DNA from: a virus
IMG/VR virus record: IMGVR_UViG_3300032286_001304
Location: 1 to 64,000 of that record
Direction: 5' to 3' (one strand)
Length of the DNA: 64,000 nucleotides
Part shown: positions 1 through 64,000 of the stretch, piece after piece
Position numbering within the stretch: the stretch's first letter is position 1
How the letters are laid out: every line of letters starts with the position of its first letter
The notes under the pieces: model-generated
What the model was told of the DNA's origin: nothing
Database searches by the model: none
What the model saw: only the letters and a program-made list of their open reading frames with translations
Made by a program: the position numbers and the translations under genes

Positions 1-80
1 AGTGCAGCAAGTAATACCCATGCTGGAGTTCCTACTATAAGTAATAGTATTATTATAAGTATAAGATATTCCTTTTTCAT
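1..80 (-). CDS. Partial membrane protein running off the window start
   Basis: ATG at 80 overlaps the stop of the upstream ORF; translates MKKEYLILIIILLLIVGTPAWVLLAA. Confidence 0.6.
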   Translation of the reverse strand, partial: MKKEYLILIIILLLIVGTPAWVLLAA

Positions 81-421
81 AGTCCAAACCAAAGTTTTCT
101 TTTTCTTTTAAGTTTTTCAGGTAGCAAATCTATAACAAAGCACATTAGTTTAGCCCAATGTTTAGGAATAAGAATTGTTCTGGGTTTAGCTGGTTGTTCG
201 TAAAATACAACTTTAGTAACGAATACCGCTTTTTTTCCGTTTTGGGTTTTATAGTAGCGATTCCAACGAATCAGTTCTTTAATCCAATTATCATTTTCAT
301 CTATCTCAAAATAGTCAAACTTATCAACATGATAAGTTACACCCTTTGCATTATACCTTTCATAAAAACCTTCACCATACCAGTAACCGTTTTCATGGTA
401 TACTCTTAAAGTATTTTTCAT
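77..421 (-). CDS. Hypothetical protein
   Basis: 114 aa ORF, ATGA-coupled to both neighbours. Confidence 0.75.
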   Translation of the reverse strand: MKNTLRVYHENGYWYGEGFYERYNAKGVTYHVDKFDYFEIDENDNWIKELIRWNRYYKTQNGKKAVFVTKVVFYEQPAKPRTILIPKHWAKLMCFVIDLLPEKLKRKRKLWFGL

Positions 422-771
422 CCTTGTATTTCGTAAGATGCAAGATTGCGTTTTAGTTCCTCGGCTCGGTCAATGAGTTCTCTAATTTTTCGAGTTAGAA
501 TATCCTCGGCAAATTTCTTTGCGGCTTCTAGGTTTGTGAAATATCCATTACGTTCTACATAACAATCATATTTCTCGTCTTTGTCAAATGGAAATCCATC
601 CCAAGACTGTTCGACTTCACAAACAATGTTAAAGCTATCCTCATCAATCTTTTCTGTGGCGAGATATCTATTGAATGAATTAGGTGTGATAAATTTTTCA
701 ACCTCTAGTTTTCTAATGCAAGTGAGATAACCAGATGGAGCAAAACAGACTTCGTAGCAATAAGTTTTCAT
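418..771 (-). CDS. Hypothetical protein
   Basis: 117 aa ORF, ATGA-coupled. Confidence 0.75.
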   Translation of the reverse strand: MKTYCYEVCFAPSGYLTCIRKLEVEKFITPNSFNRYLATEKIDEDSFNIVCEVEQSWDGFPFDKDEKYDCYVERNGYFTNLEAAKKFAEDILTRKIRELIDRAEELKRNLASYEIQG

Positions 772-1045
772 TGTTTGAAGGTAAACAGTGTCTCCTTGCG
801 GCCCTTGCCGGACTTCCTGTTAGGCAAAAAGAAAACATCGCCGTATTCGTTTGCGATTTTGTAGCGGGCCTTGCCAGCGGCCACTATCTCGGCGCGGCGC
901 ATCTCGGCTCTTTGCTCGCGCACCTCGCGGCGAATATCCGCTTTGTATATGTGCCACGAATCCCGCTCGGCTTGGCGGAGGCGCAGCCAGAAATATGCCG
1001 CTGTTAGCGTTGCCATTACTGCGTAAAAGATAATAAGGTATTTCA
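768..1045 (-). CDS. Small membrane-anchored hypothetical protein, GC-rich
   Basis: Likely start MKYLIIFYAVMATLTAAYFW (1045) avoids overlap with the upstream gene; N-terminal hydrophobic helix. Confidence 0.65.
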
Positions 1046-1068
1046 TTGTCTTCGAGTTAGAAAATCTT

Positions 1069-1635
1069 TTAACCTCCGTAGTAACTTCCCTTACCCTCAA
1101 CCCAAAAAGCCCGAACATTCTCTTCAAGCCAATCAAATTTCAATAGTGGTGATTCGTTCTTAAAGTCTTCTAAATAAACATGATTGATAAATAAACCATC
1201 GTATTTGTTACCATTTTCAACACAAGTTACACATGGAAAAGATTTTGGAAAATCCTCGTTACGCTCTAATGTTTTAAGATCAACATCTAAATCGGATGCA
1301 ATGTATGTAACACCATCGCCATCTTCATCAGGATTATAATTTAATCCTAAACTATAAAGAAGTGTTTCTGCATTATAATCTTCAAAGATACCTCTCCAAT
1401 AAGACATATCTTCTCCGTATTCTTTTTCTGCCTTTTCGTATATCTCAAAACATTTCTTCCATTCTTGGAAGTTTTCTTCTCTAAACTCCTTATCATTTAT
1501 CTTAGAAATAAACGGCATATCTTCTTTTTTCCATACGTGTGCTGCTGCATTATATGCACGCAAATTGGTAAAGATGCAAGCAGTCCTTGCAAATTTAATG
1601 TAATCGTCTTCGGTTTGGAATGTTAGTTTAATCAT
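1069..1635 (-). CDS. Hypothetical protein
   Basis: 188 aa ORF in tandem array. Confidence 0.75.
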   Translation of the reverse strand: MIKLTFQTEDDYIKFARTACIFTNLRAYNAAAHVWKKEDMPFISKINDKEFREENFQEWKKCFEIYEKAEKEYGEDMSYWRGIFEDYNAETLLYSLGLNYNPDEDGDGVTYIASDLDVDLKTLERNEDFPKSFPCVTCVENGNKYDGLFINHVYLEDFKNESPLLKFDWLEENVRAFWVEGKGSYYGG

Positions 1636-1684
1636 TTTGTTTTTTTTGGTTTGAAAGGAAATCTATCTACTGGCGGCTTATAAT

Positions 1685-2407
1685 TTAGTTTAAACAAAGT
1701 TGCCCATCAGTTGGGCGGGAAATATTTGTAGTATATCCAGTATTAAATCCAGCAGAGGATGCGTCTCCACCATAAATATTCAAGCGGGAAGCATTTGATA
1801 TATATAATTTTGGGAACTTTGTTTTTACAAAATTATCTCTTTCCTTCTTATTATTTACAAGAACTATTGAATATTTCTCTCTTGAAGATTTCTGAATATT
1901 AGTAGCCATACCAGCAAAAGATTCATTCTCTTGTTTCGTTTTAGCTTCAGTTAATTTAATATCAAGCCCTCTCGTAAATCCCTCAAGAAATGTTGCACGA
2001 TAACGAGTTTTGGCATTATTTGTCTTTTGATAATATTGCCAAGAACGCATCATATGTTCTTTTAGAAATGATTGGACATAAAGAGCGAATTCAACGTCTG
2101 ATTTACGACCAAGGAAACAAATCTTAACTCCATCGTATCGTGAACCAGAATAAACTAGATCAACATTAAAATGCTTTTGCAAAACATTTGAAATAAATCT
2201 TTGGGTTACACTCATTCGCTTTCCTTCAAGAATTTCTTCAGAAGTAAATTCTTCTTTAGGTTGCTCTATTGACGCAAGAGCTAAGTCAATATTATATTTT
2301 GCTGCTAAAGTAGTCGCTTTTTCAAGAGCGGATTCTGCTTCTGCTCCAGTTGCTCCTTTGTGAAGTTGGAGAAGTTTTTTTAATTTTTCTAGGATTTCGG
2401 TATTCAT
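1685..2407 (-). CDS. DUF2786 domain protein
   Basis: ILEKLKKLL...EAESALEKATTLAAKYNID N-terminal signature; start moved to MNTEILEK, downstream of the promoter. Confidence 0.8.
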   Translation of the reverse strand: MNTEILEKLKKLLQLHKGATGAEAESALEKATTLAAKYNIDLALASIEQPKEEFTSEEILEGKRMSVTQRFISNVLQKHFNVDLVYSGSRYDGVKICFLGRKSDVEFALYVQSFLKEHMMRSWQYYQKTNNAKTRYRATFLEGFTRGLDIKLTEAKTKQENESFAGMATNIQKSSREKYSIVLVNNKKERDNFVKTKFPKLYISNASRLNIYGGDASSAGFNTGYTTNISRPTDGQLCLN

Positions 2408-2430
2408 TTGGTTTTTGGGTTGAGAATAAG

Positions 2431-2458
2431 AGAATAGACTAAACAGAGAAAAAATCAA
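2431..2458 (-). promoter_or_regulatory. Sigma70-like promoter
   Basis: TTGATT-16-TATTCT preceded by a T/A tract. Confidence 0.55.
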
Positions 2459-2490
2459 GGTTTTTTTTCGCTTTTTTTAAAAAAATATTA

Positions 2491-2970
2491 TTAATACATT
2501 GGCTGATTTCTAAATGCTTTTAGGAATCCATCTCTTTCATCATCTATTATTATCAGATAATTAAATATTAAAGATTTACTAAAAGTCTTTTCGTAAGATT
2601 CTCCAGACATCTCCCTATCTTCTGATGGGTCGTATATTTTACCATCGCAAATTAATACTGCATGGTCTCTCCCTTTCTTTGAGTATTTATTTTTATAATT
2701 TGCGGAGCTTATCACAGGAAACTTTAAAGATAAAGTAATTAGATTAGAAAATATGTTCCAATAATCTTCGTTTATGATTACAGCATTGAAAATTACATTA
2801 TTTCTTTTTAAGAATTTCTCAATAGAACACATTTCTGTTCCAAGTCTTGTTGTTTTTAATTGTTTTCTAGCAATCCTTTCTTCTATTCCAAATAACATAG
2901 ATACAGCAGATGCCACGCAAGAATATGGTTTTTCTTGGTGACGATGTGAAATCTTTTTAATAGGTTTCAT
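2491..2970 (-). CDS. Peptidase C39-like (papain-fold) protein
   Basis: QEKPYSCVASAVSM (Gln/Cys) ... HAVLIC ... IYDPS (His/Asp). Confidence 0.7.
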   Translation of the reverse strand: MKPIKKISHRHQEKPYSCVASAVSMLFGIEERIARKQLKTTRLGTEMCSIEKFLKRNNVIFNAVIINEDYWNIFSNLITLSLKFPVISSANYKNKYSKKGRDHAVLICDGKIYDPSEDREMSGESYEKTFSKSLIFNYLIIIDDERDGFLKAFRNQPMY

Positions 2971-3032
2971 TGATAATTTTCGGGTTTTACATAAAAGTTT
3001 GTTTTAAATTATTTTATTATTTTATAAATAAA

Positions 3033-3095
3033 TGGTTGGACGGGCCAGATTTTGAACTGAGCTATCTGCTTATATTTGATTTAAGCTTTCATCCA
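3033..3095 (-). pseudogene. Degenerate 63 nt tRNA-like element ending in ACCA
   Basis: Imperfect acceptor stem TGGATGA/CCGTCCA, T-arm-like CAG-TTCAAAAT-CTG, one internal hairpin GCTTA/TAAGC. Confidence 0.5.
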
Positions 3096-3152
3096 AAAAT
3101 AAAATGGCGCATATTTATAAAGGAGTTGGTTTTTAGTGTTTATCCTTTATAT

Positions 3153-3647
3153 ATGAAAAAAAGTATTTTAAATCAAATTCCTAATGAAAAACTTCAAACT
3201 CTATTTGATAATAATAATTCTATAAGTTCTATTTTAGGAGAGCTTAATCTAAGCAAATCATGTCGTCATTCAAGAAAAATTCTTAAAAAAAGAATGGTAG
3301 ATTTAGATTTAACAAGATTTAATGAATTAAGAGCTAAAAAATCTCCATTTAAAAGTTTTTATAAAAAATATAAAGACGAAGATATGTTTAAGTTAAATTC
3401 GGATGTTGACGTAAAAACGATAAAAAGAAGGTTTTGCGAAAAAAATCTGCCATTAAAATGCGAATGTTGTAAGATTGAAAATAAATGGAATAATAAACCG
3501 CTAACTTTACAATTTGATCATAAAAATGGAAATAATAAAGATAATAGATTAGAAAATTTACGATGGCTTTGCCCCAATTGTCATAGCCAAACAGAAACTT
3601 ATACTGGGAAGAATAACAAAAAAATGGTGTCTCCGGTTGGACTCTAA
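3153..3647 (+). CDS. HNH homing endonuclease, antisense to the tRNA cluster
   Basis: CECC...LTLQFDHKNGNNKDNRLENLRWLCPNCHSQT; likely start MKKSILNQ. Confidence 0.9.
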   Translation: MKKSILNQIPNEKLQTLFDNNNSISSILGELNLSKSCRHSRKILKKRMVDLDLTRFNELRAKKSPFKSFYKKYKDEDMFKLNSDVDVKTIKRRFCEKNLPLKCECCKIENKWNNKPLTLQFDHKNGNNKDNRLENLRWLCPNCHSQTETYTGKNNKKMVSPVGL

Positions 3648-3701
3648 CCAACGACCATCCGTTTAGAAGACGGATACTCTATACAACTGAGCTACGGAGA
3701 C
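3625..3701 (-). tRNA. tRNA-Arg(UCU) with non-canonical T-loop
   Basis: Cloverleaf GTCTCCG...CGGAGAC-ACCA; anticodon arm TCCGT-CTTCTAA-ACGGA; T-loop TTAGAGT. Confidence 0.93.
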
Positions 3702-3727
3702 AAAATAAAAATAACAAAAACAAAAAT

Positions 3728-3815
3728 TGGTCGCGCTAAACGGAATCGAACCGTTATGCCTATTACGGGCGAAAGATTTTGAGTCTTTTGTGTCTGCCAA
3801 TTCCACCATAACGCG
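3728..3815 (-). tRNA. tRNA-Leu(CAA)
   Basis: Anticodon arm AAAGA-CTCAAAA-TCTTT, long variable arm, GGTTCGATTCC, encoded CCA. Confidence 0.95.
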
Positions 3816-3832
3816 ATAAAATAATTTAGTAA

Positions 3833-3893
3833 TTCAAAGAACCTTTTATTCTTAACCTTCTACTATCCTGCCACAAACCATACTTTCAGTCAA
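3833..3893 (-). promoter_or_regulatory. Sigma70-like promoter plus boxA-like motif upstream of tRNA-Leu/Arg
   Basis: TTGACT-17-CAGGAT, then GTTCTTTGAA at 3833-3842. Confidence 0.6.
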
Positions 3894-3956
3894 TACTTTT
3901 CTATCGTTTTTTTAAAAAAATTTCATATTTTTTATTATGACAAAAATAAAATAATA

Positions 3957-4028
3957 TCCCCTTGCATCAGGTTAATCATCAATTTAAAAAAACCACTAAA
4001 TAAATCAATGTCCTCATCGACAAGGGGA
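3957..4028 (-). ncRNA. Putative long-hairpin ncRNA, unknown family
   Basis: TCCCCTTG/CAAGGGGA closing stem; inner 10 bp stem CATTGATTTA/TAAATTGATG needs G-U pairs that form on the minus strand. Confidence 0.55.
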
Positions 4029-4054
4029 AAAATGTTAAAATAACAAAAATAATA

Positions 4055-4174
4055 CCTCGTAAATAAGCGTTTCTAAAATGTCTCCAGCGAAGCTAGATCC
4101 TTGCATTTTGAGATTTTATCTCATTTTAGAAACCAATGAAATCATCTAGTTGTGAGCATTGCTTATTTACGAGG
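4055..4174 (-). ncRNA. Putative multi-stem ncRNA, unknown family
   Basis: Perfect 14 bp (CCTCGTAAATAAGC) and 12 bp (GTTTCTAAAATG) nested stems plus internal hairpins. Confidence 0.65.
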
Positions 4175-4206
4175 ATTTATCAGGACATGACCCCCGATAA
4201 AAGTAT

Positions 4207-4268
4207 TTGAAAGAACAAAAATTTTACTTAACTTCTAATACCATAGTTTATTCCGTATTGTAATTCAA
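4207..4268 (-). promoter_or_regulatory. Sigma70-like promoter plus boxA-like motif
   Basis: TTGAAT-17-TATGGT, then GTTCTTTCAA at 4207-4216. Confidence 0.55.
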
Positions 4269-4287
4269 GTGTTTTTTTAAAAAAAAT

Positions 4288-4404
4288 TCGACTCCCTAAC
4301 AGTCGATCTTAATGGGTATTTTAATAAAACATAGTTAAACTTTTCAGCAAAACATAGTTTTATTAATCAAGGTTTCTGGTTTGGAATCGCCTACTATAAA
4401 CCTT
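4288..4404. ncRNA. Three consecutive hairpins 3' of tRNA(CAU), possible ncRNA
   Basis: TCGACT/AGTCGA, TTAATAAAAC/GTTTTATTAA, AAGGTTT/AAACCTT. Confidence 0.4.
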
Positions 4405-4416
4405 TTTTCGGAAAAA

Positions 4417-4492
4417 TGGTGGGCGATGAGGGATTCGAACCCCCACTCAAAGCATTATGAGTGCTCTGCTTTAACCATTAAGCTAACCGCCC
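4417..4492 (-). tRNA. tRNA with CAU anticodon, probably Ile2 (lysidine-modified); elongator Met not excluded
   Basis: GGGCGGT acceptor with paired G1-C72, AGCA-CTCATAA-TGCT, GGTTCGAATCC, CCA; lacks the initiator GGG/CCC anticodon stem. Confidence 0.9.
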
Positions 4493-4500
4493 ATAAAGTA

Positions 4501-4546
4501 TTTAAAGAATAAGAAAATGTTTAGACGAGTCTCACTCACTCGTCAA
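4501..4546 (-). promoter_or_regulatory. Sigma70-like promoter with dyad spacer plus boxA-like motif upstream of tRNA(CAU)
   Basis: TTGACG-17-TAAACA containing GACGAGT-N7-ACTCGTC; ATTCTTTAAA at 4501-4510. Confidence 0.55.
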
Positions 4547-4653
4547 GAGGATATTTTGTTGTCCCACAATTTTTTAAGGGAATTTTTCACTTGTTATCAG
4601 ACAAATATTAAAACCTAAAATTATAACCGCCAATTTTCTAATTAATTGGTAAA

Positions 4654-4728
4654 TGGTGCGAGCGGAGGGAATCGAACCCTCATCTCAGCTTTGGAAGAGC
4701 CGCATAATAGCCTTTATACTACGCTCGC
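4654..4728 (-). tRNA. tRNA-Gly(UCC)
   Basis: GCGAGCG acceptor, GGCT-CTTCCAA-AGCT, GGTTCGATTCC, CCA. Confidence 0.95.
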
Positions 4729-4742
4729 ATAAAATTGTGTTC

Positions 4743-4880
4743 AATCTCTAACTGATTAATGATATTCGGCGAATTCATCGAAAAAGTCAAGAACACCTTT
4801 GAATTTTTCTCTCTCCGTCAAGTCGGGTGGTGAATTCGTTATCCTGTGAAATAAAGATAATCAATCTTCATTTCGAGATT
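4743..4880. ncRNA. Long interrupted inverted repeat, either ncRNA or promoter/operator region
   Basis: Nested AATCTC/GAGATT, TGATTA/TAATCA, GGCGAATTCATCG/TGGTGAATTCGTT; also contains minus-strand TTGACT-17-GAATAT. Confidence 0.35.
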
Positions 4881-4908
4881 AAAATTGATTTAAAGAACAA
4901 AATTGAAA

Positions 4909-5020
4909 TGCTAGTTTTTTGAGATTCGCGGAAACTAGCAAAACCAACTATCTCGTTTTTATAGTCCTGTTCAGAGCGGACTGTCAATCAATAATTACGT
5001 TTTAACGGCATAATCTTGAG
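4909..5020. ncRNA. Putative pseudoknotted ncRNA
   Basis: Interleaved stems TGCTAGTTT/AAACTAGCA and GAGAT/ATCTC plus two more hairpins. Confidence 0.5.
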
Positions 5021-5071
5021 TGTTTTCATTTGGATTGAAAAAAATATAAAAAGAACAAAAATGACCTACTT

Positions 5072-5126
5072 TCTCTTATTGGAATCGAACCAATTATATT
5101 TAGTGGCAACCATATCACCCAAGAGA
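5072..5126 (-). ncRNA. tRNA-like mini element with D-like and T arms but no anticodon arm
   Basis: TCTCTT/AAGAGA stem, GG-containing D-like hairpin, perfect T-arm ATTGG-TTCGATT-CCAAT. Confidence 0.6.
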
Positions 5127-5139
5127 TTTCGGTTTTTTA

Positions 5140-5239
5140 TCTCATAATCCGGCTCGTTAATTCCGGCTTTCTGTGAGTTATGCTTGACAGGAAAAACCGT
5201 GCATAATCCTTATATGATTACTACATATTTATTATGAGA
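5140..5239 (-). ncRNA. Four-way-junction (cloverleaf-like) RNA that is not a canonical tRNA
   Basis: Closing stem TCTCATAAT/ATTATGAGA with arms ATATG/CATAT, TTATGC/GCATAA, CCGG/CCGG. Confidence 0.55.
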
Positions 5240-5248
5240 CAAATTATT

Positions 5249-5341
5249 AAAAAAGAACAAAAATTAATATCCCCAGTTTTTAAATAGGGGAGGAAGTGTT
5301 TGATTCACGCCCAATCTACATGGGACTATCATAATTGTCAA
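5249..5341 (-). promoter_or_regulatory. Sigma70-like promoter, boxB-like hairpin and boxA-like motif
   Basis: TTGACA-17-TAGATT; TCCCC/GGGGA hairpin 5270-5291; GTTCTTT at 5252-5258. Confidence 0.6.
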
Positions 5342-5400
5342 CCAATTCTTTTAAAAAAATTGATAAGATATAATGAAACCCTTTACTCCCTGTAAAATAA

Positions 5401-5488
5401 TTTCAAATAAGAAGAACCAACTTACGTGGCACTTGCTTGGCTTTTTACGGCTCTTCACACTCCACTATGCTTTACTTCTTATTTGAAA
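5401..5488 (-). ncRNA. Putative ncRNA closed by a perfect 14 bp stem
   Basis: TTTCAAATAAGAAG/CTTCTTATTTGAAA enclosing a GC-richer 60 nt core; first unit after promoter and boxA. Confidence 0.55.
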
Positions 5489-5501
5489 AATTGAAAAGAT
5501 T

Positions 5502-5562
5502 TTGAAAGAACGACATTACATCTAACTCTTCTTACCTTACCCGATTCCACTCTGGAAATCAA
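5502..5562 (-). promoter_or_regulatory. Sigma70-like promoter plus boxA-like motif at the head of the RNA cluster
   Basis: TTGATT-17-TAAGGT, then GTTCTTTCAA at 5502-5511. Confidence 0.6.
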
Positions 5563-5574
5563 GGATTTTTTTCA

Positions 5575-5593
5575 TTTTTTTTTTTTTTTTTTT
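5575..5593. repeat. T19 homopolymer
   Basis: Directly visible. Confidence 0.9.
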
Positions 5594-5595
5594 GA

Positions 5596-5751
5596 TTAAG
5601 CGCAAAGGTCTCGCATATCAATCTCCGAAGAAAAGTTTTTATTTTCGATTTTATTTTTTTTGCTCTTAATTATCTTAGTTGGAAGAGCTTTTACTTTTGA
5701 CCTTGGTTTGTAGATTTTATTTAATTTTTTCTTTAATTTGTGGGTTTTCAT
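5596..5751 (-). CDS. Small Lys-rich protein (51 aa, below ORF-track cutoff)
   Basis: MKTHKLKKKLNKIYKPRSKVKALPTKIIKSKK... Confidence 0.55.
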   Translation of the reverse strand: MKTHKLKKKLNKIYKPRSKVKALPTKIIKSKKNKIENKNFSSEIDMRDLCA

Positions 5752-5790
5752 GAAATAAAGTTTGTATTTTATAATACAGATATTTTAATA

Positions 5791-5970
5791 TTAATCTTCT
5801 ATTGAAATTGTTTTTATTCCAAAATTACGATGAAATATAACAAATATATTTATTGGATCTTCAAATGCACCATGAATTTTTGTTTCAGATGGGAATTTAG
5901 ATAGAATATCTATCAACTCTTGAGTTGTCTTGATATTTAGATATTCCTCCGTTACTATCGGTATTTTCAT
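5791..5970 (-). CDS. Hypothetical protein (59 aa, below ORF-track cutoff)
   Basis: MKIPIVTEEYLNIKTTQELIDILSKFP... Confidence 0.5.
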   Translation of the reverse strand: MKIPIVTEEYLNIKTTQELIDILSKFPSETKIHGAFEDPINIFVIFHRNFGIKTISIED

Positions 5971-6101
5971 AATTATGAAATAATTTATTGTTTAGTTCAA
6001 TAGACGCATAATCACGCGCATCGCTTGTGGAAAATCCATTTTTCATGCAATCATTCCATATTTGCATAAATTTTATCTTATATATATAATCTATCATTTT
6101 T

Positions 6102-6377
6102 TTATTTTTTATAATCAGCCCATAAATGCCATACTTGCCAATCGTTATCTTCTCTTACCTTCTCTACAAAAGGATATGCTTTTTCACCAAAAAAATCAAG
6201 TAATTTTTCTACTTTTTTTTCGATACTCCATGAATCCCAAGTTTTATTATCAATAGCAAGTAAAAATTGATGTCTAACATATCCTTCTTCTACTGGAAAG
6301 TTTGCTTCTGGTTTTTTAATCATATTCAAACAAGATAAATGCGGTTTTAAGGATGACCGCAAACCTTTTTTAACCAA
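6102..6377 (-). CDS. Hypothetical protein
   Basis: ORF in tandem array; start uncertain. Confidence 0.6.
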   Translation of the reverse strand: MVKKGLRSSLKPHLSCLNMIKKPEANFPVEEGYVRHQFLLAIDNKTWDSWSIEKKVEKLLDFFGEKAYPFVEKVREDNDWQVWHLWADYKK

Positions 6378-6387
6378 AAATAACTAC

Positions 6388-6573
6388 TTATAGAGGAGTT
6401 ATTAAATTTTTGACGCTTTTTTTATCTTTTACGTCAATCTTTCGCTTATGAGCATCAAATAAATAACGCTTTGTTGCTTCTATAAAATCTTTTGTTTTAG
6501 ATTTATATTCAGCAGAACTACGAATCTTATTTATTCTTTCATCATTATTTAGCTTTTCTTTTTCTTTTTTCAT
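6388..6573 (-). CDS. Hypothetical protein
   Basis: 61 aa ORF tiling with neighbours. Confidence 0.6.
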   Translation of the reverse strand: MKKEKEKLNNDERINKIRSSAEYKSKTKDFIEATKRYLFDAHKRKIDVKDKKSVKNLITPL

Positions 6574-6577
6574 TTTA

Positions 6578-6766
6578 TTATGAGTTATTTTCTTTTACAC
6601 TAAATCCATATTTAGCAAGAGATTCACGGTCTTTTTTATTTTTTGCTCCAATAAGTTTCCATGCACCATTTTCCGTATTAGAAGATGCAATTTTAATAGT
6701 GTCTTTGAAGACAAAATATTTATCAGAGCAATTAATGAGTGATGTAGTTGTTTTTGTGTTTTGCAT
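6578..6766 (-). CDS. Hypothetical protein
   Basis: 62 aa ORF tiling with neighbours. Confidence 0.6.
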   Translation of the reverse strand: MQNTKTTTSLINCSDKYFVFKDTIKIASSNTENGAWKLIGAKNKKDRESLAKYGFSVKENNS

Positions 6767-6771
6767 ATTTA

Positions 6772-7038
6772 TTATTTATTGTGTTTTTCTAACAGGGAAA
6801 TTATTTTATCTTTTGGAACAAAACCAGAAATTCTTTCTACTTCAGTGTCATCTTTAATAAAAATTAGAGTCGGAACAGACTTTATATTATATTGATTTAC
6901 TAAATTTTCATTTTTATCTACGTCTATTGATTGAATTTCAACTCCAGTTTCCTTAGAAACAGAAGCTAAAATTGATTTTATAGCCCTGCAAGGGGCGCAC
7001 CATGTTCCTTCAAATTTTAAAATTTTAATCATATTCAA
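6772..7038 (-). CDS. trxA: Thioredoxin
   Basis: WCAPC active site, IDVD, SVPTLIF. Confidence 0.92.
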   Translation of the reverse strand: MNMIKILKFEGTWCAPCRAIKSILASVSKETGVEIQSIDVDKNENLVNQYNIKSVPTLIFIKDDTEVERISGFVPKDKIISLLEKHNK

Positions 7039-7063
7039 ATATTTATATATAAAAATTTATTTA

Positions 7064-7684
7064 TTAAATTTCTTTTGTCATTGCTGTATCTTGAGCATTT
7101 TTCTTTGATGTTTCTGCGTGCCAAAGTTGTGGACTCATAACTTTATAATCTAATGGTAAATTAGGTTTAACCCATGAATCATCTTTCCATACTATTCTAT
7201 TATTAGGTTGCGCTGCGATTTGTCCAGAACCATCTGTTAATAATAAAACGTGATAACATTTATGTTCTGGTGGATAATTACTGTAACCATTATCTGTATG
7301 ATCTAAAGTAAACCAATACATTGCAGGAACCATACTTCCATCTCTTTTCCTAAACTCACACATCATTTCTCTTAAATATTCATAACGAGTTACTGAAAAA
7401 TCCCAACCGTGACAATCCCACATCTGTAACTCATTTAATTCATGAACAGGCGCATTATCACTAGGCAAAGAATGCCTCAACATATGAAGAGGAATTCTTG
7501 CCCATTGTGCGCCAGACTCGCACATAATAGAAAAATGAAGTGCTCTTGATGGAATTGATGTTACTCCAAAAATAACAGCTTTATCAAATTTTAATGCTTC
7601 GTTTTTATCAAGTCCACGCAATATAGAGCGGTCAACGTAACCATACAAATGATGAACTGAGGCATTATGACAATAATGATTCAT
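7064..7684 (-). CDS. Conserved phage hypothetical protein
   Basis: 206 aa; motifs LQMWDC, YWFTLD, EHKCYH, AAQPNNRIVW. Confidence 0.75.
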   Translation of the reverse strand: MNHYCHNASVHHLYGYVDRSILRGLDKNEALKFDKAVIFGVTSIPSRALHFSIMCESGAQWARIPLHMLRHSLPSDNAPVHELNELQMWDCHGWDFSVTRYEYLREMMCEFRKRDGSMVPAMYWFTLDHTDNGYSNYPPEHKCYHVLLLTDGSGQIAAQPNNRIVWKDDSWVKPNLPLDYKVMSPQLWHAETSKKNAQDTAMTKEI

Positions 7685-7691
7685 GATTTAA

Positions 7692-8675
7692 TTATAAAAT
7701 TACCCAGCCATTTCCTTTATTTATGCGGAAATATTGACGAGTAACTTTTTGGTCTGGAGTAATTTTCTGAAATCCATTATCAATAACTTGCCCATTTCTA
7801 TAAGCTAAATATGCTGAATTTGCGCCTATAACTTTAGAACTCTTAATAGAAGTATTTTGGTTTGTCAATAAAACTTCATCTTTTTCATCTTCTTCATTAA
7901 CGTATTCATTAAAGATTTCCTCCGTTATCGCACTACTAGGAGCGTAATTAGAGGTAAATTTCTGACTATCATTACTCTTTTCCCCTAGCGTAGCAATGAC
8001 TTCATAACGGCAAACTCGCATCTTTGCATAATTAGCCTCAAAAGGAATAGAAACAACATCTCTTGGGTTAATTTTACAAAGAATAGTAATCCCTTTATTT
8101 CCAAAAGAACTTACGAAATCTTCAGAACCAACGTGCAAGCCGCGCCCACATCCGTTTTCTGGATTTGGGTCTAATAGAGCACGGTCTTCTTCTACAATCC
8201 TGCCAACGGAATTATCAAAAGAGCCAGTATGTAAATCCTTGAATTCATTGGAAACTTTTTTCTGAGCAATAAAATCTCCATCTTCACAAATTGGTAGTTT
8301 GTAAATATTTAAATAATTATAAAGTTGTTCGATTGACCTTTTCTCTGGATTTGTCATTAGTTTTTCCAAGAAACGAACAAGAGGTTCAAATGGAAAACCT
8401 TCTTTTGCAAACTCCAAAATACGGTCTGAAACACTATTATGAACAATCTTACCATCATAATAAATTTCATTTTGGAATACTTTGATTTTACCAGAACTAA
8501 ATAATGCGATTGCGCTTGGCAAAGATACTACTTGCTCTACAATATCCCATGCCTTATTTTTGATTGCCTCCTTTAATTTAATAAAACGAGAATCATTAGA
8601 AAGGATTGTATGAGGTTTGTTCTTGATTATTATAGTGATAAAATCAGAACTAATTAATGTAGCGGGCGTGTTCAT
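7692..8675 (-). CDS. rIIB: rIIB-like protein
   Basis: LPICEDGDFIAQKKV...FDNSVG...CGRGLHVG...INPRDVVSIP...KMRVCRYEV; adjacent to rIIA. Confidence 0.9.
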   Translation of the reverse strand: MNTPATLISSDFITIIIKNKPHTILSNDSRFIKLKEAIKNKAWDIVEQVVSLPSAIALFSSGKIKVFQNEIYYDGKIVHNSVSDRILEFAKEGFPFEPLVRFLEKLMTNPEKRSIEQLYNYLNIYKLPICEDGDFIAQKKVSNEFKDLHTGSFDNSVGRIVEEDRALLDPNPENGCGRGLHVGSEDFVSSFGNKGITILCKINPRDVVSIPFEANYAKMRVCRYEVIATLGEKSNDSQKFTSNYAPSSAITEEIFNEYVNEEDEKDEVLLTNQNTSIKSSKVIGANSAYLAYRNGQVIDNGFQKITPDQKVTRQYFRINKGNGWVIL

Positions 8676-8692
8676 TTCTACTGTGTTTTTTT

Positions 8693-10873
8693 TTAGTTTT
8701 TAGTGCTAGATAATAGGTTAATGTAATCCTTAACTGGCTTTTCGTGCCAGCTATAATACGGAACATACTGCATTACAGGGTAGGAGTCAAGGAATTTCTC
8801 ACATAATTTCTCAATTTCTTTTTTATTTTCAAAAATAATTTTTTTGATATTATTATCTGGTTTAATATTGCTGTATAAATGGAAGTTATTTTTAGTTAAA
8901 TAACATTTTCGTGTGTCATCTGTAACTAAAAATTTAATTTTATTAATGATTTCACAATTATAATCTAGTTTGATTATGCTTCGGACTCTCTCTCCAGTAA
9001 TATAATCAAAGCCATATGAAAATGACAAAATAGCATCTATCTTTGCATCTTTAAATCTTTCATCATAAATCTTTGTTAGATGGTCTTTAATATTAATCCA
9101 GCCGTTTTTGATTAACTTCGGTATTGAACGCTCTGTAAAACAATAGATTACAGGATGTTCAGAGAATTCTGAATCTACTGCCTTTAACTCATTATGAATA
9201 AACTCAAGACTATAATCGAATGTTTGATATTCGATACCGTCACGTAATATATAATATCCAGCTTCAGATGAATCAAAATCTACATTAAAAAGTTCTGTTT
9301 CTAAATATTTATTTTTTAACGATAAAATCTTATCACCAACTTCATCTTCATCTAAAAAGTTTTCTGGATCAAAAACGTGTGCATTATATCCAATTAAGGA
9401 AGTAGCACCTGTTGAATTTTTTGAGTTTTTTGTTTTTGGCGGAAGTTCAATATCGTCAATGTTCTTGAAAAGATTAAAATCAATACCCTTTTCATTACAA
9501 AATTCGTTAAATTGCTCTAAATCATTTGGTTCAGTCAATTTTAAACATAAACATTCCTTATCTATCATGTTATTCTTTTCAAAATAAAAACGGAAAATTT
9601 TACGAATTTTGCCTACACCTTTTGTTTTTAGAGTATAGAATAATCTTTGTGGCGCATTTTTCTTTAATTGCTCATTAGCAATTGAGATAAAATCAACCAT
9701 ATCACCATTTGTAGATTGATTTAATCCAGCTTTTACGGTTAGTTTATATTGATTATTCCTGATTTGATATGCGAAGAAATGTGGGAAATTAATTTTGATA
9801 GCAACTGAATCAATTTCTTTGTTATTGAAATTAATCTTTACAGTATCCTTGATAATATCTTTGAAGATATTCAATTCTCCAGATTCATTAAAAATTTCAT
9901 GATAGAATACGCGAGCATCCCATTCAGTATTGATTGATTCAAGCCGCTTGTTAATACGTTCCTTGATTTCATTCTCAATTTCTTTAAGTTTTGTCTTAAT
10001 GAATGAGATTGTTTTAGGAGTATATTCTACTGTTTCGCGGGAAGGAGGAATATTTACTTGCCCAAGTTCAGCAAATAAATATACGCCTTTATTCAACATT
10101 TTTACTTGAAGTGAATTTGTATTAGAAACAAGATTAGGGTCAATTAAATATTGAATCCCTCCCATAATTATCTTGCTGCGGCGAGAACTATAATTACTAA
10201 ACTTTGGAAATCCCCATTTCCCTTCTGATTCAATATAATATTCCGTTTCGTCAAATTTAAAATCATTAGCTCCATGAACATTTGGCTTTACGTTCCAAAA
10301 TTGAGCAATATCATGAATTCTAGCAACAAAAATATGCGAATCAGCAATATTAACAGGAATGATAATCTCCATTCCACTTTCTTCTGTGGATTCTTCTCTT
10401 ACAAGCAATGCCATCTTTCCAACGCCATCCTCTGAAGAATAGGCATTGTAAATGTATTTTTCTCCTTTGTAATATGAAATTACTTGGAAAGAAGGAGTGT
10501 AAGCAAATCCACTCTTCGCGCCGATGCCAAAATACCCAACGGCATTCTTATCATCGCGCTTTAGGGACTTTGAATATGAAACATAAATCTCGAAAATATC
10601 TTCTTTAGACAAACCAGTTCCATAATCACGAACACGAAATTCTAGGTTTTCTAATGTAGGCGCATAAACATCAATTGGTCTGGAAGTATTTCCATTTAAT
10701 AAATGAGCATCGCGTCCATTGCACATATATTCACGGCAAACGGCTCCGATTTTATCGGTGTAAATTTGATTACGCAGAATATTAAAGATATTCTCGTTAA
10801 TTTCAAGTTTGAAAGAAGTTTCTTCAAACTGCTGACTACGTTCAATAGTTTTTTGTGTGGTTTCAACAATCAT
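8693..10873 (-). CDS. rIIA: rIIA-like protein with N-terminal GHKL ATPase
   Basis: IYTDKIGAVCREYMCNGRDAH, VRDYGTGL, GYFGIGAKS, PPSRE. Confidence 0.92.
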   Translation of the reverse strand: MIVETTQKTIERSQQFEETSFKLEINENIFNILRNQIYTDKIGAVCREYMCNGRDAHLLNGNTSRPIDVYAPTLENLEFRVRDYGTGLSKEDIFEIYVSYSKSLKRDDKNAVGYFGIGAKSGFAYTPSFQVISYYKGEKYIYNAYSSEDGVGKMALLVREESTEESGMEIIIPVNIADSHIFVARIHDIAQFWNVKPNVHGANDFKFDETEYYIESEGKWGFPKFSNYSSRRSKIIMGGIQYLIDPNLVSNTNSLQVKMLNKGVYLFAELGQVNIPPSRETVEYTPKTISFIKTKLKEIENEIKERINKRLESINTEWDARVFYHEIFNESGELNIFKDIIKDTVKINFNNKEIDSVAIKINFPHFFAYQIRNNQYKLTVKAGLNQSTNGDMVDFISIANEQLKKNAPQRLFYTLKTKGVGKIRKIFRFYFEKNNMIDKECLCLKLTEPNDLEQFNEFCNEKGIDFNLFKNIDDIELPPKTKNSKNSTGATSLIGYNAHVFDPENFLDEDEVGDKILSLKNKYLETELFNVDFDSSEAGYYILRDGIEYQTFDYSLEFIHNELKAVDSEFSEHPVIYCFTERSIPKLIKNGWINIKDHLTKIYDERFKDAKIDAILSFSYGFDYITGERVRSIIKLDYNCEIINKIKFLVTDDTRKCYLTKNNFHLYSNIKPDNNIKKIIFENKKEIEKLCEKFLDSYPVMQYVPYYSWHEKPVKDYINLLSSTKN

Positions 10874-10893
10874 GGTAGTTGTGTTACTCGTCT

Positions 10894-10921
10894 AACCTAG
10901 CATAGCTGCACCGAAAGTCAA
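10894..10921 (-). promoter_or_regulatory. Sigma70-like promoter for rIIA/B
   Basis: TTGACT-16-TAGGTT after a T/A tract. Confidence 0.6.
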
Positions 10922-10936
10922 GTGATTTTAAAAAAA

Positions 10937-11425
10937 TTATTCTGTTATTTTTTCTTGTTCTGGAGTGAAAATTGTTCCTAAAGAATATTCTTCTGCATAA
11001 TGTTGATTTACAGAATATGTAAAATCTTGATTTCCACATTTTTGTAGAAATAATTCTACTTTTTCTGCGGCCAACTCATTTAGTTTATCTTCATCCCATT
11101 CAACTTTAACTTCAACAACATCTCCTAGTTCATCTTTAACATGTGAACAAATGTAATTGATATTTTCATTTTTTGCTTTAACTATTTCACCACGAAAACA
11201 ATTAAGCAAAGCAGATTTTAACCTGCTCATTGGCGTTAAAACATAATAATGATTATCGCTTAATTCAAAATAATCTTTAGAAACGCCATATCCTAAGCAA
11301 AAGTTTAGCATTCTATCCAGAGCTTCTTTTGGCCCGCGAAAAAATAAATTATAATAATTATTTCCAGATAAAGTTAAATTAAATTCCAGTGGCTCTTCTA
11401 ACAGGGGTGTGTATGTTTCTGACAT
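10937..11425 (-). CDS. Hypothetical protein
   Basis: 162 aa ORF. Confidence 0.75.
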   Translation of the reverse strand: MSETYTPLLEEPLEFNLTLSGNNYYNLFFRGPKEALDRMLNFCLGYGVSKDYFELSDNHYYVLTPMSRLKSALLNCFRGEIVKAKNENINYICSHVKDELGDVVEVKVEWDEDKLNELAAEKVELFLQKCGNQDFTYSVNQHYAEEYSLGTIFTPEQEKITE

Positions 11426-11448
11426 GTGGTTTTTTAATTTTTGTTGTT

Positions 11449-11667
11449 TTATTGTTTGTTAATAAAATTGTTTATTTTATCGTTTAAATTTTTAGTCTCC
11501 TCTTGACTAGGAGAGTGTTTCAGATGGAAGTCGTTCATGCAAGCAAATTCTTCTCCTTTATAGAAAATATTTATGTCAATTCGCCCATTTGAGGGGTCTT
11601 GCAATAAAGTTCCTTGAAATAATTCTTCGCGAAAATTAAAACCAAAACTTCTATTTAGTGTTTTCAC
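11449..11667 (-). CDS. Hypothetical protein
   Basis: 72 aa ORF, GTG start. Confidence 0.6.
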   Translation of the reverse strand: MKTLNRSFGFNFREELFQGTLLQDPSNGRIDINIFYKGEEFACMNDFHLKHSPSQEETKNLNDKINNFINKQ

Positions 11668-11682
11668 TATTTATTTATTTTT

Positions 11683-12063
11683 TTACAATAAACCTTGTCT
11701 TTTGAGTTCTAATACTGCTTTTGCAGTTGCCAATTTAATTCCAACACTTTTATTAAAATGGTCTGAGCTATGGCAACGAGCTTCTGAAATAACATTTACT
11801 TTAGACTTTGTAATTTTAACAGTTGTATATCCGCCGCAAGCACAAACTTCTTTCTGAAGATTTAAACGACGGATTTCATAAACAGGCATGGATACTGGAA
11901 TAAGTAATGATTGACCATTAATTTTGAAATGAGTTTTTACATTTCTAAATTGATTAGTAATAATTGAAAATCCACGTTTTTTCAAAGCATTCGTATCAAT
12001 AGTTTCTCCATTGATAATTGGCCAATCTATATCATTTGCATTTAACTGTGTGTTTTTATTCAT
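11683..12063 (-). CDS. Hypothetical protein with CxxxDxFxxxxGxxxA motif
   Basis: ARCHSSDHFNKSVGIKLA. Confidence 0.7.
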   Translation of the reverse strand: MNKNTQLNANDIDWPIINGETIDTNALKKRGFSIITNQFRNVKTHFKINGQSLLIPVSMPVYEIRRLNLQKEVCACGGYTTVKITKSKVNVISEARCHSSDHFNKSVGIKLATAKAVLELKRQGLL

Positions 12064-12131
12064 ATTTTTTGTATTTTTATTTTACTGCTATTGATTTTTG
12101 CGTTTACACTCTATACTAAGATTTTTAAAAG

Positions 12132-12332
12132 TCAATGAATTTTTGAAAAAAAATTAATATTTAATTCAAAAAATTCTTTTTGATAATTTATTATAAATAA
12201 ATTTGAGTCAAAAATATCTTCTGCTAATGCTATACCATTTAAAATTTGACCCTCTTGGAAATAAAATTTTTTTACTTTTCCATTCCAAGAGGTATGCAAA
12301 ATTTTTACATCTTTTAAGATTTTTATTTTCAA
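12132..12332 (-). CDS. Hypothetical protein
   Basis: 66 aa ORF. Confidence 0.55.
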   Translation of the reverse strand: MKIKILKDVKILHTSWNGKVKKFYFQEGQILNGIALAEDIFDSNLFIINYQKEFFELNINFFSKIH

Positions 12333-12605
12333 TTACTTATAATTAGTAATTAAAACTTCATTTCCTAGACCTTCTCCATAATCAGCAAATAATTCACCGC
12401 CGAAACGATTAATATTATTTAGAGCCTGTGCTAAAATTGGAGTCATTTTAGGAATTTTCTCCAATGAAGAATGATAACCTGTTTCGATTTGAATGCGTGT
12501 TCCATCTTCTTCTGTTACCCATTGACGAACAATCCACCTAAGCGGACGATGTTCACGAACAGATGAAATATTTTTGGGATTATATGTTTTATTTGTTTTT
12601 TCCAT
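12333..12605 (-). CDS. Hypothetical protein
   Basis: 90 aa ORF. Confidence 0.7.
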   Translation of the reverse strand: MEKTNKTYNPKNISSVREHRPLRWIVRQWVTEEDGTRIQIETGYHSSLEKIPKMTPILAQALNNINRFGGELFADYGEGLGNEVLITNYK

Positions 12606-12607
12606 AA

Positions 12608-12856
12608 TTAAAAGTTATTTTCTTGAATAATTGATTTATAGTTTTCTACTTCATTCTCACATGATTTATTAAACCAAATTGCTAAATTATGGTTTGATAT
12701 TTGTTTGTTTCCATAGAATGAGTAAACGAGTTTGCTTTTAGAAGATTTTTTATATATTGATAAATATTTTGCATAAATATTTTCTATATCATTTATTACA
12801 TTTTCTAATGAATTATAACCAGTTTTAATAGTTAATGTTTGATTTAATTCGTTCAT
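12608..12856 (-). CDS. Hypothetical protein
   Basis: 82 aa ORF, ATGA-coupled. Confidence 0.65.
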   Translation of the reverse strand: MNELNQTLTIKTGYNSLENVINDIENIYAKYLSIYKKSSKSKLVYSFYGNKQISNHNLAIWFNKSCENEVENYKSIIQENNF

Positions 12857-13347
12857 TCTTTGATTGTTTTATATTTTATACCTTGGTATTCGATTATTAA
12901 CGGATTAGTTAGAATAATTTTCGCGTTATTCTTTCTTCCCTTTAACTTAGTATTTTCGCGTTCTAAGTCAAGTGTTTTTTCGTTCCATTTTTTTATATTT
13001 TCTTTATATATTTCTATTTGTTTTTCATTTGATTCGTTACGTTCAAACAATTCCTTGAATGTATCGCTTTTATTATCTCTTAGTCCAGCAAAATATTCTT
13101 CTATTACTTGATTTCTTTTCTCTAATTCTGAGATATGATTTTTTAGATCTTCGACTTCCGATTCCAGTTCTTTTATCGTTTTTTCATTTATCTTAATGTC
13201 TTCGTTCAAATCTTTTGCGATTGATTCCCACTTACCTCCGGTAAATGAAATATCATATCCATTAAAACATACTTCATTTACATCAACTTCTGTAAATTTA
13301 TTTGTGGATAAATTCGATATTTCTTCCAAGAAATGTTTAAGTAGCAT
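12853..13347 (-). CDS. Coiled-coil hypothetical protein
   Basis: Heptad-rich E/K segments. Confidence 0.7.
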   Translation of the reverse strand: MLLKHFLEEISNLSTNKFTEVDVNEVCFNGYDISFTGGKWESIAKDLNEDIKINEKTIKELESEVEDLKNHISELEKRNQVIEEYFAGLRDNKSDTFKELFERNESNEKQIEIYKENIKKWNEKTLDLERENTKLKGRKNNAKIILTNPLIIEYQGIKYKTIKE

Positions 13348-13357
13348 TTTATTAAAA

Positions 13358-13912
13358 TTAAGCCCAAAGTTTATCTCTGTTTATTACCAACCAAGTAAGC
13401 CATTTAGTATCAGTTTCGTTAATCAGTTTTTCTAAACGATCTACCTCGCCATATTCCTCTTCATAGGTCTTTTTGCTAGGAATATATTCATAGTTTCCGT
13501 TATCTAATTTTTTGAACAGTTTTCTTTCAGGTGTAATTTCTGGATATGCTGCCCACATTTGTTTATCTAATTGTGCTCTTTCTGTTTTTGCCCAGTTGTA
13601 ACATTCGATCATTTCTAAGCGAAATTTTTTACCATCTTCATCTATGTCCCAATCAATTATTGTCAATGCCTTTTCTTCTTCAATAAAATCTATGATGCAA
13701 TTAAATAGAACTTGTGGAATAATGCTTGTTTTATCCATCCAGCTATTTTTGATATTTTTCATTAACCATTTTTGGCGCGGAAATAAAAAATCATGAATTT
13801 TATAATAATTATGTTTGATATTAAATTTCCAAAAAATACAGATTGGACTTTCATAACAAAGCCAATAATCAAGGTTATTTATAAGCGATTTTATTTTTTT
13901 AAAAATTTTCAT
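13358..13912 (-). CDS. Conserved phage hypothetical protein
   Basis: 184 aa; WMDK, FIEEEK and C-terminal RDKLW motifs. Confidence 0.75.
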   Translation of the reverse strand: MKIFKKIKSLINNLDYWLCYESPICIFWKFNIKHNYYKIHDFLFPRQKWLMKNIKNSWMDKTSIIPQVLFNCIIDFIEEEKALTIIDWDIDEDGKKFRLEMIECYNWAKTERAQLDKQMWAAYPEITPERKLFKKLDNGNYEYIPSKKTYEEEYGEVDRLEKLINETDTKWLTWLVINRDKLWA

Positions 13913-13922
13913 AAAATTAATA

Positions 13923-14081
13923 TTAAAATAATCTGAATAATAGAATAATAGATAATCCTATTGTTAATCCTGATAATGGATATACAATTAAAATATCATA
14001 TTTTAACGCATCTAAAGCTAAAGAAAGCCCAATAAATGTTGTTACTAACAAAAAATGTAGCCATAATGGAAAATATTTCAT
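13923..14081 (-). CDS. Small two-helix membrane protein (52 aa, below ORF-track cutoff)
   Basis: MKYFPLWLHFLLVTTFIGLSLAL...LSGLTIGLSIILLFRLF. Confidence 0.55.
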   Translation of the reverse strand: MKYFPLWLHFLLVTTFIGLSLALDALKYDILIVYPLSGLTIGLSIILLFRLF

Positions 14082-14125
14082 GATTTTATTGATTATTATC
14101 TTATCTTATATTATTTTATATTATA

Positions 14126-14668
14126 TTATCTATATTCCTTTTTTAAGAGTCTCCATCTGTTGCTATCAACTTCTTTGTCCCCACGATCTATACTGTTAAT
14201 GATTTCCACCACTTTGTCAAGCGAATCGTGAAAATATTTATGCGGTATCGTGCCGAATAGCCATAAAGGTAATGTTTTGATTCCTTGATTTGCAATAACA
14301 AAGATAGGACGTTTGATTGAATTAGCGTGAAATAATTCTTCCCAACTGCCACAGGTAGGTTTATTTACATCATAAAAGAAAATAATCGCATCGGATTTAT
14401 CGACCATAGATAAATCATAAGAACGAATTTCTTTCATATGTTTTGCTAGTTTTTCATAATTACCATCTTCGCGCCATTTTTTTAGTTTAGTTTGGTATTC
14501 ACCCGATTCTTGAATATCTTTTACGAAAACTTTATTAACTGGGTCAAACCATTTAATTCCAACGTGCTTTAATTTTTCTTTTAATTCGTTACGCCAGCCA
14601 GCTCCACAATCTTTTTCGCATTCCATCGGGCCTACTTGATAAATGCGAATGCCTTTTAATAAATTCAT
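14126..14668 (-). CDS. Nucleoside 2-deoxyribosyltransferase-like protein
   Basis: IYQVGPM...WR...FDP...DLSMVDKSD...GSWEE. Confidence 0.75.
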   Translation of the reverse strand: MNLLKGIRIYQVGPMECEKDCGAGWRNELKEKLKHVGIKWFDPVNKVFVKDIQESGEYQTKLKKWREDGNYEKLAKHMKEIRSYDLSMVDKSDAIIFFYDVNKPTCGSWEELFHANSIKRPIFVIANQGIKTLPLWLFGTIPHKYFHDSLDKVVEIINSIDRGDKEVDSNRWRLLKKEYR

Positions 14669-14677
14669 ATTGTTTAT

Positions 14678-15232
14678 TTAAATTAAATATTTTTTGTAAA
14701 CTTCTTCTACGATTGGTTGAAGAGCAACTAAATCAGGTGTTGTCTCCCAAGTCAAGGTGTAATTCGACATTTTTTCAAGCTCTGGAATATGTTTAGTTTC
14801 TTCTTCGGTTGGTTCTGGCCCACCGACACGAACAATATTCAATAAGAAAAATTGATTTCCATATTTATTTTTAAGATAATCTGCTTCATTTTTAAATCTA
14901 ACGTCGCAAATACAATGGATTAAATTATTATTTTTATCCATTTTATCCCATGTATCTATCGCATTTATAACTTCTTTTACCCAATGTAAAGGGTCAATTT
15001 CTCGCCAAGCACATCCATAAGCAATCATAATAGGGCGCAATCGTTCTTTAATATCACCATCTAATGTATGAATATCAGCATTAAATTTATCTCTAAATAA
15101 ATCAGATAAGTCACCTTTTAGCGCATTTGCAAATGCGTAATTAATTACTTGTTTAGAGGTAACTCGTTTCAAGACGTTGGCAAAAGTATCTTTTCCTGCG
15201 CGGCGTGCGCCTGTAATTCCTATGTATTTCAT
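14678..15232 (-). CDS. Deoxynucleoside monophosphate kinase
   Basis: IGITGARRAGKDT, FANALK, ICDVRFKNE. Confidence 0.85.
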   Translation of the reverse strand: MKYIGITGARRAGKDTFANVLKRVTSKQVINYAFANALKGDLSDLFRDKFNADIHTLDGDIKERLRPIMIAYGCAWREIDPLHWVKEVINAIDTWDKMDKNNNLIHCICDVRFKNEADYLKNKYGNQFFLLNIVRVGGPEPTEEETKHIPELEKMSNYTLTWETTPDLVALQPIVEEVYKKYLI

Positions 15233-15271
15233 TTTATTTATTTTAAAAATTTTTCTGAATAGTAATAATCT

Positions 15272-15499
15272 TTAAGAAAAAGCAATATGGCTTGTTTCAT
15301 TCACACGATAAACTGAAAGTCCATTCCATTTAGGGCGTGGTGGATAACTTGCCATTTGAGTTGCTAACTTTGGCATTTTTTCAATTTCTCTTAACAATAG
15401 ACTTTCTTCTCTAGTTCCAAGGTATAACGCAGAAGGTTGAGGATGTCCTTCTGTTATGTATTTATTAAATGCGTTATAAATAAGTTCGTTAATATTCAT
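15272..15499 (-). CDS. Hypothetical protein, similar to 59336-59572
   Basis: PSALYLGTREE motif. Confidence 0.65.
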   Translation of the reverse strand: MNINELIYNAFNKYITEGHPQPSALYLGTREESLLLREIEKMPKLATQMASYPPRPKWNGLSVYRVNETSHIAFS

Positions 15500-15501
15500 A
15501 T

Positions 15502-15720
15502 TTATTTTAAATTTTCCACTATTGATAGAATTTTTAATAAATTGCTATCTTCAGCAACATGCAAAAATCCACGGCAATGACGAGGTTCTTTATTTAAAAT
15601 CCATTTACAGTCAATACCATTTTCAGTTTCTACCTCTATGTGCCAAATTCCTCCTTCATATTCTCCAGAAAGAATAACTTGATTTGCTTTTGTATTAAAA
15701 TAACAATCAGCAATTTTCAT
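15502..15720 (-). CDS. Hypothetical protein
   Basis: 72 aa ORF. Confidence 0.6.
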   Translation of the reverse strand: MKIADCYFNTKANQVILSGEYEGGIWHIEVETENGIDCKWILNKEPRHCRGFLHVAEDSNLLKILSIVENLK

Positions 15721-15733
15721 ATTGTATAATACT

Positions 15734-16069
15734 TTAATCTAAAATAGAAAAATCCGTATCACAACAAATTTCTCCTGCTCTCAATAAATCAAATTTAAAT
15801 AGAACTTTTTCAACTTCTCCAATTGCCTTGAATCCATTCTTAGTCTTTACAAACAAATGCTTTTTTGCAAGTTCATCTGTTAAAAAATTCAAAATCAATG
15901 GATTTAATGTAATGAAATCAACATCTATTTCTATTAGATGCTTTATCCATCCATCAATAATTTTTTCAAAATAGTTTTTAGAGTCTTCGTTAAAACTATT
16001 AAAATAGCTGAAAAAATCGCAATCATTTAAACAGATGCTATCAGGCGCATGAAGCCAATAAATTTTCAT
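15734..16069 (-). CDS. Hypothetical protein
   Basis: 111 aa ORF, ATGA-coupled. Confidence 0.7.
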   Translation of the reverse strand: MKIYWLHAPDSICLNDCDFFSYFNSFNEDSKNYFEKIIDGWIKHLIEIDVDFITLNPLILNFLTDELAKKHLFVKTKNGFKAIGEVEKVLFKFDLLRAGEICCDTDFSILD

Positions 16070-16665
16070 ATTTTTTTAAATTCTATTCCTTTGTGAGCTA
16101 GTATTGCATATTTACTTTGGTTCCTTACATCACCAACTTGCCATATCACGCAGTCGGTGTCAACAAAATTATGAACACATTGCTTATGGGTATGCCCGCC
16201 AATTACTGCATAATAATCATCAATTTCTGGAAAATCTTCTTGAAAATCTCTTTCGGTATATTCGTTCGGATTTATAAAGTCCCACAAAGATTTAGGTTTT
16301 GAATGTAATAAGAGATATTTTTTACCATTAAATAATAATTTATAATATATTTTAAATTTAGTGGAAACTAAATTATAAGTTTCTTGGTCTAAACCGTATT
16401 TCCACCATTCACGTATTACAACAAGATCATGATTGCCAAGGCAAAAATGCCAGTCATTAATATTTTTCTTTAGCCATTCCGCTGTTCCTTTATTATTTTC
16501 ATTTAATGTTGGAAAATTTTGTTCATTTGTAAATGAAAAAAGGTCTCCAAGAAAAAAACGAGTTTTTATTTCTGGGTATTTATTTTTTATTATATCTAAT
16601 TTGTCATATTTGCAATGACAATCAGAAGCAATAAGAATTTGTTGATTATTTACTTCAATATCCAT
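16066..16665 (-). CDS. Calcineurin-like metallophosphoesterase
   Basis: SDCH, LGD, GNHD, GHTH; start moved to MDIEVNN. Confidence 0.88.
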   Translation of the reverse strand: MDIEVNNQQILIASDCHCKYDKLDIIKNKYPEIKTRFFLGDLFSFTNEQNFPTLNENNKGTAEWLKKNINDWHFCLGNHDLVVIREWWKYGLDQETYNLVSTKFKIYYKLLFNGKKYLLLHSKPKSLWDFINPNEYTERDFQEDFPEIDDYYAVIGGHTHKQCVHNFVDTDCVIWQVGDVRNQSKYAILAHKGIEFKKI

Positions 16666-16666
16666 A

Positions 16667-17497
16667 TTAATTAATCCATCCATTATATTGCCAACCAGTT
16701 TCTTCAACAATATTTAACTCCCCAGAGATAGTAGATTTAAATTCTATTTTACCAGAACTATCCAATAACGCATAAGTAGTTTGTCCACCATCAATACAAA
16801 AACTTTTTCCTTTAAATCTAATCGTATTATGATTTTGTGTATGTCCAATTAATTGTGGGCCAATCTCTTCGTTATCAGTAAATTCTTCTAAAAAGTCTAA
16901 CCAACAAGGCCCACCCGCTTTTAATTGTCCTCCCCTAGCTTCTCCGCATCCAAATAAATGAGATGGTTTAATTGAGATAGAATTAAATGAATCCTTTGAT
17001 TCATCCCATAAAGAATTTAAGTTTTCTTCTCTTGTTTTATAAAAATTCCAAAAAGATGGATGAAATCCTGCATGAGAAATTAAGTAACCACCAAATTCAC
17101 AAAATAATTGATATTTTTGGTAGTCTTCCCATTTGAAGATTTTATTTATCTCTATAGATTTGCTATTCGTGAATCCCGAACAAGAATTAATTATATTATG
17201 TTTATGTGAATATTTGCTATTCGCAAGCCATGATTCAGCATAAGATAAAAGGTGATTTCCAATTAAGCAAGTGCTTGGGCCAAATTTTCCATTAACAAGG
17301 TCAACAGCAAAACGCGCAGTTTCTTTAATACCAGAAATCTTATCAGTAGATTCATGAGTATCAAATTCATCACCAGCAAAAATAATATGGTCATAATTAT
17401 CTTTTTCTAGTTCAAGAATGTGTTTTACCCATTTTATATTCTGGTGATAGTCACTGAACAACAATACTTTGTTCGCTTTAACCTGATATGTTTTCAT
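16667..17497 (-). CDS. Calcineurin-like metallophosphoesterase
   Basis: SDYH, GDEFD, GNH, SHAG, GHT. Confidence 0.88.
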   Translation of the reverse strand: MKTYQVKANKVLLFSDYHQNIKWVKHILELEKDNYDHIIFAGDEFDTHESTDKISGIKETARFAVDLVNGKFGPSTCLIGNHLLSYAESWLANSKYSHKHNIINSCSGFTNSKSIEINKIFKWEDYQKYQLFCEFGGYLISHAGFHPSFWNFYKTREENLNSLWDESKDSFNSISIKPSHLFGCGEARGGQLKAGGPCWLDFLEEFTDNEEIGPQLIGHTQNHNTIRFKGKSFCIDGGQTTYALLDSSGKIEFKSTISGELNIVEETGWQYNGWIN

Positions 17498-17539
17498 GCC
17501 TCATTTACGCATCTTTTTTATCTAAAGTCAACTGATTTT

Positions 17540-17707
17540 TTACCAAAATCCCAAATTCCTTCCAGCATTTGCAATAATAAAAAAGCAAGTTATAACATGA
17601 AGAAACCACCAAAAAGTTCTAATCAAAGCAGCTATATCTGATTCAGTTGTATTTTCAGAGATTTTAGATCCCATTGTTTTTGCCCAAATTGACCAAATTT
17701 TTTTCAT
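17540..17707 (-). CDS. Small membrane protein
   Basis: MKKIWSIWAKTMGSK...hydrophobic C-terminus. Confidence 0.65.
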   Translation of the reverse strand: MKKIWSIWAKTMGSKISENTTESDIAALIRTFWWFLHVITCFFIIANAGRNLGFW

Positions 17708-17715
17708 TTTATTTT

Positions 17716-18027
17716 TTATCCGATACAATTAAAGTTTGCAATATTATCAAAATTTTTGCCTTTCGGACGAGAACATTCACACCAATAACCATCCCAATTT
17801 TCTTTATCGGTGTCAATCCATTTATACCATTGAATATCTTGAGCATGGGCATAAATACCCTGTTCCTGTTTTTCAATTACAAGATATTCGTATAGACATT
17901 CTTGCATTGAACCACGATTATGCAACGCCGCTCCGCGAGCAGCGGATTCGTTAAAGAAAAATCCAAAACATCTGGACATATCGCGTTTAGAATCAGTAAG
18001 GGCAGTTATTGTATATATTTCGTTCAT
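17716..18027 (-). CDS. Hypothetical protein
   Basis: 103 aa ORF. Confidence 0.7.
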   Translation of the reverse strand: MNEIYTITALTDSKRDMSRCFGFFFNESAARGAALHNRGSMQECLYEYLVIEKQEQGIYAHAQDIQWYKWIDTDKENWDGYWCECSRPKGKNFDNIANFNCIG

Positions 18028-18034
18028 TTTTTGA

Positions 18035-18778
18035 CTAATTATTTAATAGATTTAATCTTTCCTCTGCAATATTAATATATTTCTTTAATAATTCACTTCC
18101 TACATAATGCCTTCCGAGTCTCTTGCTTACAACACCAACAGTTCCTGTTCCAAAGAATGGATCGTAAATAATTTCACCTTCCTTTGTAAAATTAACTAGT
18201 ATCTTTTCTACAAGTTCCTCTGGAAAAGTTGCCCCATGTTCTTTAGAAACCTTTTTTCCTCGCTTTATTCTCCATATATTAGATAAAGTTCCGCGAGCAA
18301 AATTTGCTTTCTTAAACTGTCTGGACATTGCATCTTTTTTATTATTAGAAAGTATAATTAGAAACTCAAATTCTGAATTCATCACGCATTCACCCATTGC
18401 TGGTTGTGCGGAAGTTTTATCCCAAATTACAATTTCTTTTATCTTTTCTGAAAATTCCCCCATCAATTTAAAAACCGAAGGTTTATTTCCTGTCACAATT
18501 TGTATATTATAAAATACATAACCTTTTGTTACTCTAAGCAACTCACCTAGAATTTTCTTATGTAGATTAAAATATTCTTCTTGTGGCAAATTATCATCAA
18601 ATCCATCATATTTAGTGGAAAATTCTTTGACAATTTGACGAGAACAATATTTATCCCCCATTATACGAAGATTCATGTTATATGGTGGACTAGTTATAAT
18701 ATGATTAATTGATTCGTTTTCTAGTTTAGATAAGGTATCTAAACAATTTTCGTGATAAATGTAGTCTTTTTCTATCAT
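18035..18778 (-). CDS. Orphan beta-class DNA methyltransferase (N4-C/N6-A)
   Basis: TSPPY catalytic motif before DPFFGTGT SAM-binding motif. Confidence 0.92.
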   Translation of the reverse strand: MIEKDYIYHENCLDTLSKLENESINHIITSPPYNMNLRIMGDKYCSRQIVKEFSTKYDGFDDNLPQEEYFNLHKKILGELLRVTKGYVFYNIQIVTGNKPSVFKLMGEFSEKIKEIVIWDKTSAQPAMGECVMNSEFEFLIILSNNKKDAMSRQFKKANFARGTLSNIWRIKRGKKVSKEHGATFPEELVEKILVNFTKEGEIIYDPFFGTGTVGVVSKRLGRHYVGSELLKKYINIAEERLNLLNN

Positions 18779-18798
18779 AGCTTATGCTATTTTATTTT

Positions 18799-19326
18799 TT
18801 ATATTTCATTTTTAATATCTTCCGTAGAATCAACATCATTCACACCACAAACTTTTGTCTGGTCAAAAAGATGCATTGTTCCATCTTTATGCATCCAGTC
18901 TCCACGCTCTAAATAAGAACAATATCCGTTATTTTGTCTTCCCATAATATCCCAGCTATCCCAAAAAGGACATAATCCATTTTTATCATAACAATACGGA
19001 CCGGAAGGAATAATATTTTTAACGAAATCCAAATTATCTATTCTAATAGTTCTATATATTGAGTCATTCCACATCTCATAAATCAATCCAGCAATAACCC
19101 AAAATGGTTTATTCTCAAATTTTGCTATAGTCTCTATTGCAAGTTGAATTTCTTCTGGTTCTATTAATTGATCGTCATTCCGCATAGAGAAATTATAATT
19201 TTCCCATTCTCCATTAACCAATCTAGAAATTGAGTATCTAGTTACGCAAACAGACACATCTTTAGAATACCACCCATAATATTTGCAGTAGTTTCTTATA
19301 TTTTTTGGAGGTATTTCGCTATACAT
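18799..19326 (-). CDS. Cys-rich hypothetical protein
   Basis: IPSGPYCY...CPFW...YCSYL...KVCG; start moved to MYSEIPP. Confidence 0.7.
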   Translation of the reverse strand: MYSEIPPKNIRNYCKYYGWYSKDVSVCVTRYSISRLVNGEWENYNFSMRNDDQLIEPEEIQLAIETIAKFENKPFWVIAGLIYEMWNDSIYRTIRIDNLDFVKNIIPSGPYCYDKNGLCPFWDSWDIMGRQNNGYCSYLERGDWMHKDGTMHLFDQTKVCGVNDVDSTEDIKNEI

Positions 19327-19330
19327 ATTT

Positions 19331-19702
19331 TCACCACCAACCATAAATAAAAACTTTCTCCCCATAAGTTGAAGCACCAAGAATTTTTCCAGTCACCTCT
19401 TTGTATGACTGAAAATACTCATCACCATGTTTATTATGGATATAGTCTATAAATTTAATCCAATCCTCTTCTGTTATTGGAATCGCCACGCAATTAAAAT
19501 CTCCTTTTTCATACTCTTCTTTCCAATATTCTTGATCTATCCCACTAGTTTCTTCAATGGATTTTTTTTCATTCCATTTATTTGCCAAGTCGAGATATTT
19601 AATACGCGCTAAATCAATCCACCATTGTTGCAAAGTCCAATCTTTGCGAAAATAAGCTAATTGTTCGCCTTTTTCTGTTCTAATATATGTATCTAAGCCC
19701 AT
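19331..19702 (-). CDS. Conserved phage protein (MGLD...YFRK...FNC type)
   Basis: N-terminal MGLD, YFRK, DFNC, C-terminal YGWW. Confidence 0.75.
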   Translation of the reverse strand: MGLDTYIRTEKGEQLAYFRKDWTLQQWWIDLARIKYLDLANKWNEKKSIEETSGIDQEYWKEEYEKGDFNCVAIPITEEDWIKFIDYIHNKHGDEYFQSYKEVTGKILGASTYGEKVFIYGWW

Positions 19703-19764
19703 AATAATTTATTTAATTTTTAGTATTAATGAAAAAAAGTTTCTAAAATAATTTAATATCAATA

Positions 19765-20019
19765 TTAAAATCTTCCAACTTTATTATATGTAACATCGAA
19801 AGGATAAGCTGATTTAAAAGTAAATGAAACGTAATAATATGAATTATTAAGCTTATCAAAATAATACCAAGGTTCACCATCTTTATCTTTAATTTCAATT
19901 TGAGAAATAGAGGGACATTTTCCTTTTGGAAATTTGAAATAATCCCAAGCGGAAGATAATTGTTCTTGAGTTACAATCGTATTAATCTGATTTCCTCTCA
20001 GTCTTATATTTTTATTCAT
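19765..20019 (-). CDS. Hypothetical protein
   Basis: Likely start MNKNIRL. Confidence 0.6.
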   Translation of the reverse strand: MNKNIRLRGNQINTIVTQEQLSSAWDYFKFPKGKCPSISQIEIKDKDGEPWYYFDKLNNSYYYVSFTFKSAYPFDVTYNKVGRF

Positions 20020-20029
20020 AAATTTCAAT

Positions 20030-20064
20030 AAAAAGAGCCTGCTATGAACAGGCTCTAATGTCAA
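20030..20064 (-). terminator. Intrinsic terminator-like hairpin overlapping a TTGACA promoter-like element
   Basis: AGAGCCTG-N7-CAGGCTCT followed by Ts; TTGACA 2 nt upstream. Confidence 0.65.
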
Positions 20065-20081
20065 TATTTTTTTAAAAAAAG

Positions 20082-20531
20082 TTACTGTTTATTAAATGGA
20101 ATCGACTCGCTATCTAACACAACAATTTGAACTGGCTCCTTTGAACAAGGTTGAACTTGATATGGTTTACGATATTTCCCTTTGACATATCGACACCATT
20201 CATTCCATTTATTAATTTTACCCTTTTTCTTAACATTTATATTTTGCTCAACAGCGGCTCGTAACATACGATTAGGAACTTCGTTGGCATCTACATTCTC
20301 TAATGTCTTAATTAGAAAAGCCTCTGTCTCTGTAATAGCCTTTTTTATTTCATCATTATCTGTTCTAAAAAGAATAACATATTTATTCTTTGCTTTAGGC
20401 CCATTATTACCCTTTTCTTCTTTCTTTTCTTGTTCAATTTCCTCGGCAATTTTAATTACTTTGGAACGTGCAGTGGCATCCAAGCCAGCTTGCACAAGAA
20501 TTTCCGCTAAATCATCTTTTGTAATAGACAT
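20082..20531 (-). CDS. Hypothetical protein
   Basis: 149 aa ORF. Confidence 0.75.
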   Translation of the reverse strand: MSITKDDLAEILVQAGLDATARSKVIKIAEEIEQEKKEEKGNNGPKAKNKYVILFRTDNDEIKKAITETEAFLIKTLENVDANEVPNRMLRAAVEQNINVKKKGKINKWNEWCRYVKGKYRKPYQVQPCSKEPVQIVVLDSESIPFNKQ

Positions 20532-20557
20532 GGTATATTTTATTTGAGTTTTAATGA

Positions 20558-20986
20558 TTAGTTTTTAATGAAACGTGGCTTTTCTGCTGGCCCCTTTTCT
20601 CCATTTGCAATCGCCCCATAATCAAAATTAGGAACATCCATTACAGGCTTATTTGATTTAATCTCAAGGCGATTAATATCAAAATAATGCGAATCTTTTT
20701 GTTTTCCATCCTTATCCATTCCGGGATTTACAATAGCTTGAATACAGCCGTAAAGGTCAAAACTAACGGAAGTTACAATACCAGTAAATCCGGTGACTTT
20801 ATCTTTTACTTTTAAACCTAAAAGACTTAGGTGTTTTTTGATTTGAATTTCCATTTTGTTGTTAATTTCTTTATTGCATTGTGCCTCTACTAGAAGTGTA
20901 TCTTGCTGTTTTACCTTTTCAGAGTCAAGGAGTTTCTTGATATTTTTTGCTATTTTCTCATACATATTCTCTATATTTTTATTCAT
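20558..20986 (-). CDS. Conserved phage hypothetical protein
   Basis: LGLKVKDKVTGFTGIV...LYGC...YFDINRL. Confidence 0.75.
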   Translation of the reverse strand: MNKNIENMYEKIAKNIKKLLDSEKVKQQDTLLVEAQCNKEINNKMEIQIKKHLSLLGLKVKDKVTGFTGIVTSVSFDLYGCIQAIVNPGMDKDGKQKDSHYFDINRLEIKSNKPVMDVPNFDYGAIANGEKGPAEKPRFIKN

Positions 20987-20998
20987 AATATTTAATAT

Positions 20999-21379
20999 TT
21001 AAATTACTTCTTCTAAGATTCGCCAACTTTGGACAGTATTATCGCTAATAATGACCTCTACTGGCATTCCTTTTAATTTATCCACCGAACTTACATTAGC
21101 ATCTTTAAGAATTAAAGAAACTATTTTACAAAGTTTTAACATTTGTTTTTCTCTATCTTTTTCATTCCATTTAGCATTAGGACTACATTCTATTGATTGG
21201 AAATCCCATCCACCATTTATGAAATTACCTGCGCCAAGCCCACTTTTTTGTTCAAAATGCAATGTAAGACCAAAGCATGAGTTTTGATAACCTCCCAAAC
21301 CAAAAGATACATTGGAAATTTTCATAAATTCTTTCTTATGATGTATTGGTAGGTCTTTATGATTTAAAAATTTATACAT
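20999..21379 (-). CDS. Hypothetical protein
   Basis: 126 aa ORF. Confidence 0.7.
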   Translation of the reverse strand: MYKFLNHKDLPIHHKKEFMKISNVSFGLGGYQNSCFGLTLHFEQKSGLGAGNFINGGWDFQSIECSPNAKWNEKDREKQMLKLCKIVSLILKDANVSSVDKLKGMPVEVIISDNTVQSWRILEEVI

Positions 21380-21410
21380 TTTTTATTTCTATTCTTATTT
21401 TGATTATATA

Positions 21411-21914
21411 TTATAAATCTCCTTCTATAAATGGGTCAATATCACCATCCTTGTAAGATGAGAGAGTTATAAATCTAGTCCAGTCATTATTTCGATTAAA
21501 ATAAATTGTAGCAGCACGTTTATCAAAAGTTGTATGAATAATATGATAGTTTTTTAAATCAATAGCGTCACTATCTTCTTGCTCCAAACCCACCGACAGA
21601 GTTGCGGATAACATCCAATCTGGTGGGTCTTCATTAAGAAATTCGGCGGTAACATTTTTCTTTAAATAAGGAAAATATATTTCTGTTAATAATTTATTAC
21701 CACCAAAAGATTGATTATCTCCGCCATCAGCATATTTTAACTTATGGAAATGCGGAGCAGAATCCATATCATATCCAGTCCAATTAATATGGAGAATGAT
21801 TTGATGCGTTAAATCACATTTTTGAATTACTCCATTATATATTTTAAATCCGGCTTCTTTTAAAATATCAACTGAATCTTTGTGGATTGAAATGTATGGT
21901 TTCATTAATAACAA
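21411..21914 (-). CDS. Hypothetical protein
   Basis: ORF in array; start may be 21905. Confidence 0.7.
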   Translation of the reverse strand: MLLMKPYISIHKDSVDILKEAGFKIYNGVIQKCDLTHQIILHINWTGYDMDSAPHFHKLKYADGGDNQSFGGNKLLTEIYFPYLKKNVTAEFLNEDPPDWMLSATLSVGLEQEDSDAIDLKNYHIIHTTFDKRAATIYFNRNNDWTRFITLSSYKDGDIDPFIEGDL

Positions 21915-22108
21915 AAGCCATCAAGAATTTCTCTTAGCGCATAAATTGCTTCTTTTGGTAAAACAATTTCTTGATCATCCTCGCCATGCCCTTGTGAGAT
22001 AGTTACCCAATCAGGATTTGATGGGCAAGTTTTTACAATAATATTCTCAGTGTATTCTTCACTATGCATAAGTGTGAATTGCTTAGTTATTTTTGGTTTC
22101 ATATTCAT
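21905..22108 (-). CDS. Hypothetical protein
   Basis: 67 aa ORF. Confidence 0.6.
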   Translation of the reverse strand: MNMKPKITKQFTLMHSEEYTENIIVKTCPSNPDWVTISQGHGEDDQEIVLPKEAIYALREILDGFCY

Positions 22109-22514
22109 TGGTAAATTCTATTGGTAGAATAACATTTTCCGGTATCTTTTGGGAAGTAAAAAATGGTCGAATTTGTTCTGGTTTGTATCCAGCCAGCCCC
22201 ATTCCAATTTTAGTCGTCAAGAACTCAAGATGCGGGTTTTTCTCGGCAAAGTCAAGATATTCTTTAATATTTCGTTCAATGTCATAGAGAGGTAGCGTTT
22301 CAATGTCAAAATCCTTAGTTGGCAATGCGTAAGACTGACCTTGTAAACCGCGCCCGACCCCATATTTCGCCCCAAATTTATTTAGAGCAAGTTTTGCCGC
22401 ACCCGCGCCGTGGATGCCTTTTGTATTGCTCCCGAAGACAAAAATTTGATTAGGAGCAAGTTCTTTAATATTTTCTGGTGTATATTTTTTCATAATTTTA
22501 ATCTCTGTATTCAA
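22083..22514 (-). CDS. Macro-domain-like phage protein (A1S_2505-type)
   Basis: IFVFGSNTKGIHGAGAA...GQSYALPTK...TKIGMGLAG. Confidence 0.8.
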   Translation of the reverse strand: MNTEIKIMKKYTPENIKELAPNQIFVFGSNTKGIHGAGAAKLALNKFGAKYGVGRGLQGQSYALPTKDFDIETLPLYDIERNIKEYLDFAEKNPHLEFLTTKIGMGLAGYKPEQIRPFFTSQKIPENVILPIEFTNEYETKNN

Positions 22515-22986
22515 CTACCGGACTAAATTGAGTAGTTGCTAACTTGTCAAGCACCTTTTGCGCGTAATCAGGATATTTCCGTGCCATTTCCGCAATCGCA
22601 CTTAGATAAGCGTTGAAATTTTCACCATGAATAACCCAAGTAGAATCTAAATAAGTATCTAGAAACTCTTTATCACTAATAAGTTGAATTTCAGATGCAA
22701 AATAACGCAAATCCATACCTTCTAACAAATCACGCCAACCATTTCTTGGGTCATTTTCATTTTTCCAATGCATCAAACCAACTTTAATCTCATCATTATC
22801 ATCAAGAGTATATTTTATAGGTATGGGTATTGAATAGTTTTCTGGTTTCCAACCACCTAATTTTTCATAGTTGATTTTGAATAATCGTTCTTCATGATCT
22901 ATTCTTGCCATAAACTTTTTCGCTTCTTCTTCAGTATTAAATTGATACTGGTCAAACTGATATTTTATGATTTTTTTAATTTGCAT
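22498..22986 (-). CDS. Hypothetical protein
   Basis: 162 aa ORF. Confidence 0.7.
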   Translation of the reverse strand: MQIKKIIKYQFDQYQFNTEEEAKKFMARIDHEERLFKINYEKLGGWKPENYSIPIPIKYTLDDNDEIKVGLMHWKNENDPRNGWRDLLEGMDLRYFASEIQLISDKEFLDTYLDSTWVIHGENFNAYLSAIAEMARKYPDYAQKVLDKLATTQFSPVVEYRD

Positions 22987-23017
22987 ATTAATTTTTATTT
23001 TTTATAAGTCATTACAA

Positions 23018-23440
23018 TCAAGAGAACATTTCTACTTTTTGACAAAATCTCTGATCATTATTCTGCAAATCGCAAATTAAACAATGTCTTTCTCGGTCAT
23101 AAGAAACTTTCCCGCGAACAGTATAATTACCTTTGTATTGAGCTGCGGCATATTTCGCAAATTCAATTAAATTATTTCTAACTTTATCACTCTCAATGTT
23201 TCGAGCAATCTTTAGTGTCGTTCGACAATTAGGAGAAATTGTAAGGCGACTATTGTTAGAAGTAGCTTCGGTAACTTCAATTCCATCAACTAAATTGAAA
23301 GAAAGTTTGTCAACTTGCGAGCGAAGTTTTGAAAATTCCCCATTAATGGAGTTTTGAATATGAAGAATTTCGTCATGAATTTTAGACCCACGCTCAAAAT
23401 TCTCTTTTAATTTATTTAGTTTTTCGTGAATGTATTGCAT
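23018..23440 (-). CDS. Hypothetical protein
   Basis: 140 aa ORF. Confidence 0.7.
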   Translation of the reverse strand: MQYIHEKLNKLKENFERGSKIHDEILHIQNSINGEFSKLRSQVDKLSFNLVDGIEVTEATSNNSRLTISPNCRTTLKIARNIESDKVRNNLIEFAKYAAAQYKGNYTVRGKVSYDRERHCLICDLQNNDQRFCQKVEMFS

Positions 23441-23443
23441 TTT

Positions 23444-24331
23444 TTAACTGTAAATTTTATCTAGTATTTCTTCCTTGATTCCATCTCTTACCTTATCAGG
23501 TAATGGCGATAAAGCAAGCATTTTTTTCGTTTCATTCATCGTTTCATCTAACTTCGCAAACAATTCTTCTCGCGGGAAAATGACCTTTTTATTTTTAACC
23601 TCTCGGAGAAATTTTGCTTCTTTCAATGGGAAAGTTAAATCTTGTTCTAATGCAATTTGTTGCAACTGATAGCATATCCTAAAGGAATGCGAAACGGATT
23701 TGGTGTCGAACTCCCCTTGTTGTGCCGCTCGCACTCTTTCGCCATATTCATCCTTAATGTTAATTAACGCAGAACGAAAATCTTTTAGTGTCGTGTTTTT
23801 TCTATATTTACGACTTAAAATAACATAAAATAACTCTTCTTTAAAAAAGAAATCATTTTCTGGCAAAGAAGCCCAAATATGTTCAATAGTTTGATTTCCA
23901 CGATATCCTAATGAATTCATGTAATCGTTAATATTCATTAGCAAATTATCTAAAACATTAACGCGCTCGGCTTTTACTGCGTATTTTGAGACAAGAGAGG
24001 AAGCAAATCCCAAAAACGCATCCATTCTTTTGGTTAAAAACTCTTTTCGATATTGCCTAATCAGCGGCCAATCGAATCCGGTTGAGAAATGATTTTCCAA
24101 AGGTGAGAAAAGTATTTCAATTGCAACAGGCTCGCCCTTGATTGCTAAATCCAAAAATTTTTGAACTGAATAATAAATTTCTTCATTAGCGGGTTCAATA
24201 ACATCTTTTATTTGTGCAAGATAACATTCACGCAATGTTGGTTTATAAATTCCACGAAAATCCCAGTCAGAGCTATCCGTATGGGTATGATACAGCCTAG
24301 ACCCAGTTAATACTTTACAAATAATATCCAT
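23444..24331 (-). CDS. Pol-beta-superfamily nucleotidyltransferase
   Basis: GSRLY...SDWDFRGIY (GS-x10-DxD). Confidence 0.85.
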   Translation of the reverse strand: MDIICKVLTGSRLYHTHTDSSDWDFRGIYKPTLRECYLAQIKDVIEPANEEIYYSVQKFLDLAIKGEPVAIEILFSPLENHFSTGFDWPLIRQYRKEFLTKRMDAFLGFASSLVSKYAVKAERVNVLDNLLMNINDYMNSLGYRGNQTIEHIWASLPENDFFFKEELFYVILSRKYRKNTTLKDFRSALINIKDEYGERVRAAQQGEFDTKSVSHSFRICYQLQQIALEQDLTFPLKEAKFLREVKNKKVIFPREELFAKLDETMNETKKMLALSPLPDKVRDGIKEEILDKIYS

Positions 24332-24336
24332 ATTAA

Positions 24337-24702
24337 TTATTCAAAGGCCCGTCCATCTATTTGGTTAAAATTTTTAATTTTCCTATATCTTTCTAAAACT
24401 TGCATTAATAAATTTTTATCAACGTGCCAATCTTCGTAGCCATCTTGGATAACACAACTACTTACTAAGTCTACCCAATCATCATCGGTCTTTGGATTTT
24501 TTGATTCCCATTTATCATACTCTTCTTTTAGTCCCTTTTCTAAAACATCTATCTCCTTATGATTAAGGATACCTGTGCAAAATGGGACTGCACCGTCGAA
24601 ATAGAACTTATTTTTCATGCTTCCCCAGTCTTTACCAGAAGCAAAACGAATAACACCGTTTATGTTTTTGTATGAGAAATCTTTAATTTTTACTCCGCTC
24701 AT
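24337..24702 (-). CDS. Hypothetical protein
   Basis: 121 aa ORF. Confidence 0.7.
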   Translation of the reverse strand: MSGVKIKDFSYKNINGVIRFASGKDWGSMKNKFYFDGAVPFCTGILNHKEIDVLEKGLKEEYDKWESKNPKTDDDWVDLVSSCVIQDGYEDWHVDKNLLMQVLERYRKIKNFNQIDGRAFE

Positions 24703-24707
24703 TTTAA

Positions 24708-24926
24708 TTATTTATTAAATAAATGATCTGAATTCATCTGTTCAACCGTGATATTATTATTGCATTGGATTTTCCATTGACCCATGCTGTATAGAACAAC
24801 TACACGATTAATTCCCAAATCAATTGTTATCATTTCATGCCTATCAATAATAATATTTGCGTTATCATCAATATCCAACTTAAATTTTGGTTCATCGCCT
24901 AAAGAGGTTAATTGTTGAATAATCAT
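24708..24926 (-). CDS. Hypothetical protein
   Basis: 72 aa ORF. Confidence 0.6.
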   Translation of the reverse strand: MIIQQLTSLGDEPKFKLDIDDNANIIIDRHEMITIDLGINRVVVLYSMGQWKIQCNNNITVEQMNSDHLFNK

Positions 24927-24930
24927 ATTA

Positions 24931-25143
24931 TTATGCGTTAATTTTTCTTTCTCTAGCTTGTTTATACCCTTCCAGTCTAATTTTACGATCTAAAACTTCT
25001 CGCCATGCAAAATGAAAATGCGAGCCTAGAACTTTTAAATCCTGTTCTAAACGCTCATAAAATTGTAATAAAATATCTAACTCAAAATCGGTTATTGAGT
25101 CGCCTATTAAAAATTTTTCATTAATATCAGTTAATAGTTTCAT
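24931..25143 (-). CDS. Hypothetical protein
   Basis: 70 aa ORF, ATGA-coupled. Confidence 0.65.
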   Translation of the reverse strand: MKLLTDINEKFLIGDSITDFELDILLQFYERLEQDLKVLGSHFHFAWREVLDRKIRLEGYKQARERKINA

Positions 25144-25502
25144 TTTAATAATTCTTTATTTTCAAATATATTTCCAACTACTTCCGAATATTTACATCTA
25201 TCATAGAGAGCATCAAAATACTTAAATCCGTTCTCCGACGACTCCTTTGTATGATATGAAACTTGCCATTCTCCGTTTGTAAATTGATATACTTGTTTAT
25301 ACTTTCCACCGTTTGCGATAGGATCTAAAAGAATATCACCATCGTAAATTTCTTTTCCATTTTTATCTTTTAATCCGGTGAATTGTTGCGGTGGGCTAAC
25401 CGAGCCATAAATTCCATGCGGATACCCTTCGTAAATATCAAAATAAATAAATGCTTTATCTATAAAAACATAGATGCGAAACTTTAATTCTCTTTGTTGC
25501 AT
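25140..25502 (-). CDS. YopX family protein
   Basis: RELKFR...QFTGLKDKNGKEIYDGDIL...VVGNIFENKELL. Confidence 0.92.
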   Translation of the reverse strand: MQQRELKFRIYVFIDKAFIYFDIYEGYPHGIYGSVSPPQQFTGLKDKNGKEIYDGDILLDPIANGGKYKQVYQFTNGEWQVSYHTKESSENGFKYFDALYDRCKYSEVVGNIFENKELLK

Positions 25503-25514
25503 AACTACACATTA

Positions 25515-26057
25515 TCACTCTTTCTCTTTGAAGTCAAGGTAATTTTTCCAAGGCGCAACCATCTTCCAGTTACACGCTAATTGTTCATCCGCAATCTTAA
25601 CCATTAGCGGATTAGGTTTGGCAATATCTCTGCGCGATAAAACCAAACTTTTAGCATCCTGTTCATACCATTCGCCAAGTAAATAACATAAAATAATATA
25701 AGCTGCCGCTGTGCTACAGCTAATTCCGGCATAGCAACATACGGCTAGATTTATATTTTTACCCTTTTTAAGTAAACTTTCTATAACAACTCCGCTTTCA
25801 ATTATACTATTTATTAAATTAACATCCGGCATTTTATAACCAGTTTTTCTATGTGATTCTATAAATGTATCATGAACTTCGTGAGTTACAAAATACTTTA
25901 CATCACCCAGAATAGCACTAACATTATCGTATGTATATGGTTCTTTTTGGCCAGGATGATTAAATCCAATAAAATAGTTGATATTTTTATCTTTTATTTT
26001 TTCTAACTCATAGCGTCCACAGATATAAAATTTAAAATTAAAAGGAAGAATAGTCAT
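25515..26057 (-). CDS. Protein-tyrosine-phosphatase-like protein with degenerate P-loop
   Basis: VCCYAGISCSTAAA (canonical HCxAGISRS), PNPLMVKIAD. Confidence 0.75.
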   Translation of the reverse strand: MTILPFNFKFYICGRYELEKIKDKNINYFIGFNHPGQKEPYTYDNVSAILGDVKYFVTHEVHDTFIESHRKTGYKMPDVNLINSIIESGVVIESLLKKGKNINLAVCCYAGISCSTAAAYIILCYLLGEWYEQDAKSLVLSRRDIAKPNPLMVKIADEQLACNWKMVAPWKNYLDFKEKE

Positions 26058-26059
26058 GA

Positions 26060-26341
26060 TTATTCAGATATTTTTTTATTATGCAAATATTTATGTTTAT
26101 CCCAAAATTCTTTGCCGGTATAAAACTCATGCAATTTATTAACTTCCGGTGGAATAAAACTATCTAGAATTTTTCTATCAGATTCTTTTACAAGATAAGT
26201 ATCGCCAGTATTTAATTTTTCAATAATTGCACTAGTAATTCCCAACTGAGGTTGAATTTGTTTCGCGTGCCAGTATTCTTCTAGGATTACTAGTAAATTT
26301 GTAATAATGTGACGTTCTAATTGTGATAGTTCGATTTTCAT
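26060..26341 (-). CDS. Hypothetical protein
   Basis: 93 aa ORF. Confidence 0.7.
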   Translation of the reverse strand: MKIELSQLERHIITNLLVILEEYWHAKQIQPQLGITSAIIEKLNTGDTYLVKESDRKILDSFIPPEVNKLHEFYTGKEFWDKHKYLHNKKISE

Positions 26342-26357
26342 GAAAAATATATATAAA

Positions 26358-26423
26358 TTAATGATGATCTGTTATTTTAATATTCTTTTTATTCATGATT
26401 TGCTTGATTTTTGAGAAATCAAC
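26358..26423 (-). pseudogene. Orphaned 3' end (21 codons plus stop) of the phosphoesterase gene
   Basis: VDFSKIKQIMNKKNIKITDHH* aligns without gaps to VSLKEVKMHLNGRSLDLTDHH* of 27401-28054. Confidence 0.7.
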
Positions 26424-26431
26424 ATAATCAC

Positions 26432-26460
26432 ACTATACATAGCTCCACGCATATAGTCAA
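26432..26460 (-). promoter_or_regulatory. Sigma70-like promoter
   Basis: TTGACT-17-TATAGT. Confidence 0.75.
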
Positions 26461-26514
26461 GATTTTTATAAAAAATAAGTCAAAAAGCATAATTTTATGT
26501 GTAATACCATATAT

Positions 26515-27450
26515 ATGAAAAGACCCAAAACGACACAAGATCAGATAAAATTTATTCTAGAAAATTATCCAGATAATGGAGCTATTTTTTGCAGCGAAAA
26601 AACTGGAATTCCTATAAGAAGGGTAAAAAAAATTTGTTATAAAGCTGGAGTAAAATTAACCAAGGAATCTAGGATAAAAATTCAAAGAAAATTACTCAAC
26701 CTTGCGCATAAACAACGAGAAATAAACAAAAATAATTTTGACTTATACGATGTGAATCCAGGTTTATTTATAAATCCAACAACTCCAGAAGTTGCTTATA
26801 TTTTAGGCTTACTATGGGCAGATGGATACATTAGAGAGGTTGGGTCAATTGCGATTGAAGCTGTAAAAAGTGATATAGATATTTTTTATCCTATTTTTTT
26901 AAAAACTGGAAGTTGGCTAATAAATTATAGAAATCGTTCCAACAGAAAACCACAGGGAAGAATTCATAAAAATAATATAATTATTGGAAAATTTTTAATT
27001 GAAAACGATTACACTTCTAAATCCACTGCATCAGCTTGTAAAATTCTTTCTAAAATTCCAGAACATCTTAAACATTATTGGTTTAGAGGGTTATTTGATG
27101 GAGATGGGTGCTTTTATATCAATCAAAAACAAAATCTAATTCAATTATCTATCGCAAGCTCTTTTGAGCAAGATTGGGGGTTTTGTGAAAAAATTATGGA
27201 AAAATTAAATATTAAATATACAATTAAGAGAAGTCAGCAACTACAAAAAGGAAAAATAAATAAATTTTCTGTTATAAGAGTAACAAATAGGAAAGGTATA
27301 AAGATATTTGGAGATTATATTTATAACAATTACGAAAACGACAAAATTGGTTTGCCTAGAAAATATAATAAATTTAAAGAAATAAAACAAATGATAGGGA
27401 CTAGTGATGGTCTGTCAAGTCCAACGAGCGACCGTTTAAATGCATCTTAA
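26515..27450 (+). CDS. Free-standing LAGLIDADG homing endonuclease
   Basis: AYILGLLWADG and YWFRGLFDGDG; antisense to the operon; likely start MKRPK. Confidence 0.9.
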   Translation: MKRPKTTQDQIKFILENYPDNGAIFCSEKTGIPIRRVKKICYKAGVKLTKESRIKIQRKLLNLAHKQREINKNNFDLYDVNPGLFINPTTPEVAYILGLLWADGYIREVGSIAIEAVKSDIDIFYPIFLKTGSWLINYRNRSNRKPQGRIHKNNIIIGKFLIENDYTSKSTASACKILSKIPEHLKHYWFRGLFDGDGCFYINQKQNLIQLSIASSFEQDWGFCEKIMEKLNIKYTIKRSQQLQKGKINKFSVIRVTNRKGIKIFGDYIYNNYENDKIGLPRKYNKFKEIKQMIGTSDGLSSPTSDRLNAS

Positions 27451-28054
27451 CTTCTTTTAAGGAAACCGGCTCACCGAAAGACTCAACCCCTACATCTAAT
27501 CTAAAACCACGACCATTATTTTTATTTGTTAACTCGCAGTTTGAGTGGGTATGACCCGAAAGATGAATTGAATTTTTTGATTGATAATTATGTGAGATTA
27601 TCGGGTAGTGACAAAGCACTAGCATAGTAGAATTAATATTTACTTCTACATATTGTGGAAGAAAAACAATCTTTTTTCCCTTATGAATAAATGATAATGG
27701 GTAAACCTCATAATTTACATCACCAAATTGTTGTTTCAATTGGAAAAAATATGCCTGTCTTTGCCCGGAGGTGTGATTGCCCCAGAGTAGATGTAATTCT
27801 TTAAACTTTAATCTCTCAATTACTTTATAAAAATTTTCACCTGTGCCATCTGAAAATATAAAATCGCCAAGATGAAAAACGATTGATTCTTCATCGCATT
27901 TTGCGTTCCATCTTTCGATTAAAACTCTATTACTTTCCTCTATAGAGTTAAAACCCCTCCTTCCCCAGATAAATTCACGATCATGGGAGTGATGTAAGTC
28001 ACTTAAAAATAAAAACTTAGACTCATCACCGTTAAACTTTAATTCTTTAATCAT
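27401..28054 (-). CDS. Metallophosphoesterase (phage phosphoesterase type)
   Basis: SDLHHSH, HLGDF, GNH, CHYP, GHTH, DVGVE. Confidence 0.9.
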   Translation of the reverse strand: MIKELKFNGDESKFLFLSDLHHSHDREFIWGRRGFNSIEESNRVLIERWNAKCDEESIVFHLGDFIFSDGTGENFYKVIERLKFKELHLLWGNHTSGQRQAYFFQLKQQFGDVNYEVYPLSFIHKGKKIVFLPQYVEVNINSTMLVLCHYPIISHNYQSKNSIHLSGHTHSNCELTNKNNGRGFRLDVGVESFGEPVSLKEVKMHLNGRSLDLTDHH

Positions 28055-28055
28055 T

Positions 28056-28295
28056 TTAATTATTATCTAAGAATCTGATGGCATTACGGATATCCCAAGC
28101 TGAATGTAATGCTTCAAGCGACTTAGTAATAAGATCATCCTTAGTCATCTCAACGGTTTTCCCATGATTAGTTGTGAAGACTTTATATTGACCATGTTCA
28201 TCTTGTTCTACCCAGCCCTCATTATCCATATCCCATCCATCATGGAGAATACGAAAACGAAATACGGTTTTATTTTTATTATTATCCTCGCTCAT
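28056..28295 (-). CDS. Hypothetical protein
   Basis: Likely start MSEDNNK. Confidence 0.65.
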   Translation of the reverse strand: MSEDNNKNKTVFRFRILHDGWDMDNEGWVEQDEHGQYKVFTTNHGKTVEMTKDDLITKSLEALHSAWDIRNAIRFLDNN

Positions 28296-28740
28296 TCCAG
28301 TTAACATAAGTGATTTTGCCACCCTCGTCAAGCGGAATCGTGAAATTTTCGTGTTGGCGTTTGATTACGTCGATTGGAACCTTTCTTGCGCGTTTTTCAT
28401 TATTTAAAATACATTGTTCAAGAGGTGTCTTAAAAACAACCCACTCTTTATTGTAATTAAATGCGGTTGCAAGACGATTCCAAATCAAACGATTCTTTTT
28501 ATTATAATTAGTATTATCAATAATCAAATTATTTCCTAATGACATCAAATATGACGCCATGTGCTCTAAAGTTTGAAATACTTGGTAATTTTTATCTTGA
28601 TTAGACTCATCACCAGTCATTATCAAACGCATCTTATCTGCATTTAGATAAATGTATTGTGGATTATCTTGTAAAAATTTCTTAGCCCAAGTGCTTTTAC
28701 CTGCACCAGAAATACCCACTAAAAGAATTATATTAGACAT
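28282..28740 (-). CDS. Polynucleotide kinase-like protein, kinase domain only (AAA_33)
   Basis: GISGAGKSTWA, ADKMR, IIDNTN, lid NEKRARKVP. Confidence 0.85.
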   Translation of the reverse strand: MSNIILLVGISGAGKSTWAKKFLQDNPQYIYLNADKMRLIMTGDESNQDKNYQVFQTLEHMASYLMSLGNNLIIDNTNYNKKNRLIWNRLATAFNYNKEWVVFKTPLEQCILNNEKRARKVPIDVIKRQHENFTIPLDEGGKITYVNWNERG

Positions 28741-28799
28741 AGATTTTTAGTTTGAATTTATAAATAATGATTTTTAGTGTAATACAATATACATCCATC

Positions 28800-29795
28800 A
28801 TGAAAAAATTAAGCAAAAATATAAAAGCTGAAGAAATCGAATACCTAAAAAGTAATTATGGAAAAATATTTGGGAGCGAAATTTGCAAACAATTAAAATG
28901 GTCTTCATCAAAACTTGAAAGGGCTACGAGAGCACTTGGGCTAAAGAGTAAGTTGCAAAAAAGAAAAAATAATGCAAACATAGAACTAATTTCAAAATTA
29001 GAAGATCCAGAAATACTTTACATCTTGGGGTATATTTGGGCTGACGGATATATACAGAGAAAAAAGAAAATTAAAAATAATAAAAAAATAGATAACGATT
29101 TTTTATTTCAAATGGCAAAACTAACAATTGTTAGCGAAGATTTTAAAGATATAGAAAATTATTTTAGTAAATTTGGAAAATATTCAATAAAGCACGAAAA
29201 AAGAGGAGATTTTAAGCCGACTTCTACTTGGTTTCTATGCGATACTACGTTTTGTGAATGGTTATGTAAATTCAATTATCATGAAAAATCATTAAAGGGG
29301 CCAGAAAAAATATTAAATGCTATCCCAGAAAATCTTCGCCATTACTGGTGGAGAGGATATTTTGATGGTGATGGTCATATTATATTGGCTACCAATTTTA
29401 GATCTTCCGTTTCGATTTCTGCTAATTTTGATTATAACTGGAGTTTTTTAAATTTGTTCTTGAATGGTATTGATTTTAAAATTAATAAAATAACAAATAA
29501 AAAAGGTCACAAACACTCTATAGCTTCTTGTAATTCTTTTAAATCAAAAAAATTTTTAGACTATATTTACCAAAATGTAGAAAAAGATAATATAGGACTT
29601 AAAAGAAAACGAGAAAGGTATTTTTTGTCTAAGCAATATATTTTTAAAGATAAAAAAAATAAAAATAAATATGTATATTATGTAGAAAGGAGAAATAAAT
29701 GGTCACTTTCTATTAAAAAACTTGGTGTCCAAATTTTATTTGAAACAGAAGCAGAGGCCATAAAGAAAAGAGACGAAATTATAAATAATCTTTAA
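28800..29795 (+). CDS. Free-standing LAGLIDADG homing endonuclease with AP2-like C-terminus
   Basis: YILGYIWADG, YWWRGYFDGDG; tail KYVYY...KW...FETEAEAIKKR; ORF track starts at 28767. Confidence 0.9.
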   Translation: MKKLSKNIKAEEIEYLKSNYGKIFGSEICKQLKWSSSKLERATRALGLKSKLQKRKNNANIELISKLEDPEILYILGYIWADGYIQRKKKIKNNKKIDNDFLFQMAKLTIVSEDFKDIENYFSKFGKYSIKHEKRGDFKPTSTWFLCDTTFCEWLCKFNYHEKSLKGPEKILNAIPENLRHYWWRGYFDGDGHIILATNFRSSVSISANFDYNWSFLNLFLNGIDFKINKITNKKGHKHSIASCNSFKSKKFLDYIYQNVEKDNIGLKRKRERYFLSKQYIFKDKKNKNKYVYYVERRNKWSLSIKKLGVQILFETEAEAIKKRDEIINNL

Positions 29796-30747
29796 GTTTG
29801 ACATAAGACGAAAGAAGATCTTGATCTACCATAGAAAATAATCTTTCATAAATTGGACGAAAAACTCTTCCATCAATATCTGGTTCATTGATTAACTCAG
29901 AAATTTGTCTATGAATTTCTCTATCCAAATCACCTTCAATTTTAAATCCGCGTAGACCAATTTCTGCATAATCATAACCATCACTCCAGTCATTTCTATT
30001 TTGTTGTAAATAATGCGCGAGATACAAATATTTATCTTTTGAAAGAATCGCTTCAGTCATCTCATGAACATTAGGCATTCCATTTGGAAAAGTCAAGTCA
30101 TATTTCTTAATTAATTCAAGAAATAACTTAGTCTTTTCCGCTTCTTTCTTTTTCTTTTCCTCTTCTAATTCCTTTGCTCGTTCAGCCGCTTGACGCTTTT
30201 GCACCTGCTCTTCAACCTTTCTTTTGAACCCTGACCAGTCGGGCAGAGAAGGAGCGTAAACGCGACATTTTGATTTTAATTCGGTGACAAATTCGCAATC
30301 CATCCAATCAGGAATGGTTTTCCGCGATTTAGGATTTTTACAACGAGTTTCAATCCCCATTAGTTTGATCAAATCAATTAAACCATTGAACGAGGCAAGA
30401 TTATTCTTTGCGATTTCTAAATTTTCAGCATAGATCGCCTTATCTTTTTCCCAAATTTCATCAATAAGTTCAATTTTATCCACAAATTGATATGAGTCAT
30501 AAACTCCTTGCGATGCTTCGCGTAACTTTTCTTCTTTACGAATTCCCCAAATCGAGGTAGATTCATATTGGTATTCAAATTGGTAGGAGTAATAAAGATA
30601 AGATTTATATGGAATAATTTTCCAATCTTTTTGCGCTGCCGCTTTATATTTTTCCACTTCGTTAGCGGATTCAGTTATCGCGTCAAGCAAATAAGAAACT
30701 GCTAACTTTCCCTTATAGGAAAGTTTTTCATCATCGTATTGTTTCAT
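29779..30747 (-). CDS. Hypothetical protein
   Basis: 322 aa ORF with coiled-coil centre. Confidence 0.8.
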   Translation of the reverse strand: MKQYDDEKLSYKGKLAVSYLLDAITESANEVEKYKAAAQKDWKIIPYKSYLYYSYQFEYQYESTSIWGIRKEEKLREASQGVYDSYQFVDKIELIDEIWEKDKAIYAENLEIAKNNLASFNGLIDLIKLMGIETRCKNPKSRKTIPDWMDCEFVTELKSKCRVYAPSLPDWSGFKRKVEEQVQKRQAAERAKELEEEKKKKEAEKTKLFLELIKKYDLTFPNGMPNVHEMTEAILSKDKYLYLAHYLQQNRNDWSDGYDYAEIGLRGFKIEGDLDREIHRQISELINEPDIDGRVFRPIYERLFSMVDQDLLSSYVKLKDYL

Positions 30748-30750
30748 TTT

Positions 30751-31590
30751 TTATTTATTTTGTTCCGCTACTGATTCTTGCGTTTCAATATCCACTTCCC
30801 CTCTATCGTGTTCGGCAGATTCTTGGCTTAAAAAGGCCAGACTTTTTAATTTATATACATCAGCATAATCATTAAATTTACGGACTACAACACCTTCTCT
30901 TGGAACTTTATTGACACATAATGGACAATCCATTTCTGTATATTTCGCAATTAAATGATTTAGCAGTTCTTCACGCCAAATATCTAAATCCCTATCATCC
31001 TTTGATTCAAGCCACTTAGTAGGCGCAACTAAATCTTTCGCATAACCAATATAATGATATGGAACTGTCTTTAGATTGTATTTCTTGCAATAAAGAGCAA
31101 TTTGCTGTTCGGTAAATTCAAAAACTTCACCCGATGGATTTGTATAGGTTATGCGATAAATAGCATAGTCATGTTGACCAGTTTTTGTGCCATAATCAAA
31201 ATCCTTTTGAATCCACTTGCAATTAGGAAGTTGCCCATAAATCTCTACATAAAAACTCATTCCATCTTTTAGGAATGGATTAAGTTCTTTGGCAACCAAG
31301 CCCCAAATATCTACATCATAGAAAGATTCTGATTTTTTATCAGCATAAGCGTTTTTAATTACTTTACGTGAACTCCATAGATAATCATAATTAGTATCTA
31401 CGATATTCACACCTAATTTCTTTAGAATCTTCTCGTAAAAATTCAATGATTTTTTACATAGAACTTTAGAGAAAACCCCGCTAGTATTATGAATTAGAAT
31501 TCCGTTAGCATAGAAATTACCAGTTGAACTTACGGTTAAGTCATAGCGATCATTTCGCTTATCCAACTTTTTAATTGATTTTATTTTCAT
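30751..31590 (-). CDS. C-intein (35 aa) fused to the C-terminal half of an RNA ligase
   Basis: MKIKSIKK...YDLTV...NFYANGILIHN|TSG; ligase motifs SRK, VEIYG, EGVVVR, KLKS. Confidence 0.92.
   Translation of the reverse strand: MKIKSIKKLDKRNDRYDLTVSSTGNFYANGILIHNTSGVFSKVLCKKSLNFYEKILKKLGVNIVDTNYDYLWSSRKVIKNAYADKKSESFYDVDIWGLVAKELNPFLKDGMSFYVEIYGQLPNCKWIQKDFDYGTKTGQHDYAIYRITYTNPSGEVFEFTEQQIALYCKKYNLKTVPYHYIGYAKDLVAPTKWLESKDDRDLDIWREELLNHLIAKYTEMDCPLCVNKVPREGVVVRKFNDYADVYKLKSLAFLSQESAEHDRGEVDIETQESVAEQNK
31486..31590 (-). mobile_element. Split intein, C-terminal part (IntC)
   Basis: Blocks F and G, terminal His-Asn, +1 Thr. Confidence 0.93.
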
Positions 31591-32557
31591 AAATTGATTT
31601 TATTTTTTCATATAGAAGTAAGAATTTATCTTCTCTGTTTAGTAGATGTAACTCTCTTTCCCATATCGTGACAACACTAAACCCTTTTTCTCTAGCTAAG
31701 TCAATTTTATTTTTATCTTTTTCCCAGATTTCTTTTGCAGTCTTGCGTGAAACTGGCATAATATCATTTTCTTTGTAAAGTTCAGGATCAGCGTGCCAAA
31801 TTGTTCCATTTATTTCGACTAAAACCTTTGAATTAGAGAGATAAATATCAAAAACATATCTTCCCATTTTAAATTGAGAAGAAAATGGAACTTGATTATC
31901 CACTAAGATTTCTTGTATATCTTTTTCCAAAGAACTTTCATATAGTTGAGTATTATTTTTTAATGACTGCTCGCTCCTTATTGTTTTTAATAGCCATTCC
32001 TCTTTTTCTTCTATTGTTTTGGATGACCATGCTATTTTTGAATCTATTGATCTTTTTTCTCTTATGGAGCATCCGAAATTCTTTAAAAATACAGACTCCA
32101 TTTTTTCAAGAAAATTCTTTATTTTAAATGGATTATCGACCCCATATTTCAAAATATAGGTTTTTTTTCTTTTTTCATTGAACTCTTTTACCTTAAAAGT
32201 TTGATCAACCCCATATCTTATAAGATTCGTTTTTTTTGATTTTTTAGCTGCCAAAACACATGCTTCACTATGCGTTCTTGGAATTATCCCAAAATAGTCT
32301 ATTAAAAATTTGGTAATTTTGTATGGAATTCCATATTTTTCTTTAAAATCCGGCAAACTATATAGTAGCGTTGAATAAGCATAATGAAAAATTTCTTTTG
32401 TCGCTATCTCTTTGAATGTCTCTAAATAAATCAAATATCTTAAAGACTTGGTATCCATCCCTCTTTTCTTTCTCTCCCATCTTAGATATGAAGCGAGTTG
32501 ATTGTTTTCATTGATAATTGTTTTTTTAAAGGGGCAAATATATTTTTGAGTATCCAT
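31571..32557 (-). CDS. Vsr/DUF559-like homing endonuclease between the intein halves
   Basis: SSLE...FDIY...VEINGTIWHAD...KD...VVTIWE; RYGVDQ/KYGVDNPF repeats; likely start MDTQK. Confidence 0.88.
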   Translation of the reverse strand: MDTQKYICPFKKTIINENNQLASYLRWERKKRGMDTKSLRYLIYLETFKEIATKEIFHYAYSTLLYSLPDFKEKYGIPYKITKFLIDYFGIIPRTHSEACVLAAKKSKKTNLIRYGVDQTFKVKEFNEKRKKTYILKYGVDNPFKIKNFLEKMESVFLKNFGCSIREKRSIDSKIAWSSKTIEEKEEWLLKTIRSEQSLKNNTQLYESSLEKDIQEILVDNQVPFSSQFKMGRYVFDIYLSNSKVLVEINGTIWHADPELYKENDIMPVSRKTAKEIWEKDKNKIDLAREKGFSVVTIWERELHLLNREDKFLLLYEKIKSIYENKIN

Positions 32558-32594
32558 ATACAATGGATTACACAAAAAATTCTAAAATTATACT

Positions 32595-32906
32595 TTATTC
32601 TGAATTTTTGCTGATAAGAACTTCGTCCCCATTTTTCAGAAGATCGGCTCTTCTGTAACATTTTAAATCCTTCATCCAAACTGGGTTATTACCCGTTATC
32701 TCTATCTTCCGCCCATCCTCTAACTCCATCTCATACCAATCATCACTATCTTTATAAAAATAATGATCTGTAATTTTGGCCCATACCTCTTTCTCAAGTT
32801 CTACGTCATAAGCCAAAACATTTCCAAATAATTTATTATCAACTACTTGGCCTATCGTGATATCCCCGTATTCAAGGGTTTTTATAATCGTTTCCTTATC
32901 CACACA
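32595..32906 (-). mobile_element. Split intein, N-terminal part (IntN, 103 aa)
   Basis: Cys1, block B region LEDGRKIEITGNNPVW, ending ADLLKNGDEVL. Confidence 0.92.
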
Positions 32907-33545
32907 ACCATGAAGTTTTTCAGAAATTGAGATAAAATCGTCTGGATGTAATGAAGATAAATTCTTTTTTAGCGGAGCCGTATCAATATGTAGTCTAAAT
33001 TGATTATCTACAAGTTTAGACTCTCTCTTTACTTTTCCTTTTTTGTTTTTAGAATTATTTTCTATATTTTGGGCGCGACGTAATGCATCATAATTGATAT
33101 ATTTATCGCAAATAAATGTATCTCCATAATGACTAAATTCAGTTCCTACCTCAAAATCTCCTATTGAAGCCTTTATTTTCTTGGAGGATAACCAATCAAC
33201 AATGGATTGAATTGGAACAATATAACCTTCAGAAAAGATTCCGCGAAGTTTGGTTGTTTTAACTCTTGATACGGATGGGAAAAATCCTTTTATGCTTTTA
33301 TCCGCATTTAATTCGGATTTGGAATAAGAATTAGACCAACTTAGATATTCCGAGTTTAAACGAGATTCCAGAGGAAAATAAATATAAATATCATCGGTTT
33401 TTGCATTTAGTCCTGTGATTACGTTCTGCCCATCAATAAAGGCAATTTGCAAACTGTCAGCGGATGGATGCTTACGCAATTCACCCAACTTAACTACTTT
33501 AGCAAGATAGTTTTTATGTTCGGTTTGAATAGATAATTTGCTCAT
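32595..33545 (-). CDS. N-terminal half of a DRB0094/Rnl5-like RNA ligase fused to an N-intein
   Basis: OB-like N-terminus (HPSADSL...KLRGIFSEG), motif I EKLHG, then CVDKETII intein block A. Confidence 0.92.
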   Translation of the reverse strand: MSKLSIQTEHKNYLAKVVKLGELRKHPSADSLQIAFIDGQNVITGLNAKTDDIYIYFPLESRLNSEYLSWSNSYSKSELNADKSIKGFFPSVSRVKTTKLRGIFSEGYIVPIQSIVDWLSSKKIKASIGDFEVGTEFSHYGDTFICDKYINYDALRRAQNIENNSKNKKGKVKRESKLVDNQFRLHIDTAPLKKNLSSLHPDDFISISEKLHGCVDKETIIKTLEYGDITIGQVVDNKLFGNVLAYDVELEKEVWAKITDHYFYKDSDDWYEMELEDGRKIEITGNNPVWMKDLKCYRRADLLKNGDEVLISKNSE

Positions 33546-33554
33546 GTTAGATTT

Positions 33555-33583
33555 AACTTAGTTTATTCCGGTATTAAAGTCAA
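33555..33583 (-). promoter_or_regulatory. Sigma70-like promoter for the RNA ligase operon
   Basis: TTGACT-17-TAAGTT; the -35 contains the upstream gene's TGA stop. Confidence 0.65.
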
Positions 33584-33813
33584 TTATTTTCTTCCGTAAA
33601 TTTATAAAATTCCTCATTAAATAACGCATCAATTGCCCGTCGCTGTCGCTCATCTTGTTCTGATGGGTTATTGTCTGGTCTATGACCAATTGGGTTATTT
33701 AATGCAATTTTATACCACGGATCACCGAATGGATTATTTTTCATAACCTCTCGCTGGAAACTCAAGCAAGACACTCTTAATTTTTCTGATTTATCTAAAA
33801 AACTATGTTTCAT
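33580..33813 (-). CDS. Hypothetical protein
   Basis: 77 aa ORF. Confidence 0.6.
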   Translation of the reverse strand: MKHSFLDKSEKLRVSCLSFQREVMKNNPFGDPWYKIALNNPIGHRPDNNPSEQDERQRRAIDALFNEEFYKFTEENN

Positions 33814-33821
33814 TTTAAAAT

Positions 33822-34370
33822 TTATCTTTTTGAATAAACGCCATTAACGAATGATTTATCTACAAATCGCTCTGATTTCTCAACCCAAAAGTCTGGAATC
33901 TTGGATATTTTAGGCCAAAGTGCAAATTCAATCTTATCTAAGATATAGAATTTTTGATAAGCCTTTACACAATCAGGTTCTTCTTTTTCTAGTTGTTCCT
34001 TAAACTTTCCAAAGCAACGCGCAAATTGAGTTAAACCACTACTGGAAAAAGAAATTGATTTGTAATGATTTTTAATCCAATCAAGATGTTGCGCCGTGCC
34101 ATGCTCACGTTTATAACGAATCTTATATTCATCTAATTGCGCCTCAAAATGAGCTAGTCCCCATTCAAAATTATCTTTTGAACAGCGAAGCCATATTGAA
34201 GCGGGATGTTTATAATGAGCGTGCTTTGGAGAATTTTTGTATGGAGCAGTGCCTTCTGGAAAGCAAAAACAGAGCATTTGTAGAGACTCTGTTGGCATTT
34301 TAACTATATGCTTATTGCCTAATTGACGAGCAGCGATTTCTGGGTCTTGGTTAATGGCAAATATGTTCAT
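33822..34370 (-). CDS. Pyrimidine-dimer DNA glycosylase / DenV-like family protein
   Basis: MNIF...KHIVKMPTESLQML...HYKHPASIW...EYKIRY...H. Confidence 0.8.
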   Translation of the reverse strand: MNIFAINQDPEIAARQLGNKHIVKMPTESLQMLCFCFPEGTAPYKNSPKHAHYKHPASIWLRCSKDNFEWGLAHFEAQLDEYKIRYKREHGTAQHLDWIKNHYKSISFSSSGLTQFARCFGKFKEQLEKEEPDCVKAYQKFYILDKIEFALWPKISKIPDFWVEKSERFVDKSFVNGVYSKR

Positions 34371-34381
34371 GATTGACCTCT

Positions 34382-34410
34382 AACCTAAGTCAAAACGGAC
34401 TCAAAAGCAA
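34382..34410 (-). promoter_or_regulatory. Sigma70-like promoter
   Basis: TTGCTT-17-TAGGTT. Confidence 0.6.
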
Positions 34411-34431
34411 GCAAATTTTTTAGATTTTTCG

Positions 34432-35415
34432 CTATTTCAGACTGATTTCTGCATAAGTTGCTTTGACTGATTCCTCTAGCGAAGTGAATTCTTTCTTGTA
34501 TCCTAACTGGTTACGGAGTTTTGTCAAGTCCGCAACTGTTCTTGATTGGTATTGTTTTTGTAAATTATCTGGCAATGGTTCATATTTAAATAGATTATCT
34601 TTTGGTAATCCTCTTACATCCGCGCAAACTGAAGCTAATTTTTCCCAAGAAGTTCCTTCGCCGGAACCAAGATTATAAATACCAGCTTTGCAATCATTGG
34701 TAAGGGTAAAATAAATTACATCGGCCAAATCATTGACCCATATGAAATCGCGTTCAAATACAGTATTTTTATCATCACGGAATAATACAAAGGGCGGTTT
34801 ATCCGATAAGAAACGAGTTATCGGAGATGCCATTCTGCGCTCAACCTTGTGGGATTCATCAGCACCAAAACAATTGAAAAATCTGAAACTGTAACATTTA
34901 TGATTGCCAAAATATTGATTTAAATATTGCTCTATTTCTATATCGCACAACTGCTTTGTCTTTCCATACAAGTGCGGAGGTCTTAATCCTTCCGTGCGCT
35001 CTGTAAAATCAGAGGAATTACCATAAACCGAAGCCGATGAAGCAAATATAAATTTAGAGTCTTTCTTTCCATGATGTTGAGAAAAATAAGCCCACATTCT
35101 CAAAAGGTCTTTTGTGTAGTAGAAATTTTGATATAAAACCTTTTCATAATCTTCTGGTTTTGTTGTAGTTGACGATGATGCGCCAAAATGAATGATATGG
35201 TCATAATCATCGACTTTGTTTGATATTAAAAGTTCTTTGTAATCATAAATGCCCTTAATGTCGCATGAAAGGATATTATGCATCTTTGAATGCAGAGTAT
35301 CTAGTTTTTCATAAATATCTATGTTTATGTAACCTTCTTTATTTAAACGCTTTATAACATTACTGGCAATAAATCCTGCGCCGCCTGTGCAAGCGATTTT
35401 TATATTTTTATTCAT
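34432..35415 (-). CDS. hldD: ADP-L-glycero-D-manno-heptose 6-epimerase-like SDR
   Basis: TGGAGFIASN, HFGASSSTT, ASSASVYG, YGKTK, E.HK..MAS, RDFIWV, YQSRTVAD. Confidence 0.85.
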   Translation of the reverse strand: MNKNIKIACTGGAGFIASNVIKRLNKEGYINIDIYEKLDTLHSKMHNILSCDIKGIYDYKELLISNKVDDYDHIIHFGASSSTTTKPEDYEKVLYQNFYYTKDLLRMWAYFSQHHGKKDSKFIFASSASVYGNSSDFTERTEGLRPPHLYGKTKQLCDIEIEQYLNQYFGNHKCYSFRFFNCFGADESHKVERRMASPITRFLSDKPPFVLFRDDKNTVFERDFIWVNDLADVIYFTLTNDCKAGIYNLGSGEGTSWEKLASVCADVRGLPKDNLFKYEPLPDNLQKQYQSRTVADLTKLRNQLGYKKEFTSLEESVKATYAEISLK

Positions 35416-35752
35416 GTTTAATAATTGAAAATTTATCGTTTAAGCTCCATCCACCAGCAAATGCTTTACCATTTTTAATTCTAAGCGTTACAATGCAATC
35501 TTCGTCATCACGTTCAATAGCCTGACATTCAGTAGTATAGAATGTTTCTGTTTTATTTATTTCAACTTGTTCTAATTCTACAACTTCCCCGCCAAACATA
35601 TCAACCCAATTTTTAGCACCTTCAAAGGTATTCCATTTTGCCGCATCTTCTATATTTCCTAAATAGGGAGAAGGAAGGTCTTCGCGGGAAAATTCCCCTG
35701 TATGATATTGAATATCATCACCAAATTCTGATTTTACCAAATAAATTTTCAT
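35408..35752 (-). CDS. Hypothetical protein
   Basis: 114 aa ORF. Confidence 0.7.
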   Translation of the reverse strand: MKIYLVKSEFGDDIQYHTGEFSREDLPSPYLGNIEDAAKWNTFEGAKNWVDMFGGEVVELEQVEINKTETFYTTECQAIERDDEDCIVTLRIKNGKAFAGGWSLNDKFSIIKHE

Positions 35753-35763
35753 ACTAAATTTTA

Positions 35764-36246
35764 TTATAGTTTTTGTCCAATAGCTATTTTTCCTTGAAAG
35801 ACACTCATTAATTCTTCGTTTTCTTTCATTTCTAATTTTTTAATTATATTAGTTGTAGAAATATTATCAATTCTATCTATAATACAAATATTACCACCCC
35901 ATTCTTTACATTCGGGCCAACCGCGAACATTTTCTGCTTTGTAATCAGAACCTACAAAAATATATGTAGGTTTTAACATCATGATAATTGGAAGAGGGTC
36001 TGATTCAAAGCGAAGAACCTCATCGACAAACTGCGTATTATATAAAGCCTCTATGCGTTTTGATTGCGTTAATAGTGGTTCCCGATTTTTCTTTTCACGA
36101 ATATATTCATCTGAGTTACACGCAACAACAAGATAATCACACATACTTCTTGCTGTTTTAAGGATATGTAAATGTCCATCATGGGGACAGCGACCTTCTG
36201 GAGCGTCAAAAACCCCCGCAATGAATCCTATTTTTTTATTATTCAT
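35764..36246 (-). CDS. HldE/RfaE domain II-like nucleotidyltransferase
   Basis: GVFD...HDGH, LVVACNSD, VDEV, GSDY, STTNII. Confidence 0.85.
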   Translation of the reverse strand: MNNKKIGFIAGVFDAPEGRCPHDGHLHILKTARSMCDYLVVACNSDEYIREKKNREPLLTQSKRIEALYNTQFVDEVLRFESDPLPIIMMLKPTYIFVGSDYKAENVRGWPECKEWGGNICIIDRIDNISTTNIIKKLEMKENEELMSVFQGKIAIGQKL

Positions 36247-36620
36247 TTCTTTTGAGAGTCACCAGCTAAAACGCGCAGAGAATCCATTTCATCATGATTT
36301 GTAGAGAATTCAAAAACTGTTGAATTAGTAATCGCACGAATTTGATGAACTAATAAACGAGGGATTTCCACAATCTCACCCTTTTTCATAATTACTTTAG
36401 ATTGTTCGGCATTAAGAGGATTAATTGTCATTAACTCAATTTCGCCTTCCCATATTAAGAACACCTCACGCTTCTTAACATGTTGATGGGCGGAAAATTG
36501 AGCACCCGCATTAAAGCGCAAAATTTTCCCACAAAATTCCTCATTATTACATATCCAAGATTCTGAACCCCATCTTTTAGGGTGGAAAGTTGGTTTTAGA
36601 AAAATAGGTTCAATAGTCAT
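36243..36620 (-). CDS. Cupin, sugar isomerase-like
   Basis: KRWGSE.WICN, SAHQHVKKRE, VHQ, FEFST. Confidence 0.8.
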   Translation of the reverse strand: MTIEPIFLKPTFHPKRWGSESWICNNEEFCGKILRFNAGAQFSAHQHVKKREVFLIWEGEIELMTINPLNAEQSKVIMKKGEIVEIPRLLVHQIRAITNSTVFEFSTNHDEMDSLRVLAGDSQKK

Positions 36621-36664
36621 AGATAAATATGAACATAATACCTTAGTTTAGTCAAGATTTTTTA

Positions 36665-37210
36665 TTAAGAATTTTTCAACTTATCAACTAACTCTCTTAA
36701 CTCTTTCATGTAAATTCTTGCTTGTTCATCCCAATCATCACTTAACTCTTTCCAATGAAAGAATGTTCCACCCTGTTCAGTCCATTCTTGCCCATTTATA
36801 ACCTTGTCGTCAATTAAAATATCATATTTATTTCTGCAAATTCTGGCTTTGGAGCCAGTCACTATCCATAAACGATTGATTTCTCTAGGCCAAAACTTCC
36901 GAATAGTGGAAAACTTTCCAGAAGCAGAACCAGAATCAAGAGAACTCTTTGTTAAAAATATCCAATCATCTGATAATTCATTAGCTAATTTTACACAGTC
37001 ATCTGACCAACTATATTTATCCAAAGAAGACCAAAATGCATGACCATTTATCTTTTTCCAAAAATACTTTTTACCACCAGCAATTTCATAAAGATTATCT
37101 TTAACGAAAGATTTTGATGGATATTCAACATTGAACTGAACAGAGGCGGAACGATAAAAATTAATTAGCGTTCCGTCTAAGTCCCAAAACATTCTTATTT
37201 TTTTATCCAT
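36665..37210 (-). CDS. HAD-family 5'(3')-deoxyribonucleotidase-like protein
   Basis: DLDGTL, LT, ILIDD. Confidence 0.8.
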   Translation of the reverse strand: MDKKIRMFWDLDGTLINFYRSASVQFNVEYPSKSFVKDNLYEIAGGKKYFWKKINGHAFWSSLDKYSWSDDCVKLANELSDDWIFLTKSSLDSGSASGKFSTIRKFWPREINRLWIVTGSKARICRNKYDILIDDKVINGQEWTEQGGTFFHWKELSDDWDEQARIYMKELRELVDKLKNS

Positions 37211-37216
37211 TAAGTA

Positions 37217-38863
37217 TTAAGATTCGCAGGATTTGCAGGTCAAAATAGAACGAACAAGTTCTTGCGCTGGATTAGAGGAACGCTGATAATAAAGTCCCTT
37301 TACTCCATTTTCCCAAGCAAAAATCATCAATTGACTTACATCTTTAGGTGAAGCTGTATGAGGAATAGTCAAATTAAGACTTTGACCTTGATCAATATGT
37401 TTCTGACGAGCACCAGCTTGAATTATAATTTCTTTCTGTGAGATTTCGCTAAATGTCTTAAATACATCTTTTTCATCTTCAGAAAGAAAATCTAAATGCT
37501 GGACGGAGCCACCACGAACAAGAATAGAATCCCAATTTTGTTTATTATTTTGACTTTTCTTTTCTAATAGTTCAATTAGATATGGATTCTTGTAGGTAAA
37601 CTTACCCTTAGCCAAATCTTTAACAAAGTAATTGGAATTTAACGGTTCGATTGATGGACTTACTTGACCAAGAATGAAAGAGCTGGAAGTTGTCGGAGCT
37701 ATCGCAATAGTAGTAACATTCCTACGACCATATCCTTTTAGTAACTCCGGTTCTCCAAATTTTTCAGATAGAGTTTTTGTTGCATTATCACACTTTTCTC
37801 TTATCACCTTAAAGATAGAAGAATTTAGTGATTTAGCACGCATTGATTCAAAACCAATCATCTTACTCTGCAAATAAGAATGCCAACCTAGAACGCCAAG
37901 ACCTAAAGCTCTTTGGTTTTTTGCAAAATTATGAGCAGCAGACATATGCTTGATTCCATCGGTTTTATTTACGAACTCTTGATTTACTGCATCTAAGAAA
38001 TAAACTAAGGTTTCAACCGCATCGGTATTTTTTATCTCATCCCAATGTAATAGATTTACAGAAGAAAGGACACATACAAAACTTTCGGATTCAGAACTGC
38101 TTAAACAAATCTCATTGCAAAGATTAGATGCAAATACTTTTTTATTCTTATCTTTATAGACTTGTGGAGCATTGTTATTGATATTATCAATAAAGCTAAT
38201 ATATGGGAATCCAGTTTCAAATCTCTTTTTGATAATAGCACCCCAAATCTCGCGCTTATCTTTATCTCCAGCAATCATTTCTTTCATCCACTCATCAGTA
38301 ATTGTGACTGCAAAACTCATTTCTTGAATAGCATTGCCTTCATCTCTGATTCTTAGGAATTCTTTAATATCAGGATGTTCTACTGGTAAATAGGCAGCAA
38401 ACGCACCTCTTCTAGCTGAACCTTGAGAAACAACAGTAGCAATTTTATCAAAAAGCTCCATGAAATGAACTGGGCCGCTTGATTCCCCTCCTACACTAAT
38501 TTTAGCACCACGATTTCTTAGTTGTCCGAAATATCCAGAAGTTCCTCCTCCCATCTTTGACATTATTCCAACTTCAGAGGCTTTATCTAAAATGCCCTCC
38601 ATTGTATCTGGAACAAAAGAACCAAAGCATGAAACTGGAAGTCCCCGCTTATTTCCAAAGTTAGTCCAAATAGGAGTAGCTAGGGAATAATAACCCTTAT
38701 GCATATAGGATTCAAATTTATCAGCGAAACCATTGATACCTAGTATCTTTTCAGCGGCTTCGGATATTTGACGAATTCTTTTTTCTGGACTTACTCCCTT
38801 TTCGAGATAGTCTTTTGAAAGAAATTTGCGAGAATCTTCATTTAGCCAGTAAATATTATTCAT
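37217..38863 (-). CDS. nrdA: Class I ribonucleotide reductase alpha subunit, no ATP cone
   Basis: PVSCF, SNLCNEI, APTTSSS, LYY, C-terminal CKSCES. Confidence 0.96.
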   Translation of the reverse strand: MNNIYWLNEDSRKFLSKDYLEKGVSPEKRIRQISEAAEKILGINGFADKFESYMHKGYYSLATPIWTNFGNKRGLPVSCFGSFVPDTMEGILDKASEVGIMSKMGGGTSGYFGQLRNRGAKISVGGESSGPVHFMELFDKIATVVSQGSARRGAFAAYLPVEHPDIKEFLRIRDEGNAIQEMSFAVTITDEWMKEMIAGDKDKREIWGAIIKKRFETGFPYISFIDNINNNAPQVYKDKNKKVFASNLCNEICLSSSESESFVCVLSSVNLLHWDEIKNTDAVETLVYFLDAVNQEFVNKTDGIKHMSAAHNFAKNQRALGLGVLGWHSYLQSKMIGFESMRAKSLNSSIFKVIREKCDNATKTLSEKFGEPELLKGYGRRNVTTIAIAPTTSSSFILGQVSPSIEPLNSNYFVKDLAKGKFTYKNPYLIELLEKKSQNNKQNWDSILVRGGSVQHLDFLSEDEKDVFKTFSEISQKEIIIQAGARQKHIDQGQSLNLTIPHTASPKDVSQLMIFAWENGVKGLYYQRSSNPAQELVRSILTCKSCES

Positions 38864-38868
38864 AAAAA

Positions 38869-39834
38869 TTAAAATAGTTCGTCGTATGATTTGTTAGATT
38901 TGCTATATTCAACAGGACGAGATTTGAAGAAATCTGTCATATTATTTCCTAGCAACTCTTCATAGAACCAATCTGTATTAGATATTAGCTTATTGTCAAT
39001 ATCAAAAACTTCAGAATATCCAATTTGTTTTAAAGATTCATTAATTCTAAATTTAATAAATTCTTTTAGAATAGTTTTTGAAATATTCTTTTCTGAAAAA
39101 TCACCTAACATCCAATCTATAATCCTACATTCAGCAGCATATGCGTCAAGTGCTTCTTCTTTTACTTTTTCTTCAAGTTTAGAATCGAATAAGTCTGGAT
39201 ATTCTTCTCTAAGAACATTTATAATTTTAATACCTACTAAAGCATGAATATTCTCTTCATTTCTTGTATATCTAACTTGCTGATCTGTATCTTTTAATAC
39301 ATTTTTGTTGCGTGCAAACCAATTTACAATATAGAATTGGCTAAATAATGAAACATTTTCAACAAAAAGAGTAAATAATATTAAAGCGTAAATATATTGT
39401 TTTTTATTATCTTTATAAAATTTATGAGTATATTTTCTTAGATATTTTACCCTACCTTGAATCCAATCAAGTTTAAGATTTTCTTCAAATATATTTTCTA
39501 TGCCTAAAACAGTTAAAAGACGCTCATATGCATTATTATGAATAACTTCTACATTTGCCATAACATAACCCATATCGGCTAGAGATGGATGCGGCAAATT
39601 TTCACCTAATTTAGCCCAAAATGTCTTGACTGCTACCTCAATTTGTCCAATAGCAGATAATGCTCTAGTAATGACTTCTTTTTCTTCTGGAGATAAATTT
39701 ACGTTAAAGTCTTGTATATCTTGAGTAAAAGAAAACTCTTTATCGCTCCAAAATCCATTATGCATTGCATCAATAAATTCTTTTGTCCAAGGATATAAAT
39801 TAGGTTTGCGTGAAATTTGTTCGTCGAATAGCAT
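38869..39834 (-). CDS. nrdB: Ribonucleotide reductase beta subunit
   Basis: EVIH..AY, ENVSLF, EENIH, DFF. Confidence 0.95.
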   Translation of the reverse strand: MLFDEQISRKPNLYPWTKEFIDAMHNGFWSDKEFSFTQDIQDFNVNLSPEEKEVITRALSAIGQIEVAVKTFWAKLGENLPHPSLADMGYVMANVEVIHNNAYERLLTVLGIENIFEENLKLDWIQGRVKYLRKYTHKFYKDNKKQYIYALILFTLFVENVSLFSQFYIVNWFARNKNVLKDTDQQVRYTRNEENIHALVGIKIINVLREEYPDLFDSKLEEKVKEEALDAYAAECRIIDWMLGDFSEKNISKTILKEFIKFRINESLKQIGYSEVFDIDNKLISNTDWFYEELLGNNMTDFFKSRPVEYSKSNKSYDELF

Positions 39835-39967
39835 AAAATTAAGTTTGTGGGAGCAAGATACACTTGTATCTTTGATTAAAAAAGAAATATTATAATTACT
39901 CTTTTTATATTAAAAGTCTATTAATTTTAGTGTAGAAACTCGTTATTGATTTTTTATAAAAAAATCT

Positions 39968-40219
39968 TTAATTGTTTTTAGTAAATCCAATAAATTTGAA
40001 TATTTTTCTAAATTCAGATTCAGGCCCACACCAAGTAATTCCATTTTCATCATCGGTTAAATCTGACCAAGTATAAATTATTGGTTCATCTGTTAAATTA
40101 TAATTATCTACATCTTCATCAGTTTCTATAAGTAAAACTTGATGTTTAGTTCCTTTTTTATTTTCCTTTGTTAATGCAAACCATCTTTGACCAACTTTTA
40201 TCTCCTGATTATTCGACAT
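39968..40219 (-). CDS. Hypothetical protein
   Basis: 83 aa ORF. Confidence 0.65.
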   Translation of the reverse strand: MSNNQEIKVGQRWFALTKENKKGTKHQVLLIETDEDVDNYNLTDEPIIYTWSDLTDDENGITWCGPESEFRKIFKFIGFTKNN

Positions 40220-40403
40220 TATTATTGATTTCTTTTATTTTACAATTTAAGTAATCCGCTTCTTCGCGTGTGGCATCACGCCAATTATATGCAATAACAA
40301 AATCACCTCTATAACTAAAAAATTTTCTTTTTCCAGTTAAGACCTGTAAAATCTGTTTTCCAAATATATTTTGGCGAAATCCAAATTTAATTATTTTTCT
40401 CAT
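40209..40403 (-). CDS. Hypothetical protein
   Basis: 64 aa ORF. Confidence 0.6.
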   Translation of the reverse strand: MRKIIKFGFRQNIFGKQILQVLTGKRKFFSYRGDFVIAYNWRDATREEADYLNCKIKEINNNVE

Positions 40404-40405
40404 AA

Positions 40406-40951
40406 TTAAGAGCCGCTACTTCCAAATCCACCATTACCACGCTCTGTTTCATCTAAAGATAAGTATTCAGCAATAGAAACTGAATGTTGCATTGTTACAA
40501 TTAATTGAGCAATTTTATCTCCAATTTTATAAATTCTATTTTCATCAATTTCAATTCCAAAATTAGGCCATTTTTCTGGATTTAGAAATATAAAATCTTG
40601 AGCCTGTGGAATATATTTATAACGAATCATTAGACTGCCAGTATATCCAGAATCAATTAAGCCATAACTATTAGATTGAATTAAATTAGTTTTACTAATA
40701 GATGAACGTGGTGCTAAATAAGTAAAGTAATCATGGCGTTCCCTAAGATTAGAAGTAAATGATATTGGCTGAATGCTAATTCCACAATCATATTCAATAT
40801 AATCAATTCTTTTATACAAATTTGTAAATCCATCCAGTGTTTCGCCTACAATTTTCATTGAATAGGCATAAACATCTAGTCCAGCATCGCTTTCATTTGC
40901 GCGAGTTGGAATTTTTGAATCTTGATAATTTTTTTTTACTTTTAGTATCAT
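40406..40951 (-). CDS. dut: Trimeric dUTPase
   Basis: AGLD, PRSS, GLIDSGYTG, KIAQL, RGNGGFGSSG. Confidence 0.95.
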   Translation of the reverse strand: MILKVKKNYQDSKIPTRANESDAGLDVYAYSMKIVGETLDGFTNLYKRIDYIEYDCGISIQPISFTSNLRERHDYFTYLAPRSSISKTNLIQSNSYGLIDSGYTGSLMIRYKYIPQAQDFIFLNPEKWPNFGIEIDENRIYKIGDKIAQLIVTMQHSVSIAEYLSLDETERGNGGFGSSGS

Positions 40952-40977
40952 ATTATTTTAATATATTTTATATAATT

Positions 40978-41424
40978 TTATTTATTTTTTTTATTAACTT
41001 TTGTTTTTTTATTTTTAATAATATGCATTTTGTTAAATTCATCTTCAAGTTCCTTATCAAAAACTAAATCTTTGCATTTATCAATGGCTAATAAGCAAAC
41101 AAACGCCATAATACATTCTGAAGCTACATAAACAGGTTCGGATTCTAAAATATGATCTAAATCAAAACCCTCCTTATCTAAATATTTAACTTTTTCTGTT
41201 TTTACTACAACACCAAAAAATTTATTTTTCTTAGTTTTATTTATACCGATAAATCCAACTCTTGGAGCTATAGAGTTTGGATAAATAACATAACTCAATG
41301 TTTCATCTTGTTTTTCACTATCTTTTGGATGATATTCGCATTCAAATGGAATATTATTAGTTGTAAAACATTCTAAAATTTTGTTATGATATTTTTCGAG
41401 TGATATATTTTTTATATTTAACAT
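40978..41424 (-). CDS. Hypothetical protein
   Basis: 148 aa ORF. Confidence 0.7.
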   Translation of the reverse strand: MLNIKNISLEKYHNKILECFTTNNIPFECEYHPKDSEKQDETLSYVIYPNSIAPRVGFIGINKTKKNKFFGVVVKTEKVKYLDKEGFDLDHILESEPVYVASECIMAFVCLLAIDKCKDLVFDKELEDEFNKMHIIKNKKTKVNKKNK

Positions 41425-41425
41425 A

Positions 41426-42226
41426 TTAATAATTTGTAATTAAAATTTCTTTATAATCTTTATTTTTCTTTCTGGCTACCTTTTCATAGTCAAATTCTAA
41501 ATAATGGACTTTGTATTTAGATTCGATTAAAGACTCTAGTAATAGAGATTTCTCATCGCATAGGACGCCAGATACGGCGAAGGTTGCCCCAGCCTTATCT
41601 GCTTTATTTAGGTAGTTAGATAGATTGATTTCTTTTTCTATACTCCAGTAAGCATTATATCCTGCCTCTGTTTGATAGTAAGGAGGGTCACAGTAAATAA
41701 AGGTCTTTGAAAGGTCAAATGGATGAACGCTCGAAAAATCTAAACTTGTATAATATAACTTATTTTTAAACTTCTCAATATGTTCAACCCATTTGTTTAT
41801 TTTTAATTCTGTATTTTTATTAAAAGTTCTTTTTCCAAAAGTTTGATTGAAATAGAAAGACTTATTAAAACGCATCATGTTGTTTGTGCAACTCAACATT
41901 AACGCGAATAACTTTTCTGGAGATTTTTCTGAATTGTAACTATCTCTTAGTGTATGATAAAGATTTTGGTCATCTTTAGCTGGACATAGCAGCTTTACTC
42001 TTTCTACAAAAGATTTATCATTAACTAATGAATAATGAATTTCTACTAAATTCTTAATTATGTCATTAGCCCAGATTTTTTCATATTTATCTAAAATATT
42101 TGTGTAAACAGAACCTCCACCGCAAAATAAATCCAAAAAATATGGTTTTGAATAATCAAATTTAGGTAGAATCTGTTCTAAAAGTTTATATTTAGAACCA
42201 GTATAATTAAAAGGTGTTTCTATCAT
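41426..42226 (-). CDS. dam: Dam-like DNA adenine methyltransferase
   Basis: YTGSK, DLFCGGGSV, DPPY, EILITNY. Confidence 0.93.
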   Translation of the reverse strand: MIETPFNYTGSKYKLLEQILPKFDYSKPYFLDLFCGGGSVYTNILDKYEKIWANDIIKNLVEIHYSLVNDKSFVERVKLLCPAKDDQNLYHTLRDSYNSEKSPEKLFALMLSCTNNMMRFNKSFYFNQTFGKRTFNKNTELKINKWVEHIEKFKNKLYYTSLDFSSVHPFDLSKTFIYCDPPYYQTEAGYNAYWSIEKEINLSNYLNKADKAGATFAVSGVLCDEKSLLLESLIESKYKVHYLEFDYEKVARKKNKDYKEILITNY

Positions 42227-42552
42227 GATTTATTTATATAAATTTTAAATCCAAACTCCATCAAAGTGCAGTGATTTAAGTTATCAATCAAATAATTTAC
42301 GAACATATCATTGAATGTTCTTTTATCTAAAACTTTAAAAATATTTTTATTTATTCTCTTATCATTGAAAACTTTGTAACATATTATAGAAATACATAAA
42401 TCCTTTTGATATATGAATGATTCATGTGGATAAAAATTAGCTATATGTTTTTCTTTAGCTTTTTTAGGATTTTCTGCATAACTTAGATAAATATATTGGC
42501 TATATCCTTCTCCAGTAGCGCAATGCTCATGATAAGTTAAATAATAATGCAT
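42223..42552 (-). CDS. Hypothetical protein
   Basis: 109 aa ORF, ATGA-coupled. Confidence 0.7.
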   Translation of the reverse strand: MHYYLTYHEHCATGEGYSQYIYLSYAENPKKAKEKHIANFYPHESFIYQKDLCISIICYKVFNDKRINKNIFKVLDKRTFNDMFVNYLIDNLNHCTLMEFGFKIYINKS

Positions 42553-42554
42553 TT

Positions 42555-42803
42555 TTATTTTTTGGATTTATGAATCAAACATCCTTCACACGGAACCAAA
42601 TATCCCATTTCTCTTCCTTGTATTGTATCTTCACGATATATATTCAGTCCAGTTGCCGAACAACACTCCTGCGTCCCAAAATGTTTAGTGCGTAAAAATA
42701 TACATATTTTCCCTTTGTTCCAATCAATCGCACAAGTTGGTTGTCCAAATGGAGTGTAAAAAGCTTTTAATTTTACATTAATTAGTTTTTCTTGTTTTTG
42801 CAT
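42555..42803 (-). CDS. Cys-rich hypothetical protein
   Basis: 82 aa ORF. Confidence 0.65.
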   Translation of the reverse strand: MQKQEKLINVKLKAFYTPFGQPTCAIDWNKGKICIFLRTKHFGTQECCSATGLNIYREDTIQGREMGYLVPCEGCLIHKSKK

Positions 42804-42960
42804 GTTTTATGATTATCTTATCAGTATCTTTTATTGCATTACCAGCTAATGCTCTAATGACAGACTCGGCTCCTTTGAATGCATATTCCCTTGTCAATTC
42901 GGGAACAGTATAAATAAATGTTTTAGTCCCGTTCCTATGTCTAATGACTTTAAGTGGCAT
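42778..42960 (-). CDS. Hypothetical protein
   Basis: 60 aa ORF. Confidence 0.5.
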   Translation of the reverse strand: MPLKVIRHRNGTKTFIYTVPELTREYAFKGAESVIRALAGNAIKDTDKIIIKHAKTRKTN

Positions 42961-45562
42961 TTTCTAGCTCCTTTCTGACCACACTTGCTTTCAATACGGT
43001 CGGAACCTCTTGTTCGACAATTTCTTTAACGAAATATATCTCATCTGTTTCACTAGTTACTTTTTTGGATAGGTGTATCACGGCGATTGAGTCTTCCTTC
43101 AAATTAACGAGTTCGTTCAGCAAGTCAAGCTGGAATAGCATCACAACCAAAGAATCTGTGTCATCTTTTATTGTGTATCTGACATAATCTTTTTTATTCT
43201 TAGAAATTCTTTTTTCTATTTCTTTTATTTGACAAATACATTTATAATCTCCTTGTGGCAGAGCTTTTAATGTTTTTAAATCATGCAATCCGATTATATG
43301 TTTACTATAAATAGATTTTAGCGAACCAGAATAAGAAAATCCAACATATTCATTTTCAGCAATCCATTTTGTAAGTTCTTCAAATCTTGAATTTCTAATA
43401 TATTTTTGCCAAAATGGAATATAATTCTTTTTTATTGTATCTCTTCTTGATTCTTTTATAAAAGGTTTTCCTTTTAAGTCTTTTAAATCTTCAACACAAG
43501 CCTTTATACAAGCCTCTAGGTTATAATTATATTTTTCACCAATGCTATGAATGATTGGCTTTTCCTTTGGAGTTAAAAGTTTATATAATTCAAGTTGAGC
43601 AATTAATTTATTTCTAGTGCTATCTTTGTTATATTCATCAAAGCAACCAGACATAATTAGGGAAGACGCCAAATTAATTGGAATTCCTGCTTCTGTTATT
43701 CCAGAAAATAAAGAGAATTTATTTTCAACAGCAATTTTAAATTCATGGATTTTATCAATTGCTTTTCCAGCAACACCCTTTACATTTGAAAGACCAATTC
43801 TGATTGCCCCATTTTCAATCACATGGTCATCTTTTGAGCAAGAAAGAGATGGAGGTAGTAATTTTATTCCTCTATCATCCATTTCCTTTTTTATTCTTGA
43901 TACATTTATAATTCTATCTTTTGGAGAATCATAACGAGTCATCTTCAAGCACGCCCAATAAAACTCGACTGGATATTTTATCTTTAACCATATCGTTTGC
44001 GCTGTAATCATCCCATACGAGATGGCGTGACATTTCGCAAATTGATACCCACCAGACTCTTCCGCTATTTTTAGAAGAAGATCTACAACAGTTTTTTCTA
44101 TACCATTCTTTTCGCAAATTTCTTCAATTTCTTTTTTTACTTTTGGAATCTCATCAATTTTCTTTTTACCAAGAGTTCTTCTAGCCATTTCAGCTTTATT
44201 TGGGTCCATTCCTACATTAATCAACATCTTTAGATATTGTTCTTGAAACAAACAAATTCCGCCAGTTGGTTTAAGAACATCATCAATTACAGGATGAATA
44301 GTTTCATAAACTGAATTATGAACATAATTTAAATATTTCTTTAATCCGCTTATAGCACCGGGACGACTAATAGCAAGAGCATCTGCAATTTGAATAAAAT
44401 TCTTTGGTTTTATTTGAATTGCAATTCTTCCTTGAGCCTCAGACTCAAATTGGAATATTCCATACATATCTTTGGCATCTTGAAGCCATTGATAAATAAT
44501 ATTATCTTCGCAATTTATATCTTCGACCTTGATTCCAGCCGCTTTACAACAATCATAAACGACAGATGCGGTTTTTAGTCCTAGTTCGTCAAATTTAAGA
44601 GTAAGCTCTTGTGCGGTATACATATCACAAGAATTTGAAATGGCATATTCCCCTGTTTCTTCACCTTTTGTAAGCTGAAGGGGCATTAAATTAGCTATTT
44701 CATCATGTGAAATCAAAACAGCGGAAGCATGGCATCCGACTGATTTTTTAAGACCTCTTAACTTTAATGACATCCTGATTACTTCAGAATGATTCTTAGC
44801 CCATTGTTTTAACTTTACATTTTCTTTATTTTTGTCATTTGAAAGGGCATCACCTAAGTCTTCGACTATGCCGAATTGCTTATCGACGAGGTCGCTTACA
44901 TCATTTGCTTCGCTTTCAGAAGATTCCTCGTAACATTTTAAGACTTCTTTTAATAGAATCTTTGTAGTTAGGGAGCCAGTAGTTAGAAGTTTAGCCGTTC
45001 TATTTGGATATTTTTGATTTAGATATTCAATAACCTCACTTCTTCTGTAAAAACATAAATCTTGGTCAATATCGGGAGCAAGAGAACCGTCGATGTATTT
45101 TATTCCATCAATAAAACTTGTTTTTGCGCGGGCTGGATTTAGAAATCGGGTAAAGAAAAGTTCATTCTTAATTGAGTCAATCTTAGTAATTCCTACTAAA
45201 TAACAAACAATACTTGAAGCTACTGAACCACGACCTGGACCAGTTGGAATTTCATTTCTACGGCAAAAGTCACAAATATCCCAAACCATCAAGATGTAAT
45301 CAATAAATCCAAGAGTCTCAATAACATTTAACTCTTCTTTTATTTGATTGGCATACTTTTGATTTAGCGATTTATCTATTTTGCCAACTATTTTATCACG
45401 AAATCCCTTTCTGCATAGTTCGGTTAAAAACTCTTTATTAGAAACTGATTCTGGCAGACCAACATATTCGTATTGAATCTTTGAAGGTTTGAATTCTGGT
45501 AAACGAACTCCGTTAAAAAGAACAGGAATTTCGTATGAAGTAAATTTTTTGGAAAAAGACAT
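42950..45562 (-). CDS. dnaE: DNA polymerase III alpha-like catalytic subunit lacking the PHP domain
   Basis: GPGRGS, PDIDQD, HASAV, KFDELGL, GIFQFES, FAKCHA.SY, GLSNVKGV, C-terminal OB fold. Confidence 0.95.
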   Translation of the reverse strand: MSFSKKFTSYEIPVLFNGVRLPEFKPSKIQYEYVGLPESVSNKEFLTELCRKGFRDKIVGKIDKSLNQKYANQIKEELNVIETLGFIDYILMVWDICDFCRRNEIPTGPGRGSVASSIVCYLVGITKIDSIKNELFFTRFLNPARAKTSFIDGIKYIDGSLAPDIDQDLCFYRRSEVIEYLNQKYPNRTAKLLTTGSLTTKILLKEVLKCYEESSESEANDVSDLVDKQFGIVEDLGDALSNDKNKENVKLKQWAKNHSEVIRMSLKLRGLKKSVGCHASAVLISHDEIANLMPLQLTKGEETGEYAISNSCDMYTAQELTLKFDELGLKTASVVYDCCKAAGIKVEDINCEDNIIYQWLQDAKDMYGIFQFESEAQGRIAIQIKPKNFIQIADALAISRPGAISGLKKYLNYVHNSVYETIHPVIDDVLKPTGGICLFQEQYLKMLINVGMDPNKAEMARRTLGKKKIDEIPKVKKEIEEICEKNGIEKTVVDLLLKIAEESGGYQFAKCHAISYGMITAQTIWLKIKYPVEFYWACLKMTRYDSPKDRIINVSRIKKEMDDRGIKLLPPSLSCSKDDHVIENGAIRIGLSNVKGVAGKAIDKIHEFKIAVENKFSLFSGITEAGIPINLASSLIMSGCFDEYNKDSTRNKLIAQLELYKLLTPKEKPIIHSIGEKYNYNLEACIKACVEDLKDLKGKPFIKESRRDTIKKNYIPFWQKYIRNSRFEELTKWIAENEYVGFSYSGSLKSIYSKHIIGLHDLKTLKALPQGDYKCICQIKEIEKRISKNKKDYVRYTIKDDTDSLVVMLFQLDLLNELVNLKEDSIAVIHLSKKVTSETDEIYFVKEIVEQEVPTVLKASVVRKELENAT

Positions 45563-45563
45563 G

Positions 45564-46235
45564 TTAAATTTCTAGTAGCCAAATAAGTTTTTTATGTATT
45601 TCTACATTTTGGATTATATCATAGTCTGCTGTATGCAAACGGCTTTCATCAACCGTGATTCCGAACTCCTTACTCATTGTGCTAATGCTAGTTTTAAGAC
45701 CTTTCTCAACATAGTCAACAAGTCTATACTGGTGAGCAAGAAAATTATTCGATGAACTAGTATCTAATTTTATTTGTTTTTTATACGCTTTGCTTAAAGC
45801 AATCGTATCGTAAGTTTTAAAAGGTTGATATAGATAATCGTAAATAGGTTTCATTCCTAATGCTCTGCGCCAAGCATTAAGAATCATTGAATCATAACCA
45901 AGAAAATTTTGTGCAGCAATCTTATATTTAGGATTATGGAGATATGATTCAACTATCTCAAGAATTTCTTTTGGGTCTCTAGCTTTGGACTTGTATTCAT
46001 CGTAATTGAATTTTGTGATAGCTGCCGCGCCTGCACTCATACGGAGGTTTTCCCACCAAACGAAGTAGTCGTGAAATTCTTTTTGGCCGTCTAAGGTCCA
46101 AACGGAAAAAGAAACTTGAAAAGGTTTTGCATAAACAGTATTCAGGGACTCTGTTTCCGTGTCCAAGGTTATATACTCTTGTGTTTTATTATATCTTAAA
46201 AGTTCAACGCCAATCATTTTGTTAATTCCTTCCAT
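45564..46235 (-). CDS. DEDDh 3'-5' exonuclease (DnaQ-like)
   Basis: DTETE, N..GYD, YDT, HTADYD. Confidence 0.9.
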   Translation of the reverse strand: MEGINKMIGVELLRYNKTQEYITLDTETESLNTVYAKPFQVSFSVWTLDGQKEFHDYFVWWENLRMSAGAAAITKFNYDEYKSKARDPKEILEIVESYLHNPKYKIAAQNFLGYDSMILNAWRRALGMKPIYDYLYQPFKTYDTIALSKAYKKQIKLDTSSSNNFLAHQYRLVDYVEKGLKTSISTMSKEFGITVDESRLHTADYDIIQNVEIHKKLIWLLEI

Positions 46236-46993
46236 TTTTCAAAACTAAAACTATCCGAACATAACCATCTTAGTTCTGGTTTTGAAAATTTACTTCTTTC
46301 TTGAATTGCCCTGTAAGTGATATATGAGGAACAATCACTTGATTTTTCGTAATAGCAAGTTTTTGTGTTTACTATGTTTCCTCCCCATTTTTCAATAACT
46401 TCATCAATTAATGGAGCAAAGGGTAAATCTGATTCAATCTCTTTAAAGAAAACTACATCATCTTTTGGCACGAAACCAAACTCTGGAACAATTGCAGAAT
46501 CCATTACCAAACGGTTTTTAGCAAGAAAACTATCGACATATGGAAAAGCTAATAATAGATTTTCAGTCCATAAGTTACGTAATTGTTTGAAATCATACCT
46601 CATTTTATAGTATTTATTCTCACGATTGCTGTAACAACTTGTATATATTTTGCCTAAATCATTGTAAGCCTTGCCATTTTTAGCAAAAATAATTATCTTA
46701 TGTTCTTGTTTTAGGCTTTTGTCGGAATGATTGTTTATCGAATCATCTGTAAGCCACATCTGTAAACCGAAAATTAGTTGTAGATTTAATTTATTTGCAT
46801 TTTTAAGAGCTTCACGAAAAGATTCAAAATTATTACTTATGTAGTAAACTTCTTTAAGCCCAGATTCTTTTGCTAATTTTAAAAAAGACTGTGGGCCATT
46901 CTCATCTTTACATTCATCTGGAGACCAAGCAGTTAAAATACTAAGCAGACTTGTATGGTCATAAAATAATGGAATTATCTCTTTATTTTTCAT
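46214..46993 (-). CDS. Stand-alone degenerate PHP domain of DnaE
   Basis: PLFYDHTSLLSIL, LIFGL, IIIFAKNGKAYNDL match the DnaE PHP pattern. Confidence 0.8.
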   Translation of the reverse strand: MKNKEIIPLFYDHTSLLSILTAWSPDECKDENGPQSFLKLAKESGLKEVYYISNNFESFREALKNANKLNLQLIFGLQMWLTDDSINNHSDKSLKQEHKIIIFAKNGKAYNDLGKIYTSCYSNRENKYYKMRYDFKQLRNLWTENLLLAFPYVDSFLAKNRLVMDSAIVPEFGFVPKDDVVFFKEIESDLPFAPLIDEVIEKWGGNIVNTKTCYYEKSSDCSSYITYRAIQERSKFSKPELRWLCSDSFSFEKWKELTK

Positions 46994-47017
46994 TTAATGA
47001 ATATCTATTAAGACTCA

Positions 47018-47272
47018 TCACTTCTTATTGAATATTCCGTCAAAAAAGTCAAGTCCATTTGAGGAGCTTGGTCTACTTTTTATCTTACTCTGGTTTCTCT
47101 CCCACTCCTGTCCATTTTTAAATCCAAACTCAGAGCCGTATTTAAATGAAGTTTCGACTAGTTTTTTTATTTTAGCTGGATTAAGACAAACATTTTCTTC
47201 TCCTAAAAAATTTGGATTAATATCACAAAATTTTTCCCAAACTTCTTCTTTATTCATAAAATTTATTCCCAA
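47018..47272 (-). CDS. Hypothetical protein
   Basis: 84 aa ORF. Confidence 0.6.
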   Translation of the reverse strand: MGINFMNKEEVWEKFCDINPNFLGEENVCLNPAKIKKLVETSFKYGSEFGFKNGQEWERNQSKIKSRPSSSNGLDFFDGIFNKK

Positions 47273-47916
47273 TATTTAGATATTCTTTTGTCGTCTTTAC
47301 TTGAATATTTACCTTTTAAAGTATCTTCATTTGTTTTATATGGCAATGGTTTTTCAAAACCTAAATCACGCAAGACTTCTCTTACTCGCATAACATCCTT
47401 TTCCTCTTTCCAGTCTCTTGTAAAAACACATATAACATATTCTTTGCCCTTTTCACCTTTCAATGTAGAAACTTTAGAATATCCACCCAGTAAACCTTGC
47501 TCGGTTGCATCCTTAATTTGTTCCCAAGCCTCATTTATATATTCTTTTGGAATAAAGATTAACCACTTTCCTGCGCGAGTAGTATAGTTAGATTTCTTGC
47601 CATAAGCATGAATCCAGTATTCGGAAGTGCATTCAGTTGGAGTATCTTGTCTATTAGAACGAAAATAAGATTTATATGACTGTTTTTTCTTTTGTTTTAT
47701 AGAAATATTACTGGTTGGCGCGGCAGCAAACATTTCTTTTTTATTGATTTTTTTACCATTTAAAATATTATCTCCTTTTAGTATATCATCTTCAAATGGA
47801 CTCGCCATATTATGGGCAACGCAATCCTCAAATACATGATCATAATCTAAATCTGGATCGCTTAGTTCATCCCAAACCTGATCTGGCATATCTTCTGGAT
47901 TAAATGGGTCAATCAT
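47263..47916 (-). CDS. DUF1917 (Bles03/eIF4E-like fold) protein
   Basis: GKWLIF...W..IK...KVST...VICVFT.DW...V..V...L...YK...T..G.Y; start moved to MIDPF. Confidence 0.8.
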   Translation of the reverse strand: MIDPFNPEDMPDQVWDELSDPDLDYDHVFEDCVAHNMASPFEDDILKGDNILNGKKINKKEMFAAAPTSNISIKQKKKQSYKSYFRSNRQDTPTECTSEYWIHAYGKKSNYTTRAGKWLIFIPKEYINEAWEQIKDATEQGLLGGYSKVSTLKGEKGKEYVICVFTRDWKEEKDVMRVREVLRDLGFEKPLPYKTNEDTLKGKYSSKDDKRISKYWE

Positions 47917-47921
47917 TTTAT

Positions 47922-48299
47922 TTAATAAGGTCGGTCGTCGTCGCCATTCATCTGTTCGTCCAAATCTCTTTGCTCTTCCGTCATGTTCCAAGGATCGCTC
48001 CAAGTCAAGCATTCTTTCTTTTTAAGAGTATGTAACTGCTCATTTAGAACGTCAACATAATCGCTCCGTCTTTTTATAGCCTTTTTAGTTGATTCTATTG
48101 ATTCTTTTAGTGTCTTTTTATAATCTGTGGAATAAATTTGCTCAGATTCGCCCCATTGATCGGGAACAATAATAAAAGATTTTTCCTCCTCATTATAAAT
48201 ATATTGAGCATATTTAGACGGCCCTTCAATTGTTTTTTCTACAAAATAACCATCTCCATCACAACGATAGATTTTAATTGGGTATTTAATATTATTCAT
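47922..48299 (-). CDS. Hypothetical protein
   Basis: 125 aa ORF. Confidence 0.7.
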   Translation of the reverse strand: MNNIKYPIKIYRCDGDGYFVEKTIEGPSKYAQYIYNEEEKSFIIVPDQWGESEQIYSTDYKKTLKESIESTKKAIKRRSDYVDVLNEQLHTLKKKECLTWSDPWNMTEEQRDLDEQMNGDDDRPY

Positions 48300-48309
48300 T
48301 TTGATTATG

Positions 48310-48561
48310 TTAAATTTTCACAATTTCATCTGCCTTAACTTTAGCCCGTGCTTTTTCGTATTTCTTAAACCATTTTTCAAATTCTGGCCAAACCCAATGC
48401 TTAGGAGATGGTTGTATTTTTAATGGTTCGCCATCTTTGCGTAAAAAGAAGGGGCCACAATAACGATGAAATTCCCAATGAATAGTGCGACCATTTTTAG
48501 TCGCGCTACCTTCTCCATCGTGATAATCGACACAGATTCCGTTAGAGATAAAGCCAGCCAT
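48310..48561 (-). CDS. Hypothetical protein
   Basis: WEFHRYCGPFFLRKDG motif. Confidence 0.7.
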   Translation of the reverse strand: MAGFISNGICVDYHDGEGSATKNGRTIHWEFHRYCGPFFLRKDGEPLKIQPSPKHWVWPEFEKWFKKYEKARAKVKADEIVKI

Positions 48562-48567
48562 AATGAT

Positions 48568-49452
48568 TTAACTTAACCACTTTTCTCTCCATTCATCAAG
48601 TCCATTCGTATCATTTTTCTCTAAATATTCAAGAAAATCTTTATATTTAGGAAGTGCAATTAATATTTTTTCTTCATCAAAATAATTTAATAAGACATTT
48701 TTAATTTTTTCAGCCGCTTTATTCCCTATATTATCATTATCTGGTTCGTTATTTAATGCAATGAGTATTTTGCTTGGGTTATTTTTAATAATAAAAGATA
48801 ACTGTTTAGAAGAAATTTTTGTTCCAAAGATACACATTGCATTTTTAATGCCTTTTTCATGTAAAGCAAGAACATCGGCTGGTCCTTCGACAATAATTAT
48901 TTTATTTATTTTTCTGATGATTTGTTCATCGCTACAAAATATACTATCATTTATATTTGATAAATGTTTCCATTTTGGAACTTTATTTTCCTTATGCCAT
49001 TTGGTATATTTAATAAACCTACCAGTAAATGCAACAATTTTATTATTTTCTATCAAAGGAATAATGACTCTACCAGCAAGTTGACCTGTTAAGGCTACGC
49101 CAATTTTGAAATATTTTTGTGTTTCTGCTGAAATTCCTCTTCCTTCAAAATAAGAATAGTCTTTTATTAATTTATCTAAAATATCAATCGTCCAAGTTTT
49201 ATTATATTCAATTTTTGGTTGTTCAATAGGGACATCTTTTATTACTCCATCTGAACCAATACCAATTAACTGATAAATACCTTTATTATGTGAACTATCA
49301 GCAATACAATTATATTTTCCTGAAGATAGTATGCTTAAATGATTTTTTGACCTATCTCTACCTTCTAATGCACAAACTGGACATCGACCTATGAAGTCTA
49401 TTCCATTTTGTCTTATTCCTTCTATTTTTTCTAAATCAATAATATGAGCCAT
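48568..49452 (-). CDS. dnaG: DNA primase (Zn finger plus TOPRIM)
   Basis: CPVC, RVIIP, FTGR, PKW, VEGPAD; adjacent to helicase. Confidence 0.9.
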   Translation of the reverse strand: MAHIIDLEKIEGIRQNGIDFIGRCPVCALEGRDRSKNHLSILSSGKYNCIADSSHNKGIYQLIGIGSDGVIKDVPIEQPKIEYNKTWTIDILDKLIKDYSYFEGRGISAETQKYFKIGVALTGQLAGRVIIPLIENNKIVAFTGRFIKYTKWHKENKVPKWKHLSNINDSIFCSDEQIIRKINKIIIVEGPADVLALHEKGIKNAMCIFGTKISSKQLSFIIKNNPSKILIALNNEPDNDNIGNKAAEKIKNVLLNYFDEEKILIALPKYKDFLEYLEKNDTNGLDEWREKWLS

Positions 49453-49455
49453 TGA

Positions 49456-50973
49456 TTAAAATGCAGGTTCACTATCTTCGTTATTATTTTCTGGTTTAAA
49501 TCCAGCTTTACCATTTTTTACTAACCATTCTGAATATAAACCACAATCCTCAACAGCAAAATTATTAATATCAAAATTTATAAAATTTGGTTTATAATAA
49601 ATTTCTTTTCCATCTTTTACTCTAACATAATCTAAAAAAGCTGCGCCTTTTTCACCAAGATATCTTGTTTTTGTTGTAATTAGTTTATGTGTCGGTGCTT
49701 TTCTTTCTGGAGTTGAATCTGAAAGCATCTCGTCATGCGTTCTTTTTCTAAGAATACCCATGTAAGATACTAGCCAATTTAATCTATCTGACATACTTAA
49801 TGAGTTCTCATTATCAGAAATTTCACTTGATGATTTTCCATTAGTAATACCAGATCTATTTGTTTGCACCGCTGATAATACTGGACAATCACAATATTCA
49901 GCAGTTTCTTTTAGAGATTGTGTTTTATCATAAGCAGCTATAAATTCTTGTGTATTTTTCCCATCTCTATCTGCACTTGTTATTTTTAAGTAATCATAAA
50001 TTATTAAAAATGGATTTCCACGACCAACTTTATTTAAATAAAATCTTTTTATATACTTTTCTAATTCTGAACTATTTTTATTTCCAATTGATTCAAAATA
50101 TAGATTTTTATTTTTTTGATTTTGAATTTTATGTATTTCTTCATTAATCTTTTTTGACCATTTTAAATCAAATTTCCATTTTCCTGAATCCATTAACCAA
50201 TAGGGGACTCCGATTCTTCCAGAAATATAACGTAAAACAGCATCTTCTAAAAACATTTCTGAATCTAAATACAATATTTTTAATTCATCTGCTTTATTTG
50301 GATTTGCCTCTGGCATCCTACGCATAATATCTAAAAGAAATGTGCTTTTATTTCCTCCAGATCTTGCAGCAAAAATACCTAAATTTTTACTTTTAAGTCT
50401 TCCAATATTTTCATGAAAAGATTTGTAAGGCATTATTAGATCATTTTGATGAATATCTGTATTACTAAAATCCTCAAGAATTCTTGGTAATTCTTCTAAA
50501 AGATTTCTTGGCTCTGGATCGTCTCCGCTTAAACTAATTAAACTTTTTCCTAAATATTTATCTGTTATTTCAATTAATTCTTTAGCTGGTTTTTCTTCGT
50601 TATCTAATATTTCTTTTTGAACTTTAATAGAATTCTCATGAATTGTTCGCACTAAAGTCTTTTTCTTTAGAGCTTTTCCTAAATCTAGGATATTTCTCTT
50701 ATCTACTGGACGAATTTTGAGTGAAGAACAGTAATCTCCTATTTCAATTCCATCTAATGTAATTCCTAATGATTTTAGTTTTTCAGAAACAATTATTTCA
50801 TCTGGTCTACCTTTATTTTCTATAATATTACTAATTACAGCAAAAATTGGAGAATTCTGCTTACTGAAATCCTTTGAGTTAATAAAAGGAATTTCTACGT
50901 AAGAGTCTGGATATTGTAATAATATTGCTATAATCGACTGTTCAATTTCTATACTATAAAGTGACTTTGCCAT
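49456..50973 (-). CDS. dnaB: DnaB-like replicative helicase
   Basis: ARSGGNKST, DSEM, IYDYLK, VQTNR, KTR. Confidence 0.92.
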   Translation of the reverse strand: MAKSLYSIEIEQSIIAILLQYPDSYVEIPFINSKDFSKQNSPIFAVISNIIENKGRPDEIIVSEKLKSLGITLDGIEIGDYCSSLKIRPVDKRNILDLGKALKKKTLVRTIHENSIKVQKEILDNEEKPAKELIEITDKYLGKSLISLSGDDPEPRNLLEELPRILEDFSNTDIHQNDLIMPYKSFHENIGRLKSKNLGIFAARSGGNKSTFLLDIMRRMPEANPNKADELKILYLDSEMFLEDAVLRYISGRIGVPYWLMDSGKWKFDLKWSKKINEEIHKIQNQKNKNLYFESIGNKNSSELEKYIKRFYLNKVGRGNPFLIIYDYLKITSADRDGKNTQEFIAAYDKTQSLKETAEYCDCPVLSAVQTNRSGITNGKSSSEISDNENSLSMSDRLNWLVSYMGILRKRTHDEMLSDSTPERKAPTHKLITTKTRYLGEKGAAFLDYVRVKDGKEIYYKPNFINFDINNFAVEDCGLYSEWLVKNGKAGFKPENNNEDSEPAF

Positions 50974-50987
50974 GTTATTATCCCTTT

Positions 50988-51015
50988 ACTATAGGGCATT
51001 TTGAAATAAGGTCAA
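50988..51015 (-). promoter_or_regulatory. Sigma70-like promoter for helicase/primase
   Basis: TTGACC-16-TATAGT immediately after a terminator. Confidence 0.65.
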
Positions 51016-51016
51016 G

Positions 51017-51044
51017 AAAAAAGCCACGCTTTTTGGCGCGGCTT
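51017..51044 (-). terminator. Intrinsic terminator
   Basis: AAGCCGCGC-CAAAAA-GCGTGGCTT followed by a T tract. Confidence 0.85.
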
Positions 51045-51066
51045 GAGTATTGAGTTATATTTTTAG

Positions 51067-51240
51067 TTAAAATAATATAGCTCCAGCGATAAAGGTAGCG
51101 GCAACTACAATTAAAAAATTTAAAAGTGATATGTTTACTTTTTTTGTAAAAATATATGTTTTAAATCCACTTGATTGAATATTTGCAACTTCAATTTGCG
51201 CTTTATCTACTACTTCATTTACTTTTTCTATGTTTGACAT
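51067..51240 (-). CDS. Small C-terminally anchored membrane protein (57 aa, below ORF-track cutoff)
   Basis: MSNIEKV...LLNFLIVVAATFIAGAILF. Confidence 0.6.
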   Translation of the reverse strand: MSNIEKVNEVVDKAQIEVANIQSSGFKTYIFTKKVNISLLNFLIVVAATFIAGAILF

Positions 51241-51248
51241 AATTATTT

Positions 51249-52508
51249 TTATTTATAATCTTTATCCTCAATTGGTTGAGAATAAAATACTGCATCTAAG
51301 TTATCTTTGCTGCACACCATAGCAAGAGCTTGGCGGGTTGAACCCACGTAACCGTTTGCTTGGTGAAAATCATCACTACCTGAAATACTTGGAATCGTCC
51401 ATATTTCTGTTCCTTGGATATTTTGAACTTTATGATGATGGGTATGACCTATCAACCAAAAACGTCTTTTAGCTGAACCCCATTCTTTTCCATATTCAAC
51501 AATTCCCATTTGAACCAATTTATCAGATTTAATTTGGTCTCCATGAGTATAACCGAAAGCAATTTCACCATGACTGTAATACTTACGGAGTTTATCTTCA
51601 TTATCTACCGTAACATTTTCGTCATTATGATACCAGCATTCTAAAGCATCACCTAAATGAAACATAGATGATCTATCATGATTTCCTGGCATTACAATAA
51701 TATGAACAGGGGCGATTTGTTTTAAAATCTCGACTGTTTGAATTAATAATTTTCTACCTTCTCTAAAAATTTTGCTAAATCTAGTATCAACATCTTGCGG
51801 AGTTCCGCGAGTTGTCGTATTTTGTGGAGTATCAATTGTCAAATAGTCGTTTCCAACTACATACCAAATCTTCTCAATACCACCCTGTCTTTTTGCCTTT
51901 GCGACTAAATCAAGTAAAGTCTTAGTATAAACTTCACAAGCAATTTTTAAATCGTAATTATGTCCAGTTTGTTCTTTATTACAGAGTTTACCTATATGAG
52001 CATCTGGGATGTTTACAATTAGAAGTTTTCCATTTTCAAGAGTTGGGTATTTAATCTTATCTACATTTGGTGCAAAATTCAAAGCATCTTCTCTAAATTC
52101 TTCCAAAATATGTTTTAATGCTACTTCTTTTCTTCTTGTGAACTCAGCTTTAGCTTGAAAATTCTGACCATAAGAATTAGCAATGAAAGATTTAACAATC
52201 CATTCTTCCATATTTAATTTACTGACTTCAATTAGCTCATCTAATGTATAAATTTGTGGGCTATTTTTAGTTTCTATAACTGCTTTATCTCCTTTTACGC
52301 TAACCTGTGGACAAGCTGCTTTTTTTATAAATTCTTTAGAAGTTTTATTTTCTAATTTAGAAAAAAGCTTTCTATATAGATTATTTCTAGCCGTTTTTTT
52401 AAGTCCCCAAATTTTTCCAATTTCTTTTCTAACTTGTGTGGGTATAGTTGATTTGCTATATTTTTTTATATAACTAACTTTTTCCCTTTCTGTTTTAAGC
52501 TTAATCAT
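51249..52508 (-). CDS. Metallophosphoesterase / nuclease with basic N-terminal extension
   Basis: DAHIG, GND, GNHD, HGD, GHTHH. Confidence 0.88.
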   Translation of the reverse strand: MIKLKTEREKVSYIKKYSKSTIPTQVRKEIGKIWGLKKTARNNLYRKLFSKLENKTSKEFIKKAACPQVSVKGDKAVIETKNSPQIYTLDELIEVSKLNMEEWIVKSFIANSYGQNFQAKAEFTRRKEVALKHILEEFREDALNFAPNVDKIKYPTLENGKLLIVNIPDAHIGKLCNKEQTGHNYDLKIACEVYTKTLLDLVAKAKRQGGIEKIWYVVGNDYLTIDTPQNTTTRGTPQDVDTRFSKIFREGRKLLIQTVEILKQIAPVHIIVMPGNHDRSSMFHLGDALECWYHNDENVTVDNEDKLRKYYSHGEIAFGYTHGDQIKSDKLVQMGIVEYGKEWGSAKRRFWLIGHTHHHKVQNIQGTEIWTIPSISGSDDFHQANGYVGSTRQALAMVCSKDNLDAVFYSQPIEDKDYK

Positions 52509-52532
52509 AATTTTTTATTAACTAAGTTATAG

Positions 52533-52853
52533 TTACACTATTTTAAGTTTAATGTCAACACCTAATTCATCTGGAATTGGTAAGTTTCTGTTTATATGTA
52601 TTTTAAGTTGTCTCTTGATATCTGATTCTACTGCAAATAATTGACTATTTATTTTGAACATAAGTTGATTCAAGTAACATTCTTTTTCATATTCTAGTAA
52701 TGCATTATCATCATCAGATTGTAAAATAGAATTATAATGACGAAAATCTTTCATTCGATTTGATTTGAAATCAAAGCATTTATTAGTATTATTAGCTGTA
52801 AGTGGCATTTTAAATTGCCAACCTAAATTAGTAAATTTATTAAAATTAATCAT
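52533..52853 (-). CDS. Hypothetical protein
   Basis: 106 aa ORF, ATGA-coupled. Confidence 0.7.
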   Translation of the reverse strand: MINFNKFTNLGWQFKMPLTANNTNKCFDFKSNRMKDFRHYNSILQSDDDNALLEYEKECYLNQLMFKINSQLFAVESDIKRQLKIHINRNLPIPDELGVDIKLKIV

Positions 52854-53266
52854 AAAGTTAAATCAAATATTTCTTTAAACATAGTTTTTGTTAAGTTAAT
52901 CAAATGCTCATCATTTAGTTCTATAAATTTAAACCCATTTAATTCAGCTAATTGCATTTTTTCATAATCAGCTTTTATTTTTTTTGAAAATCCAGCTCTT
53001 GAGCCATGCATAAATTCATTATATTCCAAATGAACTGCATCTGGTGATGTTTCTACAATTATTTTTCTAGATAAGTTTACTAAATCAAATCGCCACAAAG
53101 TTCTTGGCAGTCTCATTTCAGATAAAACTATATCATTTTTCCAGAATGGATAAAAAAATTTTTGAACTTTAAGTTGGGGACCAGATGGTGCTTCATTCCA
53201 ATTAATAAGTTTATATTGTATTGGATTAAAATTTACATCTTTCCCCGACTTTAGTTTCCATTTCAT
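52850..53266 (-). CDS. Small Vsr/DUF559-like endonuclease-fold protein
   Basis: RFDL...IIVE...H...FMH...D..K...AELNG. Confidence 0.65.
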   Translation of the reverse strand: MKWKLKSGKDVNFNPIQYKLINWNEAPSGPQLKVQKFFYPFWKNDIVLSEMRLPRTLWRFDLVNLSRKIIVETSPDAVHLEYNEFMHGSRAGFSKKIKADYEKMQLAELNGFKFIELNDEHLINLTKTMFKEIFDLTL

Positions 53267-53267
53267 A

Positions 53268-54425
53268 TTAAGAATTCTCTGAAATCATATTTCTTAGTTT
53301 GATAAAAAGAAAATCAGTTACATTAGGATTTTCTTCAAGAAATAATCTTATACTTTCCATTCCTTGGAATTTTTCTGGAATCTCTATCTTAATTTTTTCT
53401 TTAACTTCATCTATAATATCTTTATCTACATAAAACCAAGCTCCAGCTTTTCTAATTTTCTCAAATTGAATAAGAACATCAACAATTTCATATTCTCGCC
53501 AGATACTTGTTCCATTTTTTCTACCATATCTAATTGGATATGAGACTGGAATATTTGATTTTTCATTACTAGATTTTTTAATAATAATCTTACACCAGTG
53601 ACCAAGTATTTTATTTTTGATAGGGTCTGGTTTTAATTTTGGATCTTGCAAAATCAAATCACTCATATATCTCGCTTCAAACTGTAATATCCAGTTAGAA
53701 AAGTGAAGTGCGGCATTTCCACCAGTTGCGGAAATTTGTCTTTGATCTTTTGGTGCATAAGGGTCAATTTCAACCTTTGCTGAAACTTGACCAATCATAA
53801 AGCATCTATGACCAAATTTATTCATAGCAGTTGATAAACGCTGCATGAATTTTTTTGTTAACATTGGAGCACCAGCAACGCGACCAGCAGATTCAATTGG
53901 TTTATCCATATCCTGTTCTAGAATAAGGCCATCCATTGAATCTAGTAAGAAAAAATATTTATTCTTATGTTCTGGATTTTCTATCACAAGAGATCTCATT
54001 AGATTTACGACTGCATCATAAACATTTGTTTCTAGAACAAAGCAAGTTCCAGATTCCCATTCCTCAAATTTAGAAACGAATTTTAATCCTGATCGTTCTT
54101 GCATCTCTTTGCTTAATCTTCCTTCTGCTTTTACTAATAATCCATAACCATTTGGAGTAACTTTAAGAAAATTTTTCATTACCTCCAGCCCCGCTGATGT
54201 TTTTCCTCCTTCAGTAAAACCAACGAAACGATGTAATCCAGCCCCAAATCCGCCACCAAGTTGACTATCTAAAATTAAACTTCCACTAGAAACTAGCGGA
54301 ACATCAATTTCCTCTTGATCGTTATAATGCTTTCCTTCATTTTCTTTTAAAATTCTAGATAAAATGTCTTTTGGAGAAGACTGTATTTGCTGATCTTGAT
54401 CTTCTGTTTTTTTTGCTTTAGCCAT
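53268..54425 (-). CDS. recA: RecA/UvsX-like recombinase
   Basis: SSGSLILDSQLGGG, GFTEGGKTS, LDS, GGNAALH, KAGAWF. Confidence 0.92.
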   Translation of the reverse strand: MAKAKKTEDQDQQIQSSPKDILSRILKENEGKHYNDQEEIDVPLVSSGSLILDSQLGGGFGAGLHRFVGFTEGGKTSAGLEVMKNFLKVTPNGYGLLVKAEGRLSKEMQERSGLKFVSKFEEWESGTCFVLETNVYDAVVNLMRSLVIENPEHKNKYFFLLDSMDGLILEQDMDKPIESAGRVAGAPMLTKKFMQRLSTAMNKFGHRCFMIGQVSAKVEIDPYAPKDQRQISATGGNAALHFSNWILQFEARYMSDLILQDPKLKPDPIKNKILGHWCKIIIKKSSNEKSNIPVSYPIRYGRKNGTSIWREYEIVDVLIQFEKIRKAGAWFYVDKDIIDEVKEKIKIEIPEKFQGMESIRLFLEENPNVTDFLFIKLRNMISENS

Positions 54426-54463
54426 AAAATTAATGTAATGTGTTAAATATAGGTTTGAATAAA

Positions 54464-54718
54464 TTATTTATTACGTAGTGATCGCCATTGTTTTTGGCGA
54501 ATAAACTCTTTTTCAATTACCTTTGCCTCATTTTCACTTATCCCATACGAATGCCAATATTCTTTAGCCCAAGTTAATTCTGAATCATGCATAGCTTCTA
54601 AAACTTGCATGAATTTTTGCTTCCAAAAATTATCTGATTTAGCTTTATTTTGAGTGTATTTTAATTTTGGCATTTTTTTATAATTTGTATTTTTAGAATT
54701 TTCTTGAGTTGATTTCAT
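54464..54718 (-). CDS. Hypothetical protein
   Basis: 84 aa ORF. Confidence 0.6.
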   Translation of the reverse strand: MKSTQENSKNTNYKKMPKLKYTQNKAKSDNFWKQKFMQVLEAMHDSELTWAKEYWHSYGISENEAKVIEKEFIRQKQWRSLRNK

Positions 54719-54736
54719 ATTTTTAAAATTTAAATA

Positions 54737-55249
54737 TTACGATAATAAATCTAATAAATTTTTAGGACGTTTTTTTTCTAAAATAATATCTTCAATTACT
54801 TTATTATTTTCTAATAAAACTAATTCTGTTTTAGTTGTCAAGTCTAAAGCCCATTTTTTATATAGATTTTCTACTTCAGGTCTATTTTCCCAGTAAAGTA
54901 AAGATTTTACTTTTATTGCTGGTTTAAAGCCATCTAGCCAAAAATCCTTATGTGGAAATTTTCTAATAAGTCTTGCTAGAATAATAATTTCTCTCTTAAA
55001 ATTAACTTTAAGAGATTCGGATTCTATCAAACTTTTTAGAATTAATCCTCTTTCTTCTCTTGTTATTTTTATTGGAGGTGGAGTTTTCTCTTTCTTGCTA
55101 GATTTCAACAAAGTTATTTTGTCTAATGGAAGTTCGCTATCTTCGCGTGCATATTTTTTTCTTCCCCAATAAATTCCCATTAATTTTTGAGTTATTTTAT
55201 ACTGTTCTTCGTTAAATAACACCAAATCGCCTATATTATAAGATTTCAT
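54737..55249 (-). CDS. Hypothetical protein
   Basis: 170 aa ORF. Confidence 0.7.
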   Translation of the reverse strand: MKSYNIGDLVLFNEEQYKITQKLMGIYWGRKKYAREDSELPLDKITLLKSSKKEKTPPPIKITREERGLILKSLIESESLKVNFKREIIILARLIRKFPHKDFWLDGFKPAIKVKSLLYWENRPEVENLYKKWALDLTTKTELVLLENNKVIEDIILEKKRPKNLLDLLS

Positions 55250-56066
55250 TTCTTTTTATTGAGCAAGTTCCCTTTTTTGTAACAGAAATAGAAGCTGCTT
55301 TATTTGCAAATTTAATTGATTCTTCAATATTATTTTCACTTTCTATCATTTTTATAACAAAAGCTGCTAATGCAACATCACCAGCACCAACAACATCTCT
55401 TACTTCGACTCTTTCTCCAATGAAAGTTAGTCCCTTATTTATCCAATGTATTCCCTTATCTCCATCTGTAACTAATAAATTTTTGCAAAATGATTCTGGA
55501 AATTTATTTGATAAAAGATTATTTTCATATTCTTTTTTATTTATTTTTACAAAATCTATTTCCTTACTCCAGTCAGAAAGAATTTTTTTTGAGTCTAATG
55601 CAGTTAATATTCCATATTTTTTTGCTAAAATAGATATTTGTTCAATCCAATATTCATCAATAAATTGTTTATTATAGTCTGATATTACTATAAATTTGAT
55701 TGTTTTATGATTAATTAGTATTTCTTCTAATTTTTTAAATGTATCTCCACAAAAATATTCATGCTGTTTTGATATAATATCATCATTTTGATCTATTCTA
55801 AAAACAACATAATTTGATTTTTTATCAATAAATCTTTTTTTGATTATAGCAGTTAAATTACTTATAAAGCAAACATTATTTTGTTTTAAACCTAATGAAA
55901 TTAAATTATTATATACATTTTCCGCCATTCCGCCTTTTACATCCATTCCAACAGGAACTCCAATTAAAGATGGAGCCTCTGGATTTACTCGATTAATATC
56001 AACATATTCAAAGATATCTATAGCTTTTTCTCCAATGATAATAACTTTTGGCTCAAAATTTTCCAT
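55236..56066 (-). CDS. HldE/RfaE domain I-like PfkB sugar kinase
   Basis: RVNPEAP, GGMAENV, ISDYNK, DVVGAGD. Confidence 0.87.
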   Translation of the reverse strand: MENFEPKVIIIGEKAIDIFEYVDINRVNPEAPSLIGVPVGMDVKGGMAENVYNNLISLGLKQNNVCFISNLTAIIKKRFIDKKSNYVVFRIDQNDDIISKQHEYFCGDTFKKLEEILINHKTIKFIVISDYNKQFIDEYWIEQISILAKKYGILTALDSKKILSDWSKEIDFVKINKKEYENNLLSNKFPESFCKNLLVTDGDKGIHWINKGLTFIGERVEVRDVVGAGDVALAAFVIKMIESENNIEESIKFANKAASISVTKKGTCSIKRNEIL

Positions 56067-56071
56067 ATAAA

Positions 56072-56100
56072 ATTATACTAATATTAAATTAAATTATCAA
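56072..56100 (-). promoter_or_regulatory. Sigma70-like promoter
   Basis: TTGATA-17-TATAAT, 5 nt before the ATG (near-leaderless). Confidence 0.65.
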
Positions 56101-56110
56101 TTTTAATAAA

Positions 56111-57082
56111 CTAATAGTTTTCTGGATAAAAATGCTTACAACCTTTATAAGATTTTTTTTCAACTAATTCTCCAATTTTTATACTAAAATCATTTTCAAA
56201 AGAAGTCTTTATAATATCGTTATTTTTATCTAAAAGAACATAATAATCTAATGGCTTTTGATGTGGACAAATCCAACCAGATTTAGATGGGCCACAGAGA
56301 AATTTAGTTTTTTCATTTAATTTTCCATAATTTGAATCAACATCTTTTTCCGAAAAACTATTTATTAATTGTTGAATATGACTTAGATAATATAAATAAC
56401 CATTCAGAGCTGATTCATCAACTGGCGTATATACTTGGTATGGATTCTCAGGAAACTTTAGAAAAATAAACTTAAAGTCCTTCATTTTTACATTTGGATA
56501 TAAAAGACTAAGAGCAAGTTGATACATTAATGCTTGACCTGTTTCTAAATCGCTTTTATCTAATTTTTTAGAAGACGATTTGTAATCAGCAGCATAAATC
56601 ACTAATGAGTTACTTTCTTTGACTAAATGGAATCTATCTATAAATCCACGAATACGACAATCTATTCCATCATCTTCTATTTCTAAATCAAATTCTTTTT
56701 CTATAAAAGTATGAATAGTATTTTCTGGCCCCCAAAAATCACATTTTAGTGCCGTAACTAAGAAACTATCTATCAGTTCTAAATTATCAGGATCGTCTAC
56801 TTTGTATTTTTTTGCAACTAAGCATACGAATTTCCATAATCCAGTTTCATTTCTAACTGTTTTGCTAATTAGGATTCTATCAACTTGTTTCTTTCTTCTT
56901 GGTTTATTTAGTAGTTCTAATACATCATGACATGTAGAACCGCGAAGACTTCCTGAGTTTCCTTTGTCTGGAATCTTTAATATATAATTACAATAATAAC
57001 TTTGGCTACAATGTTGGAATTTTTTTATTCTACTTGTAGAAAGAGCTATTTTATTTTTAAAGTCTTTTGTTCTTACGATCAT
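56111..57082 (-). CDS. PD-(D/E)XK exonuclease (PDDEXK_1 type)
   Basis: LSTSRI...C, GSTCH, RGFIDR, DYKS, QALMY. Confidence 0.88.
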   Translation of the reverse strand: MIVRTKDFKNKIALSTSRIKKFQHCSQSYYCNYILKIPDKGNSGSLRGSTCHDVLELLNKPRRKKQVDRILISKTVRNETGLWKFVCLVAKKYKVDDPDNLELIDSFLVTALKCDFWGPENTIHTFIEKEFDLEIEDDGIDCRIRGFIDRFHLVKESNSLVIYAADYKSSSKKLDKSDLETGQALMYQLALSLLYPNVKMKDFKFIFLKFPENPYQVYTPVDESALNGYLYYLSHIQQLINSFSEKDVDSNYGKLNEKTKFLCGPSKSGWICPHQKPLDYYVLLDKNNDIIKTSFENDFSIKIGELVEKKSYKGCKHFYPENY

Positions 57083-57438
57083 TCTTTATTTATTAATTTT
57101 TTATCAGAAAGTTCTTTTTCATGCTCAATACACCATTTAAGTTTTTGTTCTGCACGTTCTAATGTTGGAAAAGACCAACCAAAATAACCAAAATCTTCAT
57201 TACTAGGACCGTATTCAGCAGCTTCAAACTTAATAACTTGTCCTGTCTTTTTGATCACCATTTCTCCTGCCTCTCTTTCACGTATCTTTATTACTTCGTA
57301 AGCTAGGCAACCCTTTCCTTTATCAAGTCGTTGCTTATAGATAGCCCAAAATCCTAGTCGTTTTAATTGTTCATAGTAAAATCCATTTTTTTGGAAGTCT
57401 TCTAATTTTTTCATAATTATTTTATTTGACTCATGCAT
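57079..57438 (-). CDS. Hypothetical protein
   Basis: YEV...E.GPSNEDFG..GW motif. Confidence 0.7.
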   Translation of the reverse strand: MHESNKIIMKKLEDFQKNGFYYEQLKRLGFWAIYKQRLDKGKGCLAYEVIKIREREAGEMVIKKTGQVIKFEAAEYGPSNEDFGYFGWSFPTLERAEQKLKWCIEHEKELSDKKLINKE

Positions 57439-57465
57439 TCTTCTTACACCAATTCCTAAGTTTAG

Positions 57466-58338
57466 TCAAGGTTTGTTTTCAGGAAAATTTCTGGCCGATA
57501 AATTATTTAATCGTAAAAAATTATCTACCGCTTTAGCAGCCTCGATTTCCGTATCAAATGATCCCAAAAATTTTCGACGCTTTTCAAACCATATCATTGC
57601 ATCATATTTTTTTCGATGTTCTCGAACACCATAATATGGAGACTTTCTGATTTTTTTTGATCGAAATGATTTTAATTTATCTTCGTCCCAGATATCGCTA
57701 GGAAAATTTATTGGCTCTAATTTGTTTCTAATTAAATAAAAGTCATAAGCGCGGGCGGCAGCCTCTTCTGTTAAATATGTTTCGGTAAGTCTTTTTCCTA
57801 AATTGTATATTTCGCATCTCCATTTCGATCCATCTTTAACTACGCCCATAAATTTTGATGTTTTTTCTCTATTTCTAGACAGCCCTTTTCTTGTTTTGGA
57901 ATTAAATTGGCCGCGTTTTGGTCTTTTTAATATTTCTGGATTTATTTTTGCCGCTCTTTTATACCCATTCGCAGCATTGATTATATGATCCAAACTTTTG
58001 GGAACACCTTTTAATCTTTTACTAATTTTGTCTTTTGTTTCCTTCAGTAATGACCCACCATTACCACCCTCTAAAATATTATATCCATTTGGCAATCTAG
58101 AATTAAAAAACGAAATATAATATTTTTCGCTATTATCTAATTGATTTTGATCTGAACAATCGCAAATTTTTTGAATAGAAAAATTTTCTTTTCCATATTT
58201 TTTAATAGCCCTAGTTATAGCCATTGTATTTTTATTACTATCGGAGCAATGGCGATTCCATCTTTTATACAATGTTTCTATAGTTTGGCCTATGTAAATC
58301 TTTCCGTTTATATTATTAGTTATTTTATAAATAATCAT
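57466..58338 (-). CDS. GIY-YIG homing endonuclease with NUMOD3-like and two AP2-like domains
   Basis: IIYKITNNINGKIYIGQT, GYN; SKFMGV..EEAAARAYD; SPYYGV..EIEAAKAVD. Confidence 0.92.
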   Translation of the reverse strand: MIIYKITNNINGKIYIGQTIETLYKRWNRHCSDSNKNTMAITRAIKKYGKENFSIQKICDCSDQNQLDNSEKYYISFFNSRLPNGYNILEGGNGGSLLKETKDKISKRLKGVPKSLDHIINAANGYKRAAKINPEILKRPKRGQFNSKTRKGLSRNREKTSKFMGVVKDGSKWRCEIYNLGKRLTETYLTEEAAARAYDFYLIRNKLEPINFPSDIWDEDKLKSFRSKKIRKSPYYGVREHRKKYDAMIWFEKRRKFLGSFDTEIEAAKAVDNFLRLNNLSARNFPENKP

Positions 58339-58856
58339 TTAATATTGACTTTGCAAAATTTTCTGAGTTTATTTATTTCGTTGTTTTTACCAAGATTAAA
58401 AATTTTTATATTATACTTTTTTGCGGTTTTAATTCCCATAGCGGTTCCTCCAGTTTCTTCGCCATTTGGTGTCCAACAAACAACCAAATCAGCTGGCGTT
58501 TTATTTTCTCTACCAAGAATAATCCCAACATTGCGAGCATGAAAAATCTTAGAGTTTAAGTTGAGCTTATCCCATGTGGGATGATATTGCGCGGCTAAAT
58601 CCCAGTTGAGTTGGCCCCATTCCACATGATATTCATATAAATCATTATAGCCCGCCCACGGCAAATATAACTCTATTTTTGCGTTTTTAACTTTATTCGC
58701 CCCTGAAAATGCGGCCTCATCCGCGCCTTTTGCCCCGCCCGTTCTGATTATCCAACCTTTACGTGCGAAAAATTCAGAGATTGCGGAAATGGTTTCAAGC
58801 ACATCTTTAGGTGTTTCGTGTGAACCGATAATCGAAACTATTTTAGTCATTATCAA
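58335..58856 (-). CDS. DprA/SLOG-fold protein
   Basis: IIGSHETP, TGGAKGAD, ARN, GGT. Confidence 0.82.
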   Translation of the reverse strand: MIMTKIVSIIGSHETPKDVLETISAISEFFARKGWIIRTGGAKGADEAAFSGANKVKNAKIELYLPWAGYNDLYEYHVEWGQLNWDLAAQYHPTWDKLNLNSKIFHARNVGIILGRENKTPADLVVCWTPNGEETGGTAMGIKTAKKYNIKIFNLGKNNEINKLRKFCKVNIK

Positions 58857-59346
58857 AATATTCGTAAATAATTTCTTTAACTAGATAATCTGTATCCTCA
58901 TGTAGTCTTGGCTTAATATTTTTATCATAATTTTCGTTAAACCAAACCCACTCTTTTTTTGATTTTGGGTATTTTCCGCTATATGCTTTAGATGCACCAA
59001 GCCAATCTGCGACCATTTCTCTTACATACTTTTCTGTCATTGGTAGCGGTTCTAAATCCTTATATCCACCGCGATTATGACCTGTAATTGGAATCCATGC
59101 TTCCCAATGATGTTTTTGTCTTTGATGATGTAGCCATGCGTATGTAAAACCTAATGGGTCGGATTTATCACCGAAAAACTGGCGACCATAATAGGGTGCT
59201 TCACATGGCAGAAACTTAACCCAATCGTGTATGATTAGTTGCCAGATTGGAACTTTTAATCTTAATCCAGCATTAAAAACGTAATATTTATGTTTAAGTG
59301 TTAAATTTAAGTATTTTATAGTTGGTATTATATTTTTAAGGTCCAT
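58843..59346 (-). CDS. DUF5662-like HD-type protein
   Basis: HK..V, IIHDWVKF, WLHH...HHWE, EMVADW. Confidence 0.75.
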   Translation of the reverse strand: MDLKNIIPTIKYLNLTLKHKYYVFNAGLRLKVPIWQLIIHDWVKFLPCEAPYYGRQFFGDKSDPLGFTYAWLHHQRQKHHWEAWIPITGHNRGGYKDLEPLPMTEKYVREMVADWLGASKAYSGKYPKSKKEWVWFNENYDKNIKPRLHEDTDYLVKEIIYEYFDND

Positions 59347-59572
59347 AATTCAAATAATTTTCTTTATCAACTATAATAAGTTTCATTCCAGCAACTTCTT
59401 TTTTGCGCATAATATTATCATGTGCCGCTTGGGTTAAATTTGAAAGTTCTGTGTAAAATAAACTTTTTAATTTCCACCATTCATTTTCGCCAAGGTAAAC
59501 AATTTTAGGTGAAATTCTATATTTCACAACAAATTTATGAGAACCTTGAATAATTTCATCAAGGATATCCAT
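59336..59572 (-). CDS. Hypothetical protein, similar to 15272-15499
   Basis: PKIVYLGENE motif. Confidence 0.65.
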   Translation of the reverse strand: MDILDEIIQGSHKFVVKYRISPKIVYLGENEWWKLKSLFYTELSNLTQAAHDNIMRKKEVAGMKLIIVDKENYLNYGP

Positions 59573-59837
59573 TTACTTTAAAAGATGTTTTTTTGAAATT
59601 TGCGGTATCCTTTGAATCAGATATTTTATTTAATTTATAATCTCTAAATGCGCGACTTTTAGGACTCCAAAATGCATATTCAGAATTAAAGAATAAAGAG
59701 TCATCATCTTGAATGCATTTAGAAGCTGCGGTTAATTCAAGATAAATACTATGTTTTTCTTTGTATTGATCAGTGATTATATCTATACGCATTCTATCAG
59801 ATAGCTCTTCAGTATTGATTACGGTTCCGCCGATCAT
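59559..59837 (-). CDS. Hypothetical protein
   Basis: Likely start MIGGTVI. Confidence 0.65.
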   Translation of the reverse strand: MIGGTVINTEELSDRMRIDIITDQYKEKHSIYLELTAASKCIQDDDSLFFNSEYAFWSPKSRAFRDYKLNKISDSKDTANFKKTSFKVNGYP

Positions 59838-59838
59838 A

Positions 59839-60483
59839 TTAAAACCCAAATGCCTCCATAGTAAATTTAAATGGCTCGCCGGGAATTTCTTTAACTAATC
59901 GAAGCATTTCCGTAACAACATCTCTAGTTTCTTTTTGGGTATCAGATTTTAATCGCAAATTACAAAGATGGATAAAAGCCTGAAAGCTACCTGTCCAAAT
60001 AAAAGTTGTTTCTAAACATAATGGTAAAATCGCTCGGGCCTGCTCTTTTGCTACGCCATTTTCGCATAATTTAGCATAAGTTTTTTGTGCTAAATCTACT
60101 ACCTTTTGCATTTCTGCTACAAGCTCCTTATTTAGTTCTTCTGGTAAATCGCCTCCGCTTCCCTGTTTACTATCTTTGGACTGATAACGAAGCTGAGTAG
60201 GAATGTCGTAACTATCAGAGAAATCTACATATCTTCCAGAGATAGAATTTTTTGCAACACCGACCTCATGCTTGAATATTTGACGTTCGCAAAAAATTGA
60301 GCATTTAATGCGAAATTGTAAGTGAGCATGGCGAAAGGGGGAGGTATGTCCATGATTAACGAGATATTTAAGAAGTTTTTCATCTTTTTTATCAAAAACC
60401 TCCTTATTTTTTCCGTAGCTGACACGGGCTACATTCGCAGCCATTAAATCGTCACCAAAATATCCTAATAATTCAATTTTCAT
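59839..60483 (-). CDS. thyX: Flavin-dependent thymidylate synthase
   Basis: ARVSY, GHTSPF, RQIFKH...NSISGRY, KEQARAILP, LRL...Q.E. Confidence 0.95.
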   Translation of the reverse strand: MKIELLGYFGDDLMAANVARVSYGKNKEVFDKKDEKLLKYLVNHGHTSPFRHAHLQFRIKCSIFCERQIFKHEVGVAKNSISGRYVDFSDSYDIPTQLRYQSKDSKQGSGGDLPEELNKELVAEMQKVVDLAQKTYAKLCENGVAKEQARAILPLCLETTFIWTGSFQAFIHLCNLRLKSDTQKETRDVVTEMLRLVKEIPGEPFKFTMEAFGF

Positions 60484-60546
60484 TAATTTTAAATTTATTT
60501 TTTAATATATTTAAAATCAGATATGACAACTACTTTCATATACAGT

Positions 60547-60575
60547 TATGTACCTGATTAATCAGGTAAAATCAA
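60547..60575 (-). promoter_or_regulatory. thyX promoter with a perfect 18 bp palindrome
   Basis: TTGATT-17-TACATA containing TACCTGATTAATCAGGTA (60551-60568). Confidence 0.6.
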
Positions 60576-61633
60576 GGATAAAGTTCAAAAACATTGGGTC
60601 GAACTGGAGTTTGACCCGATTCAAGCTCGTAGTCATATTGTGCCATAATTTCCATGTGTTTTTTGAAAGGCATCCGCTGTGGATTCCATCCAATCAGATT
60701 TTGTGCCTTTTTGCTACTACCAACCAGTTTCAAAACTTCATTTGGGCGCTTGAGAGAATTGTCAATTTGAATATATTTTTTCCAGTCCAAATTAAAATAC
60801 CCAAATGAATAATCAAGAAATTGCTCCCCATGATAACAAACATCTGAACTTAAAACAACATCCTCTGGTTTGTCTAGTTGCAGTAGATTAAACATGCCTT
60901 CCACGCAAAAATCCGCATAAGTTTCATCTCGCCAATGGTCTATGTTACCGCAAATAATTTTATCCGTTTTGCCTAATGCAATTTTAGCCGCATAACTAGA
61001 GCACTTCCGGGCGAAAAACGATGGATGTCTATATATATTACTATGATTGAAAGTGAATGCTGTTACGCAAAACATACCATAAGTTTGCCGGAAATACTTA
61101 ACCCAATTATAGGCAAGATTTTTTGCAATCGAGTATGGGGAGCGAAATTCTAGGGGGGAATCCTCATTGAAGGGGCAGTTTCGGGGATCGCCGCCAAACA
61201 TTTCACTAGTAGACGCTTGAAAAAATTTAACCTTTGGACAAAATTCGTAGCAAGAATCTAAGAGATAAAACACCGATACACCCGTGGCGAAAAGAGTGTA
61301 AGTTTCGTTTTTGAAGGAATCTCCTACATGACTTTGGGCCGCAAGGGAATATAGTTCGTCAGGTTCGCCGTAATTTTTGACAATTTCCCTAATCCCATTA
61401 CGAACAGAAGAAGCGTCCGTAATATCCATGAATTGGAAGGATAGTTTTGATTGGGGGTATTTTGATAAATCTACAGAAAATAGGGAGGAAATTTCCTCTA
61501 TAATTTGCTTAGTGTTCCTGCGATATGTAAGAATCACATGATAATTTTTTGATAGCAGTAGGTGGGTGATGGTTTTTGAATCCATTCCGGTCCCCGTTAC
61601 CACTGCTAACTTAGATTTATTTTGAATATTCAT
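60572..61633 (-). CDS. gmd: GDP-mannose 4,6-dehydratase
   Basis: TGTGMD, LAAQSHVGDSF, QASTSEMFG, RSPYSIAK, FNHS, RPNEV. Confidence 0.93.
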   Translation of the reverse strand: MNIQNKSKLAVVTGTGMDSKTITHLLLSKNYHVILTYRRNTKQIIEEISSLFSVDLSKYPQSKLSFQFMDITDASSVRNGIREIVKNYGEPDELYSLAAQSHVGDSFKNETYTLFATGVSVFYLLDSCYEFCPKVKFFQASTSEMFGGDPRNCPFNEDSPLEFRSPYSIAKNLAYNWVKYFRQTYGMFCVTAFTFNHSNIYRHPSFFARKCSSYAAKIALGKTDKIICGNIDHWRDETYADFCVEGMFNLLQLDKPEDVVLSSDVCYHGEQFLDYSFGYFNLDWKKYIQIDNSLKRPNEVLKLVGSSKKAQNLIGWNPQRMPFKKHMEIMAQYDYELESGQTPVRPNVFELYP

Positions 61634-61635
61634 GA

Positions 61636-62901
61636 TTAATTTTTAAATTCTTTCTTTTTTAATGTCCACCCATTATACTCTTTTATCTGGTCCCTTATCA
61701 AGAGAAAAAGTTTTTTCTTCGGAATTAGCCCAATCATAAATTTCCATAGCTCGCTGGGGCTTTCGGCAGAAATCTCTTCGTTAGTATTTATATTTAAAAG
61801 AGATATATAACTATATTGTTTTCTTGGATGACTTTTTAAAACGCTTATTAAATCAAATCTTTTATGATTTTTTAGTCGCCCATTAACGATTCTTCTAATT
61901 GATGGATCGCCCATCTCAAGTATAAATTGAGATAAATTTGTTATAGTTATTTCTATTTTATTTTTCTTGTCATATAAAACATATACTCCACATGGTTTTG
62001 TTTTATTCTTTAAACAAACAATATCCTCGTCCGTGATACTCGCGAGTCTCCACCCTTTTCGCTCTACAGCCTTACCCCGTATCAAAAAAGTTACATCTTC
62101 GCGCAATAATGGAGGATGAAGGCGAGCAAACTCCGTTGAACTTCCTCCATATTTGTAAATTTTGCCATCTGGTCCCTTTAGCTCCATATCTTTTAGCTCT
62201 TGGCGCTTAAACCATTTTGAAATATCCATACCTTCTTTGATATAATCACCACATGGAGTATTTGTCTTAAATCCATTAATCATTGCAGATAAATAATCTG
62301 GATTTAATTTTTTTTCTAAGGCGAATTCAGATATGTTTTTAAAATAAATAACTTCTTTTGTTTTATAATTAATTAATTTATATTCTTTGTTTGGATTTTT
62401 AATTAATTCTAACGGAGTTCCCTTTAGCGCGAAACCCTGAGATGAAATATTTTGTTTAGAAATAACAACTTTTAGACTTGGGTAAGACAACCCTCTTTCT
62501 TTGCAAAAATCTTTTAGATGGAAAATAATATATTCTTTTCCTTTGTAATCAACAAGATGATGCTCTTGGGATACTGACTCGGATAATTTTCTTTTTGAAA
62601 TCTCCGAAAACTCAGGAGAATCTCCACCAGTTGTAAAATTATAGCCATTGGGAACAAAAGTGTTATGTTTTGCTATATGAAATTTTTCTAATCTTTTCAG
62701 TTCTTCTTTTGATTGTACATTTGACTCAAGCAGTTCAACTTTAAAGTTTTTAGGACCGTATAAATTAACGGCATTTGACAGATATTGATTATGATGCTTT
62801 CTATACCAATTTCCATGATACCTTTCTCTTATATTTTTCTTTATACTCAAACCGATATAAGAATGTCCATTTATTTTGTTGGTAATTTTATAGATAATCA
62901 T
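61636..62901 (-). CDS. GIY-YIG homing endonuclease with repeated C-terminal DNA-binding modules
   Basis: MIIYKITNKINGHSYIG...NGYNFTTGG; likely start 62901. Confidence 0.9.
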   Translation of the reverse strand: MIIYKITNKINGHSYIGLSIKKNIRERYHGNWYRKHHNQYLSNAVNLYGPKNFKVELLESNVQSKEELKRLEKFHIAKHNTFVPNGYNFTTGGDSPEFSEISKRKLSESVSQEHHLVDYKGKEYIIFHLKDFCKERGLSYPSLKVVISKQNISSQGFALKGTPLELIKNPNKEYKLINYKTKEVIYFKNISEFALEKKLNPDYLSAMINGFKTNTPCGDYIKEGMDISKWFKRQELKDMELKGPDGKIYKYGGSSTEFARLHPPLLREDVTFLIRGKAVERKGWRLASITDEDIVCLKNKTKPCGVYVLYDKKNKIEITITNLSQFILEMGDPSIRRIVNGRLKNHKRFDLISVLKSHPRKQYSYISLLNINTNEEISAESPSELWKFMIGLIPKKKLFLLIRDQIKEYNGWTLKKKEFKN

Positions 62902-62975
62902 TGTTCGCCCTTTATCAAAATTACACCTGAGACGAACACTTTTATACACAAAAAGAATCCATATATACACTTAAA

Positions 62976-63230
62976 TCAAGTTAATTCCTGTTTATCCACC
63001 CATTCTTTTAAGCACTTTAATCCACAGAAATCCCATGCGTTAGGGCGTTGTAATTCCGCAAACCAAGTTCCCCTCGGAGTTCTTGTTAAATGATACCAGC
63101 CACCTTTAAAACTGCCGCCAATTAAGGTTTCGGCATGATCGCAAGTTTCTTTACCGCAATTATCACAGTTTAAAGTTGTTATTTGAACGAAAGTTTCGAC
63201 TGTCTTTTTTAAGGTATTAACGTGTTTCAT
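62976..63230 (-). CDS. Small Zn-finger-like protein
   Basis: CDNC...DFCGLKC. Confidence 0.7.
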   Translation of the reverse strand: MKHVNTLKKTVETFVQITTLNCDNCGKETCDHAETLIGGSFKGGWYHLTRTPRGTWFAELQRPNAWDFCGLKCLKEWVDKQELT

Positions 63231-64000
63231 ACTTTTAATTCAAATGTTCCATTTCCAATAAATTTCGTTAAGCTATCATATCCCGAATAAGAGACGGCGC
63301 TTGATATACCTCCCCATAAATCATTCACCAACTCCTCAAGGGAAAAAATTTCTTGCTCTACGGATAAAACTTTGCCCTCGGAATGTCTTTTAACTTCCCC
63401 CTTCTGTTTTATTTGTTGATACTTGCTGGCCCCACCCCAAAACTTAAATTCTCCATCAATTATATTTTGAGCCTCTTTTGCATTCTTCCAATAGCCTCCT
63501 AACATCACGTAATCGGCCCCAGCCCCAAAAGCCTTGGCCGCATCTCCGGGAGAACGAACGCCGCCATCAGCACAAATTATCTGATCATCGGCATATCGCC
63601 CCTCTCGACACTCAATAATCTCGGTTATTTGCCCACGGTTTACGCCAGTCATTTTAGAGGTATCGCACCCGCTGCCAGAAGCTATGCCTATGCGGCAAAA
63701 TACATCCCGATAAAGATTTAATCCTTTGGAAGTATGAATGTTACCTACCATTACGATATAACCTTTATGTAAAAGTTCATTTGTGAATCGAACCACATTA
63801 TCTAAGTATCCGTTCGCAACATCAACTAAAACATGATTGTGTTGAAGTTTTTTAACTCTATCCCAGTCATTTAACCCAACGGAAACCCAGCATCTATCAA
63901 CACGACTATATCGAGAGCGAATTTCATTAAGAATATCCAATTGTGATTCTACCGTATCAAATCTATGAAGACAAATAGTTAATCCAAGTCGATAAGCTTC
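63227..64000 (-). CDS. guaC: GMP reductase / IMPDH family protein, 5' end beyond the window
   Basis: VDVANG, GIASGSGC, ADGG, GDAAKAFGAGADYVMLG, SEGK; frame stays open to 64000 (LHRF motif). Confidence 0.85.
   Translation of the reverse strand, partial: EAYRLGLTICLHRFDTVESQLDILNEIRSRYSRVDRCWVSVGLNDWDRVKKLQHNHVLVDVANGYLDNVVRFTNELLHKGYIVMVGNIHTSKGLNLYRDVFCRIGIASGSGCDTSKMTGVNRGQITEIIECREGRYADDQIICADGGVRSPGDAAKAFGAGADYVMLGGYWKNAKEAQNIIDGEFKFWGGASKYQQIKQKGEVKRHSEGKVLSVEQEIFSLEELVNDLWGGISSAVSYSGYDSLTKFIGNGTFELKV

Follow-up and report, generated by a model that had tools for sequence, protein, structure and literature searches.

Within the window, the 64,000-nucleotide stretch of DNA that was analysed (positions 1 to 64,000 of virus record IMGVR_UViG_3300032286_001304), a protein-free stretch of about 2 kb at 3625-5562 has no ORF of 60 aa or more and carries on its minus strand four tRNA genes, all of them intact, together with several units closed by stems. 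All four tRNA genes encode their CCA end and were called by both ARAGORN and Rfam. The genes at the locus are:

3625-3701, minus strand: tRNA-Arg (UCU)
3728-3815, minus strand: tRNA-Leu (CAA)
4417-4492, minus strand: tRNA-Met (CAU)
4654-4728, minus strand: tRNA-Gly (UCC)
2970-3647, plus strand: HNH homing-endonuclease gene, convergent with the cluster and an insertion relative to the related locus L058 discussed below

The tRNA-Met and tRNA-Gly genes lie inside the array that a preliminary description of this DNA had delimited (3900-5570), and the tRNA-Leu and tRNA-Arg genes just outside it. No additional tRNA and no tmRNA were found in the window by ARAGORN in its standard, relaxed, mitochondrial-type and tmRNA modes, and no CCA-adding enzyme was found in the 98-kb record (about 63% complete). 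The record encodes rIIA/rIIB, a UvsX-like recombinase and a DnaE-type polymerase, with a GC content of about 30%, and the locus is probably the RNA-gene cluster of a large uncultured freshwater dsDNA phage. The label "T4-like phage" was dropped because the polymerase is DnaE-like. The absence of longer ORFs noted earlier was upheld: 3820-5595 is free of ORFs of 60 aa or more, the longest being 39-48 aa, and alternative genetic codes (TGA as W, TAG as Q) opened no convincing frames, only ones requiring three or four read-throughs.

The non-coding segments lie inside the tRNA cluster and are co-oriented with it. They are listed here in the minus-strand direction, with fold z-scores calculated on that strand against shuffles:

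5401-5488, minus strand: unit A, 88 nt, perfect 14-bp closing stem (inverted repeat I2), z -4.9
5266-5400, minus strand: segment B, 135 nt, conserved; contains a hairpin and the best sigma-70-like promoter match in the stretch, and may be either an RNA unit or a promoter plus leader
5140-5239, minus strand: unit C, 100 nt, 9-bp closing stem, z -2.4
5072-5126, minus strand: unit D, a tRNA-top-half mimic as read from the sequence, z -0.7 (not significant)
4909-5020, minus strand: unit E, weak, local hairpins only, including a 9-bp stem at 4909-4940, z -0.8
4737-4884, minus strand: unit F, 148-nt closed fold, z -2.3
4518-4653, minus strand: segment G, a spacer with two local hairpins, overall fold not significant (z -0.75)
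4288-4404, minus strand: unit H, z -2.2, ending in a terminator-like hairpin and T8 (4288-4306)
4176-4201, minus strand: 10-bp hairpin directly after box 6 (see below), z -4.0
4055-4174, minus strand: unit I, rod-shaped, 120 nt long and closed by a 14-bp stem, with a second helix of 12 bp as well as side hairpins (inverted repeats I1 and I6), z -7.2
3957-4028, minus strand: unit J, 72 nt, an invariant outer helix and an inner 10-bp hairpin, z -3.5

In segment B, the promoter (TTGACA, 17 nt, TAGATT) is at 5313-5341 on the minus strand and a CCCC/GGGG hairpin at 5271-5290. In unit D, an acceptor-like stem of 6-7 bp stacks on a T-arm of canonical form with a TTCGATT loop; the unit lacks an anticodon arm and CCA, and was not called as a tRNA by ARAGORN or Rfam. 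Comparison across the genome showed the non-tRNA modules to be single-copy and mutually unrelated, and a reading as MITEs or dispersed repeats was rejected on these grounds. Complementarity of the units to the rest of the genome, as a trans-acting antisense RNA might show, was not above chance.

The preliminary description had presented the stretch as an array of at least seven self-complementary units among tRNAs. Its stems, spacers, tRNAs and absence of ORFs all held up, and the folds did so in part. Three of the seven are strong (units I, A and J, for which none of 200 shuffles folded as well), 5140-5239 and 4288-4404 are marginal, and 4909-5020 and 5072-5126 have no significant fold. Three further segments had been overlooked (5266-5400, 4737-4884 and the hairpin at 4176-4201). 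Taking all segments together, compact structures are formed by I, A and J, marginally by C, H and F, and not by E, D and G. In six of the seven units the fold is better on the minus than on the plus strand, and the whole second operon (322 nt) has a z-score of -5.3. In operon-level folds, units I, J and A stay separate domains. A scan with 100-nt windows not registered to the units gave a modest shift (mean z -1.12 versus -0.34; Mann-Whitney p 0.0065).

The closing stems described earlier do exist: 5401-5414 pairs with 5475-5488 at 14 of 14 nt, 4049-4068 with 4161-4180 over 20 nt at 90%, and 5136-5148 with 5231-5243 over 13 nt at 92%. The two longest have AAATAAG in common. When perfect inverted repeats of at least 12 nt with 20-130 nt between the arms were counted over the 98-kb genome, the cluster held three, versus a mean of 0.15 per 1.8-kb tile. 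It is the top outlier of the genome for such stem-closing repeats, and only tiles overlapping it reach two.

Three promoter-like modules have both a leader and a boxA-like box in common; they are listed here together with a terminator-like hairpin:

5534-5562, minus strand: P1 (TTGATT, 17 nt, TAAGGT), preceded by a long A-tract and kept in L058
4240-4268, minus strand: P2 (TTGAAT, 17 nt, TATGGT), behind a T8A7 tract
3865-3893, minus strand: P3 (TTGACT, 17 nt, CAGGAT), kept in L058
3915-3944, minus strand: terminator-like hairpin with a T-run, weak here (-2 kcal/mol) and stronger in L058 (-8)

Read from their sequences, P1-P3 are weak, matching 7-8 of 12 consensus positions, and a promoter scan did not list them. 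The idea of an untranslated, co-oriented RNA-gene cluster with promoter-like elements of its own is supported. The T-rich spacers noticed earlier are likewise real and strand-specific. A U-rich spacer with the core TTTGTTCTTT precedes every unit and every tRNA on the same strand, its best copies being boxA-like. The conserved core UUUGUUCUUU stands 7-20 nt before the first paired base of each module, and an AU-rich trailer follows every module. The copies are:

5502-5511, minus strand: boxA-like box 1 (GTTCTTTCAA), about 25 nt after P1, behind the leader AGAAG..TTAG
5252-5261, minus strand: spacer motif copy 2 (TTTGTTCTTT), the breakpoint of L058 divergence
5050-5059, minus strand: spacer motif copy 3 (TTTGTTCTTT)
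4889-4898, minus strand: boxA-like box 4 (GTTCTTTAAA), internal to the first operon
4501-4512, minus strand: spacer motif copy 5 (TTATTCTTTAAA), 11 nt before tRNA-Met
4207-4216, minus strand: boxA-like box 6 (GTTCTTTCAA), behind the leader AGAAGTTAAG
4038-4047, minus strand: spacer motif copy 7 (TTTGTTATTT)
3833-3842, minus strand: boxA-like box 8 (GTTCTTTGAA), 20 nt before tRNA-Leu and kept in L058
3709-3718, minus strand: spacer motif copy 9 (TTTGTTATTT), between tRNA-Leu and tRNA-Arg

On the transcribed strand, about 1 kb of the cluster contains four exact copies of the 9-mer TTGTTCTTT, compared with three in the remaining 196 kb, both strands counted. Similarly, four of the five genome-wide copies of the 10-mer G[CT]TCTTT[ACG]AA are in the cluster, and three of them lie at a fixed distance behind the shared module of leader and predicted promoter. 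Nut sites combine boxA with a hairpin, and one boxA-like copy here is also followed by a hairpin, as in the lambdoid sites. Three copies are placed some 25 nt beyond predicted promoter-like elements and would stand at the start of long untranslated units, a position resembling that of boxA in rRNA operons and nut sites. Against the boxA consensus GYTCTTTAANA (PMC5725501), which is gamma-proteobacterial and may not be that of the host, three copies match at 10 of 11 positions and two at 9 of 11, while the others have only the TTCTTT or TTATTT core. The cluster also differs from rRNA operons and nut sites in that the motif occurs up to nine times rather than once or twice, in that several copies are degenerate after the TTCTTT core, and in that one copy lacks its 3' half in the relative. 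Judged by this likeness, the spacer core may possibly be a boxA-type Nus-factor loading site that would render RNA polymerase Rho-resistant over about 1.2 kb of untranslated RNA, an assignment that we regard as doubtful. Neither T4 and T5 nor 55 other phage loci with rIIB showed enrichment of the motif in their tRNA arrays, and the idea that boxA generally marks such arrays in phages was rejected accordingly. A literature search for boxA sequence strings returned noise only.

In line with the earlier statement that the units show no recognisable hallmarks of tmRNA, SRP, RNase P, hammerhead or CRISPR RNAs, Rfam at the gathering threshold and up to E 10 gave only tRNAs over the window, and up to E 10 the units matched no family except for a 7-bit T-loop fragment. 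No covariance-model match to ribozymes, tmRNA, CRISPR repeats, large phage RNAs or Y RNAs was obtained in the units, and no catalogued family other than tRNAs over L058. In a blastn comparison with 50,697 phage records nothing apart from the tRNAs and the HNH gene was matched, and no homology to the T4 or T5 stable RNAs appeared. Single-protein locus searches of IMG/VR with rIIB and with the right-flank gene returned nothing. The alignment-based search found only relatives with at most 42% rIIB identity, lacking homologous units; closer rIIB proteins do exist, at 74-93% identity (P0001-P0004 and P0006). When the exact patterns of units A, B and J were searched for in IMG/VR, and that of unit A also in GTDB genomes, only chance matches inside coding sequence turned up, and the 47 matches of a leader-box pattern were chance-like, most being within apparent coding sequence. 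Finally, 0.93 Mb of related loci were screened with a covariance model built on unit J, and no other copy was detected.

A metagenome scan identified one independent relative, L058 (L059 is nearly the same), with an rIIB 79% identical to that of the window. Three segments of the cluster are kept in L058 and the rest has been swapped as cassettes exactly at the spacers, the spacer motif itself being kept. Box 8 is conserved and three core copies are present; the 3' half of box 1 is deleted. Units C and I are absent from L058. Units A and B are 98.9% and 98.5% identical, versus 74-89% for the ORFs on their left. Identity is 96.7% in the genes on the right side of the cluster, and recent exchange, not selection, may account for the closeness of A and B. 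The segment B promoter has not kept its -35 hexamer. In unit J, nine of the ten pairs of the inner helix are kept after six substitutions, one by a compensatory change and three through G-U, and these wobble pairs are valid on the minus strand only. The shuffle control for this comparison reached the observed value in 246 of 500 cases, the covariation being without statistical power because there is only one independent relative. In addition, L058 contains a degenerate tRNA-Gly copy (34 bits, missed by standard ARAGORN) and a CCA-ending tRNA-like unit; the mitochondrial-type mode of ARAGORN called two degenerate tRNA-like units in this locus. The claim that the stretch encodes several undescribed ncRNAs is supported in part: at least some of the non-tRNA units behave as putative RNA genes in their minus-strand folding (6/7) and in the one hairpin kept through wobble and compensatory changes, and none matches a catalogued family.

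The best explanation in our view, to which we assign a probability of roughly 0.6, is that these are tRNA operons with small RNAs that host tRNA-processing enzymes cut out. P1, P2, P3 and perhaps a fourth promoter in segment B would drive untranslated minus-strand operons in which about ten self-folding RNA modules, mutually unrelated and each in a single copy, alternate with the four tRNAs. The precursor would be cut by the tRNA-maturation enzymes of the host, with an RNase E-type enzyme presumably acting in the AU-rich trailers and RNase P at the base of the acceptor-like closing stems, and alongside the tRNAs this would set the modules free as small stable RNAs, like those of T4 and T5. With low confidence, we suggest that the released RNAs mimic or titrate partners of tRNA or of structured RNA. 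The decoy role put forward in the preliminary description is speculative. A more elaborate version, which seems improbable to us, would make the array a set of fast-evolving decoys (a mimic of the tRNA top half and rod-like duplexes) that titrate host tRNA-targeting nucleases or RNA-binding defence proteins. These decoys would be made by mimicry of an rRNA operon, a boxA-type Nus site being re-supplied after each co-transcriptionally cleaved module so that Rho is escaped, and new ones would be swapped in by recombination at the spacers.

The units might instead not be genes of their own but cis-acting parts of the tRNA operons (promoters, UP-like A/T tracts, leaders, terminators, or processing and folding scaffolds like the spacers of rRNA operons) that are degraded once the tRNAs are released. 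This is rather unlikely, even with the best promoter match of the stretch inside segment B, a terminator-like hairpin ending unit H, T-run/A-run junctions before P2 and P3 and several segments without a significant fold. Most units are also dispensable, because L058 is without them. Yet 1.4 kb of scaffold is far too much for four tRNAs, and those of L058 manage with far less; the compact closed domains of I, A and J, with z-scores from -3.5 to -7.2, keep to themselves in operon-level folds, and inserts of this kind in T4 and T5 accumulate as stable RNAs. We find it still less probable that cassette turnover in a fast-evolving tRNA array has left the units behind as debris, made up of decayed tRNA genes and remnant inserts with no present function. 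The degenerate tRNA-Gly copy and CCA-ending unit of L058 would fit such decay, as would unit D, which retains only an acceptor and a T-arm, and the unit content is very different between two phages with 79% identical rIIB. However, 9-14 bp closing stems and the rod-like unit I are unlike eroded tRNAs, no tRNA remnant was found with Rfam up to E 10, the unit J hairpin has been maintained through its six substitutions, and the units are in register with a conserved spacer.

It is very unlikely that the stretch acts at the DNA level, as a replication origin or a recombination hotspot with iteron-like repeats, inverted repeats and A/T tracts. The roughly nine same-strand motif copies, the many inverted repeats, a T19 run at 5578-5596 and the cassette breakpoints at the motif could be read in this way, but iterons are normally close and regular, whereas the motif spacing here is irregular (158 to 388 nt). 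Moreover, cumulative GC skew does not turn at the cluster, the folds favour one strand and use G-U pairs, and the stretch is embedded among tRNA genes that need transcription. Hardly credible, finally, is a set of micro-proteins of less than 50 aa missed by ORF thresholds. Many frames of 20-43 aa are present, for example at 5264-5341 in the conserved segment B, but none has a ribosome-binding site recognisable in the sequence, the frames overlap tRNAs or closing stems, and the alternative codes help no further; conservation of A and B is nearly total, and there are therefore too few changes to show a codon-position pattern.

It is decades since small stable RNAs were first observed in the tRNA clusters of phages T4 and T5, and by analogy the present cluster appears to be another case of such tRNA operons, as a kind of locus and not as a homology family. 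This kind of locus has already been described: T4 rnaC and rnaD and eight T5 RNAs (RNAI, RNAIII, RNAIV, RNA2H, RNAX and the tRNA-like RNA1, RNA2 and RNA3) carry the annotation of stable RNAs with unknown function and lie in tRNA regions that include homing endonucleases (NC_000866, NC_005859). PMC9697503 still describes RNAC and RNAD as RNAs whose function is unknown. The T5 region resembles ours in having several such RNAs, some tRNA-like, among co-oriented tRNA genes, as well as several internal promoters and HNH homing endonucleases among the tRNAs. It differs in having small protein genes between tRNAs and no repeated boxA-like spacer on the transcribed strand, and the two share no sequence similarity; the T5 RNAs have been seen as real molecules, while the present units are predicted from sequence. 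In T4, rnaC (species 1) and rnaD (species 2), beside segB, are structured non-coding RNAs ending a tRNA operon with a homing endonuclease, and rnaC, like unit D, has a canonical T-arm and an acceptor-like strand at its end. T4 contains two such RNAs, however, where the present cluster has about ten modules; there is no homology, the T4 folds show no long 9-14 bp closing stems, T4 has no boxA-like spacer, and with its DnaE-like polymerase the present phage is not a true T4 relative.

The design known from T4 and T5 is now found in an unrelated uncultured freshwater phage, where its modular grammar (promoter, leader, box, folded unit, AU-rich trailer) is unusually clear and cassette-like gain and loss can be followed between close relatives. 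The repeated boxA-like spacer offers a concrete idea of how phages might transcribe long untranslated operons. Other structured RNAs of poorly known role, GOLLD and ROOL, adjoin tRNA genes in phages; they are 600-800 nt long, in contrast to the 55-150 nt of the present units, and neither they nor the Y RNA YrlA gave an Rfam match up to E 10, provided that the release holds these families. A Y-RNA identity was rejected, there being no Ro60/TROVE gene in the 98-kb record (about 63% complete). The tRNA-like domain of tmRNA and YrlA are tRNA mimics that use the elbow of acceptor and T-arm, and unit D resembles both in this elbow.

The stretch is genuinely a cluster of RNA genes, and belongs to a known yet unexplained type that phages T4 and T5 also carry. 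The IMG/VR virus record (97,940 bp, estimated 63% complete, with the window as its first 64 kb) has a GC content of about 30%, and the minus strand carries nearly all genes. PHROG scans of the record identified rIIA, rIIB, a UvsX-like recombinase, a DnaB-like helicase, ribonucleotide reductase and homing endonucleases. The large polymerase (870 aa, 42950-45562, minus strand) is DnaE-like by tblastn, of the Pol III alpha type and not T4 gp43-like; the genome thus belongs to a large uncultured phage that has some T4 modules without being a true T4 relative. No close cultured phage was found by megablast, and blastn matches of the stretch were limited to the tRNAs and the HNH gene. Selfish endonuclease genes are several in this genome, for example a 444-aa ORF (61636-62970, minus strand) with GIY-YIG and HNH homing-endonuclease family matches.

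The preliminary description had claimed that the stretch lacks ORFs of at least 60 aa, and we indeed found none between 3820 and 5595, the longest frames being 39-48 aa; reading TGA or TAG as a sense codon gained no convincing frame there. ARAGORN and Rfam gave the same four tRNAs, all with an encoded CCA. The folded units were said to be free of known RNA hallmarks, and this held, Rfam returning the tRNAs alone even at E values up to 10. Genes for Ro60/TROVE and for a CCA-adding enzyme were absent from the record, itself estimated as 63% complete.

Features of the cluster (z, minus-strand folding score; in brackets, shuffles folding as well)
5534-5562, minus, P1, promoter-like module (shared sequence)
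5401-5488, minus, unit A, z -4.9 (0/200)
5140-5239, minus, unit C, z -2.4 (2/200)
5072-5126, minus, unit D, z -0.7 (40/200)
4909-5020, minus, unit E, z -0.8 (43/200)
4654-4728, minus, tRNA-Gly (ARAGORN and Rfam)
4417-4492, minus, tRNA-Met (ARAGORN and Rfam)
4288-4404, minus, unit H, z -2.2 (5/200)
4240-4268, minus, P2, promoter-like module (shared sequence)
4055-4174, minus, unit I, z -7.2 (0/200)
3957-4028, minus, unit J, z -3.5 (0/200)
3865-3893, minus, P3, promoter-like module (shared sequence)
3728-3815, minus, tRNA-Leu (ARAGORN and Rfam)
3625-3701, minus, tRNA-Arg (ARAGORN and Rfam)
P1 to 4288, minus, putative operon 1, about 1.2 kb
P2 to about 3915, minus, putative operon 2, about 0.3 kb, a string of independent domains, z -5.3
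P3 through tRNA-Leu and tRNA-Arg, minus, predicted operon 3

The seven self-complementary units proposed at the outset stood in part: three fold strongly, two are marginal and two fold no better than shuffles, with the minus strand folding better than the plus strand in 6/7. Because the unit boundaries had been picked by eye, two genome-wide controls were run. In unregistered 100-nt windows the shift was no more than modest (mean z -1.12 vs -0.34, p 0.0065). Stem-closing inverted repeats (perfect, at least 12 nt, 20-130 nt between arms, counted in 1.8-kb tiles) made the cluster a clear genome outlier, with 3 vs a mean of 0.15 per tile, and the only tiles with two overlapped it. Three elements lie outside the original seven: the closed 148-nt fold of unit F (4737-4884, z -2.3), a compact hairpin at 4176-4201 (z -4.0) and segment B (5266-5400), which is conserved. 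In unit D an acceptor-like stem of 6-7 bp stacks on a canonical T-arm, accompanied by a short D-like hairpin; an anticodon arm and CCA are lacking, and neither the ARAGORN modes nor Rfam at E up to 10 called this unit as a tRNA. The units are single-copy and mutually unrelated, show no complementarity to the rest of the genome beyond chance, and gave no homologues in our searches of IMG/VR, GTDB genomes and cultured phages. Any decoy function is speculative. Outside the cluster, the two strongest-folding 100-nt windows of the genome are at 41701-41800 (z -8.4) and 11001-11100 (z -5.9), minus strand.

On the minus strand each tRNA and each unit has, 7-20 nt upstream, a U-rich motif whose core is TTTGTTCTTT or differs from it at a single position, and an AU-rich trailer follows each of them. 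Four exact copies of the 9-mer TTGTTCTTT fall within about 1 kb of the cluster, always on the transcribed strand, and three in the remaining genome, both strands counted. The longer form G[CT]TCTTT[ACG]AA has 4/5 of its genome-wide copies in the cluster, three of these four about 25 nt behind a common module (TTGAnT, 17 nt, a TAnGGT- or CAGGAT-like hexamer, then the leader AGAAG..TTA(A)G). These modules, P1-P3, have weak hexamers (7-8/12 vs the E. coli consensus) and are candidate promoters, based on their mutual similarity, upstream A/T tracts and conservation in the related metagenome phage sequence L058. The sole strong consensus promoter (TTGACA, 17 nt, TAGATT, 5313-5341) lies within segment B; its -35 hexamer is not conserved in L058. 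A terminator-like hairpin followed by T8 (4288-4306) ends the first unit block; a second (3915-3944) is weak in the window and stronger in L058. Read most simply, the cluster comprises three untranslated operons, which would probably be transcribed as such and processed by host tRNA enzymes. Directly upstream of P1 the plus strand has a run of T19 (5578-5596; A19 in the transcribed orientation), replaced in the relative by a mixed A/T stretch.

The spacer motif could be boxA, whose gamma-proteobacterial consensus is GYTCTTTAANA (PMC5725501), and the position of copies behind promoter-like modules, heading a long untranslated RNA, favors this. Three copies match at 10/11 positions and two at 9/11, against a gamma-proteobacterial consensus that may differ from the boxA of the phage's host; the remaining spacer copies keep the pyrimidine core alone. 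This assignment is weakened by deletion of the 3' half of box 1 (5502-5511) in L058, by absence of the motif from the T4 and T5 clusters, and by its lack of enrichment around the tRNA genes of 55 further phage loci that carry rIIB (1/50 kb vs 30/591 kb). We regard a boxA role as rather doubtful. The plain alternative is a processing signal, in which the AU-rich trailer would hold an RNase E-type site and the U-rich part would serve as an RNase P leader.

Closer relatives are known at the protein level (rIIB 74-93% identical), and one metagenome scan recovered L058 and L059, nearly one phage, with an rIIB 79% identical. Their cluster is shorter. In common with the window it has P1, P3, units A and J, segment B, tRNA-Leu and tRNA-Arg; P2 and units C-F, H and I are missing from it, and a different tRNA-Met and a degenerate tRNA-Gly copy are present. 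L058 also has its own stem-closed unit (13516-13605) and, after tRNA-Arg, an approximately 80-nt CCA-ending tRNA-like unit in the region (14004-14122) that corresponds to the place of the window's HNH endonuclease gene (2970-3647, plus strand), which is an insertion relative to L058. Cassettes have thus turned over, and since the breakpoints coincide with the spacer motif, the array evolves via cassette exchange. The degenerate tRNA (L058 13419-13486, Rfam 34 bits, no standard ARAGORN call) retains its 3' half with a broken 5' acceptor strand; its counterpart in the window is the intact tRNA-Gly.

Identity to L058 reaches 98.9% in unit A and 98.5% in segment B, against 74-89% in the ORFs on their left. 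Selection may account for this; mosaic recombination could do so equally well, because the genes right of the cluster (2995-1671) are also 96.7% identical. Unit J lies in an 83%-identical block and has an invariant outer helix. Its inner 10-bp helix carries six substitutions and retains nine pairs, with one full U-A to C-G swap and three changes via G-U wobbles, which are mismatches if read on the plus strand. This pattern looks like that of an RNA under structural selection, two sequences giving no formal power.

In T4, the annotated small stable RNAs rnaC and rnaD adjoin tRNA-Arg and the segB homing endonuclease, and the rnaC 3' end has a canonical T-arm and an acceptor-like strand; both remained RNAs of unknown function in a 2022 study (PMC9697503). 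The T5 record has eight annotated stable RNAs of unknown function among its tRNAs, 3/8 of them tRNA-like; three HNH endonucleases and several promoters accompany them. The window locus has the same design, its HNH gene included. It shares no sequence with either and adds the repeated spacer grammar. In a distant rIIB-bearing phage locus (L003, 14084-15620), a 457-nt ORF-free stretch precedes tRNA-Met, followed by tRNA-Arg, a 190-aa ORF and tRNA-Leu; this matches the window in its set of tRNAs and their arrangement, but the sequence is unrelated.

Follow-up and report, generated by a model that had tools for sequence, protein, structure and literature searches.

We describe a stranded gene end beside a free-standing homing endonuclease gene of a phage. 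With a probability only slightly better than even (roughly 0.55), we interpret it as the trace of a block replacement, i.e., the endonuclease gene and a linked, complete allele of a phosphoesterase gene entered together and displaced a divergent resident phosphoesterase gene, of which the last 21 codons were left behind. The window, that is, the whole stretch of 64,000 nucleotides that was analyzed, contains the following features in and around this locus (PE, calcineurin-like metallophosphoesterase; HEG1, the endonuclease).

25515–26057, minus strand: dual-specificity-phosphatase-like gene, 180 aa
26060–26341, minus strand: gene of 93 aa with no family
26358–26423, minus strand: relic (tail B), 66 nt, 21 codons and stop of a PE C-terminus, other subtype (..IKxIMNKKxI..DHH)
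26424–26496: spacer of 73 nt from the relic to the HEG1 start, with a minus-strand TTGACT-17-TATAGT and a weaker plus-strand promoter-like site
26497–27450, plus strand: HEG1, free-standing two-motif LAGLIDADG homing endonuclease, 317 aa
27401–28054, minus strand: PE, 217 aa, intact
27404–27466, minus strand: tail A, the last 21 PE codons, mainstream type (..EVKxHLxxRxLDxxDHH)
28056–28331, minus strand: ORF91, a small gene; its end and the PE start are 1 nt apart
28282–28740, minus strand: polynucleotide-kinase-like P-loop kinase gene, the syntenic anchor
28767–29795: second endonuclease gene

The endonuclease and phosphoesterase genes

HEG1 was identified by the Pfam profile LAGLIDADG_3 (36.2 bits versus a cut-off of 22.5), by a match to PHROG 4645, and by alignment with 22 relatives, in which both LAGLIDADG motifs and the invariant W-x-D-G and D-x-D-G blocks are found, the C-terminal extension being variable across the family. 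The protein has a helix-turn-helix-like region at the N-terminus. The start used here, 26497, is that of the open reading frame; the database gene call begins at 26515. HEG1 is antisense to PE, and the 3' ends of the two genes overlap by 50 nt (27401–27450), in agreement with the original prediction that PE ends at 27401 within the end of the LAGLIDADG gene. The conserved core of HEG1 stops near 27393, suggesting that its last ~19 codons are a read-through over the antisense of tail A. The same prediction held that the endonuclease had arrived without an intron or intein, and this was corroborated: no Rfam match was found in positions 25000–31000 at E<=1, HEG1 is a separate antisense reading frame, and PE has the same length (217 aa) as its endonuclease-free orthologues.

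PE matches the Pfam profile Metallophos_2 only just above the cut-off (27.3 versus 27 bits) and PHROG 547 with an E-value of 5e-31; all of the invariant His, Asp and Asn columns seen in the alignment with 35 relatives are present in it. It is the only PE in the genome record of the window. The family C-terminus consists of a conserved 18-residue segment followed by a near-invariant DHH, and that of the window PE reads VSLKEVKMHLNGRSLDLTDHH before the stop codon.

A phosphoesterase end beyond the endonuclease gene

Read from 26423 to 26358, the relic gives VDFSKIKQIMNKKNIKITDHH and a stop codon. An in-frame stop lies 3 codons upstream and there is no start codon, so that the relic is, judging by its reading frame, untranslated; the 66 nt should not be annotated as a gene. 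Its stop codon is followed after 16 nt by the start of the 93-aa gene. Of its 21 residues, it has 7 in common with tail A and differs by a conservative replacement at another 7; the DNA agrees at 30 of 66 positions.

We compared the relic with a position matrix derived from 34 family tails, from which the window's own tail was excluded. Among the 127,876 six-frame 21-mers of the window, the relic ranks second, after the true tail, with 14.9 bits versus 0.7 for the next one. Scored with BLOSUM62 against each of the family tails, it reaches 71 at best, the next window match being 38, and the best false tail match in 135 related loci (~1 Mb) reaches 49. With the DHH removed, the relic remains the top non-self match (BLOSUM 49 versus 41), and the family matrix drops it from its eight best matches. 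This last result, together with the 7/21 match to tail A, could be taken as a sign of chance resemblance in AT-rich intergenic DNA; however, the scores in the window and in ~1 Mb of related loci, the lead that is retained without DHH, and the correct stop, strand and position of the relic all argue against it, and we give this explanation practically no credence. By these comparisons the relic is a genuine PE C-terminal end, as had been proposed when the match was first noticed.

The relic is closest to a divergent subgroup of tails with the pattern ..IMxxKx.. (the best, P0066, is identical at 12/21 residues, and P0056 at 11/21). Because the relic is of a different tail subtype, more than 21 codons were probably exchanged. 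We also simulated AT-biased neutral drift up to the observed DNA divergence, with tail A, the L001 tail or the L055 tail as the starting sequence (20,000 trials). At most 0.03% of the trials kept the open frame, the stop and the DHH, and the family score never exceeded 51, compared to the observed 71. This simulation rules out that the relic arose from tail A by decay, and suggests that it is the comparatively fresh end of another PE allele.

Relatives and exchange of phosphoesterase alleles

Two relatives have PE without the endonuclease. In L001, a 191-kb viral contig in which both kinase and PE are 70% identical to those of the window, the next gene begins 4 nt past the PE stop; in L055, the PE of which is also 70% identical, this distance is 12 nt. 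The loci L057 and L058 are endonuclease-free as well and have the order PE, one small open reading frame, phosphatase-like gene. The site is thus polymorphic, and the window itself is an empty site for a related endonuclease of another phage, G001. The original prediction expected endonuclease-free relatives to have a single PE end abutting the next gene and resembling the remnant. The first part of this expectation is borne out by L001, L055 and L057/L058, which have one PE end each and a next gene that begins a few nucleotides past the PE stop, and no endonuclease-free relative carries both ends: two PE tails or two PE genes were found in none of the 135 related loci (~1 Mb), and two tails occur only in the window. 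The second part is not, as the relic shares only 4–5 of 21 residues with the closest PE relatives (P0002–P0004), compared to 11–13 for the present tail.

G001 is a 172-kb contig (loci L136/L137) with flanks that match those of the window: the kinases are 72% identical, ORF91 56%, the 93-aa gene 72% and the phosphatase-like gene, which is located directly downstream of PE in G001, 60%. The PE of G001 is ~40% identical to that of the window, and its tail, ..KKFMNKKAYKSEGHH, shares 9/21 residues with the relic and 6/21 with tail A. The kinases of L001 and G001 are 87% identical, whereas their PE genes are 40% identical, suggesting that the PE allele type was swapped within this phage group. ORF91 is present in G001 and absent from L001; by this comparison of gene content, the divergent block has its other edge at ORF91. 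The edges of the block in the window are visible relative to G001 and L001 only. No DNA-level relative of the window was found in the phage record collection, where the protein relatives among the matches listed have ~30–32% identity and none has at least 60%; a scan of genome contigs for relatives gave no match.

The window PE is ~70% identical, evenly along its length, to the endonuclease-free L001, P0003 and P0004. It should be noted that the identity between the window and L001 is equal for PE and kinase (70%), which fits vertical inheritance of the present PE and runs counter to the block replacement; if the present PE was inherited vertically, a different origin would have to be sought for the relic.

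Tail A is 52–62% identical to its nearest relatives and the PE body 70–72%, a difference that is not significant (p 0.08–0.46), and the comparison of body and tail with the relatives showed no significant break of identity at codon −21. The similarity of tail A to P0014 and P0032, up to 16/21 residues (76%), is a weak hint that the tail may have a history of its own (uncorrected p 0.02–0.08). A shift of GC content at tail A, considered as a sign of foreign origin, is explained by conserved Gly, Val, Glu and Pro codons.

These data bear on the earlier claim that only the last ~21 codons were invaded, i.e., that the endonuclease and ~21 codons were inserted at codon −21, so that the PE body is native and tail A is foreign. 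Mitochondrial mobile ORFs show precisely this order of intact tail, endonuclease and stranded tail (PMC3630166); the HEG1 reading frame overlaps tail A, which links the two tightly, and, by the weak hint given above, P0014 and P0032 may be closer to tail A than the nearest relatives of the body are. However, such an event presupposes a native gene in which a mainstream body is joined to a tail like that of the relic, and no such chimera was found among the 35 aligned relatives or the best tail matches of 120 homologues. The tails of endonuclease-free orthologues resemble tail A and not the relic, the remnant is of a different subtype, codon −21 coincides with no significant break, and the block shared by a pair of related loci (L156 and L158, below) takes in the whole PE. 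We regard invasion of the tail alone as improbable.

Duplicated gene ends at related endonuclease loci

Seven HEG1 homologues are found in the genome record of the window and three relatives. We extended the comparison to 80 further related endonuclease loci; the set of 85 loci contains 61 distinct endonucleases when clustered at 95% identity. For each locus, 400 nt on each side of the endonuclease were compared in all same-strand frames and the best 18-mer score was recorded; in the null derived from mismatched flanks, the mean best score is 27.5 and the 99th percentile is 40. Duplicated gene ends across the endonuclease were detected in 7 or 8 of the 61 distinct loci versus ~0.5 expected. 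The loci that score at least 43, with score and duplicated gene, are as follows.

L158, score 97: PE gene
L167, score 76: gene of 527 aa with no family
L206, score 66: PE gene
L174/175, score 48: PE gene, in the same orientation as the endonuclease
window, score 46: PE gene
L200/201, score 44: duplicated 5' end
L146, score 43: second example, in G001
L169, score 43: low-complexity match, discounted

Four of these scars are located at PE genes, the host genes of L158, L206 and L174 being calcineurin-like phosphoesterases as in the window. Beside the second endonuclease gene of the window (28767–29795), the best flank score is 28, inside the null range, and no relic was found there.

The relic of L158 comprises 46 codons, of which 35 encode residues identical to those of the intact tail (DNA identity 77%); there are 12 synonymous and 11 non-synonymous codon differences. 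The relic of L206 has 14 conserved codons, 9 of them with synonymous changes. These largely synonymous differences suggest that each copy was still part of a functional gene, in a genome of its own, while they diverged. L158 and L156 have only the endonuclease (79% aa identity) and the whole PE (67%) in common, both flanks being unrelated by tblastx. The start of the shared block is ~50 nt ahead of the endonuclease ATG, and the relic of L158 lies within ~10 nt of the left edge of this block and is absent from L156. As delimited by this alignment, the mobile unit in the pair is the endonuclease together with a complete PE gene, and related endonuclease elements appear to carry a gene copy along when they move.

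The second example, locus L146 of G001, concerns a different gene. There, an antisense HEG1 homologue overlaps the 3' end of a 144-aa gene, and on the far side of the endonuclease, only 13 nt from its start, a 28-codon relic of the C-terminus of this gene is found (..SVPSNVILPLQF..). In a scan of 3.3 million six-frame positions, no other non-orthologous sequence matched either tail as well as this relic does. The window provides the corresponding empty site:

22083–22108, minus strand: overlap of a 143-aa gene (22514 to 22083) with a 67-aa gene (22108 to 21905), with no endonuclease and no relic

The relic of G001 overlaps the start of the next 67-aa gene, just as the native gene does at the empty site of the window. 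The tail of the endonuclease-free orthologue is closer to the intact tail than to the relic, in the window as well as in G001.

Two other origins of the relic can be weighed against these loci. It is conceivable that the displacement took place in another phage lineage and that the relic, never part of this phage's own PE, came with the endonuclease block, whether through illegitimate recombination or because a homologous downstream gene allowed co-conversion. Homing in T4 and in organelles co-converts both flanks, the present PE looks vertically related to that of L001, and the greater distance of both relics from the endonuclease-free orthologues speaks for such an import. L156, however, lacks the relic that L158 has immediately beyond the edge of the shared block, and the relics hold the native position relative to the next gene; we regard import as unlikely. 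Alternatively, the relic could be the remnant of a tandem PE paralogue lost by a deletion that had nothing to do with the endonuclease, which would account for a subtype different from that of the present gene. The lack of a second PE gene or tail in the 135 related loci and the single PE in the genome record speak against a paralogue, and a causal link is favoured by the fact that duplicated ends are found repeatedly, and exactly on the two sides of related endonucleases; this explanation appears very improbable.

Association between the endonucleases and PE genes extends beyond the scars. A PE gene abuts the endonuclease in 27 of the 85 loci (~21 of the 61 distinct ones, about a third), in all four relative arrangements, and in 10 of 11 convergent pairs the 3' ends overlap, by 8–127 nt. 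Most of the other PE-adjacent endonuclease loci have no relic; in L013, for example, a HEG1 homologue is antisense just after a divergent-type PE with an overlap of 8 nt and no relic. In a quick tree of the endonucleases, which is poorly resolved, the PE-adjacent members cluster only marginally. As a side observation, two pairs of a PE and a related endonuclease (P0003 and P0123; P0015 and P0160) have equal lengths of their longest contigs within each pair, suggesting that the two members are on one contig.

A more general model can be put forward only tentatively, as we hold it to be somewhat doubtful: a clade of phage LAGLIDADG endonucleases may form stable, convergent two-gene selfish modules with PE alleles, overlapping at their 3' ends, in which the endonuclease drives the linked, putatively cut-resistant PE through phage populations and replaces resident alleles wholesale. 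If this is true, alleles of RNA-repair or phosphatase genes are being replaced, and the sites of cleavage or insertion are marked by scars that can be dated.

Proposed replacement and known systems

For the replacement of a whole resident PE, the reading we prefer and the simplest one, as a single event is enough, the incoming block would be delimited by the relic and by the stop of ORF91, and the following steps are envisaged: (i) the enzyme would have cut a divergent resident PE in its 3' part, in an ancestor of the window phage or in a close relative; (ii) repair would have copied the whole PE allele of the donor together with the endonuclease gene, approximately 26424–28055, the 73-nt spacer (26424–26496) probably being the 5' end of the incoming block; (iii) on the far side, where there was no homology, an illegitimate join would have been made; (iv) the last 21 codons and the stop of the resident gene would have survived as an untranslated relic just before the next gene. 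The order of these events in the window genome is modelled on the L156/L158 pair and on parsimony. Cleavage would be the start of the event, and it is presumably the whole PE, rather than its end only, that entered the window genome; the linked PE allele would be immune to cutting. A search for microhomology or direct repeats at the junctions gave nothing convincing.

In the intronless homing of T4-type phages, also known as localized marker exclusion (SegF and gene 56, SegG and gene 32, MobE and nrdB), a free-standing endonuclease gene is located beside a conserved gene, the allele next to the endonuclease is passed on with it, and relatives without the endonuclease are otherwise syntenic. 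The T4 enzymes SegF, SegG and MobE are of the GIY-YIG or HNH type, whereas HEG1 is a LAGLIDADG protein with a helix-turn-helix-like N-terminus. Another difference is that the donor and recipient PE alleles (~40% aa identity) would be too diverged for homologous exchange within the gene. To our knowledge, a stranded relic of the displaced allele has no place in descriptions of T4 intronless homing.

Relics of this kind are well documented in fungal mitochondria, and here they recur in one phage endonuclease family. Mobile ORFs of the LAGLIDADG or GIY-YIG type are located at the 3' end of fungal mitochondrial genes and duplicate the host C-terminus, as in atp6 of Allomyces macrogynus, atp6, atp9, cox2 and nad3 of Glomus sp., atp9 of Rhizopus, and cob and atp6 of Endoconidiophora (PMC3630166, PMC6279837). 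These loci and the window have in common a working in-frame C-terminus, the ORF, and a stranded, untranslated copy ~1 kb away with diverged DNA. In the fungal cases, however, the stranded copy matches close relatives and the in-frame one is foreign, whereas in the window this is reversed: the gene as a whole, its in-frame tail included, matches relatives that lack the endonuclease, and the stranded copy is of another subtype. The window also differs in that the endonuclease is antisense and overlaps the 3' end of the host gene, in that the exchanged unit appears to be a whole gene, and in being from a phage rather than an organelle. Taken by analogy, the window is a phage counterpart of both the fungal mitochondrial mobile ORFs and T4 intronless homing.

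In ICP1 and other phages, nuclease genes are found at the boundaries of genetic exchange and cluster by conserved genes (PMC10448857). Those systems are mainly of the T5orf172, HNH and GIY-YIG types, and the feature that they have in common with the window is the presence of endonuclease genes at the edges of recombinant blocks. Our search of the text of that paper for terms denoting remnants or pseudogenes of displaced gene ends found no mention of them, and no phage precedent for stranded gene ends was found in the searchable literature. Relics of displaced gene ends could serve as footprints, as they would indicate the entry point of a block and the exchange of a whole allele rather than of a selfish gene alone. 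The scars are also natural junctions from which the recognition sites of uncharacterised LAGLIDADG enzymes may be guessed, and the locus may illustrate how endonucleases drive the turnover of alleles in uncultured phages.

Promoter-like sites in the spacer

It had been suggested that a promoter between the endonuclease and the remnant restores transcription of the downstream genes. The site is present (TTGACT-17-TATAGT, minus strand, 26460 to 26432), and a weaker plus-strand promoter-like site precedes HEG1 (26465–26493); however, sites of this kind occur at a frequency no better than chance (22 versus 19.5 expected). The gap of 13 nt in G001 suggests that the layout does not generally include an outward promoter. 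Terminators were not predicted, and transcription of the downstream genes may thus be possible by read-through from upstream genes. In the whole window there are 44 promoter-like sites, which show no strand bias and of which only 9 are intergenic.

Relics and duplications at related endonuclease loci

Three homologues of HEG1, the free-standing LAGLIDADG endonuclease gene overlapping the 3' end of the metallophosphoesterase gene in the window, are found in the 172-kb relative G001 (42785-43441, 71628-72416 and 77010-77828, in the record from which locus L136 was taken). Positions 22083-22108 of the window are the empty site of a HEG1-related endonuclease insertion that is present in G001. At that insertion in G001 (locus L146, 1344-1430) lies a stranded relic of the C-terminus of a 144-aa gene; it is 28 codons long and has kept its overlap with the beginning of the following gene. 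At L141, one of the three homologues is flanked by a helicase-like and a primase-like gene, all on one strand.

Among the 80 fetched loci with HEG1-related endonucleases (L147-L226), the block of endonuclease plus phosphoesterase is the only part common to L156 and L158, the contexts of which are otherwise unrelated. The relic in L158 (2295-2432) comprises 46 codons, and its 5' end lies about 10 nt or less from the edge of the block. In L200 and L201, the duplicated segment is the 5' end of a gene (2094-2147 and 3150-3203): the endonuclease is preceded by a stranded N-terminal fragment and followed by the start of the intact gene. This duplication thus mirrors the scars seen at 3' ends.

A calcineurin-like phosphoesterase gene adjoins approximately one third of these HEG1 relatives, on either side of the endonuclease and in both orientations, which suggests that this clade of endonucleases has specialised on the phosphoesterase family.

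The second LAGLIDADG gene and its surroundings

The window carries another gene of this type, with 30% identity to HEG1, and an ORF beside it:

28767-29795, antisense: second LAGLIDADG gene, between the start of the polynucleotide-kinase-like gene and the 322-aa ORF
30747 to 29779: 322-aa ORF, its 3' end overlapped by 17 nt by the second LAGLIDADG gene

The flank comparison found no relic beside this LAGLIDADG gene (top flank score of 28; null 99th percentile, 40). Both features are absent from the 191-kb relative L001, where a 472-aa gene adjoins the kinase. The window homologue of this 472-aa gene is interrupted (region 30721-33545): tblastx matches at 33545 to 32907 and at 31491 to 30721 are separated by approximately 1.4 kb of additional DNA.

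A promoter-like match

The strongest sigma-70-like match of the region (TTGACA-16-TATCAT, 11/12; 27391-27418, minus strand) falls within the coding sequence of tail A, the last 21 codons of the window phosphoesterase. It is directed into the antisense of HEG1 and is probably fortuitous.

Follow-up and report, generated by a model that had tools for sequence, protein, structure and literature searches.

Why is the RNA-repair ligase of a T4-like phage encoded as two genes, split at the catalytic lysine motif, with a third gene lodged between them? The locus lies within a 64,000-nt stretch of viral DNA, here called the window (positions 1 to 64,000 of IMG/VR record IMGVR_UViG_3300032286_001304, a fragment with a CheckV completeness of 63%). 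From the sequence comparisons set out below, we consider it very probable that this is a fractured gene, in which a 1,421-bp mobile cassette occupies the ligase gene and the two halves are predicted to be joined by protein trans-splicing into a 457-aa ligase.

Architecture of the interrupted ligase locus

The locus consists of three minus-strand ORFs: the N piece (32595–33545, 316 aa), a middle ORF encoding an endonuclease (31571–32575, 334 aa from a TTG or 328 aa from the ATG at 32557), and the C piece (30751–31590, 279 aa). Their starts at 33545, 32557 and 31590 equal 2, 1 and 0 modulo 3, placing them in three different frames, as the initial annotation had pointed out in arguing that a single sequencing error would be insufficient to explain the layout. 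The N piece reads ...SISEKLHG followed directly by CVDKET..., and continues for 103 residues past the Gly before a TAA stop. It comprises an N-extein of 213 aa (32907–33545), made up of a PHA02142-type OB domain and the start of the nucleotidyltransferase domain, whose last residues form motif I, SEK(210)LHG. This is followed by the N-terminal intein half, IntN (32595–32906; 103 aa plus TAA), which begins with Cys1, contains the block B sequence I-T-G-N-N-P-V-W and carries a net charge of -9. The C piece opens with MKIKSIKKLDKRNDRYDLTVSSTGNFYANGILIHN, directly followed by TSGVF. Its C-terminal intein half, IntC (31486–31590, 35 aa, net charge +4), contains block F (RYDLTV..NFYAN) and block G (GILIHN), and the C-extein (30751–31485; 244 aa plus stop) begins with Thr+1-Ser-Gly and holds ligase motifs III (E..G), IV (EG) and V (KLK). 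Our reading of the ORFs confirms the arrangement that had been described earlier, namely 213 aa ending in EKLHG plus a 103-aa IntN, an endonuclease, and a 35-aa IntC with Thr and the rest of the ligase.

The free-standing EDxHD/Vsr-like endonuclease gene between the halves (31571–32557 on the minus strand, 328 aa from the ATG) is assigned by Pfam, PHROG and profile matches. A spacer of 37 nt (32558–32594, minus strand) separates the IntN stop from this ATG, which is itself contained in a hairpin, UCCAU-uguau-AUGGA, with a fold z-score of -2.2; 2 of 200 shuffles fold equally well, and we take the hairpin as a hint only. At the other end of the gene, the ATG of IntC lies 20 nt within the 3′ end of the endonuclease ORF. 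A perfect 15-nt direct repeat, with copies 19 nt apart (31573–31606, minus strand), spans the 3′ end of the endonuclease and the beginning of IntC, and both copies encode KIKSI, each in the frame of its own ORF. Deletion of one 19-nt period would join the endonuclease in frame to IntC. At the relevant places of the cassette, the coding strand shows no promoter or terminator beyond what chance would give, and neither the endonuclease nor the C piece has a conspicuous Shine-Dalgarno sequence or promoter.

An empty-site allele and the distribution of the cassette

The joined exteins amount to 457 aa, the length given by the initial annotation, and align without a gap across the junction with an uninterrupted 457-aa homolog (P0002), with 93% identity over the N-extein. 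At the DNA level, a syntenic relative, L030 (contig Ga0181347_1000036), has flanks 83–92% identical to those of the window and lacks exactly the 1,421-bp cassette. Its uninterrupted gene corresponds codon for codon to the window N-extein plus C-extein (1,374 nt each, 90.1% identity); of the codon differences, 81 are synonymous and 35 non-synonymous. Around the junction 7 of 30 bases differ, mostly synonymously, which bears on the endonuclease target suggestively only; the 60-nt bin at the junction has an identity of 0.83 against 0.90 overall, values that are not statistically distinct. This cluster of substitutions hints at target-site divergence or co-conversion.

These comparisons bear on the possibility that the endonuclease cassette has ruined the ligase and that its pieces are now decaying. 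Homing endonuclease genes are known to disrupt genes, and in L030 the neighbouring polynucleotide kinase (Pnk) gene has been deleted, so the repair module is dispensable in some lineages. Yet no ORF of the window locus is broken, ligase motifs I, III, IV and V have been conserved, the codon differences from L030 are synonymous in 81 cases against 35, and other fractured loci show a pN far lower than pS in their exteins. We therefore regard a dead gene as very improbable.

The fractured layout, in the order N-extein, IntN, stop, endonuclease, IntC and C-extein, recurs in at least 10 independent IMG/VR contigs (loci L002–L012 and L021). These loci were recovered with an alignment as the query; a single N-piece protein query against viral contigs returned no related loci, and a blastn search of GenBank phages with the whole region found nothing. 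Among the closest homologs, 35 of 119 classifiable clusters (90% identity) have the split form, with an IntN of 98–103 aa followed by a stop, and 139 of the 150 best representatives terminate within 8 aa past IntN. The split RNA-ligase allele is common in metagenomes. The N-extein tree calls for at least seven gains or losses, with the window nested in intein-less alleles at starred support, and such patchy presence among near-identical alleles is compatible with ongoing homing. The same lineage of intein and endonuclease is also present at motif I in DNA ligases and in RNA ligases of the Rnl1 type.

Purifying selection acts strongly on the two intein halves. Between loci L005 and L012, pN is 0.115 for IntN and 0.071 for IntC, compared with 0.175–0.243 for the exteins; because synonymous sites are saturated (pS 0.75–0.86), we give pN and pS for the intein halves instead of dN/dS.

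The recurrence of the layout also counts against an artefact. The record is a metagenome-derived contig, and the apparent split could in principle reflect misassembly or sequencing error, a cis intein broken by errors, or an intron spliced out of the transcript. To produce three frames and a TAA stop, however, several errors would be needed, and the same architecture, including the stop shortly after IntN, is found in many independent contigs. The region has no Rfam match to a group I or II intron; splicing of the insert at the RNA level was considered and rejected, as no intron family matches. An artefact of any of these kinds is, in our view, barely credible.

Intein halves and the missing block B histidine

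The search of both halves against intein HMMs, proposed in the initial annotation, placed each above its curated NCBIfam cut-off (TIGR01445 intein_Nterm, 28.8 against 24.5; TIGR01443 intein_Cterm, 27.2 against 15.6). Among solved structures, IntN is closest to the Ssp DnaE and NrdJ-1 inteins (E 2e-4 to 1e-2). Most canonical class 1 features are present: Cys1, the block F Asp (D17), the block G His-Asn pair (H34/N35) and Thr+1 (T36). Block B, by contrast, departs from the canonical TxxH. It reads TGNN, in which the Thr is kept and the near-universal His is replaced by Asn; HMMER alignments to the Ssp DnaE (TSDH) and NrdJ-1 (TPDH) inteins put this Asn in the His column.

The block B His has been described as more conserved than any other intein residue and as essential in many inteins (PMC6333167). 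Natural inteins lacking it form a very small set, for which a compensatory mechanism involving a bulky Leu at position -1 is presumed (PMC6333167). Like these, the window intein is natural and has no block B His; it differs from them in its Gly at -1, its Asn substitute, its split form and its membership of a large group. Because the -1 residue is Gly, the steric compensation proposed for that set is inapplicable here, and splicing with a block B Asn may be slow, conditional or absent.

The substitution is a stable trait of the family. TGNN is invariant within the clade of the window's intein and occurs in 50 of the 150 best-matching clusters (50% identity), 47 of which follow the KxHG of RNA ligases; a relative with TGNH is represented by the L014 pair. 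Within IntN, C1, T284, N287, P288, V289 and W290 are invariant in 33 homologs, and within the IntC part of the C piece R15, Y16, D17, L18, T19, N25, F26, H34 and N35 are invariant in 8 loci. In addition, one homolog (P0124) has a contiguous mini-intein in which the two halves are fused; it occupies the same insertion site and has the same TGNN.

A binding model of IntN with IntC scored 0.89, compared with 0.00 for the best of three controls; the runs share at least 96% of contacts, with a partner pLDDT of at least 79. Of 80 solved complexes, 58 scored this high, as did 2 of 110 mismatched pairs; these counts are only rough because our own alignments were used. Since split-intein complexes have already been solved, the pass signifies likeness and may stem from structures that the predictor already knew. 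The model supports association of the halves, not chemistry.

Given TGNN and a model that speaks for association only, the halves might have lost splicing together with the block B His and now merely hold the ligase pieces together as a non-covalent clasp. A mere clasp, though, would not require the splicing residues, and Cys1, the block B Thr, the block F Asp, the penultimate His, the terminal Asn and Thr+1 all remain invariant at 35–55% identity, which disfavours this reading. The contiguous mini-intein with TGNN also counts against it, and if left unspliced, a domain of 138 aa lying three residues away from the catalytic Lys would probably obstruct the active site. We judge a clasp improbable and retain trans-splicing as the preferred explanation.

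We lean, by a narrow measure of confidence, towards a broader proposal: that a large natural split-intein clade splices without the block B His (with Asn in TGNN, Gly-1 and Thr+1), and that one lineage of intein plus EDxHD endonuclease specialises in the catalytic-lysine motif across ATP-dependent ligases, its hosts being PHA02142/Rnl2-type RNA ligases, Rnl1-type RNA ligases and DNA ligases. Mechanistically, such a conserved loss of this His is of interest, given how few natural exceptions are on record (PMC6333167). If the TGNN clade is active, it would have a widespread way of compensating for the missing His in the first acyl shift.

The free-standing endonuclease

The middle ORF matches DUF7487 (40.2 bits, cut-off 27), DUF559 (22.6, cut-off 20.6), PHROG 3339 ‘homing endonuclease’ and, weakly, Vsr. 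Its N-terminal part corresponds to DUF7487 and contains repeated YGV..N.F motifs, while its C-terminal part is a predicted Vsr-fold nuclease. A PDB search with the endonuclease sequence alone gave nothing meaningful, and a family profile was needed to match E. coli Vsr (1CW0, E 1.2e-4) and I-Bth0305I (3R3P, E 1.7e-4). Together with the DUF559 and PHROG 3339 matches, this bears out the earlier call of a Vsr-like/DUF559 endonuclease between the halves. By sequence profile alone, D237, E248, H255 and D281 fall at the columns of I-Bth0305I D196, the family Glu, H213 and D222, the catalytic residue equivalences being those of PMC3239194. Thr252, which is Asp in most relatives, was considered as a sign of a decayed active site and rejected; the closest homologs share the Thr and I-Bth0305I has Val. 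The ORFs of homologs 46–60% identical to the endonuclease are intact.

The window's endonuclease thus resembles I-Bth0305I, the EDxHD prototype (PMC3239194, PDB 3R3P), in its Vsr-fold C-terminal nuclease, its catalytic columns and its N-terminal repeat region for DNA binding, and the EDxHD family of I-Bth0305I occurs in fractured genes. I-Bth0305I itself, unlike the window's endonuclease, is intron-encoded and resides in recA, and the similarity between the two is at the profile level only.

The host ligase and its neighbourhood

The ligase halves match complementary positions of the PHROG 968 ‘RNA ligase’ profile, 4–194 for the N piece and 206–396 for the C piece, out of 398. PF21189 is above its cut-off on residues 14–112 of the N piece. 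PF09414 reaches 20.6 on the C piece alone, below its cut-off of 27, and is annotated on the uninterrupted homolog P0002. A PDB search with the N-extein alone gave nothing meaningful; a profile search matched T4 Rnl2 (2HVQ) at E 5e-6. Across 34 uninterrupted homologs, K210, H212 and G213 do not vary, and T36, S37, E116, G119, E232, G233, K247 and K249 of the C piece are invariant, as are the equivalent columns of uninterrupted homologs.

The initial annotation had called the ligase DRB0094/Rnl5-like. What survives of this is a weak resemblance of the N-terminal OB domain to DraRnl/NgrRnl (NgrRnl, PDB 5COT, E 0.02): TIGR02306 (RNA_lig_DRB0094) scores 22–23 bits against a cut-off of 151, and in the N-terminal OB domain only, which places the enzyme outside Rnl5/DraRnl. 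Judged by its profile matches, the ligase belongs to a phage family combining a PHA02142-type OB domain with PF09414, with a nucleotidyltransferase core closest to T4 Rnl2/PF09414. Downstream on the minus strand lies a candidate RNA end-healing pair (27401–28740), consisting of a Pnk-like kinase (28282–28740; PHROG 505 ‘polynucleotide kinase’, E 4.5e-28) and a metallophosphoesterase (27401–28054; PHROG 547), which are also matched by PF13671 and PF12850.

Proposed mechanism

The locus combines the features of a fractured gene: its two ligase ORFs together line up with an uninterrupted homolog, IntN and a stop close the N piece, the C piece passes from HN to Thr, and an endonuclease gene in its own frame lies between them. 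The initial annotation had arrived at the same reading, which is strengthened by the empty-site allele, the independent loci, the curated intein models and the purifying selection. We propose that the cassette, consisting of IntN, the EDxHD/Vsr-like endonuclease gene and IntC, sits directly past the Gly of motif I (K210-L-H-G) and that the ligase pieces are translated separately. The N piece carries the catalytic lysine and the C piece motifs III, IV and V, and neither would be active alone. The acidic IntN and basic IntC should then pair into one Hint fold. Class 1 chemistry, comprising an N-S acyl shift at Cys1, attack by Thr+1 and cyclisation of the terminal Asn, would yield ...EKLHG-TSGVF..., the 457-aa ligase. 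The spliced enzyme would probably seal broken RNA together with the adjoining Pnk-like kinase and phosphoesterase. The probable role of the endonuclease is to cleave intein-less alleles in co-infecting relatives close to the KxHG/T codons, as a consequence of which the cassette would be copied into the cut allele. For phage biology, the locus represents a selfish element seated at the active site of an RNA-repair enzyme.

Comparison with known systems

Protein ligation makes wide use of natural split inteins that come from fractured phage genes, gp41-1 and NrdJ-1 among them. The window pair offers a new host context (Gly-1, Thr+1), and its deep and diverse family could yield orthogonal pairs. 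Like NrdJ-1 and the Ssp/Npu DnaE split inteins (PDB 8UBS, 1ZD7, 4KL5), it is divided into about 100 aa plus 35 aa, with an acidic IntN and a basic IntC. In contrast to these, which have TPDH or TSDH in block B and Cys or Ser at +1, it has TGNN and Thr+1, and the similarity is weak (E about 1e-4).

The insertion site itself, which the initial annotation had thought might be new, is already occupied by an intein in a homologous ligase. Mycobacterium phage Phoebus gp158 (MK524529.1) has a cis intein at the same position, directly past K-L-H-G. That intein is an unsplit, contiguous unit of about 355 aa that contains a LAGLIDADG-type domain in frame, a canonical TPDH and Ser+1, and no free-standing endonuclease accompanies it. 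Cis inteins in the RNA ligases of actinophages are also listed in a 2025 preprint (bioRxiv 10.1101/2025.01.02.630785). The suggestion of novelty holds for the split form, as our literature search found no paper on a split, endonuclease-bearing intein in an RNA ligase.

The fractured-gene layout has been known since 2009, when Dassa, London, Stoddard, Schueler-Furman and Pietrokovski described gp41-1, gp41-8, NrdJ-1, IMPDH-1, NrdA-2, DnaE, DNA ligase and terminase examples, with a Vsr-like endonuclease in half of the loci (PMC2677866). Their DNA-ligase locus may be part of the wider intein lineage found here at motif I of DNA ligases. The window locus resembles theirs in its succession of host N piece plus IntN, free-standing endonuclease ORF, and IntC plus host C piece. 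It also shares the overlapping or offset frames, the hairpin near the endonuclease start, an origin mainly in phages and a host enzyme that acts on nucleic acids. It differs in its RNA ligase host, which lies outside their eight host types, in its block B Asn for His and in the Thr at +1. The window locus thereby adds a member to the fractured genes of Dassa et al., with an RNA ligase as a split-intein host that appears to be undescribed in the searchable literature.

Architecture of the fractured RNA ligase gene

The three minus-strand ORFs described in the initial annotation were present exactly as claimed, and their start positions place them in three separate frames, as also stated there. 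The N piece (32595–33545, minus strand; 316 aa) encodes the RNA ligase N-extein, ending in SISEKLHG, followed by Cys and 102 further residues of the N-intein (IntN) and a TAA stop. The C piece (30751–31590, minus strand; 279 aa) begins with the 35-residue C-intein (IntC), which ends in GILIHN, and continues as TSGVF into the C-extein. Between them lies an endonuclease ORF (31571–32575 from a TTG codon, minus strand), whose start is most likely the ATG at 32557, giving a predicted 328-aa protein, because the protein-database gene call uses this codon and the homolog alignment agrees. The endonuclease ORF overlaps the start of the C piece by 20 nt, and the cassette, counted from the start of IntN to the end of IntC, measures 1,421 bp.

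Two local features accompany this arrangement. A perfect 15-nt direct repeat (31573–31587 and 31592–31606, 19 nt apart) lies at the 3′ end of the endonuclease gene and the start of IntC; it encodes KIKSI in the own frame of each ORF, and if one repeat period were lost, the endonuclease and IntC would become a single in-frame fusion. A small hairpin (32540–32575, minus strand; stem UCCAU/AUGGA; fold z-score −2.2) contains the endonuclease ATG. Hairpins upstream of endonuclease genes in fractured loci were seen by Dassa et al. 2009 (PMC2677866).

An uninterrupted homolog, P0002 (457 aa), shares 93% identity over the N-extein. It is encoded on contig L030 (Ga0181347_1000036), which is syntenic to the window, with 83–92% DNA identity on both sides of a break at which the alignment stops at window position 32908 and restarts at 31479. 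The L030 gene and the joined exteins are both 1,374 nt long and share 90.1% identity; 81 codons differ synonymously and 35 non-synonymously. Given the equal length and the flanking synteny, the window therefore differs from this close relative by exactly the cassette, and the predicted trans-splicing would yield the 457-aa ligase originally proposed. The fractured layout recurs in IMG/VR loci L002–L012 and L021, with a homologous endonuclease gene separating the halves (oppositely oriented in L011; L008 ends before it). Among the closest homologs, 35 protein clusters comprise the N-extein and a 98–103-aa IntN followed by a stop. Sequencing error, misassembly or RNA splicing could be invoked as the source of the layout, but each is very unlikely because of the empty-site allele, the recurring architecture and, for RNA splicing, the lack of any Rfam intron match in the fractured-ligase region. 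We consider the fractured locus real and well supported, with splicing, ligase and endonuclease activities predicted.

L030 also carries a 2.3-kb deletion relative to window 28342–30647 (L030:7374–7502), which joins the first 27 codons of ORF 29779–30747 to the final 17 of the Pnk-like kinase gene and takes out a LAGLIDADG gene together with the bulk of that kinase gene. The endonuclease ORFs at L002:6403–6930 and L003:6707–7069 lack TGG and have 3–4 in-frame TGA codons where Trp is conserved, and that at L009:1484–2335 contains three in-frame TAG codons. Stop-codon recoding is probable in the phages of these three loci, all of which end IntN with TAA.

Ligase identity and genomic context

Compared with ligase HMMs, the two exteins gave complementary matches to PHROG 968 ‘RNA ligase’ (profile positions 4–194 and 206–396 of 398), as expected from the initial annotation, and the N-extein carries the PHA02142 OB domain (PF21189). 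A profile of 34 uninterrupted homologs matched T4 Rnl2 (2HVQ) over the nucleotidyltransferase core (E = 5e-6) and, weakly, Naegleria RNA ligase (5COT) over the N-terminal OB domain (E = 0.02). The earlier label ‘DRB0094/Rnl5-like’ would fit the domain order at best and not family membership, because the score against the DraRnl equivalog TIGR02306 is 22 bits, where 151 is required. Motif I (K210-x-H-G) is carried by the N piece, and motifs III, IV and V (E116/G119, E232-G233 and K247-x-K249, C-piece numbering) by the C piece, the columns of all four being invariant. The predicted ligase active site is divided between two genes.

The source record, a 97,940-bp linear IMG/VR virus record (30.6% GC; CheckV completeness 63%), is T4-like in its gene content, which includes rIIA, a gp43-type polymerase, a DnaB-like helicase, an exonuclease, a UvsX-like recombinase and NrdA/B. 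The ligase gene is followed downstream by genes for a Pnk-like kinase and a metallophosphoesterase; by analogy with T4 Pnk and Rnl, this combination would fit a heal-and-seal function in RNA repair. No other inteins were found in the record. The 64-kb window contains four endonuclease-like genes. Two are LAGLIDADG-like and free-standing (26497–27450 and 28767–29795, plus strand; PHROG 4645; 30% mutual identity), located on the opposite strand inside the RNA-repair gene run in a low-GC stretch (23–29% GC). Another homing-endonuclease-like gene (61636–62970, minus strand; PHROG 7168/314; 444 aa; no Pfam match) is situated between an IMPDH/GMP-reductase-like gene (63227–64183) and a GDP-mannose dehydratase gene (60572–61633).

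Properties of the intein halves

Several observations support the view that the two halves build a single functional intein. Both halves passed the curated NCBIfam cut-offs, in agreement with their original assignment: IntN scored 28.8 bits against intein_Nterm (cut-off 24.5) and IntC 27.2 bits against intein_Cterm (cut-off 15.6). Their net charges are −9 and +4, respectively; charge complementarity of the halves is a feature of fast split inteins. The metagenomic protein P0124 (737 aa) has both halves joined into one contiguous mini-intein at the same insertion point, and its block B is likewise TGNN. In the comparison of L005 with L012, synonymous change has reached saturation (pS 0.69–0.86), and non-synonymous divergence is lower in IntN (0.115) and IntC (0.071) than in the exteins (0.175–0.243) and the endonuclease (0.168). 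No variation was found at Cys1, the block B Thr, the block F Asp, the terminal His-Asn or Thr+1.

When IntN (N-piece residues 204–316) was modelled in complex with the first 46 C-piece residues, the binding score was 0.89; the best of three controls reached 0.00. Of 80 solved complexes, 58 attained the IntN–IntC level, as did 2 of 110 mismatched pairs; these counts are rough because the alignments were our own. Agreement between runs covers at least 96% of contacts, with partner pLDDT of at least 79. Since split-intein complexes have already been solved, the score indicates likeness to them and may reflect memory of them.

Endonuclease and mobility

The endonuclease scores above the cut-offs for DUF7487 and DUF559 and also matches PHROG 3339 ‘homing endonuclease’. 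A profile of 15 family members matched E. coli Vsr (1CW0; E = 1.2e-4) and the nuclease domain of I-Bth0305I (3R3P; E = 1.7e-4), bearing out the proposed DUF559/Vsr-like identity. In the alignment, D237, E248, H255 and D281 fall at the positions of, respectively, I-Bth0305I D196, the family-specific Glu, H213 and D222. Position 252 is Thr, where most relatives have Asp; we rejected this as a sign of decay, as Thr is common to the closest homologs and the prototype I-Bth0305I has Val there.

On the N-extein tree (119 rows; SH-aLRT support), intein presence requires at least seven changes, six of them forced by well-supported branches, and the window groups inside the intein-less alleles P0002, P0003, P0006 and P0008 (SH-aLRT 96–99). 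Homing, or homing with precise loss, would predict such patchy presence among close alleles. At the junction, 7 of the 30 surrounding bases differ from the empty allele, mostly synonymously, a pattern that hints at target divergence or co-conversion without standing out statistically from the background.

The intein family in other ligases

The IntN/IntC family, in most cases accompanied by this family of endonuclease, also occurs in IMG/VR at the motif I region of further ligases. Insertions lie at or beside motif I (KxDG) of ATP-dependent DNA ligases (PF01068 + PF14743; L017, L019, L022, L027) and T4 Rnl1-type RNA ligases (PF09511; L018, L028, L029), and at nearby points in other PF09414 RNA ligases (L015/L016, L026 and, twice, L020); block B is TGNH in all three groups. 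The L020 gene is doubly fractured, its two intein pairs being arranged in tandem. In a more distant RNA ligase (L014:4866–6689), the halves of a split pair of the same family lie only about 100 nt apart, with no endonuclease between them, and the pair has canonical TGNH and Ser at +1.

A block B without His

IntN block B reads I-T-G-N-N-P-V-W, and HMMER alignments to the Ssp DnaE (TSDH) and NrdJ-1 (TPDH) inteins place the second Asn at the His column. This Asn is invariant in 36/36 IntN sequences from the first search and in loci L002–L012. Searched against 1.84 billion representatives, the IntN profile gave 3,275 matches at E ≤0.001 (706 at ≤1e-10; 55 at ≤1e-30). Among the best 150 of these 3,275, 139 are of the split form, since the protein ends within 8 residues past IntN; block B carries His in 92 of them, Asn in 50, Asp in 4, Lys in 1 and Glu in 1, with 2 unreadable, and 47 of the 50 Asn forms come after K-x-H-G.

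The block B His has been described as the most conserved intein residue (PMC6333167). Because Asn replaces it here, the halves might serve simply as a non-covalent clasp; against this reading stand the invariance of the nucleophiles and the cis form, the contiguous mini-intein. The His-less block B is mechanistically interesting.

Comparison with known systems

The fractured-gene layout is already known from Dassa et al. 2009 (PMC2677866), who recorded one DNA-ligase fractured locus and whose eight host types do not include RNA ligase. RNA-ligase inteins were listed as new for actinophages in a 2025 preprint (bioRxiv 10.1101/2025.01.02.630785). Mycobacteriophage Phoebus gp158 carries a full intein of about 355 aa, with canonical TPDH, exactly at K-L-H-G|, the same site as in the window; it is contiguous, whereas ours is split. 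The suggestion that the host site may be new accordingly narrows to the split form, no split intein in an RNA ligase having been described in the full-text literature searched, where incomplete coverage makes this an absence of evidence. The natural His-less inteins described in the literature are a very small group, the Tko CDC21-1 orthologs (PMC6333167); the block B His is absent both there and here, but their −1 residue is bulky, whereas it is Gly in the RNA ligase.
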